Under the pieces are notes generated by a model. That model did no database searches, was not told where the DNA came from, and worked only from the letters and a program-made list of their open reading frames with translations. From positions 22,139-86,138 of the forward strand of contig JANORB010000038.1 in the NCBI GenBank assembly GCA_031415135.1: a DNA stretch of 64,000 nucleotides, given 5' to 3'. The DNA comes from Methylibium sp. (GTDB taxonomy: Bacteria > Pseudomonadota > Gammaproteobacteria > Burkholderiales > Burkholderiaceae_C). The translations under genes and the position numbers were made by a program. Below, one piece after another: positions 1 through 64,000 of the stretch. Positions within the stretch are counted from its first letter, which is position 1. Every line of letters starts with the position of its first letter.

Positions 1-1
1 C

Positions 2-166
2 GGCTGCGGCTTCGACGTGCAGACGGTCGAGCTCAGCAAGGACCGGGGCATCGGCCTGACCAACATGCGCGAGCGCGTCGAGCGCAACGGCGGCACGTTC
101 GAGCTGGTCTCGCAGCCAGGCCACACCGCCGTCACCGCCAGCTTCCCGTTGACGGGCCTGGCCTGA
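2..166 (+). CDS. sensor histidine kinase, C-terminal fragment (runs off 5' edge)
   Basis: Open frame from the window edge. ...GIGLTNMRERVERNGGTFELVSQPG... is the HATPase_c end of NarX/DegS-type kinases. TGA at 164-166 lies 2 nt before the partner response regulator. Confidence 0.7.
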   Translation, partial: GCGFDVQTVELSKDRGIGLTNMRERVERNGGTFELVSQPGHTAVTASFPLTGLA

Positions 167-168
167 GC

Positions 169-798
169 ATGGCGACCCCGACCATTCGCATCGTCATCGT
201 CGATGACCATTCGCTGGTGCGTGACGGCCTGCGGGCCCGCCTGTCGGTGGTGCCGGGCCTGCAGGTCGTCGGCGAGGCCGCCAGCGGCGAACAGGCGCTG
301 GCGCTGGCGGCCACTGACGCGCCCGACCTGATGCTGGTCGACGTAGGCATGCGCGGCATGAACGGTATCGAGCTGGCGACTGCCTTGCGCGAGCGGCACC
401 CCGCGATCCGGGTGCTGATGCTCAGCATGTTCGACAACCGTGAGTACGTGCTCAGCGCCATCCGCGCCGGCGCGCGTGGCTACGTGTTGAAAGAGTCCCC
501 GACCGAAGAGATCATCGCGGCCATCGGGGCGGTCTGGGCCGGCGGCAACTACTTCAGCGCCCAGGTCTCGAACCTGGTCGCGCAGACCGGCGGCATGGCC
601 TCGCAGCTGACCGCGCGCGAGCACGAGGTGCTGCTGCTGCTGGCGCATGGCCGCAGCAACAAGCTGGTCGCCCGGCAACTCGACATCAGCGTGCGCACCG
701 TCGAGACGCACCGCCTCAGCCTGCGCCGCAAGCTCGGTGTCGATTCTGCGAGCGATCTGCTCAAGATCGCGCTCGCGAACGGCTGGACGACCCTTTGA
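169..798 (+). CDS. NarL/FixJ-family response regulator (receiver + LuxR-type HTH)
   Basis: IVIVDDHSLVRDGL...DLMLVDVGMRGMNGIE receiver motifs. C-terminal LTAREHEVLLLLAHGRSNKLVARQLDISVRTVETHR matches a LuxR HTH. Confidence 0.9.
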   Translation: MATPTIRIVIVDDHSLVRDGLRARLSVVPGLQVVGEAASGEQALALAATDAPDLMLVDVGMRGMNGIELATALRERHPAIRVLMLSMFDNREYVLSAIRAGARGYVLKESPTEEIIAAIGAVWAGGNYFSAQVSNLVAQTGGMASQLTAREHEVLLLLAHGRSNKLVARQLDISVRTVETHRLSLRRKLGVDSASDLLKIALANGWTTL

Positions 799-852
799 GG
801 CTGCCGGTCTGCCGGCTGTCGATGGGTTGACGCCTTCGGCGATGATGTCGAT

Positions 853-1614
853 GTGACCCGCATCGCCATCGTCAGCGCCATGCACGAAGAACTTCGTGCG
901 CTGCTGCCTTTGCTGCGGAACCCGGCGCGCGAGACGCTGGCCGGGCGCGAGTTTCACCAAGGCGAAATTCATGGCCGGCCCGTGGTGCTGGTGCTGTCGG
1001 GCATCGGCAAGGTGGCGGCGGCCACCACGGCGACGCTGTTGGTGCAGCGCTTCGACGCCGGCCGGGTGGTGCTCACTGGTGTGGCCGGCGGCCTGGGGCC
1101 GAGGGTGCGGGTGGGTGATGTGGTGGTGGCTCAGCAGCTGATCCAGCATGACATGGACGCTTCGCCGCTGTTCCCGCGTTTCGAGATTCCACTGACCGGG
1201 CGCTCGCGCTTCCACGCCGATGCTGCGCTTGCCGATGCGCTGGCTGCCGCGGCGCGGCGCTGCGTGCGGCGCGCGGGCGACCTGATCGGCGCGGCCCGGC
1301 TGGCCGGCCTGGGCATCGCGCGGCCGTCCGTGCACCGCGGCCTGATCGCCAGCGGCGACCGGTTCGTTTCCAGCGCCGACGACAGCGCGGCCCTGCGCAC
1401 GGCCTTGCCCGACGTGCTGGCGGTCGAAATGGAGGGCGCCGCGCTGGCCCAGGTGTGCACCGATTTCGGCCGGCCGTTCGGCGTGCTGCGCAGCATTTCC
1501 GACCGCGCCGATGCCAGCGCGCATGTCGATTTCACGCGCTTCATCGAAGCCGTGGCGAGCGTCTACACCCGCGCCATCGTCAGCGACTGGCTGGCCGGCG
1601 AGGCCTGCGGATGA
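853..1614 (+). CDS. mtnN: 5'-methylthioadenosine/S-adenosylhomocysteine nucleosidase
   Basis: IAIVSAMHEE, SGIGKVAAA, LTGVAGGL and VEMEGAALAQVC are PNP_UDP_1/Pfs-type motifs. Length is 253 aa. Confidence 0.75.
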   Translation: MTRIAIVSAMHEELRALLPLLRNPARETLAGREFHQGEIHGRPVVLVLSGIGKVAAATTATLLVQRFDAGRVVLTGVAGGLGPRVRVGDVVVAQQLIQHDMDASPLFPRFEIPLTGRSRFHADAALADALAAAARRCVRRAGDLIGAARLAGLGIARPSVHRGLIASGDRFVSSADDSAALRTALPDVLAVEMEGAALAQVCTDFGRPFGVLRSISDRADASAHVDFTRFIEAVASVYTRAIVSDWLAGEACG

Positions 1615-2123
1615 TCGATCTGAAACCGGCCTGGCGCTGGCTCTGGCGCCTCGTGCGCGGCGTGCTGCTGACGCTGGCCGCGCTGGCGCTGTTTTTCGAG
1701 GAATGGGGCTGGCGGCCGCTCACCGCGTGGGCGGCGCGGCTGGCGCGGTGGCCGCCGCTGGCGCGGCTCGAAGCACGCATTCAGCGCCTGAGCCCGTGGC
1801 AGGCGCTGCTGCTGTTCTTGCTGCCCTCGCTGCTGCTGTTGCCGGTGAAACTGGCGGCGCTGTGGTTCATTCAGCGCGGCCAGGCGGCGCTGGGCCTGGC
1901 GGTCATCGTGGTCGCCAAGCTGCTCGGCACCGCGCTGGTCGGCCGCCTGTTCATCCTGAGCGAGCCTCAGCTGATGCGGTTGGCGTGGTTCGCACGCGCG
2001 CTGGGCTGGTGGCGGCAGACGAAGCTGCGCGTCACGGCGGCGGTGCATGCGTCGTACACCTGGCGCGCGGTGCAGGTGATGCGGCGCAAGCTGCGGGTCT
2101 GGCTGCGGCGCAGCGCGCGCTGA
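1611..2123 (+). CDS. hypothetical membrane protein
   Basis: ATG at 1611 overlaps the mtnN stop (ATGA). About 4 hydrophobic helices (LLTLAALALFF, LLLFLLPSLLLLPV, LAVIVVAKLLGTALV). No family recognised. Confidence 0.55.
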   Translation: MIDLKPAWRWLWRLVRGVLLTLAALALFFEEWGWRPLTAWAARLARWPPLARLEARIQRLSPWQALLLFLLPSLLLLPVKLAALWFIQRGQAALGLAVIVVAKLLGTALVGRLFILSEPQLMRLAWFARALGWWRQTKLRVTAAVHASYTWRAVQVMRRKLRVWLRRSAR

Positions 2124-2173
2124 ATCACGTTCGGTCTCACCGCGGCCGCAAGCTGGGTCGCAACGGCCGCCGG

Positions 2174-3100
2174 TCAGCGTTGCGGCATGGACTGGAGCGC
2201 TTGCGCGCGCTGCTCGAACCAGCGCGTCAGCGCCGCATCGTCGAATCGTCCGGCCAGCGTATTGGCGTTGTGCCTGGCGGTGTCGGCTTCGCTCAGGCCC
2301 AGGCGCTCGCACGCGTGCTGGCGTTCGAGCTCGATGAGTGCGCGGTCGACGTCTTCGGCATGCCCGGTGTCGTGCGCGTCGAGCAGGGCCAGCGCGGCGC
2401 GCGCATGGGCGCGGGCTTCGTGCGGCTGGCCCAGCGCATTGCACACCATTGCGCGCTGGTAGAGCGCCCGCTCGTGCTGCAGCCAGGTGCCGGCACGCAG
2501 CCAGAAGCGCTGTGCCTGCTCGGCGGCCTGGGCCAGCGCGGTGCGTGCGGTGGGGTGCCGCAGGTCGGTCACGGGCCGGTCGAGAAGGCCGCTGGCCATG
2601 TTGTTGACGCACGCGGCCACGCTGGCGTCGAGCGGATTGGCGGCCAGCCAAGCCGCGCCGCCCAGCGGGGCCAGCGCGGCCAGCACGTGCTCGCCCGCTT
2701 CAGCCGGGGCGAGGCCGGGGGCCCGGAACATCGCCGCGCTGAGCCGCAGCACGTCGCCGCCGTGCTCCAGCGAGGCGCCGCTGGCCTGCGCGAAAGCGTG
2801 CGCCAGCGCGTCGGCCTCGGCCCCCGCGGCGGCGAGCCGCGCGGCGGTGGCGGCCTGGCGCCACAGCGCGGCGGCGGGTGCGGGTTGTGCCAGGCTCAGC
2901 AACTGTCGCTGGCGCTGCAGTGCCTCGTCCCAGCGGTTCAGCTTTTCGCCCAGCACATGGTTCAGCAAGAAGGCATAACCGGGCCATCGTGCAGACGGCA
3001 GCTGCGCGGCGTCGATCGCCCGCAGCAACTCGGCGCCGCGCGCGGGGTGGCCGTCATGGCAGGCGTCGGCTTCATCCAGGCGTTCAGCGTCGGTGGCCAT
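2174..3100 (-). CDS. hypothetical protein (Ala/Leu-rich, helical-repeat-like)
   Basis: 308-aa ORF with coding-like composition that fills the gap between flanking genes. No recognisable motif. Confidence 0.5.
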   Translation of the reverse strand: MATDAERLDEADACHDGHPARGAELLRAIDAAQLPSARWPGYAFLLNHVLGEKLNRWDEALQRQRQLLSLAQPAPAAALWRQAATAARLAAAGAEADALAHAFAQASGASLEHGGDVLRLSAAMFRAPGLAPAEAGEHVLAALAPLGGAAWLAANPLDASVAACVNNMASGLLDRPVTDLRHPTARTALAQAAEQAQRFWLRAGTWLQHERALYQRAMVCNALGQPHEARAHARAALALLDAHDTGHAEDVDRALIELERQHACERLGLSEADTARHNANTLAGRFDDAALTRWFEQRAQALQSMPQR

Positions 3101-3149
3101 CGGCGTCTCCTGTTGCGGGAGGCCAGATTATCTCGGGCACACTGTTCGC

Positions 3150-3890
3150 ATGCCGCCCCGCCTGTACGTTGACCAGCCCTTGACCTGCGGTTCGACCCTC
3201 GTTTTGCCCAGCGGACCGGCGCGCCATGTGCAGGTGCTGCGCCTGCAGCCCGGCGACAAGTTGACCTTGTTCAACGGTCGAGGGGGCGAGTGGCGCGCAA
3301 CGGTTGGGCGCATGGGCCGCAGCGAGGTGCAGGTGCGGATCGACGAGCACGATGCCGTCGACCGCGAACTGGCGCTGCCGGTGACGCTGGCACTGGGCAT
3401 GCCGGCCAATGAACGCATGGACTCGCTGATCGAGAAGGCCACCGAGCTCGGCGCGGCGGCCATTCAGCCGCTGGTGTGTCAACGCTCGGTGCTGCGCCTG
3501 AGCGGCGAGCGCGCACTGAAAAAGCAGGCCCACTGGCAAGCCGTGGCGGTGGCCGCGTGCGAGCAAAGCGGGCGGACCCGCGTGCCGCGTGTCGAGCCGG
3601 TGTTGGTCTTCGACGCGTGGCTCGCGCGCTTGCCGGCGCCGGGTGCCGCGCAACGGGTGCTGCTCAGTTTTGCCGGGGTGGCGCTAGCGGCCGCATCAAG
3701 CCAGGCGGCCGGCGTGCTGTGCCTGAGCGGCCCCGAGGGCGGCCTGACCGAGGCCGAAGAAGCGAGCGCGCGCAGCGCCGCGTTCGTGCCGGTCTGCCTG
3801 GGCCCGCGCGTGCTGCGCGCGGACACGGCGCCGCTGGCGCTGCTGGCCCATCTGGCGCTGTCGGCGCCAGCCTCATTCCAGAGTCCCTGA
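3150..3890 (+). CDS. rsmE: 16S rRNA (uracil1498-N3)-methyltransferase
   Basis: MPPRLYVDQPL...HVQVLRLQPGDKLTLFNGRGGEW...SGPEGGLTEAE...LGPRVLRADTAP are RsmE signatures. Start taken at the internal ATG at 3150. Confidence 0.85.
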   Translation: MPPRLYVDQPLTCGSTLVLPSGPARHVQVLRLQPGDKLTLFNGRGGEWRATVGRMGRSEVQVRIDEHDAVDRELALPVTLALGMPANERMDSLIEKATELGAAAIQPLVCQRSVLRLSGERALKKQAHWQAVAVAACEQSGRTRVPRVEPVLVFDAWLARLPAPGAAQRVLLSFAGVALAAASSQAAGVLCLSGPEGGLTEAEEASARSAAFVPVCLGPRVLRADTAPLALLAHLALSAPASFQSP

Positions 3891-5068
3891 TGAACCTTCA
3901 ACTCCTGTTGCTCGCGCTGTGCCAGGGATTTTTCCTGACCCACAACGTCACCTTCATCGCCATCAACGGGCTGGTGGGCCTGAGCCTGGCGCCGAGTGCG
4001 TGGATGGCCGCTTTGCCTATCACCGGCTACGTGGCCGGCGGCGCGCTGTGCGCCGGCATGGTGGGCCGCCACCAGCGCCGCTGGGGCCGCAAGCGGGCGT
4101 TCCAGGCCGGCCTGGTGGTGGCGATGGGGTCGAGCGCGTTGTGCGCGTATGCGGCATCGACGCACGACTTCTGGCTGCTGGTCGCAGCCACCGTGGTGGC
4201 GGGTTACTACAACGCCAATGCGGCTTTGTACCGCTTTGCGGCAACTGAATTGGTGGCGCCTGCGTTCAAGGAAAAGGCCATTTCGTGGGTGCTGGCCGGT
4301 GGCATTTTCGGCGCCGTGGTCGGGCCCAATCTGGCCAGCGCCACACGCGAGGCGTTGCCGGCGCCGTTCGCCGGCGCGTATGCCGCGCTGGTGGGGGTGG
4401 CGCTTCTGGCGCTGCTGACGCTGGCGTTCATCCGCTTCCCCCCAATCCCGCAACCCAGCGCGGCCCACCCGGGCCGGCCGCTGCGCGAGATCGCGCGCCA
4501 GCCGGTCTTCATCGTCGCGGTGGCCGCCAGCGCGCTGGGCTATGGCGTGATGAACCTGCTGATGGCGGCCACGCCGATTGCGATGGCGCAATGCGCACAC
4601 CCGTTCAAGAGCGCCGCGCTGGTGCTGGAATGGCATGTACTGGGCATGTTCGCGCCGAGCTTTTTCACCGGCTCGCTGATCCAGCGGTTCGGCTGCCTGG
4701 CGGTGATGGGAGCAGGGGTCGCGCTCAACGCGCTGTGCATCGTGGTGGCGCTCAGCGGGGTCGACCTGATGCAGTTTCTGGTGGCGCTGTTCGCGCTCGG
4801 CGTGGGCTGGAATTTCCTCTACATCGGCGGCACCACACTGTTCACACAGACCTACCGGGCGGAGGAAAAAACCACCGCTCAGGCGGCGATGGACACGGTG
4901 GTCTACACCATCATGATCGTCACCTCGTTCAGCTCCGGGGCGCTCATCACGACCCAGGGCTGGACCTGGCTGAACATCGGCTCGATGGTGCCGGTGTTGC
5001 TGACCGGGGCGGCATTGACATGGCTTGCCATGCACCAGCGGACCCTCCAGAATCGCGCCGTTCCTTAA
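3890..5068 (+). CDS. MFS transporter
   Basis: ATG at 3890 overlaps the rsmE stop (TGATG). About 12 hydrophobic segments. The upstream part of ORF 3476..5068 is an out-of-gene extension. Confidence 0.8.
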   Translation: MNLQLLLLALCQGFFLTHNVTFIAINGLVGLSLAPSAWMAALPITGYVAGGALCAGMVGRHQRRWGRKRAFQAGLVVAMGSSALCAYAASTHDFWLLVAATVVAGYYNANAALYRFAATELVAPAFKEKAISWVLAGGIFGAVVGPNLASATREALPAPFAGAYAALVGVALLALLTLAFIRFPPIPQPSAAHPGRPLREIARQPVFIVAVAASALGYGVMNLLMAATPIAMAQCAHPFKSAALVLEWHVLGMFAPSFFTGSLIQRFGCLAVMGAGVALNALCIVVALSGVDLMQFLVALFALGVGWNFLYIGGTTLFTQTYRAEEKTTAQAAMDTVVYTIMIVTSFSSGALITTQGWTWLNIGSMVPVLLTGAALTWLAMHQRTLQNRAVP

Positions 5069-5080
5069 CTCTCGGAGTGC

Positions 5081-5497
5081 GTGATGGGTTTGCTCGATTC
5101 AGTGGTGGGCATGTTGGGCGGTGGGCAACAAGGTGGTGGCGGCAATGCGGCGCTGCTCAATGCCATCGTCGGCATGCTGGCCAACAACGGCCAGGGCGGT
5201 GGCGGCCTGGGCTCGATTCTGGGCAAGGCGCAGCAAAGCGGCATGGGCGATGTGGTGAGCTCGTGGATCGGCAGCGGCCAGAACATGCCGATCTCGGCCG
5301 ATCAACTGAACAACGTGCTCGGTTCGGACATGGTCGCCAACCTGGCCAGGCAACTGGGCCTGTCGCATGGCGACGCGTCATCGCAGCTCTCGCAGATGCT
5401 GCCCGAGGTGGTGGATCGCCTCACGCCGCAGGGGCAGATGCCGCAAGGCGGGCTCGGCAACGTGAGCGATCTGCTCGGGATGTTGATGAAGCGCTAG
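5081..5497 (+). CDS. YidB-family protein (DUF937)
   Basis: MGLLDSVVGMLGG..., Gly-rich linker, SWIGSGQNMPISADQL...LGLSHGDASSQLSQMLPEVVDRLTPQG are typical of YidB/DUF937. Confidence 0.75.
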   Translation: MMGLLDSVVGMLGGGQQGGGGNAALLNAIVGMLANNGQGGGGLGSILGKAQQSGMGDVVSSWIGSGQNMPISADQLNNVLGSDMVANLARQLGLSHGDASSQLSQMLPEVVDRLTPQGQMPQGGLGNVSDLLGMLMKR

Positions 5498-5510
5498 AAG
5501 CTGGCCCTTG

Positions 5511-5530
5511 CTGCGGCCGTGAAGCCGCAG
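5511..5530. terminator. stem-loop between convergent genes (possible bidirectional terminator)
   Basis: CTGCGGC-cgtgaa-GCCGCAG, a 7-bp perfect stem. No clear U-tract. Confidence 0.3.
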
Positions 5531-5537
5531 GCCTTGC

Positions 5538-6809
5538 TCACACGCCGCGCGCGACGTCCTTCGGGCTCGCACGCGCCGACCCCGCCACCAGGTCGAACCG
5601 GAACAGCCGGCACTCGATCGGCCCGTTCCACATCGGCACCCGGCGTGATTCTTTCAAGCGCATCGCGCTGGGCAGCTTCATGTCGGGGCTGAGCACATAC
5701 GCGGTCCAGCCGGCGGGGTGCTGGGTGTAGGCGCGTTTCCAGTGCGCGGCCAGCCGGGCGAAGAAGTCGTCCGGCAACGCCTTGTTGTCATCCGGCCGAT
5801 CCTGGCCGGCGTGCCGTCGCCGCGCGGCCTTGCCACCGACCTCGATGCGCTCACCGTAGGGCGGGTTGATCATCAGCGTGCCGTGCAGCGCCGGCGGCAG
5901 GGTCGGCGCGGGCCGCTCCAGTGCATCGCCACCATGAAACGTGATGGCCGCTTCGACCCCGGCGCGCTGCGCGTTGCGACGCGCGAAGTCGACCATCCGG
6001 AACGACACATCGCTGGCGACGATGGGCACGCCGCTGGCATGAATGCGGGCCTGCGCCGCGCTTCGGAGGCGCTGCAGCTGGGCGCGCATCTCGGGGCTGG
6101 CAAACGGCAGCAGGCGCTCGAAGGCAAAGCGCCGCTTCAGCCCCGGCGCGATGCCGCAGGCGATTTGCGCGGCTTCGATGGCAATCGTGCCCGAGCCGCA
6201 GCACGGGTCGTGCAGCGCGCCGCCGGCCTCGGGCGTGCCGCGCCAGCCGGCCGCGGCGAGCATCGCGGCGGCCAGGGTTTCTTTCAGCGGCGCGTCGCCC
6301 ACGTCTTCGCGCCAGCCGCGCTTGAACAGCGACTCGCCCGAGCTGTCCACATACAGCGCGGCGCGCTCCGGCCCCGCATGCAGCACGAGGTGCAGGTCGG
6401 GCTGGCGGGTGTCGACGCTGGGGCGCTCGCCGGTGGTCTCGCGCAGCATGTCGCACACCGCGTCCTTGATGCGCAGGGCCGCGAAGTTCAGGCTGTTCAA
6501 GGGGCTGCGCTGGGCCGTGGTGTCCACCCGCAAGCTGTGTTGCGGGGTGATCCACTGCGACCAGTCGACCGCCCGCGCCATGGCGTACAAATCGTTCTCG
6601 TGGCGGTACGGCGCTTCGGCCACCTCGATCAGCACGCGCTGCGCAAGCCGGCTTTCGAGGTTGAGCAGCATGACTTCGTGCGGGTCGCCCTCAAGCGCCA
6701 CGCCGCCGCGCGCGCGCTCGATGCGCGCCCCGGGCAGCAGGCGTTGCACTTCCTCGAACAGCCACTCTTCGACGCCCGCGGCACAGGGCAAAAACAGCGG
6801 CAGCGGCAT
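5538..6809 (-). CDS. THUMP-domain class I SAM-dependent RNA methyltransferase (RlmL-like)
   Basis: N-terminal THUMP-like region, SAM motif DPCCGSGTIAIEAA and catalytic LMINPPYGERI. Confidence 0.8.
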   Translation of the reverse strand: MPLPLFLPCAAGVEEWLFEEVQRLLPGARIERARGGVALEGDPHEVMLLNLESRLAQRVLIEVAEAPYRHENDLYAMARAVDWSQWITPQHSLRVDTTAQRSPLNSLNFAALRIKDAVCDMLRETTGERPSVDTRQPDLHLVLHAGPERAALYVDSSGESLFKRGWREDVGDAPLKETLAAAMLAAAGWRGTPEAGGALHDPCCGSGTIAIEAAQIACGIAPGLKRRFAFERLLPFASPEMRAQLQRLRSAAQARIHASGVPIVASDVSFRMVDFARRNAQRAGVEAAITFHGGDALERPAPTLPPALHGTLMINPPYGERIEVGGKAARRRHAGQDRPDDNKALPDDFFARLAAHWKRAYTQHPAGWTAYVLSPDMKLPSAMRLKESRRVPMWNGPIECRLFRFDLVAGSARASPKDVARGV

Positions 6810-6812
6810 GGG

Positions 6813-8351
6813 CTACAGCGCGCGCCGCAAGTTGGCCGGCGCAATCCGCAGCGCCTCGCGGTACTTGGCCACCGTGCGGCGCGCGACCTGGATGCCCTGC
6901 TCTTCGAGCATCTGCGCGATCTGGCTGTCGCTGAGCGGCTTGATGGCGTCCTCGGCGTCGACGAGCTGCTGGATCAGCGCGCGCACCGCCGTGCTCGACG
7001 CATTGCCACCCGCCTCGGTGTTGAGCGACGAGCCGAAAAAGTACTTCAGCTCGAAGGTGCCGAACGGCGTCGACAGGTACTTGGCCGTCGTCACGCGCGA
7101 GATGGTCGACTCGTGCAGGCCCAGCTCATCGGCGATCTCGCGCAGCACCAGCGGCTTCATGGCGATGGCGCCGTGCGTGAAGAAGCTCTTCTGCCGTTCG
7201 ACGATGGCCTGCGACACGCGCTGGATGGTGTCGAAGCGCTGCAGAATGTTCTTCATGAACCAGCGCGCTTCCTGCAGGCGTGAATTCAAGCCGGCGCCGG
7301 CGCCGTTGAGCGCGTCGGCGCCACTGCGGCTGCCCGGGCCGCGCTGCTGGCGTATGGCGTTGGCATACAGGTCGTTGATGCGCAGCCTGGGCATCACATC
7401 GGGGTTGAGCACCACCTTCCAGCCGCGGCCGGCTTTTTGCACAAACACATCGGGCACGATGATCAGCGCCTCGGCCCGCGCGAACTGGCGCGCCGGCTTG
7501 GGCTCCAGCCGCTTGATCAGCGCCTGGGCTTGCTTGAGCATGTCTTCATCGGCGCCGGTGGCCGCCATCAGGCGTTTCAGGTCGCGCCGGGCCAGCAGCT
7601 CCAGGTGGTTCTTGCAGATCAGGATGGCCACCGCCTGCGCTTCACTGCGCGGATGGGTGCGCAGCTGCAGGCTCAGGCATTCGGCCAGGTCGCGCGCGCC
7701 CACGCCGGTGGGCTCCATGCTTTGCAACCATTGCAGCGCGCACTGCAGCCGGGTGAGGACCTCGCCGACCTGTTCTTCATCGTCGGCATCGCCAGCCAGC
7801 GCCGCGGCGATCTCCGGCAGCGGGTCGGCCAGATAACCGTCGTCGGTGAGCGACTCGATCAGCACCCTCACCGCCGCAGCGTCTTCGCTCGACAGGCGCA
7901 GGCCCAGCAGCTGCTCGCGCAGATGGTCCTGCAGGCTGGGCGCGGCGGTGTCGCGGTCGCGCCCGTCGAAGTCGTCGCTGTCGCCCGCGCTGCTGCTCTT
8001 GCCCGGTGTTTCACGGATGCCGTCGAAGTCTTCGCGTTCGGTGCCGTTCTCCCAGTCGTCGCGCTCGGCGCTGTCCAGCGCCGGGGCGTCGTCGCGGGCG
8101 TCGCTGGCCGCGTCGGTGGCACGCTCGGTCTCGCGCTCGCCCGCGCGCTCGGCGGGCGACAACCGCTCGGCCAGCGGCTCGAACGCCGGGGCGCTGTCTT
8201 CCTCGGCTTCGAGAAATGGGTTCTGCTCCAGCATCTGCTCGACTTCCTGGTGCAACTCCAGCGTGGAGAGTTGCAGCAGCCGGATCGATTGCTGGAGTTG
8301 CGGCGTCAGCGCCAGATGCTGTGACAGCCGGACCTGCAGTGAGGGCTTCAT
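6813..8351 (-). CDS. rpoN: RNA polymerase sigma-54 factor
   Basis: [33 protein letters not shown], an acidic region II, and the C-terminal RpoN box [10 protein letters not shown]. Confidence 0.97.
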
Positions 8352-8366
8352 GCTGAAACGGGCGCC

Positions 8367-9143
8367 CTACATGCGGAAATGTTCGCCGAGGTAGACCTTC
8401 CGAACGTCGGCATTGCCGACGATTTCGGCCGGCGTGCCTTCGGCCAGCACACGCCCCTCGCTGATGATGTAGGCGCGGTCGCAGATGCCCAGCGTTTCGC
8501 GCACGTTGTGGTCGGTGATCAACACGCCGATGCCGCGGCTCTTGAGGAAACTGATGATGCGCTGGATCTCGATCACCGCGATCGGGTCGACCCCGGCAAA
8601 CGGCTCGTCGAGCAGGATGAAGCGCGGCTGCGTGGCCAGCGCGCGGGCAATCTCGACGCGCCGGCGCTCGCCACCGGACAAGGCCAGCGCGGGCGAGTCG
8701 CGCAGCTTGTCGATGCTCAGGTCGTGCAGCAGGCGGTTCAGCAGTTCTTCGATCAGCGCCGGTTTCAGCGGCCTGCCGTCGGGGCCGAGTTGCAACTCCA
8801 GCACGGCGCGGATGTTTTCTTCGACATTGAGCTTGCGGAAGATCGACGCTTCCTGCGGCAGGTAGCTCAGGCCCAGCCGCGAGCGCTGGTGGATCGGCAG
8901 CCGCTCGACGCGCCGCCCCTCGATGCTGATCTGGCCGGCGTCGGCCCGCACCAGGCCGACGATCATGTAGAAGCTGGTGGTCTTGCCGGCGCCGTTCGGG
9001 CCGAGCAGCCCGACCACCTCACCGCTGTCGACGGCCAGGTGAACGTCGTGCACCACCTTGCGGGCGCCGAAAGACTTTTGCATGCCCACGGCTTCGAGAC
9101 GGTGGTTGTTCGCACGCACCGGCTCGGGGGCGGCGGGCATCAC
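8367..9143 (-). CDS. lptB: LPS export ABC transporter ATP-binding protein
   Basis: Walker [10 protein letters not shown], signature [15 protein letters not shown], Walker [10 protein letters not shown]. Located in the conserved lptA-lptB-rpoN position. Confidence 0.93.
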
Positions 9144-9811
9144 CGCTGGTCTCCCAGCGAGGGGCTCAGCTTGAGTTGCGGGCTGGGTTTGGACGCACTC
9201 TGGGCGGCTTCTTCGGCGGCTGCCGTTCCTTCGCGCGGGGTCAGGATGGCGCGCACGCGCCCTGCCGGCTGGGTCGGGGTGGCCGCAGCGCCACCCGAGA
9301 CGCTGAAGACCTCGCCGATGCTGTCGTAGCTGACCACGTTGCCGCTGATTTCATCGGCCACGCTGGAGCCGCGCAGGCGCCGCACCGAGGCGCGGTTGAT
9401 GAACTTGACGGTGTCGGCGCGGCCGTCGTATTCCAGCCGTTCGGCTTCGCCCTCGATGGTTTCGTCCACGCCGTCGCGCTTCTGGCGGAACGTGGCGGGT
9501 TTGCCGTCGGCGCCGAACGCCACCGCGTTGTGGTATCCGGCGGCGGTTTCGCGCAACTCCACGCGCGCGGCCCGGATCACCATGCTGCCCTTGCTGACCA
9601 CCACGTTGCCGTTGAACACCACCAGGTTGTTGACCAGGTCGATCCGGCCCTGTTGGTCGGCTTCGACCTTGAGCTTCTGGAACCGGTCGGCTCTTTCCGC
9701 CTGGGCCGTGACGCCGGCGACCACGCAAACCAGGCCCATCAGAAGCCTGGCAAGCGCCCGGCGACCGGTTGCGATTCGAAAGAGAGACGGGAGGTGATTC
9801 ATAGGGGGCAT
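9140..9811 (-). CDS. lptA: LPS transport periplasmic protein LptA (OstA-like)
   Basis: Signal peptide, then an OstA_N-like beta-jellyroll sequence ([24 protein letters not shown]...). Overlaps the lptB start by 4 nt. Confidence 0.8.
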
Positions 9812-9880
9812 GAAACTTGCAGGCTATTCTAGCCCGGCAGTTTCAGGCCCCGGTGCCTGGGTGGGCTGCGGCCCGCCGGC

Positions 9881-10540
9881 TCAGCCGCCCTTGCGGGCGC
9901 GCTGGATCAGAAAGTCGGCCACCGCCAGCGCGCGGTCGTTCGAGCCGGCCAGGCTGCCCGAGGTGTAGTAGCGCCCGTGGATGCCCATGGCCGGCACACC
10001 GTCGATCTTGTACGACTCGGACAACTGCTTGGCCTGGCGCGCCTTGGTCTGCACCGAAAACGAGTTGAATACGTCGAGGAACTTGGCGCTGTCCAGCCCG
10101 TTCTTGGCCATGAAGGCGGCGATGTCGGCCGGCTTGTCGAGCTTGGCGCGGTCGTTGTGGATGGCGTAGAACACCTTGCGGTGCAGCGCGTCGACCTGGC
10201 CCATGGCCTCCAGCGCGTAATAGATGCGCTGGTGGGAGCCGAACGGCTCGTCGCGAAATGCCACCGGAACCCGGCGGAACGACACATCGGCGGGCAGTTT
10301 CTTGGCCCAGCCGTCGAGCATGGGCTCGAAATCATTGCAGTGCGGGCAGCCGTACCAGAAGAACTCGACCACCTCGATCTTGCCGCCGGCCGCCGCCGGC
10401 AGCGGCTGGCTCAGGCGCACATAGTCCTTGCCCTCGGTGGGCGTGCCCTGGGCCTGGCTCAACGTGGCCTGGCCCATCACGGCCGCGCCGGCGCCGGCAG
10501 CCAACAAGGTGGCGGTGAATTCGCGACGTTTCATTTTCAT
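9881..10540 (-). CDS. dsbA: thiol:disulfide interchange protein DsbA
   Basis: CPHC active site (FFWYGCPHCNDFEP). Signal peptide begins at MKMKRREF, so the start is taken at 10540; the ORF extends to 10579. Confidence 0.88.
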   Translation of the reverse strand: MKMKRREFTATLLAAGAGAAVMGQATLSQAQGTPTEGKDYVRLSQPLPAAAGGKIEVVEFFWYGCPHCNDFEPMLDGWAKKLPADVSFRRVPVAFRDEPFGSHQRIYYALEAMGQVDALHRKVFYAIHNDRAKLDKPADIAAFMAKNGLDSAKFLDVFNSFSVQTKARQAKQLSESYKIDGVPAMGIHGRYYTSGSLAGSNDRALAVADFLIQRARKGG

Positions 10541-10638
10541 TCGATCCTTCTTGTGGTCGATCCGCGGGAACGGATTCAAAGCGACTTGCGACAGAGACAG
10601 ATTCGGGCCGGAAGTTCAGACCGCCTCTGATCCGGGCT

Positions 10639-11274
10639 CTATTTCTGGACGGTCACCAACGCCGCCTCGATGCCCCCGCCCTTGAGCTTTTCACGCGCCG
10701 CCTCAGCGTCGGCCTTCTTGTCGAACGGGCCGATTCGCACCCTGTACATCGTGCGCCCGGACTGCTCGCGTTCGGTCAGTCGCGCCTCGAATCCCAGCAT
10801 CGCCAACTTGGCGCGTTGTTGTTCGGCATCCTCGGTGCGGGCATAGGCACCCGCCTGCACCAGGTAAGTGAACGGGTCGACACCGGGTTTGGTGGACGCG
10901 GGCGGCGGAACTTTGGCGCCGGCGGCCGATGCCGCAGCGTCGCCGGTGGCGGCCGGCCGAGCCGCTGCGACCGCTCCCGGGGTGGCAGCCGCCGCACCCA
11001 GCGGCGGCGCAGGCAGGGCCACGGCACTCGCCGCCGACCCGGGCTTGACGGCTGACTTGCCGTGCAACGGGCCATTCGGGTCCCAGTTCTTGTTCTTCTC
11101 GACCTCCGCCGCGTCCTGCTCGGCCGAGCGCTGGTGAACCTTGTTCAGGAACGGCACCGGCACCTTGGTGACGTACAGCGCCACGCTGAGCGCCAGCGCC
11201 AGTCCGATCAGCAGGCCGACGACCATGCCGATGACAAATCCGCCACGTTGAGACTGCTTCGCGCGTTCATTCAT
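10639..11274 (-). CDS. SPOR domain-containing protein (FtsN-like)
   Basis: N-terminal TM helix, Ala/Pro linker, and C-terminal SPOR fold sequence [30 protein letters not shown]...YRVRIGPF. Confidence 0.85.
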
Positions 11275-12974
11275 GGCTTGTCCAACTCCCTGTTCAGTCG
11301 CAGTGGGGCGCTCACGCCGAGGACGGCGAGCGCGTTGTGAATCACTTGTCGCGTGGCGGTCAGCAGCGCCAGCCGCGCGCGGGTCAATTCCTCGTCGTCG
11401 ACCAGGAAGCGTTCGGCGGCGTAATAGCTGTGCAAGCTGCCCGCCAGCTCACGCAGGTAAAACGCCACGTCGTGGGGCGCCAGGCTGGCGGCCGCGTTGG
11501 CCAGCATGGGCGCGAAATCGGCCAGCTTGAGCATCAGCGCCGCTTCGCTCGGCGCAGTGAGCAGGGTCAGGTCGGCGGCGGCCAGGGAGCCGGGGTCACC
11601 GCCCTTGTCGACGAATTGCCGAATCACCGAGCAGATGCGCGCGTGTGCGTACTGAACATAGAACACCGGGTTCTCGTCGTTCGCCTTCAGCGCCAGGTCC
11701 ACGTCGAACGTGAACTCGGTGTCGGCCTTGCGGCTGATCAGGAAAAATCGGACCGCGTCCTTGCTGGTCCAGTCGATCAGGTCGCGCAGCGTCACATAGC
11801 TGCCGGCGCGCTTGGAGATCTTGACCTCCTCGCCGCCGCGCATCACCGTGACCATCTTGTGCAGCAGGTAGTCGGGAAAGCCGGGTGGCGCGCCCAGGCC
11901 CGCAGCCTGCACGCCGGCGCGCACCCGGGCGATGGTGCCGTGGTGGTCGCCGCCCTGGATGTTGATGGCCTTGTCGTAACCGCGCTCGAACTTGGCCAGG
12001 TGGTAGGCCACATCGGGCACGAAGTAGGTGTAGCTGCCGTCCGACTTGCGCATGACACGATCCTTGTCGTCACCATCGTCGGTGGTGCGCAGCCACAGGG
12101 CACCGTCCTGCTCGTAGGTTCTGCCGGCGGCGACCAGGCGCTTCACCGTGTCTTCGACCCGCCCGCTGGTGTACAGGCTGGACTCCAGAAAATAGTGATC
12201 GAAACGCAGGCCGAAGGCCAGCAGGTCCAGGTCTTGTTCATGCCGCAGGTAGGCCACGGCAAACTGGCGAATGCTGTCGAGGTCGTCCGGGTTGCCGCTC
12301 GCGGTGAACTCGCGGTCGTCGGCCTTGACGGTCTTGCGCGCCATGAAGTCGGCGGCGATGTCGGCGATGTAGTCGCCGTTGTAGGCCGACGCCGGCCACG
12401 CCGCGTCGCCGGGCTTGTGGCCGAGCAGCCGCGCCTGCACCGACGCCGCCAGCGTGGCGATCTGCACGCCGGCGTCGTTGTAATAGAACTCGCGGGTGAC
12501 GCGCCAGCCCTGGGTCTCGAACAGGTGGCACAGCGCGTCGCCCAGGGCGGCCTGGCGCGCATGGCCCAGGTGCAACGGGCCGGTGGGATTGGCCGACACG
12601 AATTCCACCAGCACCCGCTTGCCGTTCGGCGCGCACCAACCAAACCGGTCGCCGGCCTGCAAGACCTCGGCGACCACGGCCTGTTTCGCGGCGGCCTTGA
12701 GGCGCAGGTTGATGAAGCCGGGCCCGGCGATCTCCAGGCCGTCGACCCAGCGCCGCACAGCCGGCTGGTCGCGCAACGCATCAATCAGCGCCTGCGCGAC
12801 CTCCCGTGGGCTTTTTTTCAGCGGCTTGGCCAGTTGCATCGCCACGGTGCATGCCAGATCGCCATGCGCTGCCTGTTTGGGAGACTCGAAGGCCGGTGTC
12901 GCGGTGGCCTGCGGGTCGACCTGGAGGATGGCCGTGCCCAGTGCATCGAGCAGGTCCTGTTTCGCTTGGATCAT
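11271..12974 (-). CDS. argS: arginine--tRNA ligase
   Basis: HIGH-type motif [20 protein letters not shown] and MSKR-like KISKRAG. Length 567 aa. Confidence 0.96.
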
Positions 12975-13119
12975 GAACCGATTCTACGGTTGGCATGTTG
13001 GTCGCCTGCCGGCACTCCCGGTGGGCGGAATACACCCCGAATGCCGGCTTCTTTCGGCACGGGCTGCAGGCGGCGTCGTGCCATGATGTTCGCTTTGGCG
13101 TGCTGCCCGGCCAACTTTC

Positions 13120-14481
13120 ATGCAGAGTTCCATCACCCTCCCACTGGACCGTGTTCCCGACGGCACGACGATGCCGGCGCAGATCGGCAAGTACCGCGTG
13201 CTCGGCAAGCTCGGCGAAGGCGCGACCAGCGAGGTCTTCTTGTGCCGCGACGATTTTCGCGGCCGCGACGTGGCGGTCAAGCGGGTGCGCGTCAGCGCCG
13301 TCGGCGACCCGATGGAGGGGCGCTATTTCGAGCGCTTCTTTGCCGCCGAGGCGGCCCTGGTCGGCCAGCTCCAGCACCCCAACGTGGTGCAGATCTTCGA
13401 CGCCGTGCCCGACCCGGAGCAACCCTATCTGGTGATGGAGTACGTGGCCGGCAGCACGCTGCGGCCGTACTGCCGGGCCGACCAGTTGTTGTCGCTGGAG
13501 ATGATCGTGGAGATCGGCTTCAAGTGCGCGATGGCGCTGGACTACGTGTTTCGCAAGGGCTTGATCCACCGCGACGTGAAGCCGGCCAACCTGCTGGTGT
13601 CGCTGGTCAACGGCAACGTCACCGGGGTGAAGGTCAGCGACTTCGGCAGCGCCCTCAACCTCGACTCCGACCTAACCCAGGTGCACCGGGTCGGCTCACT
13701 GGCCTACATCGCGCCTGAACAACTCGAGGGCGGCACGCTGGACTGCCGCGCCGACATGTACTCGCTGGCCGCGGTGATGTACCACTTGATCGCCGGCCGC
13801 CCGCCGCTGGACGCACCGGCGCACGCGGCGATGATGCACCAGGTCTACCACGCGCGGCCCGATTCGCTGGTGCCGCTGCGCGCCGGCGTCACCGAAGGGC
13901 TGGACGGCGTGATCCAGCGCGCTTTGGCCAAGAAGCCGGAAGACCGCTTTCGCAATTGGGATGAATTTGCGCAGGCCCTGGCCGGCCTGATCACCAACCG
14001 GCTGGTGCCGCGCGCCCAGGCCCAGGGCGTGCTCGACTCGGAGCGTTTCAACCTGCTGCGCACGCTGGAGTTTTTTGCCGGCTTCGGCGACGTGGAGCTG
14101 TGGGAAGTGGTTCACCGCGCCAGGTGGGAGCGCTTTCACTTCGGGCACGCGCTGTACCGCCGGGGTGAGGAGGGGCGCAGCTTTCACGTCATTGCCCATG
14201 GCGAGGTGGAGGTGTTTCGCGAAGGGCAACTGGTGGCGCAACTTGGGGTGGGCACCTCGGTGGGTGAAATGGCCTACCTGGCCCCCAGCAAGGGCCTGCG
14301 GCGCCACAGTGCCGACGTGATCGTGGCCAAGACCGCCACCACCATCTCGTTCACACCGGAGACCATGGCCCAGCTCAGCCCCGGGGGCCGCCACCTGTTC
14401 GACCAGGCATTCATCCATGTGCTGGTGCGGCGGCTGCACGCGGCGCACGAATCGCTGGCCCATCCGCGGCGCATTCTCTGA
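13120..14481 (+). CDS. Ser/Thr protein kinase fused to a C-terminal cyclic-nucleotide-binding domain
   Basis: GKLGEGATSEV...VAVK, HRDVKPANLL, SDFGSA and APEQ are Hanks kinase motifs. The C-terminal ~120 aa (FAGFGDVELWEV...FHVIAHGEVEVF...GVGTSVGEMAYL) resemble a cNMP-binding beta-barrel. Confidence 0.85.
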   Translation: MQSSITLPLDRVPDGTTMPAQIGKYRVLGKLGEGATSEVFLCRDDFRGRDVAVKRVRVSAVGDPMEGRYFERFFAAEAALVGQLQHPNVVQIFDAVPDPEQPYLVMEYVAGSTLRPYCRADQLLSLEMIVEIGFKCAMALDYVFRKGLIHRDVKPANLLVSLVNGNVTGVKVSDFGSALNLDSDLTQVHRVGSLAYIAPEQLEGGTLDCRADMYSLAAVMYHLIAGRPPLDAPAHAAMMHQVYHARPDSLVPLRAGVTEGLDGVIQRALAKKPEDRFRNWDEFAQALAGLITNRLVPRAQAQGVLDSERFNLLRTLEFFAGFGDVELWEVVHRARWERFHFGHALYRRGEEGRSFHVIAHGEVEVFREGQLVAQLGVGTSVGEMAYLAPSKGLRRHSADVIVAKTATTISFTPETMAQLSPGGRHLFDQAFIHVLVRRLHAAHESLAHPRRIL

Positions 14482-14650
14482 AGGCGGGCAGCCCGTGCGG
14501 CAACGCAAGAGCGTGAATCGACCGCGCGGCCGTGGACGCCAAACCACATGCGGGCGCGTTGAGCCTCGGTCTCTTGCTGCCGGCAAGCGCTGCATGCTCC
14601 AATGCCGGGCGGCAATCCAGCCCACCGTCCCAAGCCAATCAGGAGACTCC

Positions 14651-14941
14651 ATGAAACACATCATCACCGCTCTGGCCCTGTGGGCGGCCGCCTTGTCCAC
14701 GTCGGCTTTCGCCAATGCGCACAAGGAAGCGCCGAACATGCAAAACAACAAGATGGGCGAGTGCAACAACGATGCCGGTGACAAGAAAGGCGACGAGCGC
14801 AAGGCTTTCATGAAGACCTGCCTGTCCGCCAAGAAGGCCAGCCAGCAAGAGAAGATGAAGGCCTGCAACGCCGACCCCAAGGCCAAGGCCTCCAAGGGCG
14901 ACGAGCGCAAGGCCTTCATGAAGGAATGCCTCAGCAAGTAA
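14651..14941 (+). CDS. PsiF-repeat family secreted protein
   Basis: AGGAG RBS 7 nt upstream and a signal peptide. Two repeats of C-x-DERKAFMK-CLS. Confidence 0.6.
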   Translation: MKHIITALALWAAALSTSAFANAHKEAPNMQNNKMGECNNDAGDKKGDERKAFMKTCLSAKKASQQEKMKACNADPKAKASKGDERKAFMKECLSK

Positions 14942-14963
14942 GCGACGGCATCGCTGAACAAGG

Positions 14964-14985
14964 GCCCGCTCGATGCGGGCTTTTT
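14964..14985. terminator. rho-independent terminator shared by convergent genes
   Basis: GCCCGC-tcgat-GCGGGC followed by TTTTT. Lies between the psiF-like stop and the LysR stop. Confidence 0.65.
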
Positions 14986-15905
14986 CATGCGTGCGTATCG
15001 GGTGCGCTCCAGTACGTCGCATCACCATAGGTGTGCTTCAGAAAATCGATCCACAAGCGCACCCGCAAGGGCAGGTGCTTGGCGTGGGGGAACACCGCGT
15101 AGATGCCGTTCGGCGGCGCCGCGAAGTCTTCCAGCACGTTGACCAGATGCCCGGCGACAACTTCTTTCTCGACTTCCCAGGTCGAGCGCCAGGCCAGCCC
15201 CATGCCGGCGACACACCAGTCGTGCAGCACCTGGCCGTCGCTGCAATCGAGCCGGCCGCTGGGCCGCAGGTGCGTCACGGCGCCATCGACGACGAAGGCC
15301 CAGCCGCGGCTCTGGCTGGCGTCGCTGCTCAGCGTCAGGCATTGGTGGCGCATCAAGTCGTTGGGGTGCTTCGGTGTGCCTGAGCGCCTCAGGTAGGCCG
15401 GTGTGGCCACGCACAAGCGGCGGTTGTCGGCCAGCCGAACGCTGACCAGGCTGCTGTCGGGCAGGTCGCCCACCCGCACGGCGCAGTCGACGCCTTCATT
15501 GACGATGTCCACCACCCGGTCGCTCAGGTTGAGCGACACATTCACATCCGGGTGCATGGCCAGGAAGCGCGGCACCAGCGGCGCCACGTGGCGCCGCCCG
15601 AAACCGGCCGGCGCGGTGACGCGAAGATAGCCGCTGGCCTTGACGCCGCCCGCGCTGACACTGGCTTCAGCATTGGCAAAATCTGCGAGCAAGCGCTGAC
15701 AATCTTCGAGAAAGGCGCTGCCTTCGTGGGTCAGCGTGATCTTGCGCGTGGTGCGCACCAGCAATTTCACGCCCAGCCGCTGCTCCAGTGCATCGATGCG
15801 CCGGCCGATCACTGCGGGGGCGACACCTTCGGCGTGGGCGGCTGCCGTCAGGCTGCCACGGGTCGAGACCGAAACAAACGATTCGATCTGCTTGAGTTTG
15901 TCCAT
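14985..15905 (-). CDS. LysR-family transcriptional regulator
   Basis: N-terminal HTH (FVSVSTRGSLTAAAHAEGVAPAVIGRRIDALEQRLGVKLLVRTTR) plus a LysR substrate-binding domain. Confidence 0.92.
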   Translation of the reverse strand: MDKLKQIESFVSVSTRGSLTAAAHAEGVAPAVIGRRIDALEQRLGVKLLVRTTRKITLTHEGSAFLEDCQRLLADFANAEASVSAGGVKASGYLRVTAPAGFGRRHVAPLVPRFLAMHPDVNVSLNLSDRVVDIVNEGVDCAVRVGDLPDSSLVSVRLADNRRLCVATPAYLRRSGTPKHPNDLMRHQCLTLSSDASQSRGWAFVVDGAVTHLRPSGRLDCSDGQVLHDWCVAGMGLAWRSTWEVEKEVVAGHLVNVLEDFAAPPNGIYAVFPHAKHLPLRVRLWIDFLKHTYGDATYWSAPDTHA

Positions 15906-15959
15906 GCGTGAAGACTACGCTCGGCCGGGTTGTTAATCAAATCTCCTGGGTCTCAGTTA

Positions 15960-15975
15960 GTGCAGTGAAATGCAC
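15960..15975. promoter_or_regulatory. candidate LysR-type operator in divergent intergenic region
   Basis: Inverted repeat GTGCA-gtgaaa-TGCAC between the LysR gene and the HAD/aceB genes. Confidence 0.3.
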
Positions 15976-16067
15976 GCAATGCGACGGCTGGATTGTTGCG
16001 CATTCGTCACAAATCCAGGCGTTCCGACGCCACTAATGGGGTCGGCCGCATCGCATAGATTCGCTCC

Positions 16068-16760
16068 ATGGCGGCCTCCGCAACATCCACATCCATCGCC
16101 CCGTCGGCCGTGCTGTTCGACGCGTATGGAACGCTGTTCGACGTCTACAGCGTCGGCCTGCTGGCCGAGCAGTTGTTTCCCGGCTTCGGCGAGCGCCTGG
16201 CGCTGCTGTGGCGCGACAAGCAGATCGAGTATTCCCGGCTGGCTTCGATGAGCGGGCGCTACCGCCCGTTCTGGGACATCACCCGCGCGGCGCTGCGGTT
16301 TGCCGCGTTGCGCCTGGGCCTCACGCTGGATGCCGGCGCCGAAGACCGGCTGATGAACCAGTACCGGCACCTCAGCGCCTTTCCCGAGAACCGTGACGTG
16401 CTGGCCGAATTGAAGCGGCGCGGCATCCCGGCCGGCATCCTCAGCAACGGCGACCCGGACATGCTGGCCGTGGCGGTCAAGAGCGCCGGCTTCCATGGGC
16501 TGCTCGATCCGGTGCTCAGCGTGCACGCAACGCGCAAGTTCAAGACCGACCCGGCCACCTATGCGTTGGGAACCGCCGCGCTGGGCCTGCCCGCGGCGCA
16601 GATCCTGTTCGTCTCCAGCAACGGCTGGGACGCCATCGGTGCCACCTGGTTCGGCTACACCACGCTGTGGGTCAACCGTGCCGGAGCGCCGCTGGAGCAA
16701 CTCGACACCCCGCCCACGCGCACCGGCACCAGCCTGCGCGACGTGCTGGCCTTTTTCTGA
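16068..16760 (+). CDS. haloacid dehalogenase type II (HAD superfamily)
   Basis: Motif I FDAYGTLFDV, then SNG... and the distal HAD motifs. Length 230 aa. Confidence 0.85.
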   Translation: MAASATSTSIAPSAVLFDAYGTLFDVYSVGLLAEQLFPGFGERLALLWRDKQIEYSRLASMSGRYRPFWDITRAALRFAALRLGLTLDAGAEDRLMNQYRHLSAFPENRDVLAELKRRGIPAGILSNGDPDMLAVAVKSAGFHGLLDPVLSVHATRKFKTDPATYALGTAALGLPAAQILFVSSNGWDAIGATWFGYTTLWVNRAGAPLEQLDTPPTRTGTSLRDVLAFF

Positions 16761-16780
16761 ACCTCGCTGGAGAGAACCAC

Positions 16781-18376
<1,596 letters not shown>

Positions 18377-18378
18377 AG

Positions 18379-19119
18379 TCAGGTCAACGTCGGCTGCGGC
18401 AACATCCTGCGCAGCGCCTCGAAGAACAGGTCCGACTGTTCGCGCTCGCCCTGAATCTGCGCCGCCACGCGCATCGAAAGCGCGGCATTCACCGGCGCCA
18501 GCGGCAGCCCGGTGGACGCCGCCAGCACCTGGTGCATGCAGGTGCGCTCCAGGTAGTACAAGTCGTCGTAGGCATGGGCGATGCGCATGCCGGTGACGAT
18601 GACACCGTGATTGGCCAGAAACGCCACGTCCCTGCCCTGCATCGCCCGCGCGATTCGTTCGCCCTCGGCCGCATCGAGCGCCAGGCCGTTGTAGCCGCTG
18701 TCCACCGCAATCCGCCCCATGAAGCGCATCGCGCCCTGGCTGAGGGTCGGGTCGAGCGCGCGGGCTGCGGTCAGCGTCAACGCGGTGGCATACGGCATGT
18801 GGGTGTGCAACACCACCGCCTGGCCGGTGAAACGATGCACCGCGGCGTGAATGAACATGGCGGTGGGCTCGACGCGGTGGCGGCCTTCGAGCACCACCCC
18901 GTCCCCATCCACCAGCACGATGTCGCCGGCCCCGATCTCGCTCCAGTGCAGCCCGCGCGGATTGATCAGGAAGCGCTGCGAATCATCCGGCAGCGCGACG
19001 CTGAAATGGTTGCAGACGCCTTCGGACAAGCCATGGTGGGCGGCGGCGCGCAGCGCCAGGGCCAGGTCTTGCTTGAGGGCGGGCAGTGGGTCTTGGACAA
19101 TCTCGCGAACAGTGGACAT
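18379..19119 (-). CDS. class II aldolase/adducin-family protein
   Basis: NHFSVAL...INPRGLHWSEI...VLHTHMPYATAL, with the His-rich metal site typical of Aldolase_II. Confidence 0.8.
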   Translation of the reverse strand: MSTVREIVQDPLPALKQDLALALRAAAHHGLSEGVCNHFSVALPDDSQRFLINPRGLHWSEIGAGDIVLVDGDGVVLEGRHRVEPTAMFIHAAVHRFTGQAVVLHTHMPYATALTLTAARALDPTLSQGAMRFMGRIAVDSGYNGLALDAAEGERIARAMQGRDVAFLANHGVIVTGMRIAHAYDDLYYLERTCMHQVLAASTGLPLAPVNAALSMRVAAQIQGEREQSDLFFEALRRMLPQPTLT

Positions 19120-19419
19120 TGAGTAACTCCAGGTCGGTGGTCGTCAACTTTCTCACAACTCCGAGAAGTGAACGGGTGCCTCCGCCGCGCGTGAGGATGC
19201 AAGCTGACCTTTCAATGGCGAACTACATACGGGTGGCTCGGGGCGGGCTCGCTATGCTGCGTCATTCGATGCCAGAGGCGTTCGGTCTGGCACACGCCAT
19301 CCAACATAGCTGCGGTTCGCTTGGCCTCTTTGTATCTGCGTGCAAGCGGTAAGGCGCGCAAGCAGTTGGCTGATGTCGATGTGACACCGCTCGAGCGACA
19401 TAAATGGGGAGAAGGGGCG

Positions 19420-22400
19420 ATGGGTGACGCCAGGGCAGCGCAACCTGCGGAAGATGCCAGACAGAAGGTCGAGAGACTCTTCCAGTTTATTCGTGCGTTC
19501 ACGAACTTTCGGCATCCGCTGCGGCGTCAATTGTCGGACCAGCCCGCCGCAAAGCTGCAGATTGCCTTCGATGCCTTACCCGCGACGAGCGAATGGATCG
19601 AGTCGTGGAGCGGGCCGGAAGATGACCGACGGTGGCTGCTCCGGGTCCGCCTCTGCCCGCCCGACCCATGCCCTCTTCCGCCGCAGCAAATCAAGGACTG
19701 GCTGTTCCCAGGTTGGGAGAAGCACATCGAGACCGCGCGGCACGCGGAGGAAAAGACATTCCGTGGGGCAGACGGCCAAACGGTGATCGAGAGGTTTTCC
19801 GATTCGACCACGCGGCCGGCGGTTTGGCTCGATTGGTCGGCGCAGCGCGAGACTTGGTCCCGGGTGCAGAAGAGGCATGACCCGGTGCGGATGCTGTTCG
19901 CGAATCTGCAGGCCATTCGGGCCGAGCTGCAAAAGCAGTCCGAGCAGGTCGAGTTGGTGCTCGGTGTCGGTCATCTGCGTCACCATTCAGATGGGCAGCA
20001 GTACGATCATCCGCTGGTGCTCAAGCCGATGGGAATTGAGTTTGATGGCCAAACGAACTGCTTCACGTTGACTGAAACTGATCGCGCTACCGAGATATAC
20101 GCGGAGCCCTTGGCAGAGTTGATGGTGGATCTGACTCCTTCGGGGAGTTGGCGAGAATCCTTGCAGGGACTGCATCCGCTGGACTCGCAAGCGGGTGTCA
20201 TCGTCAAGTCCATGGGTGATTGGCTTCGAAGTCAACCAGGGTTCGCAACCGCTCAACTTCCCCTTGCTCCGGTCATTTTCCTGCGTGACAGGGGCGGCTG
20301 GCCTGCGCGCGCAGCCAGCGCGGTACTCGAAGACCTTGCCACTCGCCCAATCGACGATCTGCCGCCATACCTGTTGCGGCTGGTCGGTCTTGCGCCAGCG
20401 GAAACCGATGACGACTCTCAGCTACATGCCGTTGATTTCGTCGCGAACGAATCACCGGACATTTTGTTCGCTCTACCGGCGAACCTCGAACAACTCCAGC
20501 TTGCGATGCAGATCGAACGCAAGGACGTGGTGTTGGTACAAGGGCCACCCGGTACTGGCAAGACCCACACCATTGCGAACCTCCTCGGCCATCTGCTATC
20601 GCAGGGCAAACGCGTGCTTGTCACCAGCCACTCTTCAAAGTCACTTCGCGTGCTACGGGACAAAGTGCCAGAAAACATTCAGTCGCTTTGCGTGAGTGTG
20701 CTGGACGACGCTTCGCGCAGTCGCCGTGAATTGGAGCAGGCAGTCCAATCCATCGCGAAGCGGATGCAGGAAGGCAACTCGAGTCTCTCGCACACAGTTG
20801 ATCGACTGGAGCGCGAACGCGCGGTGCTGCTCGAGAGCATCCAGCGCGCCCGTGCAGATCAGCGACTCTGCGTGCGACGCGAATACGACCCGATCGTGAT
20901 CGCAGGGTCATCGATCGAACCATCCCGCGCTGCGCGTGAGGTCCGTGATGGCGCACGTGACCACGCTTGGATCCCGGGTCCACTGCGGGAGGGTGAACTG
21001 GGCAAGGCTTGTCCCATCTCACCGGGAGATGTTCAGTCCTTGTATTTGAGTCAAGGTCGCATTTCGGCAGCTGACGAAACTCAGTTGGACGCAGGGCTGC
21101 CGACTCCCGGATGGCTGCCCAGCCCGATGGCGTGGCGACAACTGATGGATCAACTCGGCGCGCTTGACGCCGAAGCCCAGCAGATCGAGAGCCCCATTTG
21201 GCTGGGGGTCAATACACCTGTCGAAAAGTTGACATCGCATCTGTCCGTCGCGTCTGCGGCGCAGGACACGTTGAAGCGAATCACAAAACCAGGGCCATGG
21301 TTGATGGCACTGGTCGAGGCTGGAGCAGACGCCGACTGCCTTCCACATGAATGGCAAGAATTGCGGGACTTCGCTGCCCGAGTACAGACCTTCTACTCCA
21401 ACGCACAAGGCGCGTTGTTGGAACATGGCCCAGAGGTGCCGGAGCCGCTTTGCATTGAGGACACGGTTCAACACTTGCGCGATATCAGTGCCCACGTCGC
21501 GCAGGGCCGTGGATTGAAGGTCTACCAGTGGCCCATGAAGGCGCTTGCGCGAGGGCATTGGAAGAAATTGCTCGGTCATGTGCGGTGCAACGGTGAAGTT
21601 CCTTGGCAAGAGAAGCAATTCGACGCGTTGATACGGCACGTCGAGCTTCATCGCGCACGCGCTCGTCTCCGACGACGCTGGAAGCGCCAAGTGCAGGCGC
21701 TGGGCGGACCTCCTCTGCCCGACGCGTGTCCGGAAAAGACCGCCATCGATTGGCTGCCCTATGTCTTGGCGTCGCTTGGATGGTTCAGCCGCTATTGGCG
21801 TCCCGTGACTGAGGCGGCCGGGGCATACGGAAAGACTTGGGCAGAAATTGAATCGCGTTCGCCGCCTCAAGCGGGACAACATCCGCGGATCGCGAGGGCA
21901 CGCATCCTGTTGGACCAGCATCTGGTGCCGGAATGGAAGGCTCAGCTCGCTCGACGTGGAGCTGAAACAATTCGCGTCGAAATCGCGCAGTGGCGCGTTC
22001 GCCTGAATCGTGAAGTGCCGCAAGCCGCGTCACTCGGTGTCGTGGCCGGTATCGATCAGTCGATGTCGACTGTGGATTCCGCAGCGTATTCATCTGCGTT
22101 CGCCGAACTCGAAAGGTTGCGGTTGCTGGAACCAGAGCATCAGCGCCGTGATGCTTCGCTCAAGCAGCTAGCGCGGGGAGCGAGTGAATGGCATCGAATG
22201 CTGACGGACCGAGCCCCTGGGCACGATGCTCCTCTTTCACCTGGGCTTGATCTGGCGGCCGCATGGCGTTGGCGGCAATTGAGTGACGAACTGGTGCAGC
22301 GCTCGACGCTGGATGCCGAGCATGTTGCTGAAAGGCTGCGGCAGTTGACCGCTGCGCTGCAGCGGACGACGGGGGATCTGATTGCCGCGAGATGCTGGGC

Positions 22401-23589
22401 GCGTCAAATCCGCGTTGCTGAGCAATTTCGGCAGCATCTTGTCGGCTGGCTTGATTCAATGCGGCGAATTGGGCAGGGGACCGGACGAAACGCAGATCAC
22501 TACCGCATGCAGGCACGCGAACAACTCAAACAGGGTCAGCGCGCAGTACCGGTCTGGATCATGCCGTTGGCAGAAGTGTTTCGCAGCCTGACCGTGCAGG
22601 ACGGGCGCTTTGACGTTGTCATCGTGGACGAAGCAAGCCAAGCTGGGATTGGAGGCTTGCTCGCGGCCTATCTCGGTCGCAAGGTCGTTGTTGTGGGGGA
22701 TCACGAGCAGGTCAGTCCAGATGCGGTCGGCGATGATTCTGCCGTGGCGCAGGCGCTGCAGCGGCAGTTTCTCGAGGGCTTTCCCAGCGCAGCACTCTAC
22801 GACGGCAAGCTTTCGCTGTATGACCTGGGTCGCCAGACGGCGTCTGGCATGTTGAGCTTGAGTGAACACTTCCGCTGCGTTCCCGCAATCATCGGTTTCA
22901 GCAATCGACTCAGCTATGACGGGAAGATCCGCCCTTTGCGCGATTCGAGTTCATCCCCTTTGCGCCCTGTAGTCCCCCATCGTGTTCGGGGCCGACGTGA
23001 CGGGCGGCAGAAGATCAATCATGAGGAGGCGCACGAGATCGTTTCGCTTGTCGGGGCGATGTGCGAGATGGACGCATACGCAGCGCGCAGCATTGGTGTC
23101 GTCTCGCTACTGGGTGATGACCAGGCGAAGCTTGTCGAGACGCTGTTGAGGCGGCACGTTGCGGCCAAGGAGATCGAGGCACGCAAGATCATCTGTGGAA
23201 ACGCCGCCCAGTTCCAGGGCGACGAGAGAGAGGTCATGTTGCTCTCGATGGTGGACAGCAACGAAGGTGACGGTCCGATGCGCAAGGTCGGTGATGGTGC
23301 GAATGAACTCTACAAGAAGCGCTACAACGTGGCGGCCAGCCGAGCGCAAGACCAGATGTGGGTCGTTCATTCAATGGACTACAACACTGACCTGAAACCC
23401 GACGATCTTCGGCGCGAGTTGCTCGAGTACGTACACGTCGACGCGCAAAGCCAAGAGGCGAACGCATCCCCGCAGCGCACTGAGAGGCTGAGAGTCTTTC
23501 AATCATGCCCGCTCATCACACCAGAAGACGCCCGCTCGTCGTTGCAAATGCTCGCCATAGCCCGAGCTATGCCTGCGCTTTGCGCCTAG
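19420..23589 (+). CDS. large SF1 (Upf1/DNA2-like, AAA_11/AAA_12) helicase, Hhe-like; ends at an in-frame TAG
   Basis: ATG at 19420 with a GGGGAGAAGGGG RBS. Walker A VQGPPGTGKTHT (~20542), motif II VVIVDEASQ (~22616) about 690 aa later, VVVGDHEQVSP, and motif VI YNVAASRAQDQMWVV. Less GC-rich by eye than the flanks. Confidence 0.85.
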   Translation: MGDARAAQPAEDARQKVERLFQFIRAFTNFRHPLRRQLSDQPAAKLQIAFDALPATSEWIESWSGPEDDRRWLLRVRLCPPDPCPLPPQQIKDWLFPGWEKHIETARHAEEKTFRGADGQTVIERFSDSTTRPAVWLDWSAQRETWSRVQKRHDPVRMLFANLQAIRAELQKQSEQVELVLGVGHLRHHSDGQQYDHPLVLKPMGIEFDGQTNCFTLTETDRATEIYAEPLAELMVDLTPSGSWRESLQGLHPLDSQAGVIVKSMGDWLRSQPGFATAQLPLAPVIFLRDRGGWPARAASAVLEDLATRPIDDLPPYLLRLVGLAPAETDDDSQLHAVDFVANESPDILFALPANLEQLQLAMQIERKDVVLVQGPPGTGKTHTIANLLGHLLSQGKRVLVTSHSSKSLRVLRDKVPENIQSLCVSVLDDASRSRRELEQAVQSIAKRMQEGNSSLSHTVDRLERERAVLLESIQRARADQRLCVRREYDPIVIAGSSIEPSRAAREVRDGARDHAWIPGPLREGELGKACPISPGDVQSLYLSQGRISAADETQLDAGLPTPGWLPSPMAWRQLMDQLGALDAEAQQIESPIWLGVNTPVEKLTSHLSVASAAQDTLKRITKPGPWLMALVEAGADADCLPHEWQELRDFAARVQTFYSNAQGALLEHGPEVPEPLCIEDTVQHLRDISAHVAQGRGLKVYQWPMKALARGHWKKLLGHVRCNGEVPWQEKQFDALIRHVELHRARARLRRRWKRQVQALGGPPLPDACPEKTAIDWLPYVLASLGWFSRYWRPVTEAAGAYGKTWAEIESRSPPQAGQHPRIARARILLDQHLVPEWKAQLARRGAETIRVEIAQWRVRLNREVPQAASLGVVAGIDQSMSTVDSAAYSSAFAELERLRLLEPEHQRRDASLKQLARGASEWHRMLTDRAPGHDAPLSPGLDLAAAWRWRQLSDELVQRSTLDAEHVAERLRQLTAALQRTTGDLIAARCWARQIRVAEQFRQHLVGWLDSMRRIGQGTGRNADHYRMQAREQLKQGQRAVPVWIMPLAEVFRSLTVQDGRFDVVIVDEASQAGIGGLLAAYLGRKVVVVGDHEQVSPDAVGDDSAVAQALQRQFLEGFPSAALYDGKLSLYDLGRQTASGMLSLSEHFRCVPAIIGFSNRLSYDGKIRPLRDSSSSPLRPVVPHRVRGRRDGRQKINHEEAHEIVSLVGAMCEMDAYAARSIGVVSLLGDDQAKLVETLLRRHVAAKEIEARKIICGNAAQFQGDEREVMLLSMVDSNEGDGPMRKVGDGANELYKKRYNVAASRAQDQMWVVHSMDYNTDLKPDDLRRELLEYVHVDAQSQEANASPQRTERLRVFQSCPLITPEDARSSLQMLAIARAMPALCA

Positions 23590-24069
23590 ATCGGCCGCCT
23601 TCTGGCGCGCTGCTCGGACACGCTCGAAAAACTCTCAGCCTCTGAGTCCGAGTTTGAAAGACTTGTATTGAAAGCGCTCCAGGCGCGTGGCTACTCGGTT
23701 CGGACTCAATACCCTGTGGGCCACTATCGGATAGACATGGTCGTGGAGCGCGATGGTCGAAAACTTGCCGTTGAATGCGATGGCGAACGCTGGCACTCCG
23801 GCGCTGAGAAGATTGCGGAGGACATGGCCCGCCAATCTGTTCTGGAAAGGCTCGGATGGCGGTTTCACCGAATTCGCGGGAGCCAATTCTTTCGAGACCC
23901 CGATCAGACCTTGGCAGCCCTCTGGGAGCGGCTTGCGCAGCGAGAGATTCAACCAGCGGGAGTGACTGTTGCCGCTCCACCCGGCGATGACATTCACGAG
24001 TTGCTGCTGCGGATAGCGTCGAATCTGCGCGATTCTTGGTTTCCAGTGCCCTCAACGCCTGACGCGTAG
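23590..24069 (+). pseudogene. DUF559/Vsr-like (REase) nuclease domain, same frame as the upstream helicase, detached by one TAG
   Basis: No stop occurs between TAG 23587-23589 and the tracked TTG start at 23668. The domain-like sequence [20 protein letters not shown]...[10 protein letters not shown]...[11 protein letters not shown]...[11 protein letters not shown] begins upstream of any start codon. Confidence 0.7.
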
Positions 24070-24087
24070 CGAAGGGGTAGTAGCGCA

Positions 24088-24360
24088 CTACCGCCGCTTC
24101 TGCGCCGCGTGCCACACTTGGAGTATCTGAACCTGATCGCTCCGCACACGATAGGTCAGCAGGTAGTTCCGGTGCACAACCAGTTCACGCGTGTCCTGGT
24201 ACCCACCGATGCGGCCGATGAGCGGAAACCGCTCGAGGTTCATCGCCTTGGTGCTGATGTCTTCCACCAGGCGGCTGGCGGCCGAGGGATTGTCGGCGGC
24301 AATGTAGTCGGCGACGCGGCGAAGGTCGCTCAGCGCGCGCCGCGTCCACGCCAGCTTCAT
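24088..24360 (-). CDS. type II toxin, RelE/ParE family
   Basis: 90 aa. WTRRALSDLRRVADYIAADNPSAASRLVEDI...YLLTYRV...VQILQVWHAAQ matches ParE/RelE. Confidence 0.88.
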   Translation of the reverse strand: MKLAWTRRALSDLRRVADYIAADNPSAASRLVEDISTKAMNLERFPLIGRIGGYQDTRELVVHRNYLLTYRVRSDQVQILQVWHAAQKRR

Positions 24361-24668
24361 TTTGCCTTTGATCGGGGCGCCTGACGAACGCGTGCGGCTG
24401 CCTTGGGTTCAGGCCGCCGGCCGGCGGCGTATTGAGCGAACAAGGCCGCCGCTTCGGCATCGCTGGCGAAATCGCCCCGGTCCGCCGCCGCGACGGCTTC
24501 CTTGAGGTCTTCGATCTGAGGAATGCGCCAAGCCAGGTATTCGGTCAGCGCCTCCATGGCCACATACGATTTGGTGCGCCCGGTCAACTGGGCATAGCTC
24601 TCCATCTGGTCTTTGAGCCCTGCGGGCAGGCGGACGCTGACCTGACTGTCTTTGACCGTCGTTGGCAT
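24357..24668 (-). CDS. ribbon-helix-helix (CopG/ParD-like) antitoxin
   Basis: Overlaps the toxin start by 4 nt. VSVRLPAGLKDQMESYAQLTGRTKSYVAMEALTEYL is an RHH. GGAG lies 9 nt upstream of the ATG at 24668. The rest of the 442-aa ORF is artefact. Confidence 0.82.
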   Translation of the reverse strand: MPTTVKDSQVSVRLPAGLKDQMESYAQLTGRTKSYVAMEALTEYLAWRIPQIEDLKEAVAAADRGDFASDAEAAALFAQYAAGRRPEPKAAARVRQAPRSKAK

Positions 24669-24689
24669 GGCCAGCATCTCCGTGTATTG

Positions 24690-24704
24690 CAATGCCTTGC
24701 ATTG
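24690..24704. promoter_or_regulatory. candidate TA operator
   Basis: Inverted repeat CAATGC-ctt-GCATTG with TTGCAAT/TTGCATT half-sites 10 nt apart, just upstream of the antitoxin. Confidence 0.35.
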
Positions 24705-24764
24705 TAGTGCGCATGGTGCCCGTGCGGCTGACCCCGCACAATTGCGGCCCATTCCATAACCCTT

Positions 24765-26189
24765 GTGACCCAACCTTCCCTCCACTCCCTGGCCGCGCTG
24801 CAGCAGCGCTTCGGCCCGCGCTACCGCTGGCGCGTGCTGCTCACGGTGATGATCGGCACGATGGCGGCCATCATGGCCTCGACCATCATCAACGTGGCGG
24901 TGCCCGACATGAGCCGCGTCTTCGGCCTCGGGCAGGAACGCGCGCAGTGGCTGTCGGCCGGGTTCATGGCGGCGATGACACTGTCGATGCTGACCACGCC
25001 GTGGCTGCTGGAGCGCTACGGCTACCGCCGCACCTACGCTGGCGCGGTGCTGCTGCTGATGGCGGGTGGCGTGGCCGGGGGCTTGAGCGGCTGGTTCGAG
25101 CTGGTGCTGGCGATGCGCGTGGCCGAGGGGCTGGCCGCGGGTGTGCTGCAGCCGATCCCGGCCATCATCATCCTGCGCGCTTTCGAGCCCGGCGAGCAGG
25201 GGCGGGCGATGGGCATCTTCGGTTTCGGCGTGGTGCTGGCGCCGGCGCTTGGGCCCAGCGTGGGCGGCGTGCTGGTTGAATGGTTCGGCTGGCGCTCGAT
25301 CTTCTTCGTCGTGGTGCCGTTCTGCGTCGCGGCGCTGGCGCTGGCCATGCGCTACCTGCCGGTGACCGCGCCCGGCGGCGTGGCGGCCAACCGCCACGGC
25401 GCGCGGCTCGACGTCCGGGGGCTGACGCTGATCGCCGTGGCGGTGCTGTGCACGCTCAATGGACTGGTCAGCCTGCATGCCGACACGCGCGGCCTGGCGC
25501 TGGGCCTGCTGGCGGTGGGCGCACTGGCCACCGGCCTGTTCATCGCCCACCAGCGCCGCGCGCCGCAGCCCTTGATGCGCCTCGAACTGTTCGGTCACCG
25601 CGCGTTCGCGATGGGCGGCTGCGTGGCCTTCATCTACGGCATGGCGCTGTTCGGCTCGACCTACCTGGTGCCGGTGTTCATGCAACTGGCGCTGAAGCTG
25701 CCCCCTTCACAGGCCGGCGCGGTGCTGTTGCCGGCCGGGGTGGTGCTGGCCTTGACCATTCCGCTGGCCGGGCGCCTGGCCGACAGCCTCGCGGTCAGCC
25801 GGCTGGTGGCCAGTGGGCTGCTGCTGCTGGCCGCATCGTTCGTGTTGATGCTTCTGGTGGGGGCGAGCACGGCGCTGTGGGTGATCACGCTGTTCGCCAT
25901 CGTCGGGCGCGTCGGGCTCGGCCTGGTGCTGCCCTCGCTGAACCTGGGGGCCATGCGCGGCCTGCCGGTCGGGCTGATCGCGCACGGCTCCAGCAGCATC
26001 AATTTCCTGCGCCAGCTCGGTGGTGCGGTGGGCGTGAGCCTGGTCGGCATCGTGCTGGAGTGGCGGCTGCAAGTTTTGCCGACGGACCCGCTGCGCGCAT
26101 TTCACGAAACCTTTCTGTTGCTCGGCGCGATCACGGCCTGCGCGGTGGTGGCCGCGTGGCGCATGGCGCCTGCGCCCCCGGTGGCATGA
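24765..26189 (+). CDS. MFS transporter, DHA2 (EmrB/QacA-like, 14-TMS)
   Basis: RWRVLLTVMIGTMAAIMASTIINVAVPDM...LTTPWLLERYGYRR is typical of a DHA2 N-terminus. Length 474 aa. Confidence 0.88.
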   Translation: MTQPSLHSLAALQQRFGPRYRWRVLLTVMIGTMAAIMASTIINVAVPDMSRVFGLGQERAQWLSAGFMAAMTLSMLTTPWLLERYGYRRTYAGAVLLLMAGGVAGGLSGWFELVLAMRVAEGLAAGVLQPIPAIIILRAFEPGEQGRAMGIFGFGVVLAPALGPSVGGVLVEWFGWRSIFFVVVPFCVAALALAMRYLPVTAPGGVAANRHGARLDVRGLTLIAVAVLCTLNGLVSLHADTRGLALGLLAVGALATGLFIAHQRRAPQPLMRLELFGHRAFAMGGCVAFIYGMALFGSTYLVPVFMQLALKLPPSQAGAVLLPAGVVLALTIPLAGRLADSLAVSRLVASGLLLLAASFVLMLLVGASTALWVITLFAIVGRVGLGLVLPSLNLGAMRGLPVGLIAHGSSSINFLRQLGGAVGVSLVGIVLEWRLQVLPTDPLRAFHETFLLLGAITACAVVAAWRMAPAPPVA

Positions 26190-26228
26190 CCTGGCGCACC
26201 TAAAATCCGCCCAGACTCCTGAGATCCC

Positions 26229-27464
26229 ATGAACCTCGGCATTGAACTCCTTCCCACCGAATGTGATGTGCTGGTCATCGGCGCCGGCCCGGCCGGCAGC
26301 GCCGCGGCGTTGACGCTGGCCCGCGCCGGCCTGCACGTGGTGCTGGTCGATCAGCACGCGTTTCCGCGCGACAAGGTGTGTGGTGACGGGCTGATTCCCG
26401 ACGCCCACAACGCCTTGCGCAAACTCGGCGTGCTCGACGCGGTGCTTGCGCAGGCCCAGTCGAGTAGCCACGTGGGCTGCATCGGGCCGCGCGGCGGGCG
26501 GGTCGACGTGCCCGGCGTGCTGGCGGTGCTGCCGCGCAAGCAGCTGGACGACATCCTGTGCCGCGCCGCGGTGGCGGCCGGCGCGCGCATGTTCGCGCCA
26601 GTGCGCTTCACCGCGCCGATCGAAGCGGGCGGCAGCGTCGTCGGCGCCACGCTGCACCATGGCGACAGCACCCGCCAGGTGCGCGCGCGCTGGGTGCTGC
26701 TGGCCACCGGCGCGGTGCCGCAGGGCTTGCTGGCCGCCGGCATGTCCGAGCGCCACACACCCAGCGGCGTGGCCTTGCGCGGCTACGTGAAGAACGCTGC
26801 GATGGTCGGCCGGATCGACAAGCTCGAAATCGTCTGGCACCGCGCGTTGACCCCCGGCTACGGCTGGATCTTTCCGTGCCGCGATGGGGTCTTCAACATC
26901 GGCGTGGGCATTGCCGACAGCCACGACCGGCAGCGCGACGGCAAGCTCACCAAGCGCGAGCTGAACCTGCGCCAGGTGATGGACGACTTCACCCGCATCT
27001 ACGCGCCGGCGCGCGAGCTGATGCAAGGCGGCACCCTGCTCGGGCCGATGAAGGGCGCGCCGTTGCGCTGCACGCTCGAAGGCGCGCGCTTCACCCGGCC
27101 GGGGCTGATGGTCATCGGCGAGGCCGCCGGCAGCACCTACTCGTTCACCGGCGAGGGCATCGGCAAGGCCATGGAGACCGGCATCCATGCCGCCGAATCG
27201 CTGCTCGCCGGGCGCGCGCAGGGCGCGAGCGATGCGCAAGTGCGGGCCGCCTTCGAGGCCCACCTGGTGGCGCTCAAGCCGCGCTTCGACCTGTACAAGC
27301 GCGCCAACTTCGTCAACCGCCATCCGTGGCTGGCCGACCTGCTGATCTGGCGCGCGCGCAAGAGCGCGCCGCTGGTGCGGCGCATGAGCGGCGTGCTCAA
27401 CGAAACCAGCAACCCGGGCCACCTGGTGACGGTCAAGGGCCTGGTGCGGCTGTTCACCGAATAG
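26229..27464 (+). CDS. geranylgeranyl reductase-family FAD-dependent oxidoreductase
   Basis: DVLVIGAGPAGSAAA dinucleotide fold, RDKVCGDGL, and IGEAAGSTYSFTGEGIGKAME. Confidence 0.8.
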   Translation: MNLGIELLPTECDVLVIGAGPAGSAAALTLARAGLHVVLVDQHAFPRDKVCGDGLIPDAHNALRKLGVLDAVLAQAQSSSHVGCIGPRGGRVDVPGVLAVLPRKQLDDILCRAAVAAGARMFAPVRFTAPIEAGGSVVGATLHHGDSTRQVRARWVLLATGAVPQGLLAAGMSERHTPSGVALRGYVKNAAMVGRIDKLEIVWHRALTPGYGWIFPCRDGVFNIGVGIADSHDRQRDGKLTKRELNLRQVMDDFTRIYAPARELMQGGTLLGPMKGAPLRCTLEGARFTRPGLMVIGEAAGSTYSFTGEGIGKAMETGIHAAESLLAGRAQGASDAQVRAAFEAHLVALKPRFDLYKRANFVNRHPWLADLLIWRARKSAPLVRRMSGVLNETSNPGHLVTVKGLVRLFTE

Positions 27465-27473
27465 GGCGCCCCG

Positions 27474-28235
27474 ATGTGCCAGTTGCTCGGCCTGAACGCC
27501 AACACGCCGACCGACATGGTGTTCAGCTTCACCGGCTTTGCCACCCGCGCCGACGAACACAAGGACGGCTTCGGCATTGCCTTCTTCGAAGGCGCCGGCG
27601 CGCGCCTGTTCGTCGACGCCCAGAGCGCGCGCAGCTCGCCGGTGGCCGAGATGGTGCGGCGCTACCCCATCAAGAGCGAAAACATCATCGCCCACATCCG
27701 CAAGGCCACGCAGGGCCGGGTGGCGCTGGAAAACACCCACCCCTTCATGCGCGAGCTGTGGGGCCGCTACTGGGTGTTTGCGCACAACGGCGACCTGAAG
27801 GATTTCAACCCGCGCCTGCACGGGGCGTTCAGGCCGGTGGGTGGCACCGACAGCGAGCGTGCGTTCTGCTGGCTGATGCAGGAGCTGGCCAAGGCGCACG
27901 CCAGCGTGCCGTCGATTGCCGAGCTGACCGCCACCTTGCGCGAGCTGGCGCCGCAAGCCGCGCGCCACGGCACGTTCAACGTCATGCTCAGCAACGGCCA
28001 GGCGCTGTGGGCGTTTTGTTCGACGGCGCTGCACTCGCTGGTGAGGTGCGCGCCGTTCGGCCACGCGCAGCTGCGGGACGACGACATCAGCGTCGACTTC
28101 GCCGACTCGACCACACCCGCCGACCGGGTCGCCGTGGTCGTCACCGAGCCGCTCACGCACAACGAGGACTGGCAGGCGTTTGCGCCGGGGGAGTTGCGGG
28201 TGTTCGTCGGCGGCGCGCCGGTTGTGTGCACCTGA
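27474..28235 (+). CDS. class II (Ntn) glutamine amidotransferase, YafJ-like
   Basis: MCQLLG with N-terminal nucleophile Cys2, DGFGIAFF, HIRKATQG, HPF and FAHNGDL. Confidence 0.85.
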   Translation: MCQLLGLNANTPTDMVFSFTGFATRADEHKDGFGIAFFEGAGARLFVDAQSARSSPVAEMVRRYPIKSENIIAHIRKATQGRVALENTHPFMRELWGRYWVFAHNGDLKDFNPRLHGAFRPVGGTDSERAFCWLMQELAKAHASVPSIAELTATLRELAPQAARHGTFNVMLSNGQALWAFCSTALHSLVRCAPFGHAQLRDDDISVDFADSTTPADRVAVVVTEPLTHNEDWQAFAPGELRVFVGGAPVVCT

Positions 28236-28385
28236 CCGAGTACGCATGCATTGGCGGTCATGCGCCGCGCCCCCTGCTACATTGGCGGATTCTTTTTCGC
28301 GCCCTTGTTTCTGGCTGAAGCTTTGGGCGCCTTGCTTTGCGTTCCAGCCACCAGGCCGCACCGCACTGGGAGTGGGGGGAGAAAA

Positions 28386-29183
28386 ATGAAGTCCCAAGCA
28401 CAGAGGGTCTCGTGGGAGCTGATCCAACGATTGGCCGCACATGCCGCTGCGAGCCTTCAGTCCTTCCCGGCCTTTGCGGGCATGGCGAGCGTTCAACCGC
28501 CTCCTAACGGCGTCAGCGCGATTGCCAGCAAGGGCGGCTCGGCAGCGCTCGGATCGACTGGCGGCCTGACCCTGATCAAGAATGCCGCCGCCTTCTCGAT
28601 TCCCTCGTTCGAAACCGAGAATTCGGTGGTCCAGCAGGGCGGCGCCGTGGCTCACTATGCTCACGTGCGAAGAACAACTTCGAGCGACGCGACGCATGAG
28701 TGTTACTACCCTGGCCCGGGTGATCACGTCCGACCCGGGATGACACAGCGGATCGACGGTCAGCTGTACACCCACTACTTTCGAATCAGTCATCAGGTCT
28801 CGGAACTCATTCGGCGGGGCGAGGAGGAGCATCTCGCGGACGCACAACGGGCCTACGAACTCGTGTACGAGCTCATCGCGGACACCATCAATTCAATGGC
28901 CACCGAGCGTTTCGGGCCGGCCCACAGCCCTGCGGAGGCGAATCGACTCGCAGAGGCAGAGCTTGCAAGAAGGCTTCCAAGACAATTGGGAACGGACCCT
29001 CGGAACTGGGTCGCGGTGCTCAACCGGTTGCTGCTCCAGACCCAGGAGCGCGACCGCAGGAAATGGCATGCGATCACCAACGACCCGCCTCTGACCCTGG
29101 GAGACAGGATCATTCATCCGGTCGTCAGGGCGGCAAGCACGCGCATTGGGGACGTGCCCTCCAGCCAGGTGGTGGGGTACTGA
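28386..29183 (+). CDS. hypothetical protein (orphan)
   Basis: ATG at 28386 with a GGGGGGAG RBS. 265 aa with no family recognised. Less GC-rich by eye than its neighbours. Confidence 0.55.
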   Translation: MKSQAQRVSWELIQRLAAHAAASLQSFPAFAGMASVQPPPNGVSAIASKGGSAALGSTGGLTLIKNAAAFSIPSFETENSVVQQGGAVAHYAHVRRTTSSDATHECYYPGPGDHVRPGMTQRIDGQLYTHYFRISHQVSELIRRGEEEHLADAQRAYELVYELIADTINSMATERFGPAHSPAEANRLAEAELARRLPRQLGTDPRNWVAVLNRLLLQTQERDRRKWHAITNDPPLTLGDRIIHPVVRAASTRIGDVPSSQVVGY

Positions 29184-29310
29184 CTCCCGTGTGGGCGCTG
29201 CGAAAAAGTCGATGCGTCTCGATGGTTCCACGCCCGCCCGGCCAGGCTGCCGGCTTGCCCGATGACACACTCGACACACTCGCCGGCTTGCCCCGGATCA
29301 ATCCATCCTC

Positions 29311-31032
29311 ATGATCTCACCCCGCACTCCCACGCCCCGCTTCGACACCTTCTACAAACATGACGCGCTGACCGAACTGCTGTTTGCCTATGCCAAGGCG
29401 CACCCGTCGCTGGTGGCGGTGGCGTCGATCGGCAAGAGCTTCGAGGGGCGCGACATCTGGGTCGCCACTGTCACCCACACCGCCACCGGCGCGCCCGCCG
29501 ACAAGCCTGCGTTCTGGGCCGACGGCAACATCCACGCCGCCGAACTGACGGCCAGCACCGCGGTGCTGTACTACCTGCACCAGCTCGTCGCCGGCCACGG
29601 CACTGACACCGATGAAGGCCGGCAAATCACGCACCTGCTCGACACCCGCGTGCTCTACCTGTGCCCGCGCCTGAACCCCGACGGCGCCGAACTGGCGCTG
29701 GCCGACAAGCCGCGCCACATCCGCTCCGGCACACGGCGCTACCCGTTCGACGAAACGCCGGTCGACGGGCTGACGGTGGAAGACGTGGACGGTGACGGCC
29801 GCGTGCTGTTCATGCGCATCCCCGACCCGCACGGCGGCCACAAGAAGAGCGCTGCCGACCCGCGCCTGATGGTGGCGCGCGAGCCGGGCGAATTCGGCGG
29901 CGAGTATTTCCGCGTGATGCCCGAAGGCACGCTGGCCAACTTCGACGGCCTGGCCGTGCGCGTGAACCCGGACGCCGAGGGCCTGGACCTGAACCGCAAC
30001 TTCCCGACTCAATGGCGCCAGGAGTTCGAGCAGGTCGGCGCCGGCCCGTACCCGGCCAGCGAGCCCGAGGTCCGCGCAATGATCGACTTCATCCTGAAGC
30101 TCCCCAACATCGGCGCGGCGATCAGCTTTCACACCCACAGCGGCGTGATCCTGCGGCCCATGGGCACGCAGAGCGACGACGACATGATCCCCGAGGACCT
30201 GTGGTCCTACAAACGCTTCAGCGAGATCGGCGCCAGGCTCAGCGGTTATCCCGCCATCAGCATCTGGCACGATTTCAGGTACCACCCGAAAGACGTGATC
30301 ACCGGCACCCAGGACTGGGTCTACGAGCACCTGGGCGCGCTGTTCTGGGTGGTCGAGATCTGGTCGCCGAACAAGGAAGCCGGCATCACCGACTACAAGT
30401 GGATCGACTGGTACCGCGACCACCCGGTGGAAGACGACCTGAAGCTGTTGAAGTGGAGCGACGAGCACTGCGCCGGCCAGGCCCACCTCGACTGGAAGCC
30501 TTATCTGCACCCGCAGCTGGGCGCGGTCGAAATCGGCGGCTGGGACAAGATGAATTTCTGGCGCAACCCACCGCCCCACCTGCGCGAGCGCGAGGCCGCG
30601 CGCTTCCCGGCCTGGATGACGCAGATCGCGCTGTCGTTACCGAAGCTGGAATTGCTGCGCACCGAAGTGCGGGCCCTCGGTCCCGACACCTGGCGCGTGC
30701 GCATCGTGGTGGCCAACAGCGGCTGGCTGCCGGCTTATGTGACCAAGCGGGCGCTGGCGCGCAAGATGGTGCGCGGGGTGATGTTCGAGATTCACTTGCC
30801 TGAAGGTGATCCGGCGGTGTCGCTGGTCAGCGGCAAGCCGCGTGTCGAAGGCCCGCAGCTCGAAGGCCATGCACCGAAGAACTCGATGCACGCCTTCTTG
30901 CCCAACCGCGAGGTCACCGGCGATCGCGCGGTGAACGAGTGGGTGGTGCGCGCGCCCAAGGGCACCCGGCTGGCGCTCACCGCCCGCGCCGATCGGGCCG
31001 GCATGGTGCGCACCGAGGTCAGCCTGGACTGA
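29311..31032 (+). CDS. M14-family zinc carboxypeptidase
   Basis: IGKSFEGRDIWVATVT...ADGNIHAAELT (HxxE zinc site), LNPDG, DLNRNF and SFHTHSG. Confidence 0.88.
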   Translation: MISPRTPTPRFDTFYKHDALTELLFAYAKAHPSLVAVASIGKSFEGRDIWVATVTHTATGAPADKPAFWADGNIHAAELTASTAVLYYLHQLVAGHGTDTDEGRQITHLLDTRVLYLCPRLNPDGAELALADKPRHIRSGTRRYPFDETPVDGLTVEDVDGDGRVLFMRIPDPHGGHKKSAADPRLMVAREPGEFGGEYFRVMPEGTLANFDGLAVRVNPDAEGLDLNRNFPTQWRQEFEQVGAGPYPASEPEVRAMIDFILKLPNIGAAISFHTHSGVILRPMGTQSDDDMIPEDLWSYKRFSEIGARLSGYPAISIWHDFRYHPKDVITGTQDWVYEHLGALFWVVEIWSPNKEAGITDYKWIDWYRDHPVEDDLKLLKWSDEHCAGQAHLDWKPYLHPQLGAVEIGGWDKMNFWRNPPPHLREREAARFPAWMTQIALSLPKLELLRTEVRALGPDTWRVRIVVANSGWLPAYVTKRALARKMVRGVMFEIHLPEGDPAVSLVSGKPRVEGPQLEGHAPKNSMHAFLPNREVTGDRAVNEWVVRAPKGTRLALTARADRAGMVRTEVSLD

Positions 31033-31035
31033 CCC

Positions 31036-32031
31036 TCAGAACCGCACCCGCAAGCCGCCCGCCACCGTGTTGCCGGCGTCCAGCCCGGTGGCCTTGTCGT
31101 TCATGACCACGGCGTAGACATCCGTGTTCCTGGACAGGTTGTAGTCGTAGCCCAGCGTCAGCGTCTTGCGCGTGGAGACCGCCGCTGTCTTGGTCTTGGC
31201 GTTGCCGTACGAGGCCAGCAGCCGCCCGGCGCCGATGGGCGCGGACGCGCCGAACTGGTACAGCGTGGTCTTCATGTCGACAGCGGCATCGGTCTTCACG
31301 CTGCCGGCCTGCGCGAACAGCTTGGCCACGCCGAGGTCGAACGAGCCGCCGGCCTGGATCGCGTTTTGTTTGGCGAAGCCCGCCGGCACCGGGAACACGC
31401 CGTTCTTGACCTGCTGCCACGCCACCGTGGCCGCGAACGGGCCGCCGAAATACAGCGCGTTGGCGCTGATGTTGCGGCCGACGCCGCTGCCTTCGGTCAG
31501 GTTGCCCAACAGGTTCAGCGTCACGCCGCCCAGGCTGGGGCTGGTGTAGGCCAGCGAGTTGTTCCAGCCCGTGTCGCCCGAGATCGCGCCCAGGAAGTAG
31601 TGGCGGATGCTGGGTGAAAAGCCGAACGAATCGCCGAACGGGTTGAAGACCAGCGTCGACACGAACAGCGGCGTGGTGTTGCGGCCCAGCTTGCTCTGAC
31701 CGAACGCACCCTGCAGGCCGACGTGCGCGTTGCGGGCCCAGAAGGCGTCGCCGTTGAAGCGGCCGGCGCCGCCCGCATCGAGGCGCAGGAAGTGTTCGAT
31801 CGTGAAGTTGGCCTTGACCCCGCCGCCCAGGTCTTCGCTGCCCTTGAAGCCCAGAAAGCTGGTGGTCATGTTGCCGCTGTCGGCGCGCCAGACCTTGGTG
31901 GCGCCGGCGTTCTGGAACTGGCCGGCCGACATGTCCATCAGGCCGTAGGCCGAGACCGCGGACTGCGCGTGGGCGCCGGCGGCCAGGCCGAGGCCCAGCG
32001 TGGCGGCGGCAACTGAAAAAGGGAGGTTCAT
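31036..32031 (-). CDS. outer-membrane porin (Gram-negative porin family)
   Basis: Signal peptide MNLPFSVAAATLGLGLAAGAHAQS, YGLMDM start, alternating beta-strand pattern, and C-terminal ...GGLRVRF. Confidence 0.9.
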   Translation of the reverse strand: MNLPFSVAAATLGLGLAAGAHAQSAVSAYGLMDMSAGQFQNAGATKVWRADSGNMTTSFLGFKGSEDLGGGVKANFTIEHFLRLDAGGAGRFNGDAFWARNAHVGLQGAFGQSKLGRNTTPLFVSTLVFNPFGDSFGFSPSIRHYFLGAISGDTGWNNSLAYTSPSLGGVTLNLLGNLTEGSGVGRNISANALYFGGPFAATVAWQQVKNGVFPVPAGFAKQNAIQAGGSFDLGVAKLFAQAGSVKTDAAVDMKTTLYQFGASAPIGAGRLLASYGNAKTKTAAVSTRKTLTLGYDYNLSRNTDVYAVVMNDKATGLDAGNTVAGGLRVRF

Positions 32032-32143
32032 GAAAAGTGCGCTCCTGCAGGGGTGGGGTTGGGGTGATCGGGCCGGGTCGTGTCGGTCGTGGTCGGGCGC
32101 CGGCCCCGTGGGCTGCCGCAAGTTCCGGGCCGAGGCGGTGGCA

Positions 32144-35196
<3,053 letters not shown>

Positions 35197-35234
35197 TCAA
35201 CAGAATCAAGCCTGAGCTTCGGGAGTTGCCGCCG

Positions 35235-36581
35235 ATGAGTTCCACCCCGTCCCTGCCCGACGTCGCCTGCGGCCGCCTGACGCTGGCCCAGTACGCCACC
35301 CACTTTGCCGACGCCCACCCGCCGCTCACCCCCGTGCAGGCGCGGCTGGAGGCCGACCGCTGCTACTACTGCTTCGACGCGCCCTGCACCACCGCCTGCC
35401 CCACCGGCATCGACATTCCCAGCTTCATTGCCCGCATCGCGCAAGACAACCTGCGCGGTGCGGCGCACGCCATCCTGGAAGCCAACATCCTGGGCGGCAT
35501 GTGCGCGCGCGTCTGCCCCACCGAGGTGTTGTGCGAACAGGCCTGCGTGCGCCACACCAACGAGGGCAAGCCGGTCGAGATCGGCCTGTTGCAGCGGCAT
35601 GCGACCGACGCGTACTTCGCCAAACCCGGCAAGCCGCTGTTCACCCGCGCCGCGCCCACCGGGCACACGGTGGCGGTGGTCGGCGGCGGGCCGGCCGGCC
35701 TGGCGTGCGCGCACCGGCTGGCGATGCGGGGCCACGCGGTGCGGCTGTTCGACGCCAAGCCCAAGCTCGGCGGCCTGAACGAATACGGCATCGCCAGCTA
35801 CAAGACCACCGGCGGTTTTGCGCAGAAAGAGGTCGCCTGGCTGCTATCGATCGGCGGCATCGAGGTGCGGTGCAGCCAGCGGCTCGGCTGCGACATCCAC
35901 CTCGACGCGCTGGTGCGCGACTTCGATGCGGTGTTTCTCGGCCTGGGGCTGGCCGGCGTCAATGCCATCGGCATCGCCGAGCCGGCCGGCGCGCCGGTGC
36001 GCGCGGCGGTGGAGTTCATCGCCGAGTTGCGCCAGGCCCCACCGGCCGAGGTGGCGGTGGGCCGCAAGGTGGTGGTCATCGGCGGCGGCATGACGGCGGT
36101 GGATGCGGCGGTGCAAAGCCGCCTGCTCGGCGCCGAAGACGTGACCATCGTCTACCGGCGCGGGCCCGACGGCATGTCGGCCTCCGGCTACGAACAGGAC
36201 TGGGCGCAGACCAACGGTGTGCGCATCAAGCACTGGGGCGCCCCCAAAGAACAGATCCAGGAAGGCGGCAGGCCGCGGGCACTGCGATTTGCGCGAACAC
36301 GACTCGACGATGGACGGCTGGTCGAGACCGATGAGCACTTCACGATCGAGGCCGATGTGGTGCTCCAGGCGATCGGCCAGACCTTCGTGGCCGAGCCGGT
36401 GGCCTCGATGAGCCTGGCACTGAATGCCGGCCGGCTGGTCACCGACGCCGACGGCCAGACCTCGCACCCCAAGGTGTGGGCCGGCGGCGACTGCCGCCAC
36501 GGCGGGCGCGACCTGACGGTAGAGGCGGTCGAACACGGCAAGCGCTCGGCGATGGCCATCGACCGCCATCTGAGCGCCTGA
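35235..36581 (+). CDS. preT: NAD-dependent dihydropyrimidine dehydrogenase subunit PreT (GltD-like)
   Basis: Fe-S Cys clusters (CYYCFDAPCTTACP, CARVCPTEVLCEQAC), VAVVGGGPAGLACA and VVVIGGGMTAVD. Confidence 0.85.
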   Translation: MSSTPSLPDVACGRLTLAQYATHFADAHPPLTPVQARLEADRCYYCFDAPCTTACPTGIDIPSFIARIAQDNLRGAAHAILEANILGGMCARVCPTEVLCEQACVRHTNEGKPVEIGLLQRHATDAYFAKPGKPLFTRAAPTGHTVAVVGGGPAGLACAHRLAMRGHAVRLFDAKPKLGGLNEYGIASYKTTGGFAQKEVAWLLSIGGIEVRCSQRLGCDIHLDALVRDFDAVFLGLGLAGVNAIGIAEPAGAPVRAAVEFIAELRQAPPAEVAVGRKVVVIGGGMTAVDAAVQSRLLGAEDVTIVYRRGPDGMSASGYEQDWAQTNGVRIKHWGAPKEQIQEGGRPRALRFARTRLDDGRLVETDEHFTIEADVVLQAIGQTFVAEPVASMSLALNAGRLVTDADGQTSHPKVWAGGDCRHGGRDLTVEAVEHGKRSAMAIDRHLSA

Positions 36582-36620
36582 ATGCCCGCCTGAATGCGCC
36601 ACTGAATGCGCGCCTGAACC
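36576..36620. repeat. 12-nt tandem repeat (CTGAATGCnCnC x3 plus a partial copy) spanning the preT stop
   Basis: CTGAATGC recurs at 36578, 36590 and 36602, then CTGAACC at 36614. Confidence 0.8.
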
Positions 36621-36637
36621 GAACCGGAGCCCGACAC

Positions 36638-39419
<2,782 letters not shown>

Positions 39420-39440
39420 CAACCCGATCAGGAGCACACC

Positions 39441-40703
39441 ATGGACGCTGAAGTCACACACGACATCGATCAACTGCGCATCGACGGCCCGCGCCTGTGG
39501 GCCTCGCTGATGGAGCTGGCGAAGATCGGTGCCACCCCAAAAGGCGGTGTGTGCCGGTTGACGCTCACCGACCTGGACAAACAGGGGCGCGACCTGGTCA
39601 GCCAGTGGGCGCGCGAAGCCCGCATGACCGTGACGATCGACAAAATCGGCAACGGCTTCCTGCGCCGCCCCGGCCGCAACAACGCCTTGCCGCCGATCGT
39701 CACCGGCAGCCACATCGACACCCAGCCCACCGGCGGCAAGTTCGACGGCAACTACGGTGTGCTGGCCGGCATCGAGGTGGTGCGCACGCTCAACGACCAC
39801 GACATCCAGACCGAAGCGCCGATCGAAGTGGCGTGGTGGACCAACGAAGAAGGCTCGCGCTTCGTGCCGGTGATGATGGGCTCGGGCGTGTTTGCCAAGG
39901 CCTTCACGTTGGAGCACGCCTACGCGGCGAAGGACACCGAGGGCAAGTCGGTCAGGGACGAGCTGGAGCGCATCGGCTACATCGGCACTGAAGAACCCGG
40001 CGCGCACCCGATCGGCTGCTACTTCGAAACCCACATCGAACAAGGCCCGGTGCTGGAAGACCACGACAAGACCATCGGCGTGGTGACCGGTGTGCTGGGC
40101 ATCCGCTGGTACGACTGCACCGTGACCGGCATGGAAGCCCACGCCGGCCCGACCCCGATGGCGCTGCGCAAGGACGCGATGCAGGTGGCCGCCAGGCTGA
40201 TGCAGGAGGTCGTGGCCTGCGCGCACCGCCACCCGCCGCACGGGCGCGGCACGGTGGGCATGGTGCAGGTGTTTCCGAACAGCCGCAACGTGATTCCGGG
40301 GCGCGTCAAATTCAGTATCGACCTGCGCAACGCGAGCGATGCGCTGGTCGACGCGATGGACGCCGACATCCGCGCGGTGGCCGCCCGCATCAGCGCCGAG
40401 AGCAAGCTGCCGATCGAGATCGTGCCGGTGTCGGCCTACCCGGCGCAGCCTTTCCACCCCGACTGCATCGCCGCCGTGGCGCGGGCTGCCGAGAAGCTGG
40501 GCTACAGCAACATGCGCGCGGTCTCGGGTGCCGGCCACGACGCGGTCTACATGGCCCGGCTGGCGCCCAGCGGCATGATCTTCATCCCGTGCAAGGACGG
40601 CATCAGCCACAACGAAATCGAAGACGCCAAGCCCGAGCACATCACCGCCGGCTGCAACGTGCTGCTGCACGCGATGCTCGAACGCGCCGGTGTGGCGGGC
40701 TGA
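39441..40703 (+). CDS. M20-family Zn-dependent amidohydrolase (N-carbamoyl-amino acid / beta-ureidopropionase-type)
   Basis: GSHIDTQPTGGKFDGNYGV, WTNEEGSRF and HAGPTPM are allantoate amidohydrolase-family motifs. The position after dihydropyrimidinase fits a carbamoyl-beta-alanine hydrolase. Confidence 0.82.
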   Translation: MDAEVTHDIDQLRIDGPRLWASLMELAKIGATPKGGVCRLTLTDLDKQGRDLVSQWAREARMTVTIDKIGNGFLRRPGRNNALPPIVTGSHIDTQPTGGKFDGNYGVLAGIEVVRTLNDHDIQTEAPIEVAWWTNEEGSRFVPVMMGSGVFAKAFTLEHAYAAKDTEGKSVRDELERIGYIGTEEPGAHPIGCYFETHIEQGPVLEDHDKTIGVVTGVLGIRWYDCTVTGMEAHAGPTPMALRKDAMQVAARLMQEVVACAHRHPPHGRGTVGMVQVFPNSRNVIPGRVKFSIDLRNASDALVDAMDADIRAVAARISAESKLPIEIVPVSAYPAQPFHPDCIAAVARAAEKLGYSNMRAVSGAGHDAVYMARLAPSGMIFIPCKDGISHNEIEDAKPEHITAGCNVLLHAMLERAGVAG

Positions 40704-40744
40704 ACTCGTCACCCCGATTCATTCACCACCCCAAGGAACACACC

Positions 40745-41737
40745 ATGTCGTTGTCTCGTCGCCAAACCCTTTGCGCCACGGCCGCCGCGCTGGCCGCAGT
40801 GAGTCTTCCCGCCTGGGCCCAAACCAGGATCAAGGTCGCCGCCATCTACACCGTGCCGGTCGAGCAGCAGTGGGTCAGCCGCATCGACAAGGCGCTGAAA
40901 GCGGCGGTGGCGCGCGGCGACATCGAATACGTGTTCTCCGAGAACGTCACCAACGCCGACTACGAGCGCGTGATGCGCGGGTATGCCGAAAAGGGCCACC
41001 AGCTGATCGTCGGCGAATCGTTCGCGGTTGAAGCGGCGGCGCGCAAGGTGGCCAAGGACTACCCCAAGATCAGCTTCGTGATGGGCAGTTCGGGCAAGCC
41101 GCAGGAGCCCAACTTCGCGGTGTTCGACAACTACATTCAAGAGCCCGCCTACCTGACCGGCATGATCGCCGGCGGCATGACCAAGAGCAACAGAATAGGC
41201 ATGGTCGGCGGCTACCCGATTCCCGAAGTCAACCGGCTGATGAACGCCTTCATGGCCGGCGCGCTGGAAACCAACCCCAAGGCCGAGTTCACCGTCAGCT
41301 TCATCAACAGCTGGTTCGACCCGCCCAAGGCCAAGGAGGCCGCTTTCGCGATGATCGACAAGGGCGCCGACGTGATGTACGCCGAACGTTTCGGCGTCAG
41401 CGACGCGGCCAAGGAAAGAGGCCAGCTCGCGATCGGCAACGTCATCAACACGCAGGACAAGTACCCCGACACCGTGGTCGCCTCGGCGCTTTGGAACATG
41501 GAGCCCACGATCGAGCTGGCGCTGAAGATGGTGAAGGACGGCAAGTTCAAGGCCGACGACTACGGCTCGTATTCGATGATGAAGAACAAGGGCAGCGAGC
41601 TGGCGCCGCTGGGCACCTTCGAGAAGAAGATCCCGGCCGACATCATCGCCAAGGTGCGGGCCAAGGAGAAGGCGATCCTGGCCGGGCAGTTTAGCGTGAA
41701 GGTCGACGACAACCCGCCCAAACCCAGCGCCAAATAG
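40745..41737 (+). CDS. BMP-family ABC transporter substrate-binding protein
   Basis: Tat/Sec-like signal (SRRQTLCATAAALAAVSLPAWAQ). PnrA/Med-like core (GGYPIPEVNRLMNAFMAGA). Confidence 0.82.
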   Translation: MSLSRRQTLCATAAALAAVSLPAWAQTRIKVAAIYTVPVEQQWVSRIDKALKAAVARGDIEYVFSENVTNADYERVMRGYAEKGHQLIVGESFAVEAAARKVAKDYPKISFVMGSSGKPQEPNFAVFDNYIQEPAYLTGMIAGGMTKSNRIGMVGGYPIPEVNRLMNAFMAGALETNPKAEFTVSFINSWFDPPKAKEAAFAMIDKGADVMYAERFGVSDAAKERGQLAIGNVINTQDKYPDTVVASALWNMEPTIELALKMVKDGKFKADDYGSYSMMKNKGSELAPLGTFEKKIPADIIAKVRAKEKAILAGQFSVKVDDNPPKPSAK

Positions 41738-41772
41738 TGGCTGGTGCCGTGGCTGGTGCCGTGGCTGGGGCC
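41737..41772. repeat. 12-nt tandem repeat x3 at the 5' end of the ATPase gene
   Basis: GTGGCTGGTGCC GTGGCTGGTGCC GTGGCTGGGGCC encodes (V/M)AGA x3. Each unit begins with a potential GTG start. Confidence 0.85.
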
Positions 41773-43359
41773 GCGCCGGTCCTGCGCCTGCGTGGCATCA
41801 CCAAGCGCTTCGGCGGGCTGCTGGCCAACGACGCGATCTCGCTCGACCTGGGCGCCGGCGAGGTGCTGGCCCTGCTCGGCGAAAACGGCGCCGGCAAGAG
41901 CACGCTGGTGTCGATCCTGTTCGGCCACTACCTGGCCGAAGCGGGCCGCATCGAAGTTTTCGGCCGGCCCTTGCCGCCCGGCAACCCGCGCGCAGCACTT
42001 GAGATGGGCATCGGCATGGTGCACCAGCACTTCACGCTGGCCGACAACCTGAGCGTGCTCGACAACGTGATGCTGGGCACCGAGCCGCTGTGGGCTTGGC
42101 GCTCGCGCCGCGCCGAGGCGCGCCGCGCGCTGCTGGACACGGCTGCGCGATTCGGTTTGAGCGTCAATCCGCAGGCGCTGATCGCCGAGCTGTCGGTGGG
42201 TGAGCGCCAGCGGGTCGAGATTTTGAAGGCGCTGGTCGGCAGTGACAAGCGACAGGGCGCAAAGATACTGATCCTGGACGAACCCACCGCGGTGCTGACA
42301 CCGGCCGAATCCGAGTCCTTGTTCGCCACGCTGCGCCAGCTCATCCACCAGGGCCTGAGCATCATCTTCATCAGCCACAAGCTCGACGAGGTGCTGCGGG
42401 TGTCGCACCGCATCGCGGTGTTGCGCGCGGGTGCCTTGGTGGCCACATTGGCCTCGGCCGATGCCGACAAGCCGCGCCTGGCCGAGCTGATGGTGGGGCG
42501 GCGGGTCGAAGCGCCGCGGCGGCACGCGCACGTCGCTGGCAACGTGGTGTGCCGCTTGCAAGGCGCCGGCATCAACGCGCCGAACGGCCGCCGGCTGCTC
42601 GACTCGGTCAACCTGGAGCTGCGCGCCGGTGAGATCGTGGCCATCGCCGGCGTCGCGGGCAACGGCCAGCAGGCGCTGGCCGAACTGCTGTTCGGTTTGC
42701 GTGCGCTCGACCGTGGCACGGTCGAACTGCGCGGCCAGCCCATGCCGGCCGATCCAGCGCGCTGGGTCGATGCCGGCGTGGCGCGCATCCCCGAAGACCG
42801 CCACGCGGTCGGGGTGGTCGGCGATCTGCCGGCGTGGGAGAACGCGATGCTGGAGCGCTATGCCAGGCCGGCGTTTGCGCGCGCCGGTTTCATCAAGCGG
42901 CGCGCGGCGCAGGCGCACGCGAAGGCGCTGGTCGAGCGGTTCGACGTGCGCGGCACCGAGGCGCGCGGGCTCGAAACACCCACCCGTTTGCTGTCCGGCG
43001 GCAACATGCAAAAGCTCATCCTCGGCCGCGCGCTGATGGGTGAGCCCGGGGCGAGCCGGCCGCCGTGCCTGATCGTCGCCGACCAGCCGACCTGGGGCCT
43101 GGACATCGGCGCGGTGGCCTACGTGCACCAGCAGTTGCTCGATGCCTGCGCGCAAGGCGCGGCGCTGCTGGTGATCTCGGAAGACCTGGACGAGATCTTC
43201 GCGCTGGCCGACCGCGTGGCGGTGATGCACCACGGCCGGCTCACCGAGGCCCGCGCGCTGGCGCAGTGGACGCTGGCGGAGATCGGCCTGGCGATGGCCG
43301 GCGGCAGCCACGCCCACGCCCACATCGGCAGAGGCAGCGAGGTCGCGCATGCACATTGA
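41737..43359 (+). CDS. ABC transporter ATP-binding protein (tandem ATPase)
   Basis: GENGAGKST, LSVGERQRVEILKAL and ILILDEPT, plus a second cassette GVAGNGQQ, LSGGNMQK. GTG start overlaps the upstream stop (TAGTG). Confidence 0.9.
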   Translation: MAGAVAGAVAGAAPVLRLRGITKRFGGLLANDAISLDLGAGEVLALLGENGAGKSTLVSILFGHYLAEAGRIEVFGRPLPPGNPRAALEMGIGMVHQHFTLADNLSVLDNVMLGTEPLWAWRSRRAEARRALLDTAARFGLSVNPQALIAELSVGERQRVEILKALVGSDKRQGAKILILDEPTAVLTPAESESLFATLRQLIHQGLSIIFISHKLDEVLRVSHRIAVLRAGALVATLASADADKPRLAELMVGRRVEAPRRHAHVAGNVVCRLQGAGINAPNGRRLLDSVNLELRAGEIVAIAGVAGNGQQALAELLFGLRALDRGTVELRGQPMPADPARWVDAGVARIPEDRHAVGVVGDLPAWENAMLERYARPAFARAGFIKRRAAQAHAKALVERFDVRGTEARGLETPTRLLSGGNMQKLILGRALMGEPGASRPPCLIVADQPTWGLDIGAVAYVHQQLLDACAQGAALLVISEDLDEIFALADRVAVMHHGRLTEARALAQWTLAEIGLAMAGGSHAHAHIGRGSEVAHAH

Positions 43360-44440
43360 GCGCCGCGCCGAGGTCTCGCGCGTGGCGCAGTTCGTTGCGC
43401 CGTTTGCGGCCGTGGCCTTCACGCTGCTCGTCACGTCGTTGCTGGTGGCCTGGGCCGGCGCACCGGTCGGGCGTGCCTATGCGCTGCTGCTGGAAGGCGG
43501 CTTCGGCTCCTTGTTTGCGTGGAGCGAAACCCTCACGCGCGCCACGCCGTTGATCCTGACCGGCCTGGCCGCGACCGTGGCCTTCAAGGCGCGGCTGTTC
43601 AACATCGGCGCCGAGGGCCAGTTGTATGCCGGCGCGCTGGCGGCCGTGGCGGTGGGCGGCCTGCACGGCGGCACCGGCTTCGCGCTGGCGCCGTGGCTGC
43701 TGTTCCCGCTGATGATGACGGCCGCCGCGCTGGCCGGCGCGCTGCTGCTGCTGGGCCCGGCGCTGTTGAAGAGCCGGCTCGGGGTCGATGAAGTGGTCAC
43801 CACCTTGCTGCTCAATTTCATCCTGCTGCTGTTCGTGTCGATGATGCTGGACGGGCCGATGAAAGACCCCGCCGCGATGGGCTGGCCGCAAAGCGTGGTG
43901 CTGCAAGACGGGCTGCAACTCGACAAGCTGATCGCGCGCACGCGTGTGCACACCGGCCTGCTGTGGGCGCTGGTGCTGGCCGGGCTGCTGTGGCTGGTGT
44001 TCCGGCACACCACCACAGGCTTCGAGATTCGCGTGGTGGGCGCCAACGCGCGCGCGGCGGCGTTTGCCGGCATGCCGGTCGGCTGGGTCACGGTCAAGGT
44101 GGCCTTGCTGTCTGGCGCGCTGGCGGGCCTGGCCGGGGCCATCGAGGTGGCGGGCCGCGCCACCTACGTCACGCTGGACATGTCGCCGGGCTATGGCTAC
44201 AGCGGCATCGTGATCGCGATGCTGGCCGCGCTGAACCCGTTGGGCGTGGTGGCGGCGGCCGTGTTCGTGGCCGGCATCCTGGTCGGCGCCGACAGCATGA
44301 GCCGCGCGGTCAACGTGCCGACCTACATTGCCGATGTGATCGTCTCGGTGGCGCTGCTGGCCATGCTGGTGGCGGCGATGGGGGCGCAGTACCGGGTCGT
44401 GTTTGGCGCGGTGTCGGCCAGGGCGCAAGGTGCTCGCTGA
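43349..44440 (+). CDS. ABC transporter permease
   Basis: 363-aa polytopic membrane protein (BPD_transp_2-like: FNIGAEGQLYAG). Overlaps the ATPase stop. Confidence 0.85.
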   Translation: MHIERRAEVSRVAQFVAPFAAVAFTLLVTSLLVAWAGAPVGRAYALLLEGGFGSLFAWSETLTRATPLILTGLAATVAFKARLFNIGAEGQLYAGALAAVAVGGLHGGTGFALAPWLLFPLMMTAAALAGALLLLGPALLKSRLGVDEVVTTLLLNFILLLFVSMMLDGPMKDPAAMGWPQSVVLQDGLQLDKLIARTRVHTGLLWALVLAGLLWLVFRHTTTGFEIRVVGANARAAAFAGMPVGWVTVKVALLSGALAGLAGAIEVAGRATYVTLDMSPGYGYSGIVIAMLAALNPLGVVAAAVFVAGILVGADSMSRAVNVPTYIADVIVSVALLAMLVAAMGAQYRVVFGAVSARAQGAR

Positions 44441-45368
44441 AACCCTTGACCTGTTGCTGAGCGTGCCGTTCTGGGTCGCGGTGCTGCGCATCGCCACGCC
44501 GCTGATCCTGGGCACGCTGGGGGTGTTGCTGTGCGAACGCGCCGGCGTGTTGAACCTGGGCATCGAAGGCATCATGGTGGCCGGCGCGTTCACCGGCTGG
44601 CTCACCGTGTACCAGGGCGGGGGGTTGTGGACGGGGGTGCTCGTCGCCGCGGCGGTGGGAGCCATGCTCGGCCTGCTGCATGGGTTTCTGACGGTGACGC
44701 TGTCGTTGTCGCAGCATGTGTCGGGCCTGGGGCTGACCTTGTTCGCCACCAGTGTCGCCAGCTATGCCTACCGCGTGAGCTTTCCCATGGTGGACAGCCC
44801 GCCGACCATCGTGCCGTTCGAGCCGATGGGATGGTTGCCCGTGCCGATACTGAACGCGCAGACGCCACTCACGCTGCTGGCGCTCGCCGGGGTGCCATTG
44901 ATCGGCTACGTGCTTTACCGAACGCCCGTCGGCCTGGCGCTGCGCATGGTCGGCGAGAACCCGGCCGCTGCCGAGGGGCAGGGCATCAACGTGGCGGCGG
45001 TGCGCATCGGCGCGATCGCCGCCGGCTCCGCGCTGATGGGGGTGGCGGGCGCCTTCCTCACGCTGGCCGCGTTCAACGCGTTCTACTTCAACATGGTCAA
45101 CGGGCGCGGCGGGGTGTGCGTGGCGCTGGGCGTGTTCGCGTCGTGGGGGCCGGGCAAGGCGCTGCTGGGCGCGCTGCTGTTCGGGTTGTTCGATGCGCTG
45201 CAACTGCGGCTGCAGCAGTCGGGCGGTGCACTGTTCGGCATGGCGTTGCCGTACCAGGTTTACCTGATGCTGCCCTACCTGTTGTCCATCGTCGCGCTGG
45301 TGGCCGTGGCGCGCCGCGCCGCCTACCCGCAGGCGCTGATGAAGCCTTATCGAAAGGGGGAAAGATAG
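44403..45368 (+). CDS. ABC transporter permease
   Basis: CERAGVLNLGIEGIMV and a polytopic profile. Start is uncertain: TTG 44403 or GTG 44430. Confidence 0.82.
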   Translation: MARCRPGRKVLAETLDLLLSVPFWVAVLRIATPLILGTLGVLLCERAGVLNLGIEGIMVAGAFTGWLTVYQGGGLWTGVLVAAAVGAMLGLLHGFLTVTLSLSQHVSGLGLTLFATSVASYAYRVSFPMVDSPPTIVPFEPMGWLPVPILNAQTPLTLLALAGVPLIGYVLYRTPVGLALRMVGENPAAAEGQGINVAAVRIGAIAAGSALMGVAGAFLTLAAFNAFYFNMVNGRGGVCVALGVFASWGPGKALLGALLFGLFDALQLRLQQSGGALFGMALPYQVYLMLPYLLSIVALVAVARRAAYPQALMKPYRKGER

Positions 45369-45517
45369 GTGCCGCCGGGGCCCGAGAGCCTGGTCACATC
45401 CGGACACGACGAGTCCGCGCAGTGAAGACGATTTCTCACCAGCCAAGGTATGCTCGCCTCGCTCCACGGACACGGGAAGAACACCGGATCGACGGAGCCA
45501 CTTGCCAGGAGCGTGTC

Positions 45518-45751
45518 ATGAAGATTGTCAGCGTCGCCGATGCAAAGAGTCGGCTGAGCGAGTTGATCGAACAGTTGGCCGAAGAAGAAGAGATCGTCAT
45601 CACCCGCCATGGCCAGCCGGTCGCGCGATTGCTGCCGGCGCTTCGAACCCGCCTGGCAGAGCACTCCATTTCGGCGCCCATTCCGCTGGCGCAAGAGACG
45701 CTGCCGGCCGCGCTGGAACCCACCGATTCCGCGCTGCTGGCCTTGCGCTGA
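45518..45751 (+). CDS. Phd/YefM-family antitoxin-like protein (no cognate toxin visible)
   Basis: MKIVSVADAKSRLSELIEQLAEEEEIVITRHGQPVARLLP is a canonical Phd/YefM N-terminal fold. Length 77 aa. Confidence 0.7.
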   Translation: MKIVSVADAKSRLSELIEQLAEEEEIVITRHGQPVARLLPALRTRLAEHSISAPIPLAQETLPAALEPTDSALLALR

Positions 45752-45805
45752 TTCGGCTTGGGTCGAGAATGAGCGGGCACGTTACGTGCTCGCCAGCGGA
45801 TTACC

Positions 45806-47083
45806 ATGAATCTGTTCATTCGCAACGCCACCCTGCCGGACGGCCGCACCGGGCAGGACCTGCGCATCGCGGCCGGCCGCATCGAAGCCATCGCGCCCGG
45901 CCTGCCGGCACCCGACGGCGCGCGCATCATCGACGCCGGGGGCTGGCTGTTGAGCCCGCCGTTCGTCGATTCCCATTTCCACCTGGACGCGACGCTGAGC
46001 CACGGCCTGCCGCGCGTCAACCAGAGCGGCACGCTGCTCGAAGGCATCGCGCTGTGGGGTGAGTTGAAGCCGCTGCTCACGCAAGAGGCGCTGGTCGAGC
46101 GTGCCTTGCAATACTGCGACTGGGCGGTGGCCAAGGGCCTGCTGGCGATTCGCACCCACGTCGATGTGTGCGACGACCGCTTGCTCGCGGTCGAGGCCTT
46201 GCTGCACGTCAAGGACCGCGTCAAGCCCTACCTGGACCTGCAACTCGTCGCCTTCCCGCAGGACGGCCTGCTGCGTTCGCCGACGGCGCTGGCCAACCTG
46301 AAACGCGCGCTGGCCATGGGCGTCGACGTGGTCGGCGGCATCCCACATTTCGAGCGCACCATGAGCGACGGTGCCGAGAGCGTGCGCATCTTGTGCGAAC
46401 TGGCGGCCGAGCGCGGCCTGCTTGTCGACATGCATTGCGACGAGAGCGACGACCCGCTGTCGCGCCACATCGAGACGCTGGTCTTTCACACCCAGCGGCT
46501 GGGCCTGCACGGGCGCGTGACCGGCTCGCACCTCACATCCATGCACTCGATGGACAACTACTACGTGTCCAAGCTGCTGCCGCTGATGCGCGAAGCGCAG
46601 GTGCATGCGGTGGCCAACCCGCTGATCAACATCACGCTGCAGGGCCGCCACGACAGCTACCCCAAACGGCGCGGCATGACGCGCGTGCCCGAGTTGCTGG
46701 CCGCCGGCATCAACGTGGGCTTCGGCCACGACTGCGTGATGGACCCGTGGTATTCACTCGGCTCGGCCGACATGCTCGAAGTCGCGCACATGGGCCTGCA
46801 CGTGGCGCAGATGACCTCGCAGGCGCAGATGCGCGCGTGTTTCGACGCGGTGACGGTGAACAACGCCCGGGTGATGGGCCTGGCCGGTTACGGCATCGAG
46901 GTGGGCCATGCGGCCGACTTCGTGTTGCTGCAGGCCCGCGACCCCGTCGAGGCGATTCGCCTGCGCGCCACCCGGCTGGCGGTGGTCCGGCGCGGGCAGG
47001 TGATTGCGCACAGCGCGCCGAGTGCGGCGACGCTGGCGCTGCCCGGACGGCCGTCCAGCGTGGACTGGATGCTGCGCCGCTGA
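45806..47083 (+). CDS. codA: cytosine deaminase
   Basis: Near-colinear with my memory of E. coli CodA: PPFVDSHFHLD, NQSGTLLEGI, IRTHVDV, LQLVAFPQDG, GGIPHFE, DMHCDESDD, GRHDSYPKRRGMTRV and GFGHDCVMDPWY. Confidence 0.88.
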   Translation: MNLFIRNATLPDGRTGQDLRIAAGRIEAIAPGLPAPDGARIIDAGGWLLSPPFVDSHFHLDATLSHGLPRVNQSGTLLEGIALWGELKPLLTQEALVERALQYCDWAVAKGLLAIRTHVDVCDDRLLAVEALLHVKDRVKPYLDLQLVAFPQDGLLRSPTALANLKRALAMGVDVVGGIPHFERTMSDGAESVRILCELAAERGLLVDMHCDESDDPLSRHIETLVFHTQRLGLHGRVTGSHLTSMHSMDNYYVSKLLPLMREAQVHAVANPLINITLQGRHDSYPKRRGMTRVPELLAAGINVGFGHDCVMDPWYSLGSADMLEVAHMGLHVAQMTSQAQMRACFDAVTVNNARVMGLAGYGIEVGHAADFVLLQARDPVEAIRLRATRLAVVRRGQVIAHSAPSAATLALPGRPSSVDWMLRR

Positions 47084-47094
47084 GTCGCCACGCG

Positions 47095-48180
47095 TCAGCG
47101 CGCGGCGGCCTCGCGGAAGAACCGGATGCGCTCGGCGTCGGCCGGGTGCGACGCGATGGCGATGCCCAGGTCGAGGCCCGGTTTCCGGCCCGTGGCCTGG
47201 CTCGGTTTTGCGGCGGCGTCGCGCGCGCCCACCTTCTCGAAGAAGTCGATCATCACCGCCGGCGACAGCCCGGCCGCTTTGAGAATCCTGACCGCATGCG
47301 CGTCGGCTTCGCGCTCCGCGTCGCGCGAGTAGCTGGCCTGGCCCAACAGCACCGGCGCGCCGGCCAGCAGCGTGCTGAAGTCGCCCAGCACCACGCTGGA
47401 CAGCGCCGCGATCGCTCCCGCCTGCACCAGCAAGCGCAGGCCGTGGCGCTGCGCCACATGGCCAAGCTCATGCCCGAGCACGCCGGTGATCACGGCTTCA
47501 TCGCCCTGCACCAGCGTCACCAGCGCGTCGGTCAGCACCAAGGTGCCACCGGGCAGCGCAAACGCGTTGGGGCCGATGCGGCCGCTGCGAAACTCGATGC
47601 GGTGCGCAGGTTCGCTGCCGGGCGGCAGCGCGTTGATGGCGCGCTCGAACGCGGCACGCAGGCGCTGCCGCTGCTCGGGTGGCAGCGTGCTGGGCCGAAG
47701 CAGTTCTTGATCGAGCGCCTCCAGCGCCGATTCGCCGAGGGTCCGGTCCACGCTCAGCGGCGTGGCGGCCACCGCCACGCGGCCCAGCCACGGCACGCCC
47801 CACAGGTAAAGTGCGCCCACCAGCAGCGCCAGCGCGGCCACGCTGGCCAGCACCCAGCGCCAGCTTTGCTGCGCATGCACCACCAGAGAGTCGTTGCGTC
47901 CGGCGGCCTTGACCCAGGCATCCCAGGCATCGGCATCGCTGCAGTGCAGCGAGCCGCCGCCGGGCAGTTGCGCCACCCTCGGCCCGTGGCGGGTGCGCTC
48001 CGGCCAGCGAACCCGGTCCGCAGCCACGGTCAGCTCGACGCTGTCGCCGCCGATCCACAGCTCGTTGCCGGCCAGGCGCAAGCGCACCGCGTGGGCGCGG
48101 GCGCTGCGGCCGTCGAAGTAGTCGGCGCTGACTTGACGCGGGGCGCCAAGCCCGCCCACGGTGGGCGCTGCAGCGGTCAC
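47095..48180 (-). CDS. M48-family metallopeptidase with N-terminal extension and TM segment
   Basis: HELGHVAQRH zinc motif, downstream SRDAEREAD, and a TM helix VLASVAALALLVGALYLWG. GTG start overlaps the upstream stop (TAGTG). Confidence 0.85.
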   Translation of the reverse strand: MTAAAPTVGGLGAPRQVSADYFDGRSARAHAVRLRLAGNELWIGGDSVELTVAADRVRWPERTRHGPRVAQLPGGGSLHCSDADAWDAWVKAAGRNDSLVVHAQQSWRWVLASVAALALLVGALYLWGVPWLGRVAVAATPLSVDRTLGESALEALDQELLRPSTLPPEQRQRLRAAFERAINALPPGSEPAHRIEFRSGRIGPNAFALPGGTLVLTDALVTLVQGDEAVITGVLGHELGHVAQRHGLRLLVQAGAIAALSSVVLGDFSTLLAGAPVLLGQASYSRDAEREADAHAVRILKAAGLSPAVMIDFFEKVGARDAAAKPSQATGRKPGLDLGIAIASHPADAERIRFFREAAAR

Positions 48181-49379
48181 TACAGGCCGACGTCCAGGCC
48201 GAACAGGTCACCGGCGGCGTCGCCGGCGGCTTCGCCTTCGGCGGCGCGCGCGTCGTCGATCAACTCGGCGGGGTCGACGCGGGTGATCACGTTGACGGCC
48301 TGCAAGCGCATGCGCGTCAGCGCCACCGTGGCGAAAGGCCAGTAGAGCCCCAGGGTCAGCAGCATCAGCAACCAGTTCTTCACGGTCAGCATCAGCAGCG
48401 GCTTGAACTTCAGCCGGCTGCGGAACCGCATCACCTTGTTGCCGGTGCGCGACCACAGCAGATTCTGCATGCGCGAGGTGAAATAAGGGCGCGGAATGAT
48501 CTGCAGCGCCAGCAGGCCGATCAAGCCCGCCAGCAGCGCGGCCATGATGACCGCCATCACGCTGGCCCCGCCGCGCCCCGGCAGCAGGCCGGCAAACCCG
48601 GCCGTGCCCAAGCCGAGCAGCGCACCGAAGATCGCCACCAGCACCAGCAGGAACACGGCCAGGGTCTTCAGGAAGACGACATAGAAGGCCCAGGTTCCGG
48701 TGCGCAATTCGGTCTGCAACTGGCCCAGGCCGTAGTGTTGATGCTGGTACTGCTTGAGCTTGAACCACAACCACGGCAACACCAGCAGGCTGACCAGGGT
48801 CACCAGCGCCGCGAAGGCCGCATACCACTGGGGCGGGCGCTCGGGATCGGGCACCCCCACCAGCGCGGCCAGGATCAGCAGGCCGGGCACGAACAGCGGC
48901 AGCATGGCCCGGTACGCACCGCCCACCGTCCCGGTGAAGCGAAACCGCAGGCCGCGCCAGCTGGTGTTGGCCAGGCGGAACTGCAGCGACGACTTCAGCA
49001 GCGCCGGCCAGATGGCCGCCACCACCAGGAATGCCACCAGCCCGGCCACCGGCGAGAACTTGCCCGCCGCCGAATACAACAGCAGCAGCAGCCCCACCAG
49101 CAGGTAACCACGCAGCATTTTCAGCGGGCTGCCATGGAAGTCCAGCGGCTGCCCGTCGACCAGCGTGTTGCCGTAAAAATAGCGCAGCCGGCGCACCTTG
49201 GCCCACGGGTAGTACAGGCTCAGCGTGACCAGCATCAGCAGCAGGTTGACGCTCCAGATGCGAAAGTATTCGCTGCCCGAACCGGTGAAACGCACGTCGA
49301 GCAAATGGTCCCGGATCTGGGCCGACCCAAACGACATTCGTTGCCGGGTCGGCGGGTCGGAGAAGGTCGATGGACTCAT
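48180..49379 (-). CDS. YjgN-family (DUF898) membrane protein
   Basis: FTGSGSEYFRIWSVNLLLMLVTLSLYYPWAKVR, repeated again near the C-terminus (LMLLTLGLYWPFATV). Confidence 0.82.
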   Translation of the reverse strand: MSPSTFSDPPTRQRMSFGSAQIRDHLLDVRFTGSGSEYFRIWSVNLLLMLVTLSLYYPWAKVRRLRYFYGNTLVDGQPLDFHGSPLKMLRGYLLVGLLLLLYSAAGKFSPVAGLVAFLVVAAIWPALLKSSLQFRLANTSWRGLRFRFTGTVGGAYRAMLPLFVPGLLILAALVGVPDPERPPQWYAAFAALVTLVSLLVLPWLWFKLKQYQHQHYGLGQLQTELRTGTWAFYVVFLKTLAVFLLVLVAIFGALLGLGTAGFAGLLPGRGGASVMAVIMAALLAGLIGLLALQIIPRPYFTSRMQNLLWSRTGNKVMRFRSRLKFKPLLMLTVKNWLLMLLTLGLYWPFATVALTRMRLQAVNVITRVDPAELIDDARAAEGEAAGDAAGDLFGLDVGL

Positions 49380-49498
49380 GTTGATTCTCCGCCCCGCATG
49401 GGTCCGTGGCGGGAGCGCTCCCTGTTTTCAAACTCTACCATTCGTGTGTGGCGAGCGATGGCTAGAATCATCCGCACCAGGGACAACCACACAAAAAC

Positions 49499-50113
49499 AT
49501 GAAACTCATCGGCGCGCTCACCAGCCCTTACGTGCGCAAGGTCCGCATCGTCATGGCGGAGAAAAAACTCGACTACCAGTTCGTGCTGGAAGACGTGTGG
49601 GCGAGCGACGCGATCCTCAAGTCCAACCCCCTCGGAAAAGTGCCGTGCCTGGTGCTCGAGGGCGGCGAGGCGGTGTTCGATTCGCGTGTGATCGTCGAGT
49701 ACCTCGACACCCGCTCGCCGGTCAGCCGGCTGATCCCCGAGGGCAGCCGCGAGCGCACCGAAGTGCGCACCTGGGAAGCCCTGGCCGACGGGCTGCTCGA
49801 CGCGGCGCTGCTGGTGCGCCTGGAGCAGACCTGGGCCGGCCGCACCGAGGCGCAGCGCAGCAGCGCCTGGATCGAGCGCCAGACGGGCAAGATCCACGCC
49901 TCGCTCGCGGCCATGGCCACCGGCCTGGGCGAGCGGCCGTGGTGTTCGGGCAACCACATGTCGCTGGCCGACATCGCCACCGGCTGTGCGCTGGGCTACC
50001 TGGACTTCCGGTTTGCGGCGCTCGACTGGCGCTCACCGCACCCGCGGCTCAAGCGGCTGTACGACAAGCTCGCGTTGCGGCAGAGTTTTGTCGACAGCGC
50101 GCCGCCCGCGTAG
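49499..50113 (+). CDS. glutathione S-transferase family protein
   Basis: SPYVRKVRIVMAEKKL...NPLGKVPCL...VFDSRVIVEYLD is a GST N-terminal thioredoxin fold. Confidence 0.88.
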   Translation: MKLIGALTSPYVRKVRIVMAEKKLDYQFVLEDVWASDAILKSNPLGKVPCLVLEGGEAVFDSRVIVEYLDTRSPVSRLIPEGSRERTEVRTWEALADGLLDAALLVRLEQTWAGRTEAQRSSAWIERQTGKIHASLAAMATGLGERPWCSGNHMSLADIATGCALGYLDFRFAALDWRSPHPRLKRLYDKLALRQSFVDSAPPA

Positions 50114-50128
50114 CCGAGCGCCGGCGGC

Positions 50129-50782
50129 TTACGCCGGGTGGGTGCTCAACTCGACGGCACTGATGTCGGATTGCAGCTTGCGGTACAGCGAGCGCGTGCT
50201 GAGCCCGATGCGGTGCTCGCTGGTGCGCATCTCGCGCGCGATTTCGCACGCCAGGTAGCCTTCGCTGGCCCGGTTCAGCATCCGATGTTCCGATTCGGTC
50301 AGTCCCGGCGCCGGTCGCGCGCCGTCCAGGGCGCGCCCATCGGCCCGGCCCGGTTGCCTGAAATGCGCCTTGAGCCAGCGCGCGATCGGCGGCGACATCG
50401 GTGACTCGCCCGCCAGCACCTGCCGGATGGCATCGGCCACCGCGTGGATCGGGTTGCCGTGAATGAAGTAGCCGTGCGCACCATGGCGCAGCGCCTGCAT
50501 CAGGCGCCGATCGTCGAGCGCCATCGCGAGCGCGATCACCATCACTCGGGGCCGTTCGGACGGCTCGCGGCGGCGCCATTCGGCCAACAAGTCGATCAGC
50601 CGTTCGTCGCCCACGCGCAGATCGGCCACCAGCACATCGGCGCCACCGCGGTCGATGCACTGGCGCGCCTGGGCCAGCGTGTTCGCCATGCCGGCGACGT
50701 GCATGCCCGGCTCTTTGACGATCGCTCTGCGCAGGCACTCTCCCACCAGGGGGTTGTGCTGCAGCAACACGATGCTGACCAT
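50129..50782 (-). CDS. LuxR-family regulator with atypical receiver domain
   Basis: C-terminal HTH LTESEHRMLNRASEGYLACEIAREMRTSEHRI. The receiver-like N-terminus reads LLQHNPLV where canonical regulators have VDDHPLV. Start at MVSIVLL; the longer ORF overlaps the next gene. Confidence 0.75.
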   Translation of the reverse strand: MVSIVLLQHNPLVGECLRRAIVKEPGMHVAGMANTLAQARQCIDRGGADVLVADLRVGDERLIDLLAEWRRREPSERPRVMVIALAMALDDRRLMQALRHGAHGYFIHGNPIHAVADAIRQVLAGESPMSPPIARWLKAHFRQPGRADGRALDGARPAPGLTESEHRMLNRASEGYLACEIAREMRTSEHRIGLSTRSLYRKLQSDISAVELSTHPA

Positions 50783-50900
50783 GAAACGCTCGCCCCCCAA
50801 GGTTGCAAAGGGCTCCATTGTTTCCGCCGCGGCGCCGCGTGCCATCCCGCGATCCGGGGTCATCCCCGCGTTCGGGGGGAGCGCTGACAGGCGGAAAACG

Positions 50901-51800
50901 TCAAGCGGCGCACAGGTGCGCCAGCAGCGCCGAAGCCGTTTCAGCGGGCAACTCCTCAGGCAGGAAGTGGCCACCGGCCAGCACCGCCGCGCTGACCTTG
51001 CGCGCGCATTGCGCCTGCCACAGTTCGACCGGCTTGAACAGGCGTTGCACCACGCCGCGCGCGGCCCACAGCACCAGCGTGTCGCAGGCAATTCTGTGCC
51101 CAGCGGCACGCGAGGCGCGGTCGTGTTCAAGGTCGATGCCGGCCGCGGCCCGGTAGTCTTCACACGCCGCGTGAATCGCCTCGGGCCGGCAGAAGCAGCG
51201 TTCGTATTCCGCCAGCGCCTGCGGCTCGATGTGGTTCAACCCGGCCGCGCCCCAGCCGCCGAGCGTCCAGTGCAGGTAGAAACGAGGGTCGCCGCCGATC
51301 ATGCGTTCGGGCAGCGGCGTGGGCTGGATCAGGTGGAACCAGTGGTAGTAGGCGCTGGCGAAGCGCATGTCGGTCGCCTCGTACATGTCCAGCGTCGGGG
51401 CGATGTCGATCACGCACAGCCGGCTCACCCGTTCAGCATGGTCGAGGGCGAGCCGATGCGCCACGCGGCCGCCGCGGTCGTGCCCCACCACGGCAAAGCG
51501 CGGGTGGCCGAGTTGGCTCATCAACCCGGCCATGTCGTGCGCCAGCGCGCGCTTGCTGTAGTTGGCGTGGTCGGGGTCGCCGGGCGGTTTGGATGAATCC
51601 CCGTAGCCGCGCAGGTCGGGCAGCACCAGCCGGAAGTGCTCGGCCAGCGGCAGCGCCACCCGGTGCCACATCGCGTGCGTCTGCGGGAAGCCATGCAGCA
51701 ACAGCAACGGCGGGCCGTCGGGGCGGCCACCGGTGCGCGCGAAAATCTCGACGCCGTTGACATTGAAACGGTGCTGCTCGAATCCATTGAACCATGTCAT
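50901..51800 (-). CDS. alpha/beta hydrolase (haloacetate dehalogenase/epoxide hydrolase-like)
   Basis: LLLLHGFPQTHAMW, LRGYGDS, and the nucleophile elbow VVGHDRGGRVAH (Asp nucleophile type). Confidence 0.85.
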   Translation of the reverse strand: MTWFNGFEQHRFNVNGVEIFARTGGRPDGPPLLLLHGFPQTHAMWHRVALPLAEHFRLVLPDLRGYGDSSKPPGDPDHANYSKRALAHDMAGLMSQLGHPRFAVVGHDRGGRVAHRLALDHAERVSRLCVIDIAPTLDMYEATDMRFASAYYHWFHLIQPTPLPERMIGGDPRFYLHWTLGGWGAAGLNHIEPQALAEYERCFCRPEAIHAACEDYRAAAGIDLEHDRASRAAGHRIACDTLVLWAARGVVQRLFKPVELWQAQCARKVSAAVLAGGHFLPEELPAETASALLAHLCAA

Positions 51801-51914
51801 CTCGTCTCCTCGCCGCCTGAGCTGCGATGTACATGCTGCAAACGCTGGCCGCTATGATGCCCCGAACCCGTGCGAGGCGGCTTGAACAACAAGAACAGTC
51901 ACCCAGGAGGCGCA

Positions 51915-54900
51915 TTGAGCAGCAAGACCGGAAGCGACCTGTTCATCGTCGACAACAGCGATGAAGAGTGGAAGGTTCTCAGCTACCTCTCCGAGTGGAC
52001 TGAAATCTCGTCCAAGTTCGATATCGCCACGGGCTACTTCGAAATTGGCTCGCTGCTGGCGCTCGATGGTAAGTGGCAGCGCCTCGATCAGATTCGCATC
52101 CTGATGGGCGACGAGGTCACGAAGCGAACCCACCGGGCATTGCTGGAGGGCATCGCCCTCATCGCGAACATGCTTGACGACAGCATCGAGCAGGAAAAGA
52201 CCAAGAACGATTTCCTTTCCGGCGTACCGGCCATCGTTCAGGCCTTGGTCGATGGTCGAATCGTTTGTCGTGTCTACGCCAAGAAGAAGTTTCACGCCAA
52301 GGCCTACATCACGCATTCAAAGCTCGCGGTTGTCGGCTCTTCGGCGCTGGTCGGCTCAAGCAATTTCACGGCCAAGGGCTTGACCGCCAACGTCGAATTG
52401 AACGTCCAGCTGCGGCGCGAAGTCGAAGAGTTGCAGCGCTGGTTCGATCTTCACTGGGGCGAAGCCGATGACGTGACAAGCGATGTCCTGAAAGTCATCG
52501 AGCGGCACACGCACCTGTACTTGCCGTTCGAGGTCTACGCCAAGGCCTTGCAGGCCTACTTCCGCAACCACGAAGTCACGGTCGGGGAGTGGGAGCGCAA
52601 CCACTCTGCGATGTATCCGCTGCTCGACCAATATCAACGCGACGGGTACGGCTCCCTGCTCAAGATCGCCGGCAAATACGGCGGCGCGTTCCTGTGCGAC
52701 GGTGTCGGTCTGGGCAAGACGTTCGTCGGGCTCATGCTGATCGAACGCCTTGTTGTGCATGAGCGTAAGAAGGTCGTGCTGGTTGTGCCGAAGTCGGGCC
52801 GAGAGCCCGTGTGGGAAACCAACCTTCGCAAGCTACTGCCGCAGTTGTTCGGTGACTTCTCCAACCTGGTCGTCATCAATCACACCGATCTGCAACGCGG
52901 TGGCGAATGGCAAGAGCGTATCGCTCGCCTCAAAGCCCAGGCCGATGTTGTGGTGGTCGATGAAGCGCATCACTTCCGCAATCCAGCCAACACCAAGGAG
53001 CGTTCACGCTACTGGCGCCTTTTCGATCTCTGCGAGGACAAGCAGGTGTTCATGCTGACCGCCACGCCGATCAACAACCGGTTGATCGATTTGCAGCACC
53101 TGATGGAACACTTCTCACGGCGGCAGCCCGACTTTTTCAAGGACACCTTGGGCATTCACTCGCTGCCTGGCCACTTCCGAAAGCTTGAGAAGGACCTGGA
53201 GAAGCGCGTCGGCGCCGATGGCATGCAAGCCGAGTTGCCAGGCTTGGAAGCTGCCGATCTCTTGGCGCACGACAACCTGTTCAGCGAACTCGTGGTGCAA
53301 CGCAGTCGCGCCTATGTGCGCCGCAGCCAGGAGCAACTCGGTGGCAAGCTGGCGATCTTTCCCGATCGCGCGCCGCCCAAGGTGGCCAACTACTCGATCA
53401 AGAAGACCTACGGCAACCTGCTGACCAAGCTCGAAAAGGCCTTCAACCGCCGCAACCCGCTGTTTGCGTTGCCGATGTACTACCCCTTGGCCTACGCCAA
53501 GGGGCCTGTGCAAGATGGCTTGGAAGAGAACCGCCAGAAGCAGGTGGTCGGCCTGATTCGCATCCTCTTTCTGAAGCGGTTCGAAAGCTCTGCGCGTGCC
53601 TTTGAATCGTCATGCCAACAACTGCTCTTGAAGGTCATGGCCTTCGTGTCGGTGAACAGCACCACCAAGCACGAGCAATCGGCGTTCGAGCGTTGGAGGG
53701 TGCGCCATGAAGAGTTGCTCGGTCATGTCGACACCCGCCAAAAGGCGCTCTTCGGTGAGTTTGACGAAGAGGCCGACGAAGACATCATCCCCGAGGAAAT
53801 GCTGGAGGCGGCCGACAAGCTCGACCGCGAGCAATTCGACATCGCGCAAATGCTGTCGGAGTCGCTGCAAGACCTGGATCAGCTCGCCGAATTTCTCAAC
53901 GAGCTGCGCCAGTTCAAGCCGCAGCACGACGACAAGCTCAAGGCGCTGATCGAACTGCTGAAGACCGACCCCGTCCTCAAGAAGCACAAGGTGCTGATCT
54001 TCAGCGAGTTCCAGACCACCGCCCGCTACCTGGCCGAGGAACTCGACAAGGCCGGCATCAAGGGCCTCGACCAAATCGACAGCGCGACCAAGCGCGACCG
54101 TGGCGACGTGATCCGCCAGTTCGCGCCGTATTACAACGGCCTGTCGAGCAAGGAACTCGCTGACCGCGACCAGCCGGAAACACGCGTGTTGATCGCCACC
54201 GACGTGCTCTCCGAAGGCCTCAACCTGCAAGACGCCACCCGCCTCATCAACTATGACCTGCACTGGAACCCGGTGCGCTTGATGCAACGCATTGGCCGTG
54301 TCGATCGCCGCCTGAACCCGGCCATCGAGAAGCAGATGCTCAAGGATCACCCCGCCGTCAAACCCATTCGTGGTTCTGTCGAGTACTGGAACTTCCTGCC
54401 GCCCGATGAGCTGGACGAACTGCTCAAGCTCTACAAGAAGGTCAGCAACAAGACGCTGTTAATCTCCAAAACGCTGGGCATCGAGGGCAAGAAACTGCTG
54501 CGGCCCGACGACGACTTCGCGGCTCTCAAGGACTTCGATCACGCCTATGCGGGCGAGCCCACTGCGCTGGAGACCATGCACCTGGAGTACCAACGCCTGC
54601 TTGTTGCACACCCCGACCTGCCACAGCGGCTCGAAGCATTGCCCGGCCGCGTGTTCAGCGGCAAGGCGCATCCGCGGCTTGGCACCCAGGCCGTGTTCTT
54701 TTGCGTCGGCCTGCCGGCGCGTGACGCCTCGATCACCGAGCCAGCGACCGAAGCCGAAGGTTGGACGCTGGAGGCCGGCAGCACCGCTTGGTTGATGGCC
54801 GACGTGGCCAGTGGCCAGATCGTCGATGACACCGCCACCATCGATGCCGCAATCCATTGCGAACCGCAGACGCCGCGCCATTGCGAGATCGCACAAGCGA

Positions 54901-55016
54901 CCTTGGGCGAGCTGCGCGCGAAGATTGAGAAGCATTTGAAGAACAGCTACTTCAAGCAGGTGCAGGCGCCGGTCGGCGTGGTGCCGCAACTCATCGCGTG
55001 GATGGAGCTGAACTGA
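51915..55016 (+). CDS. PLD(HKD)-nuclease domain fused to SNF2-family helicase
   Basis: AGGAGG sits 5 nt before TTG 51915 (alternative start 51870). HKD motif KKKFHAKAYI...VGSSNFT. SNF2 motifs DGVGLGKT, VVVDEAHHFRN, MLTATPINN, LIFSEF, LIATDVLSEGLNLQ and QRIGRVDR. Confidence 0.88.
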   Translation: MSSKTGSDLFIVDNSDEEWKVLSYLSEWTEISSKFDIATGYFEIGSLLALDGKWQRLDQIRILMGDEVTKRTHRALLEGIALIANMLDDSIEQEKTKNDFLSGVPAIVQALVDGRIVCRVYAKKKFHAKAYITHSKLAVVGSSALVGSSNFTAKGLTANVELNVQLRREVEELQRWFDLHWGEADDVTSDVLKVIERHTHLYLPFEVYAKALQAYFRNHEVTVGEWERNHSAMYPLLDQYQRDGYGSLLKIAGKYGGAFLCDGVGLGKTFVGLMLIERLVVHERKKVVLVVPKSGREPVWETNLRKLLPQLFGDFSNLVVINHTDLQRGGEWQERIARLKAQADVVVVDEAHHFRNPANTKERSRYWRLFDLCEDKQVFMLTATPINNRLIDLQHLMEHFSRRQPDFFKDTLGIHSLPGHFRKLEKDLEKRVGADGMQAELPGLEAADLLAHDNLFSELVVQRSRAYVRRSQEQLGGKLAIFPDRAPPKVANYSIKKTYGNLLTKLEKAFNRRNPLFALPMYYPLAYAKGPVQDGLEENRQKQVVGLIRILFLKRFESSARAFESSCQQLLLKVMAFVSVNSTTKHEQSAFERWRVRHEELLGHVDTRQKALFGEFDEEADEDIIPEEMLEAADKLDREQFDIAQMLSESLQDLDQLAEFLNELRQFKPQHDDKLKALIELLKTDPVLKKHKVLIFSEFQTTARYLAEELDKAGIKGLDQIDSATKRDRGDVIRQFAPYYNGLSSKELADRDQPETRVLIATDVLSEGLNLQDATRLINYDLHWNPVRLMQRIGRVDRRLNPAIEKQMLKDHPAVKPIRGSVEYWNFLPPDELDELLKLYKKVSNKTLLISKTLGIEGKKLLRPDDDFAALKDFDHAYAGEPTALETMHLEYQRLLVAHPDLPQRLEALPGRVFSGKAHPRLGTQAVFFCVGLPARDASITEPATEAEGWTLEAGSTAWLMADVASGQIVDDTATIDAAIHCEPQTPRHCEIAQATLGELRAKIEKHLKNSYFKQVQAPVGVVPQLIAWMELN

Positions 55017-55026
55017 ACTGAACTGA
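55008..55026. repeat. pentanucleotide repeat (CTGAA x3 + CTGA) containing the helicase stop codon
   Basis: gagCTGAACTGAACTGAACTGAcg. TGA is reached in every frame. Confidence 0.85.
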
Positions 55027-55069
55027 CGAACAACGAGCGCTCCGAACCGGGCGCAGGGAGATCACCGCC

Positions 55070-58000
55070 ATGGCCACCCGTGCTCCAGCGCACGACCCGC
55101 AGGTCGAGAAGCTGCGCCTCATCGCCAACACCGCCCAACTCGTGCAGTACCTGCATGCGGAGCTGGACTGGCCGGTCGAGGTGGAAGATGTGGACGACGC
55201 CTTCTTCGACTGGGACCCGGCCGAACTTCATTTGTCCGAAGACTACGTCGGCGTCATCAGCAGCATCAAGCAACTGCGCCCGCTCGCCGATGGGCAACCG
55301 TGGGGCATCTTCTTCGTCGAGTTCGACCGCAAGCGCCTGCCCATCGTCGCGTTGCGCCGCCTGCTCAACAGCTTGGCCATCAAGCGCCGCGCCAGCGCGA
55401 AGAGGGGAGGGGGCTACCAAACCTGGCATGCACGCGACCTGCTCTTCGTCTCCAGCTTCGGCGAGGCGGGCCACCGCGAGATTGCGCTGGCCCACTTCAC
55501 CGATGAGTCCGAGCATGGCGATCTACCCGTGCTGCGCGTCCTGGGTTGGCACGAAGACAATAAAGAGTTGCAACTTGCTGCCGTTGTCGCCACGCTTCGC
55601 AGCAAGCTGCGCTGGCCGGCGCTGACAGAAGGCGCCGCCGCACAGAAAACCTGGCGCGAGCAATGGGCCGGCGCCTTCACGCTGCAATACCGCCAGGCCA
55701 TCAACGACGCCAGGTCGCTGGCGCTGGCGCTGGCGGTGCTCGCCAAGCGCATCCGCGTGCGCGCCAACGATGTGCTCAAGGCCGAAAGCGAGCGCGGCCA
55801 CCTGCGCAAGTTGCATCAGGCCTTCAGGGCCAACCTGATCGCCGACCTCACGCCCGATGGGTTTGCCGACATGTTTGCGCAGACCATCGCCTACGGCCTG
55901 TTCACCGCCCAGGTGTCACGCGGCTCCGGCGCGCTGGTGGCCGACAACGTCGTCGACATGGTGCCCAGCACCAACCCCCTTTTTGCGCGATCTGTTGAAT
56001 GACTTTCTCAGCGCTGCGGGCCGGGCACGCCAGCGCGACAAGCGGGTGGACTTTGACGAGCTCGGCATCAATGACGTGGTCGAGACGCTGCGCGACGCGC
56101 CGATGGACGACATCCTGCGCAGCTTCAACAGCGACCGGCCGGGCGAAGACCCGGTGATCCATTTCTACGAAGACTTCCTGAAGGCCTACGACAAGAAGAT
56201 GCGCGCCCAGCGCGGCGTGTTCTACACCCCGCGCCCTGTGGTGCAGTTCATCGTGCGCAGCGTGCACGAGATTCTGCAAACCGAGTTCGGCATCGAAGAC
56301 GGCTTGGCCAGCACCATCACCTGGGGCGAGATGCGAAAGCGCCGGCCGGACCTTGCGTTGCCGGCGCACACCACCGACGACACGCCCTTCGTTCAGGTGC
56401 TCGACCCTGCCACCGGCACCGGCACGTTTCTGGTCGAGATCATCGACTTGATCTACGAGCACATGCGTGCCAAGTGGGCGAAGCGGGGGTGGGTGACGCG
56501 CGAGCAGATCAAGGCGCCGTGGAATGACTATGTGCGACATCACTTGTTGCCGCGACTGCATGGCTTCGAGTTGATGATGGCGCCGTACGCCATCGCGCAC
56601 ATGAAGATCGGCTTGAAGCTGGCGGAGACCGGCTATGCGTTTCCCGAAGATGGGCCGCGTGTAAACGTATTCTTGACCAACGCGCTGGAGCCCGCACACG
56701 CCATAAATCCGGGGTTGCAGTTTGAGGCTCCCATGCTGGCGCATGAGGCGGCTGAGGCAAATCGAGCAAAGGTCCGACTGGCGGCAACCGTGGTGGTCGG
56801 CAATCCGCCATATTCGGGCGACTCGGCGAACCAAGGCGATTGGATTGCTAAATTGATGCGCACGCGGTTGCCTGACGGGGCGGACAGCTATTTCAGATTT
56901 AACGAAGCCGATCTTGGCGAGCGGAACCCCAAGTGGGTGAACAACGACTACGTCAAGTTCATGCGTTTGGCGCAGTCAAGGCTGGCCGCACTGGGTACCG
57001 GCGTGCTGGGCTACATCACCAGCAACTCATACCTGGCAAGCCCGACGTTCCGCGGCGTGCGCCAGAGCTTGCTGCACACCTATCCCCAACTGCGCCTCCT
57101 GGATTTGCACGGCAACGCGAACAAGGGGGAAATTGCGGGCGGTGACGAGAACGTGTTTGAAATAAGGGAGGGAGTCGCCATCGCTATCGGCAGCCTCAAT
57201 TCAGTCATCGCGCGTCACGTTGGGCACGCCGATCTGACTGGGCCTCGGCAAGCAAAGTACAACAGCTTGTTGGCTGATGGACTCAGCCTGTTACGTCCCT
57301 TTGTGCCTATGGGCGACAAGCTTCAACTGACACGCAGCGATGTCGTCGGGCTGGCGGAGTACGAGGCAGGGTGGCCGCTACCCACCATTTCACCGGTGAA
57401 CTCGGTGGGCATCGTTACAGCACGGGATGCTCTATGCATTCACTTCACCGAGCAGCAGGCTTGGAACACCGTGCGCGACTTCGCAAGTCGCAGTGTTGAA
57501 GATGCGCGGGAGGCATATTCGCTTGGCGACGATGCGCAAGACTGGCGAATTGAGTGGGCTCAAAAGGATGTGAATGCGACCGGGCCAAGTAGGAAGTTGG
57601 TGCGGTCAATTCTCTATCGCCCTTTTGATGTGCGCCAGACGTACTACACGGGCAAGGCAAGTGGTTTCATGGTCCGGCCGCGGCCGGAGGTCATGCGCCA
57701 CATGCACGGAGGCGAGAACCATGCTCTTTCCTTGGTCCGCAGCACGGAAATCGTCGGTGGGTATGAACATGTGTTTGTCGCAAACCTGCTCACGACTCAT
57801 CACACGGTTTCGATCAAGGAAGTCAACTACCACTTTCCGCTTTGGCAGTATGAGGGGGAAGTTCGCACCCCAAACTTTTCGCCAAGCTTTTCCAAGGCCA
57901 TGCGATCTGCCCTTGCCTTCGCCGCGACCGACTACCGCCCTGAAGACGACACTGCCCCTCTGAACGCAGACAAGGTCTTTCACTATCTCTACGCTGTGCT

Positions 58001-58682
58001 GCACAGCCCGGCCTACCGGCAACGCTATGCCGCTTTCTTGCGCACCGACTTCCCGCGCATCCCGATTCCGGCCTCGCGCTCCGTGTTCGACGCACTGGCC
58101 ACATTGGGCGCGCAGCTCGTGAAGTGGCACTTGCTGGAACACCCGACTGCCATTTCGATCACCGCCACCTCCGCCCCAGCGGGCGTGACCGTGCCGGCCT
58201 TCACCGACACAGACCGCAAGCTGCTGAAAGTGGCCGAGAAGAGCCGTGGGCTGGCCAACATCGAGATGACCGCCGAAGGCCCGTTCGGCACCGTTTTCAT
58301 CAACCCCACCAGCGGCTTCACCAGCGTGCAGCAAGCCGTATGGCAACACACGATCGGCGGCTACCAAGTGCTGCACAAGTGGCTTGACGATCGTCGCAAA
58401 GCCCAGCGCAGCCTGAGCGACGACGACATCGCGCACTGGCGGCGCGTGTACGCCGCACTCGAAGCCACGCAGGGCCTGATGCGACAAATCGACAAAGCCA
58501 TCACGGCGCATGGCGGCTGGCCGACGAGCGATGGCAAGGCTGGCGCGTTTTCCTTCGATCACCCTCCTCCTGATGTCGTCACGCTCGCCGCCAACGCCGC
58601 TGCCCGACCCAAGGCACGACGCAAAGCGGTACCCGTGACCCAAACCGGGTTCGGCTTCGATGGTGGCCCCGACGGAGCCTGA
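55070..58682 (+). pseudogene. Type ISP/IIG-like N6-adenine DNA methyltransferase with C-terminal specificity domain, split by a 1-nt frameshift
   Basis: ORF 55070..56002 and ORF 55857..58682 join as ...MVPSTNP|FLRDLLNDF... if one C of the C5 run (55975-55979) is removed. Motif I VLDPATGTGTFLVE, motif IV VVGNPPYSG, and a Type ISP C-terminal-like block FHYLYAVLHSPAYRQRYAAFLRTDFPRIPIP...GGYQVLHKWLDDRR. Confidence 0.85.
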
Positions 58683-59574
58683 TCCGCCCACCGCCGACGC
58701 GCCGGGCCCGGCTCAAGTTGACTACTTCGTCGACGAAGCGGGCGACACGGCGCTGTTCCGCCACGGCGGCAAGCCGGCGCTGGGCCGAGACGGTGTGTCG
58801 AACTTCTTCATCCTCGGCCGGCTGGAGATCGACGACGCGGCAGCGCTGGCATCGGATATCGCGGCCCTGCGCCAGCGCCTGCTGGCCGACCCACTGCTGA
58901 GGGCGGTGCCGTCGATGCAGCCTGATCGTGGCAAGACGGCGCGCTTCTTTCATGCCAAGGACGACGTGCCCGAGGTGCGGGTGGAGGTCTTCCGGCTGCT
59001 GCTCGCCCACGAGTTGCGCTTCTCGGCCATCGTGAAGGACAAGCGTGTGCTGTTGCGCGAGGCGCAGGCGGCGCTGGCTGCGGACCCGCGTGCGAAGTAC
59101 AAGCCCGACGGGCATGCGCTTTACGACGCGATGATGCGCAAGCTCTTTGCGCGGCTCGGCCGCCACGGTGTGCATTCGCGCATCACGTTCGCGGTGCGCG
59201 GCAGCAAGCCCCGCACCGCGGCGCTGAAGCATGCGGTGCTGGAAGTGGAGCAGCACTTCGAGCGCGATTTCGGTTTTGCCCGCAACGTGAGCATCGACGT
59301 CGCCAGTGGCTACCCCTGGGACGCCGCCGGGCTGCAGGCCTGCGACTATTTTCTGTGGGCGCTGCAGCGCTTCTACGAGCGCCGCGAGGAGCGATTTCTC
59401 GAGGCCATGCGGCCGAAGTTCGTCGAGGTGATCGACATCGACCTCGACGCACCCAAGCGACGCGGCAAACAGCGCGAGCGTAGCGTGACCTTCACAAAAG
59501 AAAACCCGCTAGGTCTGGCGACGCGAGCGGGTTTGGCAGCGGCTTCAAAATTAGGGCTGGGCGATATAGGATGA
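58660..59574 (+). CDS. DUF3800-family protein
   Basis: ATG at 58660 overlaps the methyltransferase end by 23 nt. N-terminal YFVDEAGD and C-terminal LQACDYFLWALQR match the DUF3800 pattern as I recall it. Confidence 0.7.
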   Translation: MVAPTEPDPPTADAPGPAQVDYFVDEAGDTALFRHGGKPALGRDGVSNFFILGRLEIDDAAALASDIAALRQRLLADPLLRAVPSMQPDRGKTARFFHAKDDVPEVRVEVFRLLLAHELRFSAIVKDKRVLLREAQAALAADPRAKYKPDGHALYDAMMRKLFARLGRHGVHSRITFAVRGSKPRTAALKHAVLEVEQHFERDFGFARNVSIDVASGYPWDAAGLQACDYFLWALQRFYERREERFLEAMRPKFVEVIDIDLDAPKRRGKQRERSVTFTKENPLGLATRAGLAAASKLGLGDIG

Positions 59575-59677
59575 GCGAGTCACCTCACGGCATGGAGCCG
59601 ATTTTCGTCTCCCAGCGACTTGTATTGTAGTCACCGAGCGCGCTCTGCGCTCACTTCGAGCCGATATACTGATCGTC

Positions 59678-59726
59678 AGCGCTGATTTGTTCCGGCTTGC
59701 GGGCGCTCAATAAATTCCGCTAAAGA
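59678..59726 (+). ncRNA. candidate SAM-II-type riboswitch aptamer in the metX leader
   Basis: AGCGC-UGAUUUGUUCCGGCUUGCGG-GCGCU hairpin. The loop segments CUU and GCGG can pair with the downstream CCGC-UA-AAG, giving an H-type pseudoknot with a U-rich strand. Confidence 0.45.
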
Positions 59727-59736
59727 CAGGACGCTG

Positions 59737-59771
59737 AACCCGGTGTCCCGCTGATGCGGCGCCGGGTTTTT
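59737..59771 (+). terminator. intrinsic terminator/attenuator immediately upstream of metX
   Basis: AACCCGGUG...CGCCGGGUU stem of 9 bp including one G-U pair, an inner CCGC/GCGG helix, then UUUUU. It ends 10 nt before the metX ATG. Confidence 0.6.
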
Positions 59772-59781
59772 GTTGGCACAC

Positions 59782-60933
59782 ATGAGTTCCGTCGGTCCCG
59801 TTGAGTCTCAATCAATGCATTTTGCCGAGCCGCTGGCCTTGCGCAGCGGTGCGCATTTGCGCGACTACACACTCGCCTATGAAACCTGCGGCCGCCTGAA
59901 CGCCGACAAGAGCAACGCGGTGCTGGTGTGCCACGCACTCAACGCCAGCCACCATGTGGCCGGCACCCGTGCCGGCCCGGATGGGGCCGCGGTCAAGGGC
60001 AGCGAGGGTTGGTGGGACAACCTCATCGGCCCGGGCAAGCCGCTCGACACGAACCACTTCTTCGTCGTCGGCGTCAACAACCCCGGCTCGTGTTTCGGCT
60101 CGACCGGACCGATGCATCCCAACCCCGCCACCGGCGCGATCTACGGCGCGGACTTCCCCGTCGTGACGGTCGAAGACTGGGTCGACGCGCAGGCTCGGCT
60201 GATGGACCGCCTGGGCATCACCACGCTGGCCGCGGTGATCGGCGGCAGCCTCGGCGGCATGCAGGCGCTGAGCTGGGCGCTGCGGCATCCGACCCGGCTG
60301 CGCCAGTGCATCGCGGTGGCCACCGCGCCCAACCTGTCGGCGCAGAACATCGCCTTCAACGAAGTGGCGCGCCGCGCCATCGCCACCGACCCCGATTTTC
60401 ACGGTGGCCATTTCTACGCGCACAACACCTTGCCGCGCCGCGGCCTGCGCGTGGCCCGCATGATCGGCCACATCACCTACCTGAGCGACGACGCGATGGA
60501 CGCCAGGTTCGGCCGCGAGCTGAAAGACGGCGCGCTGAACTACAGCACGCTGGCGGTCGAGTTCGAGATCGAAAGCTACCTGCGCTACCAGGGTGACAAG
60601 TTCAGCGAATACTTCGACGCCAACACCTATTTGCTGATCACCCGCGCGCTCGACTACTTCGACCCGGCGGCCGAGCATGGCGGCGACCTGACGGCCGCAT
60701 TCGCGGCGGCGCGCTGCAGGTTCCAGCTCATCAGCTTCACCACCGACTGGCGCTTTTCACCGGCGCGCTCGCGCGAGATCGTCAAGGCGCTGGTCGACAA
60801 CAAATTGCAGGTGAGCTACGCCGAGATCGAAGCCCCGCATGGGCACGATGCGTTCTTGCTCGACGATGCGCGTTACCACGGGGTGCTGCGGGCCTGCTTT
60901 GACAACCTCGCCGCGGAGCTGAGGCATGTCTGA
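59782..60933 (+). CDS. metX: homoserine O-acyltransferase MetX
   Basis: [12 protein letters not shown]...[17 protein letters not shown]...[10 protein letters not shown]...[10 protein letters not shown]. Confidence 0.95.
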
Positions 60934-61510
60934 TCGCAAGGACATGGAGCTGATCGCCGAACTGGTGCCGCCGGGCTCGCGCGTGCTCGACCTCGGCTGC
61001 GGCAATGGCGAGTTGCTGGCGCATCTGCGGCAGCGGCGCCAGTGCACCGGCTACGGCATCGAGATCGCCGACGCCAACGTGCTGGCCTGTGCGCAGCGGG
61101 GTGTCGACGTGATCCAGCTCAACCTCGAAGAAGGGCTGGCGCTGTTCGAGGACCAGAGCTTCGACGTGGTGCTGCAGCTCGACACGCTGCAACACCTGCG
61201 CAACACCGAGAAGATGCTGTTCGAGACGGCGCGTGTCGGGCGCGTGGGCATCGTCAGCTTTCCGAACTTCGCGCATTGGCCGAACCGGCTGAGCGTGTTC
61301 ACCGGCCGCATGCCGGTCACCAGGGTGCTGCCGTACCAGTGGTATGACACGCCCAACATTCGCGTCGGCACCTATGCCGACTTCGAGGTGCTGGCGCGCC
61401 GCGATGGCCTGCGGATCCTCGATTCGTTCGGCATCCAGAACGGTGCCGCAGTGCGCCGCTGGCCGAACCTGCGCGCCAGCGTTGCGGTGTTCAAGTTCCA
61501 GCGAAGCTGA
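60926..61510 (+). CDS. metW: methionine biosynthesis protein MetW
   Basis: Overlaps the metX end. [12 protein letters not shown] methyltransferase-like fold, SFPNFAHW and [10 protein letters not shown]. Confidence 0.93.
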
Positions 61511-61538
61511 AGCGCGGCGCGCGTTGGGATCGGGCATC

Positions 61539-61658
61539 ATGCGGGTTCTGGTTGTGGAGTTCATCATCAAGCCCGAGCACGTCAGCGCCTTTCACGCGGC
61601 CATCGTCAGCAACGCCCAGGCGCCAGTCACGCACGAGCGCGGCGCCCTGATGTCATGA
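61539..61658 (+). pseudogene. truncated ABM (antibiotic-biosynthesis-monooxygenase-like) remnant
   Basis: MRVLVVEFIIKPEHVSAFHAAIVSNAQA... resembles the first beta-alpha-beta of ABM proteins but stops after 39 aa, 55 nt before otnK. Confidence 0.35.
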
Positions 61659-61713
61659 GACGCCGGGCCGTTCCCGAGGCGAATGCCGACGTGCACAGCA
61701 CGGGGCTTGGCGG

Positions 61714-62985
61714 ATGAGCGCCTTGCTGCTCGGCTGCATCGCCGACGACTTCACCGGCGCCACCGACCTGGCCAACAACCTGGTGCGCGCCGGCATGCGC
61801 GTGGTGCAGACCATCGGCGTGCCAGGTGCGGCGCTGGCTGTCGAGGCCGATGCGGTGGTCGTCGCGCTCAAGTCGCGCACCATCGGCGCGGCCGACGCGG
61901 TGGCGCAGTCGCTGGCGGCGCTGCGCTGGCTGCAGGGGCAGGGCGCGCAACAGTGCTACTTCAAGGTCTGCTCCACCTTCGACTCCACGCCGCAGGGCAA
62001 CATCGGCCCGGTGACCGACGCGCTGATGGACGCGCTGGGCTGCGAGTTGACGTTGGTGACGCCCGCCTTCCCCGACAACCAGCGCACGGTGTTCAAAGGC
62101 CACCTGTTCGTCGGCGACGTGCTGCTCAGCGACAGCGGCATGCGCGAGCACCCGCTGACACCAATGCTCGACGCCAACCTGGTGCGCGTGCTGCAGGCGC
62201 AGACGCAGCGCAAGGTGGGGCTGGTCGACCAGGCGGTGGTGGCCCTGGGGGCAGCCGCCATCCGTGAGCGCTGCGCGCAACTGCGGCGCGACGGGTTCGG
62301 CATGGCCATCGTCGACGCGATCTGCAATGCCGACCTGATGCGGCTCGGCCTGGCGCTGAAGGGCCAGGCGCTGGTGACGGCCGGCTCGGGCGTGGCCATC
62401 GGCATCCCGCAGAACTGGGGCCTGCACCCGGCACCCGAGGCTGCGGCACTGCCGCCCGCGGCCGGCACACGGGCGGTCGTCTCCGGCAGTTGCTCGGTGG
62501 CCACCAACGCGCAAGTGGCGAACGCGCTGGCCGGTGGTGTGCTCGATTTCGTGGTCGACCCGTTGGCGCTGGCGGCTGGCGCCGACGTGGTGGCGCAGGC
62601 CCTGGCGTGGGCGCAAAGCCGGCTCGGCCGCGGTGCGCTGCTGGTGCGCGCGACCGCGCAGCCGGCCGAATTGCAGGCCGTGCAAGCGCGGCTGGGGGCG
62701 GCGCATGCCGGCGAACTGGTCGAGCGCACGCTCGGCGCCATCGCCTGCGGCCTGGTGCGCATGGGCGTGCGGCAACTCGTGGTGGCGGGCGGCGAGACCT
62801 CGGGCGCGGTGGTCCAGGCGCTCGGCATCCAGCAGTTCCAGATCGGCCCGCAGATCGACCCCGGCGTGCCGTGGTGCGCGGCAGTGTCACCCGAGGCGGG
62901 CGGCGAGACGTTGCACATCGCACTCAAGTCGGGCAACTTCGGCACGCCCGACTTTTTCACCAAGGCCTTCACCGTGCTGGCATGA
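61714..62985 (+). CDS. otnK: four-carbon acid-sugar kinase (DUF1537; 3-oxo-tetronate kinase-like)
   Basis: LGCIADDFTGATDLANNL, YFKVCSTFDS and VVAGGETSGAVVQALG. Confidence 0.8.
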   Translation: MSALLLGCIADDFTGATDLANNLVRAGMRVVQTIGVPGAALAVEADAVVVALKSRTIGAADAVAQSLAALRWLQGQGAQQCYFKVCSTFDSTPQGNIGPVTDALMDALGCELTLVTPAFPDNQRTVFKGHLFVGDVLLSDSGMREHPLTPMLDANLVRVLQAQTQRKVGLVDQAVVALGAAAIRERCAQLRRDGFGMAIVDAICNADLMRLGLALKGQALVTAGSGVAIGIPQNWGLHPAPEAAALPPAAGTRAVVSGSCSVATNAQVANALAGGVLDFVVDPLALAAGADVVAQALAWAQSRLGRGALLVRATAQPAELQAVQARLGAAHAGELVERTLGAIACGLVRMGVRQLVVAGGETSGAVVQALGIQQFQIGPQIDPGVPWCAAVSPEAGGETLHIALKSGNFGTPDFFTKAFTVLA

Positions 62986-63638
62986 ACGAGCGCGAGCTTC
63001 GCGACGAAATCTGCCGCGTCGGGCGCTCGCTGTTCGAGCGCGGCCACGTGCACGCGACCGCCGGCAACATCAGCGTGCGGCTCGACGACGGTTTTCTGAT
63101 CACCCCGACCGATGCCTGCCTGGGCACTCTGGCGCCCGACCGCCTGGCGCGCCTGGATGCACAAGGCGTGCAGACCGCAGGCGACCGCGCGAGCAAGACG
63201 CTGGCGCTGCACCGGCGCATCTACGGCGCCGCGCCCGACGCGCGCTGCGTGATCCACACCCACAGCACCCACCTCGTGGCGCTGAGCTTGCAAGGCGTGT
63301 GGAGCAACGACGACATCGTGCCGCCGATCACGCCCTACTTTGTCATGAAGGTCGGCCACGTGCCCTTGATGGCGTACCACCGCCCCGGCGATCCGCGGGC
63401 GGCCGATCTGGTGGCGCAGCGCATCCAGGCGATGGCCGCACGCGGCACGCCGATCCGCGCGGTGATGCTCGACCGACTCGGCCCCACCGTGTGGCATGCC
63501 ACACCGGGCGAAGCCAGCGCGGTGCTCGAAGAACTGGAAGAAACCGCGCGCCTGTGGTTGATGTCGCAACCGCGCCCGGCGCCACTCAGCGCGGCGCAGA
63601 TCGACGAGTTGCGCACGGCCTTCGGCGTGCTCTGGTAG
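62982..63638 (+). CDS. otnC: class II aldolase-family 3-oxo-tetronate 4-phosphate decarboxylase-like
   Basis: ATGA overlap with otnK. ATAGNISVRL...LITPTDACLG...VIHTHSTHLVALS. Confidence 0.75.
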   Translation: MNERELRDEICRVGRSLFERGHVHATAGNISVRLDDGFLITPTDACLGTLAPDRLARLDAQGVQTAGDRASKTLALHRRIYGAAPDARCVIHTHSTHLVALSLQGVWSNDDIVPPITPYFVMKVGHVPLMAYHRPGDPRAADLVAQRIQAMAARGTPIRAVMLDRLGPTVWHATPGEASAVLEELEETARLWLMSQPRPAPLSAAQIDELRTAFGVLW

Positions 63639-63733
63639 CGGGCCGGCGCCAACCGCGCCGGCGAACCCGCGGCCTGCAAGGCCAAACGATTCACCGTATC
63701 CTGCGGCCCCGAATCAACAATGAAGGAGTCTCC

Positions 63734-64000
63734 ATGTTTCGAGTTTCAAAGGCGCTGCGCCAGGCCGGCGCCGGCCTGGCAAGCGGGCTGGTCATGCTTG
63801 CCCCGGCCCACGCCGAGGCGCCGATGCTCAAGACCTCGGCCCCCGGCTACTACCGCATGATGCTGGGCGACTTCGAGGTGACCGCGTTGTCCGACGGCAC
63901 CGTGGCGCTGCCGGTCGACAAGCTCCTGACCAACACCACCCCCGGCAAGGTGAGCCAGGCGCTGGCCACGTCGTTCCTGAAGGCGCCGGTGGAGACATCG
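63734..64000 (+). CDS. secreted protein, N-terminal fragment (possibly MBL-fold hydrolase; runs off 3' edge)
   Basis: AAGGAG RBS and a signal peptide ending AHAEA. YYRMMLGDFEVTALSDG resembles the N-terminus of periplasmic MBL-fold proteins. Confidence 0.5.
   Translation, partial: MFRVSKALRQAGAGLASGLVMLAPAHAEAPMLKTSAPGYYRMMLGDFEVTALSDGTVALPVDKLLTNTTPGKVSQALATSFLKAPVETS

Follow-up and report, generated by a model that had tools for sequence, protein, structure and literature searches.

The best matches of the gene analysed here among the PADLOC and NCBIfam models are PDC-S37, ProA, Hhe and the Mokosh helicases. Hhe (HheA; NCBIfam NF042953, PADLOC PDLC02194), reportedly introduced by Gao and colleagues in 2020, is a single large protein in which an SF1 helicase of the AAA_11/AAA_12 type, its Walker A and motif II separated by a long insert, is followed by a C-terminal MTES_1575 nuclease. 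Mokosh is said, after Millman and colleagues in 2022, to combine a helicase with a PLD-type nuclease. PDC-S37 (PDLC05009) is itself a candidate system only, and no mention of it was found in the literature searched. In Escherichia coli Hhe the Vsr-domain residue E1731 is needed for activity, which the substitution E1731A abolishes (bioRxiv 10.1101/2022.06.16.496414). Prometheus is described as a validated single-protein system, and its protein ProA as having four domains, including an N-terminal DUF4011 and a C-terminal DUF3320 (PMC13700489, citing van den Berg et al. 2024).

How does the gene in the window, the whole stretch of 64,000 nucleotides of Methylibium sp. DNA that was analysed, compare with these proteins? 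Its helicase open reading frame begins at ATG 19420, which is preceded by ggagaagggg and coincides in the alignment with the start of the homologues, and runs to the TAG at 23587–23589 (table 1). A first-pass annotation, made from the letters alone, had described an SF1 helicase of about 1390 residues with Walker A and motif II some 690 residues apart; the protein measures 1389 aa and the distance from Walker A to DEASQ is 695 aa. The same annotation had placed it in the Upf1/DNA2-like AAA_11/AAA_12 family, with motifs V and VI, and the profiles agree. AAA_11 is found at 4.8e-19 (69.6 bits against a cut-off of 27), AAA_12 likewise exceeds its gathering score (table 1), and motifs I, II, III, V and VI are all present (GDHEQ at residue 1093, GNAAQFQGDER at 1260, NVAASRA at 1303), which makes the protein a member of the Upf1-like SF1B helicases. 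Upf1, Sen1, IGHMBP2 and DNA2 provide the sole sequence matches in the PDB, via the helicase motifs. However, the stretches matched are short (E 1e-7 to 6e-10), and these proteins lack the N-terminal domain, the helical insert of 600 aa and the Vsr-type nuclease. Of the 274 positions at which conservation within the family reaches 90% or more, the window copy retains 267, a value equal to the median of the intact homologues; judged by sequence alone, its helicase part may therefore still do something.

Table 1. Positions in the window of the helicase–nuclease gene, the inserted MITE and the flanking genes.
Feature	Position	Strand	Remark
Class II aldolase gene	18410–19119		left border of islet
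Islet, one gene, 4.96 kb	19120–24081	.	between class II aldolase gene and ParE gene
Native helicase coding part, residues 1–1355	19420–23484	+	open reading frame; start shared with homologues; AAA_11 and AAA_12
Family-specific N-terminal domain, residues 1–355	19420–20484	+	no detectable DUF4011
Walker A GPPGTGKT, residues 375–382	20542–20565	+	
All-helical large insert within RecA1, between motifs Ia and II	20737–22599	+	modelled as residues 440–1060
Motif II DEASQ, residues 1070–1074	22627–22641	+	
AAA_12 region (RecA2, motifs IV–VI), residues 1142–1317	22843–23370	+	Pfam 1.1e-15, 58.2 bits against cut-off of 27
MITE copy plus CTGAG flank on either side	23480–23646	.	net insertion 162 bp (54 codons)
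TAG stop in helicase frame, inside MITE	23587–23589	+	
Uncoupled C-terminal nuclease part	23647–24069	+	domain, then short tail and stop
MTES_1575/DUF559 Vsr-type domain	23653–23934	+	Pfam MTES_1575
ParE toxin gene	24088–24360	−	Pfam ParE_toxin 9.4e-20; adjoins islet

The large insert is modelled by AF2 at a pLDDT of 91.8 as nearly all helix. A fold search of the PDB gave no match for it, weak coiled-coil hits at E ≥ 0.03 apart, and in hhalign it aligns with the counterpart insert of Hhe. Beyond the TAG the helicase reading frame resumes, from 23590 to 24069, and it is here that a restriction-endonuclease-like domain had been proposed in the same frame. The domain is present: MTES_1575 (PF18741) is matched at 7e-35 (119.4 bits against a cut-off of 38.2) over its full profile, 1–96 of 96, and DUF559 at 3.4e-10. 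The YRID and ECDGERWH motifs show the same conservation as elsewhere in the family, and the D...ExD...H core of MTES_1575 is in place.

The gene had also been called Hhe-like. This stands for the broad class of architecture, since the family shares with Hhe the single-protein layout, the helicase type, the long insert and the nuclease set out above. It does not stand for membership of Hhe. The NF042953 model gives 71.8 bits for the helicase part, 65.8 bits for the nuclease part and 136 bits for the intact homologue P0002, against a cut-off of 2000. P0002 and P0007, two orthologues that are intact by nature, show 62–67% identity. Hhe has DUF4011 (120 of 120 Hhe proteins retrieved) whereas the family is without it, and the family proteins are some 300 aa shorter. 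Moreover, helicase and nuclease lie in one polypeptide in Hhe and in the intact family members, but not in the window copy. When the family is aligned with true Hhe by hhalign, residues 316–1475 fall onto Hhe 298–1714 with a probability of 100%. For the 315 aa at the N-terminus there is no such alignment (probability 1%).

The other described systems are matched in a similarly partial manner. ProA is the best NCBIfam match (NF058533), with 126.2 and 71.7 bits for the two window parts and 190.7 bits for P0002, against a cut-off of 1500. As described, ProA resembles the family in acting as a single protein that combines a DNA2/Upf1-like helicase, a characteristic insertion and a nuclease region; it differs in that its DUF4011 and DUF3320 are absent from the window protein and from the Pfam lists of the family. 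PDC-S37, whose profile has no curated cut-off, is the best PADLOC match of the intact family members (E 2e-55 to 1e-64) and matches the window parts at 7e-32 and 2.7e-22. It is of similar length (1550 profile positions) and aligns with the C-terminal half of the helicase and with the nuclease, but coverage extends over about 645–1359 and a second short stretch, leaving the N-terminal part unmatched. The matches to Mokosh MkoC and MkoA (1e-35 and 5e-32) cover the C-terminal half of the helicase only; by Pfam the PLD domain is absent here, the nuclease being MTES_1575. Judging by these alignments, the helicase, the insert and the nuclease are common by descent to the family, Hhe and ProA, and it is the front end that differs. 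The Hhe and ProA annotation models would miss the family at their curated cut-offs, despite its thousands of sequences in many phyla.

What, then, is the front end? AF2 models the N-terminal domain at a pLDDT of 90.1. No fold in the PDB matches it (best E 0.07, TM < 0.15), and in BFVD there is one marginal hit, a phage-metagenome ‘AAA domain protein’ (E 3e-3, TM 0.21). The domain is found in 632 clusters at 50% identity; in the 150 best clusters listed it occupies the N-terminal end or its vicinity, and the proteins are mostly of about 1500–1760 aa or shorter fragments. DUF4011 (PF13195) gives no Pfam hit in the window protein at E up to 0.01 and is missing from the precomputed Pfam lists of 120 of the 120 homologues listed. 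We considered a remote relationship to DUF4011 and rejected it, hhalign returning a probability of 0.3–1% (E 0.056 for the comparison with the N-terminus of true Hhe). The same short GxLxW...HP(L/I)LL-like stretch is aligned in both hhalign comparisons of the N-terminus; this resemblance is suggestive and falls short of significance.

Why do helicase and nuclease not form one polypeptide in the window? A MITE is inserted into the linker between them. Its terminal inverted repeats are GAGGCTGAGAGT and ACTCTCAGCCTC, and the TAG that lies within it separates the two parts, so translation stops after the helicase and 34 junk residues. With the MITE removed, the joined flanks read QRT-ESEFERL, matching the relatives, and the intact homologues are unbroken at this point (RT-ESEFERL). 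The Methylibium genome holds at least 11 full copies of the MITE and a further 26 partial copies at contig ends, at 98–99% identity. Might the stop nevertheless have arisen by plain nonsense mutation, or through an error of sequencing, the fused gene being otherwise continuous? That a single in-frame TAG separates two parts in the same frame would fit such a reading. We rule it out, since the TAG sits within 54 extra codons that are unique to the window sequence in the homologue alignment, since the insertion is nearly identical to those many other genome copies, and since the junction recurs in an independent assembly. The latter is a metagenome scaffold of a sister strain, with the same MITE insertion at 99.85% identity.

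A second reading would leave the locus functional. According to it, helicase and Vsr-type nuclease are separate, cooperating polypeptides of a working two-part system, a split Hhe-like module; the first-pass annotation had likewise spoken of a detached nuclease. Every helicase and nuclease motif is intact, an open reading frame is available from TTG 23668, and a separated two-gene variant of Prometheus is reported from an Asgard archaeon (PMC13700489). However, the split is caused by a MITE that has dozens of copies elsewhere in the genome, and the nuclease is fused to the helicase in nearly all homologues listed. Between the TAG and the nuclease domain we found no ATG or GTG start and no clear ribosome-binding site; TTG 23668, the first canonical start after the TAG, lies five codons within the domain, and no promoter-like site for a separate nuclease was found. 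A start of its own was rejected on these grounds. Amber read-through was rejected as well, ARAGORN detecting no suppressor tRNA in the whole genome and just a tRNA-SeC. Finally, the sister scaffold, which bears the same insertion, has a 2-bp deletion that shifts the frame, and all five of its five differences from the window copy are non-synonymous. Four of these five are derived in the sister scaffold, including that at the invariant motif VI residue Ser1307. This extra damage could partly be metagenome assembly error. We consider a working two-part system improbable. Since the MITE insertion supplies an in-frame TAG, the window copy is most likely inactive and represents most probably a recently inactivated gene, a pseudogene. 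In the Methylibium genome it is best annotated as a gene disrupted by a mobile element, and neither as a working defence system nor as a two-gene module.

How did the gene come to be at this site? In the same-genus genome G008 the aldolase and the ParE side are only 91 bp apart and the helicase–nuclease gene is missing. This synteny comparison fixes the borders of the islet, the ParE side running from 24082 onwards. The GC content of the gene is 0.59–0.62, against 0.64–0.72 in the flanks. The helicase–nuclease gene is a single gene acquired horizontally. A less GC-rich islet beside a toxin–antitoxin pair had been proposed from the sequence, and a single-gene islet adjoining ParE is indeed what we find; the ParE pair itself, however, lies outside the islet because it is conserved, and ParE syntenic, in G008, a relative without the helicase gene.

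The gene belongs to a large family that has no name and is thinly scattered among many phyla. More than 5000 fused homologues of 1490–1700 aa were found, and the family has at least 269 genomic loci. Their architecture, in about 1500 aa, consists of the N-terminal domain, the SF1B helicase with its helical insert of about 600 aa, a short linker and the MTES_1575 nuclease. Both this domain content and a patchy distribution are observed directly, with the gene in 6 of the 151 genomes from the bacterial family. No family members were found in the phage collection, and the plasmid search gave distant members only. When 451 ORFs flanking the gene at 61 loci were compared all against all, no conserved partner gene emerged, no cluster occurring in more than seven loci. 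At these 61 loci, genes of metabolism and housekeeping make up most of the immediate neighbours, so that the signal of a classic defence island is weak; the few defence-like neighbours are HEPN_Swt1 (twice), DUF499 (twice), ResIII (once) and a DNA methylase (once).

Do these neighbourhoods point away from immunity? The protein might be a non-immune accessory enzyme of DNA or RNA metabolism, acting for instance in DNA repair, in the processing of R-loops or replication forks, or in plasmid maintenance, and if so its loss here would be irrelevant to phage defence. Consistent with this are the predominance of housekeeping neighbours without a conserved defence partner, the position of the gene alone amid core genes on three long contigs, and a large DUF4011 gene in Pseudomonas aeruginosa that is reported to be core and present in every isolate (PMC10250203). 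On the other hand, the family is patchy even within its bacterial family and missing from a genome of the same genus, its gene sits in a single-gene islet of low GC, its spread across phyla is sparse, and loss of the gene is tolerated. Furthermore its chassis is common by descent to two experimentally supported antiphage proteins. A non-immune role is on balance unlikely, and a defence role of the family is plausible.

We therefore favour, as the probable account of the locus as a whole, a horizontally acquired helicase–nuclease gene, of a family related to Hhe and Prometheus and encoding a stand-alone defence enzyme, that has been inactivated here by a MITE. The intact protein would sense an abnormal or foreign nucleic-acid structure by means of the N-terminal domain and the insert, would translocate 5'→3' on the recognised nucleic acid at the expense of ATP, and would cut it with the C-terminal nuclease. 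It would work on its own, as an enzyme of defence or against mobile elements. In the window the MITE of 162 bp has landed at a CTGAG site in the helicase–nuclease linker, supplying the in-frame TAG. A bolder version, which we advance tentatively and hold to be possible, somewhat short of an even chance, is that the family forms a third, nameless branch of single-protein helicase–nuclease immunity in which a new N-terminal sensor replaces DUF4011, the window copy being recently silenced by the MITE. The least likely extension of this third-branch version is that the silencing could be reversed through precise excision of the MITE. The family has its working parts in common with two validated antiphage systems of the single-protein kind, and its different N-terminal domain makes it a natural counterpart to Hhe and the Prometheus-type enzymes when one asks what is sensed by their front domain.

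What kind of element is the MITE? Its genome copies are non-coding and 157–162 bp long, and nearly every one is flanked by C-TGA ... TGA-G, the last G varying in four copies. It folds as an end-to-end hairpin (−72.9 kcal/mol, z −5.1), and no Rfam family was found in or around it at E up to 0.1. In a genome search its terminal repeat was confined to two MITE families and a few solo sites. Of the 40 relatives searched, 8 contain related copies, which are 76–93% identical. The element thereby resembles the IS-derived MITEs of bacteria in its length of about 160 bp, its lack of coding capacity, its terminal inverted repeats and fixed short flanking repeat, its full-length hairpin and its many near-identical copies that break the assembly. 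It differs from them in that the fragmented assembly, which is 94% complete, yielded neither an autonomous IS nor a transposase gene whose ends match; the sole DDE_Tnp_1 gene (C19) has no MITE-type ends nearby. Element ends starting with GAG, together with a 3-bp TNA duplication, presumably recall the IS5 family (IS1031 group). Long open reading frames, for their part, are common in this GC-rich genome. The MITE burst in the Methylibium genome is recent, and many of the contig breaks of the assembly are caused by the MITE.

The giant helicase of the window (see table) has its Walker A (GPPGTGKT) at residue 375; 695 aa further on, at residue 1070, comes motif II (DEASQ), and the motifs GDHEQ, GNAAQFQGDER and NVAASRA follow in that order. 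Pfam assigns AAA_11 (4.8e-19) and AAA_12 (1.1e-15). GC falls to 0.59–0.62 across the gene, and a ParE toxin gene lies directly downstream on the opposite strand. Since reading frame, motifs, domains, GC drop and ParE neighbour were all recovered, the first-pass annotation described the region accurately, including the in-frame nuclease-fold domain whose presence it had left to be checked.

Why is the nuclease 'detached', as that annotation put it? Aligned with its homologues, the window sequence has 54 additional codons precisely between ...QRT and ESEFERL..., and the in-frame TAG sits within them. This 162-bp insert carries inverted repeats at both ends, GAGGCTGAGAGT ... ACTCTCAGCCTC, with CTGAG flanking each side. 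Joining the flanks without it gives ACT GAG TCC GAG (T-E-S-E), matching the homologues, whose DNA at this point reads ACC GAG or ACA GAG and lacks the insert. In the window's own genome (GCA_031415135.1) the 167-bp stretch of element and flank occurs as 11 full copies and 26 partial copies at contig ends, at 98–99% identity; nearly all are flanked by C-TGA...TGA-G, the last G being variable in four copies. A hairpin spans the element end to end (−72.9 kcal/mol, z −5.1), and of 40 related genomes searched, 8 contain more diverged copies (76–93% identity). No Rfam family matched, and a search of the own genome, a fragmented assembly, for a transposase gene bounded by such ends gave none. We conclude that the element is a MITE that has recently multiplied in this genome, and we regard its insertion in the gene as almost certain. 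The separation in sequence thus stands; it is due to a multi-copy element carrying the TAG.

A second MITE family of the same genome (~160 bp, ~16 copies flanked TCA...TCA) differs in its interior, but its terminal repeats, GAGGYTGAGAGTTTTTT / GAGAGTGAGAGTTTTTC, are almost identical to those of the first; one common transposase probably serves both. At least 26 contig ends break off 137–142 nt within the first MITE, so that many of the 280 breaks between contigs in this assembly are due to it. The window's own contig also ends in it (C38:95137–95277).

Features of the helicase-nuclease locus and of the second MITE family
Feature	Position	Strand	Details
Helicase ORF	ATG 19420 to TAG 23587–23589	+	1389 aa; ggagaagggg precedes ATG
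In-frame continuation after TAG	23590–24069	+	MTES_1575 7e-35 over entire profile; DUF559 3.4e-10 (Pfam)
Single-gene islet	19120–24081		4.96 kb; empty syntenic site in G008 (same-genus genome lacking the gene)
Second MITE family, example copies	C44:2899–3058, C225:10115–10274, C234:20798–20958		outside window

Is the disrupted copy inactive? The insertion is recent, because the window copy is otherwise pristine: of 274 positions conserved at 90% or more in the family it retains 267, exactly as many as the median intact homologue. An independent metagenome scaffold from a sister strain (L021) is 99.85% identical across 5.27 kb (window 18261–23532), shares the upstream aldolase gene and enters the same MITE at the identical base, stopping 53 nt into it. 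Its helicase has a 2-bp deletion at window 23224–23225, within a GAGAGAGAG run. All five substitutions that distinguish its gene from the window's are non-synonymous, four of them derived in L021, among them Asn for motif VI Ser1307, where 71 of 71 homologues have Ser. These changes fit relaxed selection following the shared insertion; part of them could be assembly error. The own genome has no amber suppressor tRNA, the stretch from the TAG to the nuclease domain contains neither ATG nor GTG, and the first canonical start past the TAG (TTG 23668) falls five codons within that domain; no promoter-like site for a separate nuclease was found. The window copy is a recently MITE-disrupted gene, and its function has probably been lost.

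To which family did the intact gene belong? The first-pass annotation had called it an Hhe-like or related candidate. PADLOC ranked the window pieces MkoC, MkoA, PDC-S37 and Hhe; intact relatives matched the candidate system PDC-S37 best (1e-55 to 1e-64), covering just profile positions ~645–1359. NCBIfam placed ProA (Prometheus) and Hhe first, both far under cut-off (191 bits against 1500 and 136 against 2000, respectively, for an intact homologue). We compared the family with true Hhe genes above cut-off and 120 Hhe proteins. In profile–profile alignment, family residues 316–1475 match Hhe 298–1714 (probability 100%), whereas the N-terminal domains, whose conservation the annotation had proposed to check, do not align (0.3–1%); the sole recurring element is a short GxLxW...P(L/I)LL-like stretch. 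Homology to Hhe therefore holds for helicase, insert and nuclease; membership does not. DUF4011 is present in 120 of 120 Hhe proteins. Prometheus is described in PMC13700489 as a validated single-protein system made up of DUF4011, an insertion-bearing DNA2-like domain and DUF3320; against that layout, both DUFs are missing from the window protein and its family. Hhe defends E. coli from lambda, T3, T7 and PhiV-1 and depends on its Vsr-domain residue E1731 (bioRxiv 10.1101/2022.06.16.496414); MTES_1575 was defined in PMC3710099 as a REase of the Vsr family that is fused to SF-I helicases. By sequence, the family is a sibling of Hhe and Prometheus and a member of neither: the helicase-insert-nuclease chassis is common to all three, and the family's front domain is different.

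AlphaFold2 models built from a 72-sequence alignment confidently predict an alpha/beta N-terminal domain (pLDDT 90.1) containing a 40-residue helix and a beta-hairpin sheet, and a motif Ia-to-II region that is helical nearly throughout (91.8). Foldseek found no meaningful PDB match for either (best E 0.07 and 0.03, TM <0.15), those of the insert being generic coiled coils; the single marginal viral match was a phage-metagenome 'AAA domain protein' (E 3e-3, TM 0.21). By sequence, the only solved structures retrieved were Upf1, Sen1, IGHMBP2 and DNA2, through the helicase motifs.

A search of 5.8 billion proteins returned more than 5000 relatives (best, 67% identical), almost all of 1490–1700 aa with helicase and MTES_1575 on a single chain. 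The N-terminal 355 aa alone retrieved 632 clusters at 50% identity; in the best 150 of these the matching segment is N-terminal or nearly so, and the proteins are mostly ~1500–1760 aa long or shorter fragments. Hosts include Betaproteobacteria, Acidobacteriota, Gemmatimonadota, Planctomycetota, Verrucomicrobiota, Bdellovibrionota, Bacillota, Fusobacteriota, Nitrospirota and candidate phyla radiation lineages. Relatives occur in 6 of 151 genomes of the bacterial family, one alone being close (62%). The family was absent from the phage collection searched, and plasmids carried distant members only. No conserved neighbour emerged from 61 loci with a complete gene (biggest cluster, 7 loci). The 115 immediate neighbours are mostly housekeeping or metabolic genes, the defence-like ones being HEPN_Swt1 (two), DUF499 (two), ResIII (one) and a methylase (one); on three long contigs the gene is solitary amid core genes. 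Patchy distribution, single-gene mobility and kinship with validated systems make a stand-alone defence or anti-mobile-element role the likeliest putative function, one that we favour with restraint and, because the defence-island signal is weak, only infer. In ~7 of ~68 loci, all in other species (L039, L043, L069, L075, L089, L115, L116), the reading frame is shortened, through either pseudogenization or assembly error; if real, loss of the gene is common.

How did the gene reach this site? G008 has the aldolase gene and the ParE-antitoxin-MFS block in the same order as the window (82–85% identity), with just 91 bp separating them, so the gene is a single-gene insertion. The toxin-antitoxin pair noted beside the islet is indeed adjacent, and belongs to the backbone outside it. 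A ~1-kb block at window 28225–29258, with an orphan ORF (28251–29183; no Pfam match), is absent from the syntenic G008 place and may be a further small insertion. The HAD-hydrolase and malate synthase genes (window 15905–18409) likewise have no counterpart there; G008 has instead ~3 kb without match to the window, a second local difference in gene content. The gene at window 13120–14481 combines a Ser/Thr protein kinase and a cyclic-nucleotide-binding domain in one protein (Pkinase 1e-45 and cNMP_binding 4e-9 in Pfam).

Follow-up and report, generated by a model that had tools for sequence, protein, structure and literature searches.

A probable recent loss-of-function allele of a Type-ISP-like methyltransferase gene found beside its intact form in metagenome assemblies

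Is the methyltransferase gene in the window (the whole 64,000-nt stretch of Methylibium sp. DNA analysed here) truly broken by one extra nucleotide, and if so, is the break an error, a switch or an ordinary mutation? Two open reading frames are listed in the window at this locus, one at 55070..56002 (310 aa) and one at 55857..58682 (941 aa), the second lying in the first frame +1. Within their overlap, at 55975-55984, the sequence passes through an AAC5T5G context in which five C are followed directly by five T, and the window reads GTG CCC AGC ACC AAC CCC CTT TTT GCG CGA TCT GTT GAA TGA, so that the first frame terminates 8 codons past the tract. The initial annotation had proposed that a single gene is split here by a 1-nt frameshift, and this is confirmed: removal of one C restores a 1203-aa ORF with zero internal stops, which contains STNPFLRDLLNDF and also includes the stretch DMVPSTNPFLRDLLNDF, and the restored protein corresponds to a natural one, P0124. 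The coordinates and both translations given previously were correct when re-read from the window sequence and the ORF list, as were the estimates of a continuation of ~900 aa and a total of ~1200 aa. The features of the locus are collected in Table 1.

Table 1. Features of the three-gene islet and of the frameshift site, in window coordinates.
Feature	Position	Strand	Basis
Gene 1: PLD (HKD) nuclease fused to SNF2-type ATPase motor, 1033 aa, intact	51915..55016	+	Pfam, PADLOC
ORF A: methyltransferase codons 1-303, then 7 out-of-frame codons (LFARSVE) and premature TGA at 56000-56002	55070..56002	+	PADLOC PDLC03610
C5 run with the extra C; intact allele C4 (AAC CCC TTT TTG = N P F L)	55975..55979	+	L013/L014 C4T5 vs L015/L016 C5T5
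T5 run (TTT TTG in the intact frame); length equal in both alleles	55980..55984	+	
ORF B: other ~900 codons, with MTase motifs and Type ISP C-terminal specificity domain	55977..58682	+	Pfam, PADLOC
Synonymous SNP: ATC in the window, ATA in L013, L014 and L098	57188 (C/A)	+	
Gene 3: DUF3800 protein, 304 aa	58660..59574	+	Pfam DUF3800, PADLOC DUF3800_VII

The two frames are the halves of one predicted protein of ~1203 aa, an N6-adenine methyltransferase combined with a Type-ISP-type specificity region. The frame of ORF B is open from 55857 and shows homology from ~55977, and its annotated TTG start at 55995 gives an 895-aa product (called product P0004). It carries gamma-class N6-adenine MTase motifs (GVFYTP, DPATGTGTF and NPPY) and Pfam matches to N6_Mtase, Eco57I and Type_ISP_C (E 4.5e-74); a Pfam search of ORF A gave no match. 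The PADLOC model PDLC03610 spans both halves, with residues 203-306 of ORF A aligned to model positions 150-249 and ORF B continuing the match to position 1074, and the joined protein scores 618.7 bits against it. A good Shine-Dalgarno sequence, GGGAGA, lies 8 nt ahead of the ATG at 55070, and none was seen upstream of the possible ORF B starts at 55857 or 55995 (ATG / TTG). In an AF2 model of residues 1-360 (pLDDT 73), residues 1-180 form an alpha/beta domain and residues 189-355 a helical domain ahead of the catalytic domain, and the TNPFL motif into which the extra base falls opens helix 303-315 of the latter. A comparison of this model with the PDB found nothing significant (lowest E 0.085; LlaGI E 0.11), and the ~200-aa N-terminal domain of the methylase, which is kept in the truncated product, has no fold match there. 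The initial annotation had reasoned from the premise that target recognition resides in this subunit; the presence of the Type_ISP_C domain makes that plausible.

The initial annotation had also allowed that orthologues might naturally be two separate genes that break at this point. A search of the joined sequence against 5.8 billion proteins returned thousands of relatives, of which the best 119 were aligned. These are 818-1421 aa long and nearly all span 97-100% of the query; T301 N302 P303 F304 L305 is invariant in 119/119 site-covering homologues among these best 119, each of them a single protein, and the only gap at TNPFL in the alignment belongs to the window's own truncated product. 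At the genomic level the methylase homologue occupies a single frame in 79 of 80 loci drawn from many phyla, and wherever the exact motif occurs (43/43 loci) the ORF is continuous through it. These counts refute a natural two-gene split, and because the homologues are continuous and the motif is invariant, the extra base within it breaks the frame. The same comparison bears on a functional split, in which the 310-aa product would pair with an 895-aa product of re-initiation at TTG 55995 to give an active enzyme. Such an arrangement is geometrically possible, given that the TTG lies 5 nt before the stop of ORF A, and gene callers annotate both pieces; it is nevertheless hardly credible, as no orthologue among the 119 proteins and 80 loci is split at this point, the break interrupts an invariant motif with which a predicted helix begins, neither 55995 nor 55857 has a Shine-Dalgarno sequence, and the two fragments would lack residues 304-308 while the first would gain LFARSVE.

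The nearest orthologues, with 72% protein identity, lie at the same chromosomal site (alpha/beta hydrolase to metX-metW) with the same three genes, and at the position of the tract they read AACCCGTTTTTG or AACCCCTTTCTG, that is, AAC CCG TTT TTG or AAC CCC TTT CTG. In the wider family, synonymous positions in the motif's Pro, Phe and Leu codons vary freely. Since the tract is missing in the nearest orthologues and the codons vary in this way, C4T5 is, to judge by codon usage in relatives, a lineage-specific accident of synonymous codon choice and not a conserved slippery element. Comparison of tract length among related strains, which had been proposed as a check, thus left slippage-based switching unsupported, the C4T5 tract being absent from the nearest orthologues. 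In the window itself the C5T5 tract is statistically unremarkable, there being 15 isolated C5 and 13 isolated T5 runs; it is the sole adjoining pair of homopolymers of at least 5 nt in the window, with 28 in the 4.97-Mb genome, and 5 nt is the length of the longest homopolymer in the methylase gene.

The 90% protein cluster that holds the window's products includes the 1203-aa member P0124, which equals the window gene minus one C, letter for letter. This protein is encoded on Logan contigs from runs SRR20217190 (8034 nt) and SRR20217180 (5929 nt), in which the tract reads AACCCCTTTTTG, i.e. C4T5. Two other runs, SRR20217179 and SRR20217186, gave Logan contigs (2080 and 1190 nt, respectively) that encode the 310-aa product and match the window at 100% identity over their whole length, C5T5 included. 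Logan contigs represent each run's majority path, and the independent occurrences of C5 number two runs and not three, given that the deposited genome might derive from one of them. Contig numbers within the runs reach 986,574, and the runs are therefore complex metagenomes. Among JGI metagenome contigs, no exact match to the tract with 0-2 extra bases turned up in a pattern scan, and the four run accessions gave no paper in a full-text literature search. Both alleles are present, as judged from these assemblies, in the community sampled by one sequencing study. The contigs with the intact allele, L013 and L014, are 99.97% identical to the window. Only two differences, the indel and one synonymous SNP, separate the intact haplotype from the window across the 8 kb of overlap; the six further homopolymers of at least 5 nt, and 52 runs of at least 4 nt, agree between the two.

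This distribution allows the initial suggestion of a sequencing error to be weighed. On that account the organism would truly be C4 with an intact gene, and the extra C would have arisen in sequencing or assembly; the source is indeed a 280-contig draft metagenome assembly, homopolymers are the commonest sites of indel errors, and an intact C4 version is present in the same study. We consider this very improbable. The C5 tract is repeated in separate assemblies of two runs and C4 in two others, the indel tracks run identity and is not random, and all remaining homopolymers agree in the 8-kb overlap. Miscalls of 5-nt homopolymers are rare in short-read assemblies, short-read chemistry seldom misjudging runs of this length, and the only poly-G/C runs of at least 10 nt in the genome lie within 170 nt of contig ends, a pattern that we take to be a signature of two-colour short-read data. 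Because two run assemblies reproduce C5 beside the C4 allele, C5 is very probably a genuine allele. The possibility, entertained at the outset, that resequencing would give C4 and a single intact ORF was therefore half right: an intact C4 allele does exist, but alongside C5 in two other run assemblies.

The SNP at 57188 gives some indication of the history of the insertion. A further contig of SRR20217186 (window 56304-59705) has A at this position, so that the haplotypes seen are C4-A, C5-A (with the two sites on separate contigs of SRR20217186) and C5-C (the window); the fourth combination was not seen. To account for these three haplotypes out of a possible four, one insertion and a later SNP suffice, and recurrent switching is not required. 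Since there is no other damage and only one synonymous SNP in 8 kb, the allele appears to be recent. Taking these observations together, we put at roughly 70% the probability that the window carries a recent spontaneous loss-of-function allele, created by a 1-nt insertion (C4 to C5), that coexists with the intact allele. Ordinary replication slippage in the C4 run would be the most likely origin of the insertion, which would frameshift the methyltransferase/target-recognition gene of the islet within a short homopolymer. Translation from the normal start would then yield a 310-aa N-terminal fragment lacking both the catalytic and the specificity domains, the ~900 downstream codons would be left without a ribosome-binding site of their own, and the C5 allele would segregate in the population with the intact one. 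This is a known, ordinary kind of event, of which the present locus is a new example, with no evidence of an evolved switch.

Reversible phase variation, with C4/C5 serving as a low-rate contingency tract that toggles the entire system between ON and OFF in the population, would likewise give runs of one study in which C4 and C5 have almost the same flanking sequence. The indel does sit within a homopolymer, phase variation in Type I and Type III systems usually strikes the methylase/specificity gene, and in one distant family member (L055) the frame changes at a C14 tract in the same gene. We nonetheless think this reading unlikely. Tracts of C4/C5 fall far under the ~7-8 nt at which homopolymers turn hypermutable, which bears out the earlier remark that C5 is short for classical phase variation, and the methylase gene has no homopolymer longer than 5 nt. 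The tract is missing in the nearest orthologues and synonymous positions vary freely across the family; a G/C tract of at least 9 nt occurs in the methylase gene at 1 of 80 loci, with no other G/C run in this gene longer than 7 nt. The indel and SNP combinations, 3/4 of those possible, are compatible with one mutational event. Slippage switching as an evolved feature, one of the alternatives first put forward, is thus unsupported, both because the tract is missing in the nearest orthologues and because the haplotypes fit a single origin.

Spontaneous +1 frameshifting at CCC-C by tRNA-Pro has been described with E. coli reporters (PMC4519876), and the C5 allele has the documented motif, a slippery P-site codon followed by a slow A-site codon (CCC-C, then CUU). 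The broken allele might therefore be leaky, through slippage of peptidyl-tRNA-Pro from CCC to the overlapping CCC with the rare CUU in the A site: a +1 slip at AAC CCC|C TTT TTG would restore the exact wild-type TNPFL residues, and CTT accounts for 1.8% of the genome's Leu codons. Leakiness of this kind is improbable, however, given that the frameshift site is conserved in no orthologue and none needs a frameshift, that the upstream sequence GGTGCCCAGCACCAAC has no GGAGG-like (Shine-Dalgarno-like) stimulator, so that the site is not programmed, and that non-programmed +1 frameshifting generally stays below 0.003% per codon, from which a slip at an internal site would be expected at <1%. A programmed, prfB-like +1 frameshift as an evolved feature was rejected on similar grounds: no orthologue requires one, there is no stimulator and the tract is unconserved. 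CCC-C slippage is accordingly best kept as a possible source of leakiness. A combined scheme, in which C4/C5 would be a slow ON/OFF switch whose OFF state leaks enough methylation, through the tRNA-Pro +1 slip, for safe reversion, is a long shot.

Under the preferred reading of a recent knock-out, the consequences depend on the genes around the break. The islet (~51.9-59.6 kb) consists of three genes, has a GC content of ~60% compared with ~69% in its flanks, and is set between housekeeping genes, with an alpha/beta-hydrolase gene on one side and metX-metW on the other. GC content of the genome is 67%. The islet is absent from the same-genus genomes compared, and is a putative horizontal acquisition. 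Gene 1, for which GTG at 51870 is an alternative start, has Pfam matches to PLDc_2, SNF2-rel_dom, ResIII and Helicase_C and a PADLOC match to C3a139 'HKD+Snf2' (E 2.8e-58). The first 23 nt of the DUF3800 gene overlap the 3' end of the methylase ORF, and a premature stop 2.6 kb before this translationally coupled gene may lower its expression; with a DUF3800 gene near the methylase in 8/80 loci, it is an occasional neighbour. The two haplotypes carry identical, intact copies of the PLD-SNF2 and DUF3800 genes.

In most of the 80 loci, the gene immediately upstream of the methylase gene is that for PLD-SNF2, and the module that the two form is found at >596 genomic loci in many phyla. Five methylase homologues among the 80 loci are without the N-terminal ~235 residues and also without the PLD-SNF2 gene, and this joint loss suggests that the N-terminal methylase domain couples the methylase to the PLD-SNF2 protein. 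Two broken copies occur in the 80 loci: at L055 the methylase shifts frame at its C14 tract, and at L076 the PLD-SNF2 gene is interrupted by an IS21-like element. Decay therefore affects both genes of the module.

No DNA-reading domain is present in the PLD-SNF2 protein itself, and it is through the methylase/specificity part that Type I, III and ISP enzymes find their targets. For these two reasons, loss of the methylase would probably silence methylation and restriction together, which would explain the viability of a lineage that lacks the methylase but has kept its nuclease gene intact. The OFF lineage, whose PLD-SNF2 gene is intact, reaches an abundance that allowed its assembly from at least two runs. 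As far as these assemblies indicate, the nuclease therefore evidently does not kill cells that lack the methylase, and this fits the idea that target recognition lies in the methylase subunit. The logic of a safe off-switch for a potentially autotoxic system, as the initial annotation put it, is a reasonable one on this analogy.

Defence genes are often lost through small indels. The locus described here would be a natural knock-out of the target-reading subunit in a very widespread restriction-like module that is, in the literature searched, experimentally uncharacterised; no published experimental characterisation of a two-gene system of PLD-SNF2 and MTase-TRD was found there. A viable OFF lineage with an intact nuclease gene would amount to field evidence that the nuclease depends on the methylase for its action. 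On a practical level, near-isogenic ON and OFF populations are available in one sample series, and comparison of their methylomes would yield the recognition motif.

Among characterised systems, the methylase matches the Type ISP enzymes LlaGI and LlaBIII (PDB 5FFJ, 4XQK), whose MTase and C-terminal specificity domain are homologous to those found here (LlaGI E 6.7e-24, LlaBIII E 3e-19); an SF2-type motor and a nuclease are likewise part of the system. Type ISP enzymes are, however, single polypeptides with an Mrr-like nuclease, whereas here a PLD/HKD nuclease and SNF2 motor form a separate upstream gene, and the methylase has, unlike Type ISP, a ~200-aa N-terminal domain without a fold match. 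A single-chain Type ISP enzyme was rejected as an identification on account of that separate gene, although the methylase-TRD is homologous. DISARM class 1 was also rejected: the three-gene islet has no DrmA or DrmB (DUF1998) genes and no match to the DrmMI profile, and the DrmD match is partial, at 134.8 bits against a cut-off of 610. MANTIS/Gao_RL and BREX-related systems, which appeared as literature matches, have gene sets that differ from the two-gene module. The study of CCC-C frameshifting cited above (PMC4519876) concerns translation errors in E. coli reporters; the same quadruplet is present here, followed by a rare codon, as a candidate source of leakiness.

Phasevarions based on Type III mod or Type I hsdS/hsdM genes occur in Haemophilus, Neisseria, Helicobacter and Campylobacter. 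They share with the present case the logic of a repeat frameshift in a methylase/specificity gene, in which the OFF state is safe as restriction depends on the target reader, but rely on conserved long repeats (homopolymers of ~8 nt or more, or many tetra- or pentanucleotide units), whereas the tract here is C4/C5 and unconserved. Frameshift knock-outs of methylase/specificity genes are common in restriction-modification systems, and it is the frameshift-inactivated mod, hsdM and hsdS alleles that the present allele resembles. It differs from them in belonging to a module of PLD-SNF2 and MTase-TRD and not to a classical Type I, II or III system, and in that the alleles were seen in metagenome assemblies of one study and not in isolates. 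As in those alleles, a 1-nt indel in a short homopolymer leads to a stop a few codons on, the methylase/specificity gene is broken while the nuclease gene is intact, and an intact allele is carried by close relatives.

The longest of the Logan contigs (assemblies of public metagenome runs from one study, some carrying the intact C4 allele of the methylase-TRD gene and others C5) starts at window position 51671, and each of the five extending to the islet's right side ends at 59705/59706. Positions 51671 and 59705 are the borders of the islet, and the assembly graphs seem to branch at both. That Logan contigs end at these borders, in seemingly branched graphs, suggests that co-occurring strains carry a different islet, or none, at this site between the alpha/beta-hydrolase gene and metX-metW, where orthologous islets of 72% identity are also located.

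The PLD-SNF2 nuclease-motor gene of the islet has its stop codon within a CTGAA x3 repeat, which does not differ between Logan contigs of the C4 and C5 alleles. The methylase begins with an alpha/beta domain (residues 1-200) that had no Pfam match and no significant match in a PDB fold search; homologues lacking this domain (loci L085, L088, L089, L095 and L096) also lack an upstream PLD-SNF2 gene, and it may be a docking domain for the nuclease-motor. At another homologous locus, L076, the PLD-SNF2 gene is broken up by an insertion of ∼2.7 kb, with ORFs for an IS21-like IstA transposase and an IstB ATPase on the opposite strand.

Coordinates of repeats, domain and insertion in the islet and homologous loci
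Feature	Position	Source
CTGAA x3 repeat, gaactgaactgaactga	55008-55026	window
Methylase N-terminal alpha/beta domain	55070-55670	window
Insertion in PLD-SNF2 gene	L076:2608-5322	Vicinamibacterales MAG OY762226.1
C14 homopolymer in methylase-TRD gene	L055:8840-8853	Pyrinomonadaceae MAG chromosome OY970389.1

In the deposited genome assembly, long poly-G/C runs (G15, C52, C23, G14 and G10/C10) lie less than 170 nt from the ends of contigs C1, C142, C260 and C265; these are two-colour Illumina artefacts remaining in the assembly. Among the 80 loci with a methylase-TRD homologue, the only G/C run of at least 9 nt is a C14 tract in L055, all others being no longer than 7 nt. This tract, either genuinely phase-variable in the methylase-TRD family or a long-read homopolymer error, coincides exactly with the point where the gene changes between frames 1 and 2 (tblastn), near query residue 932.
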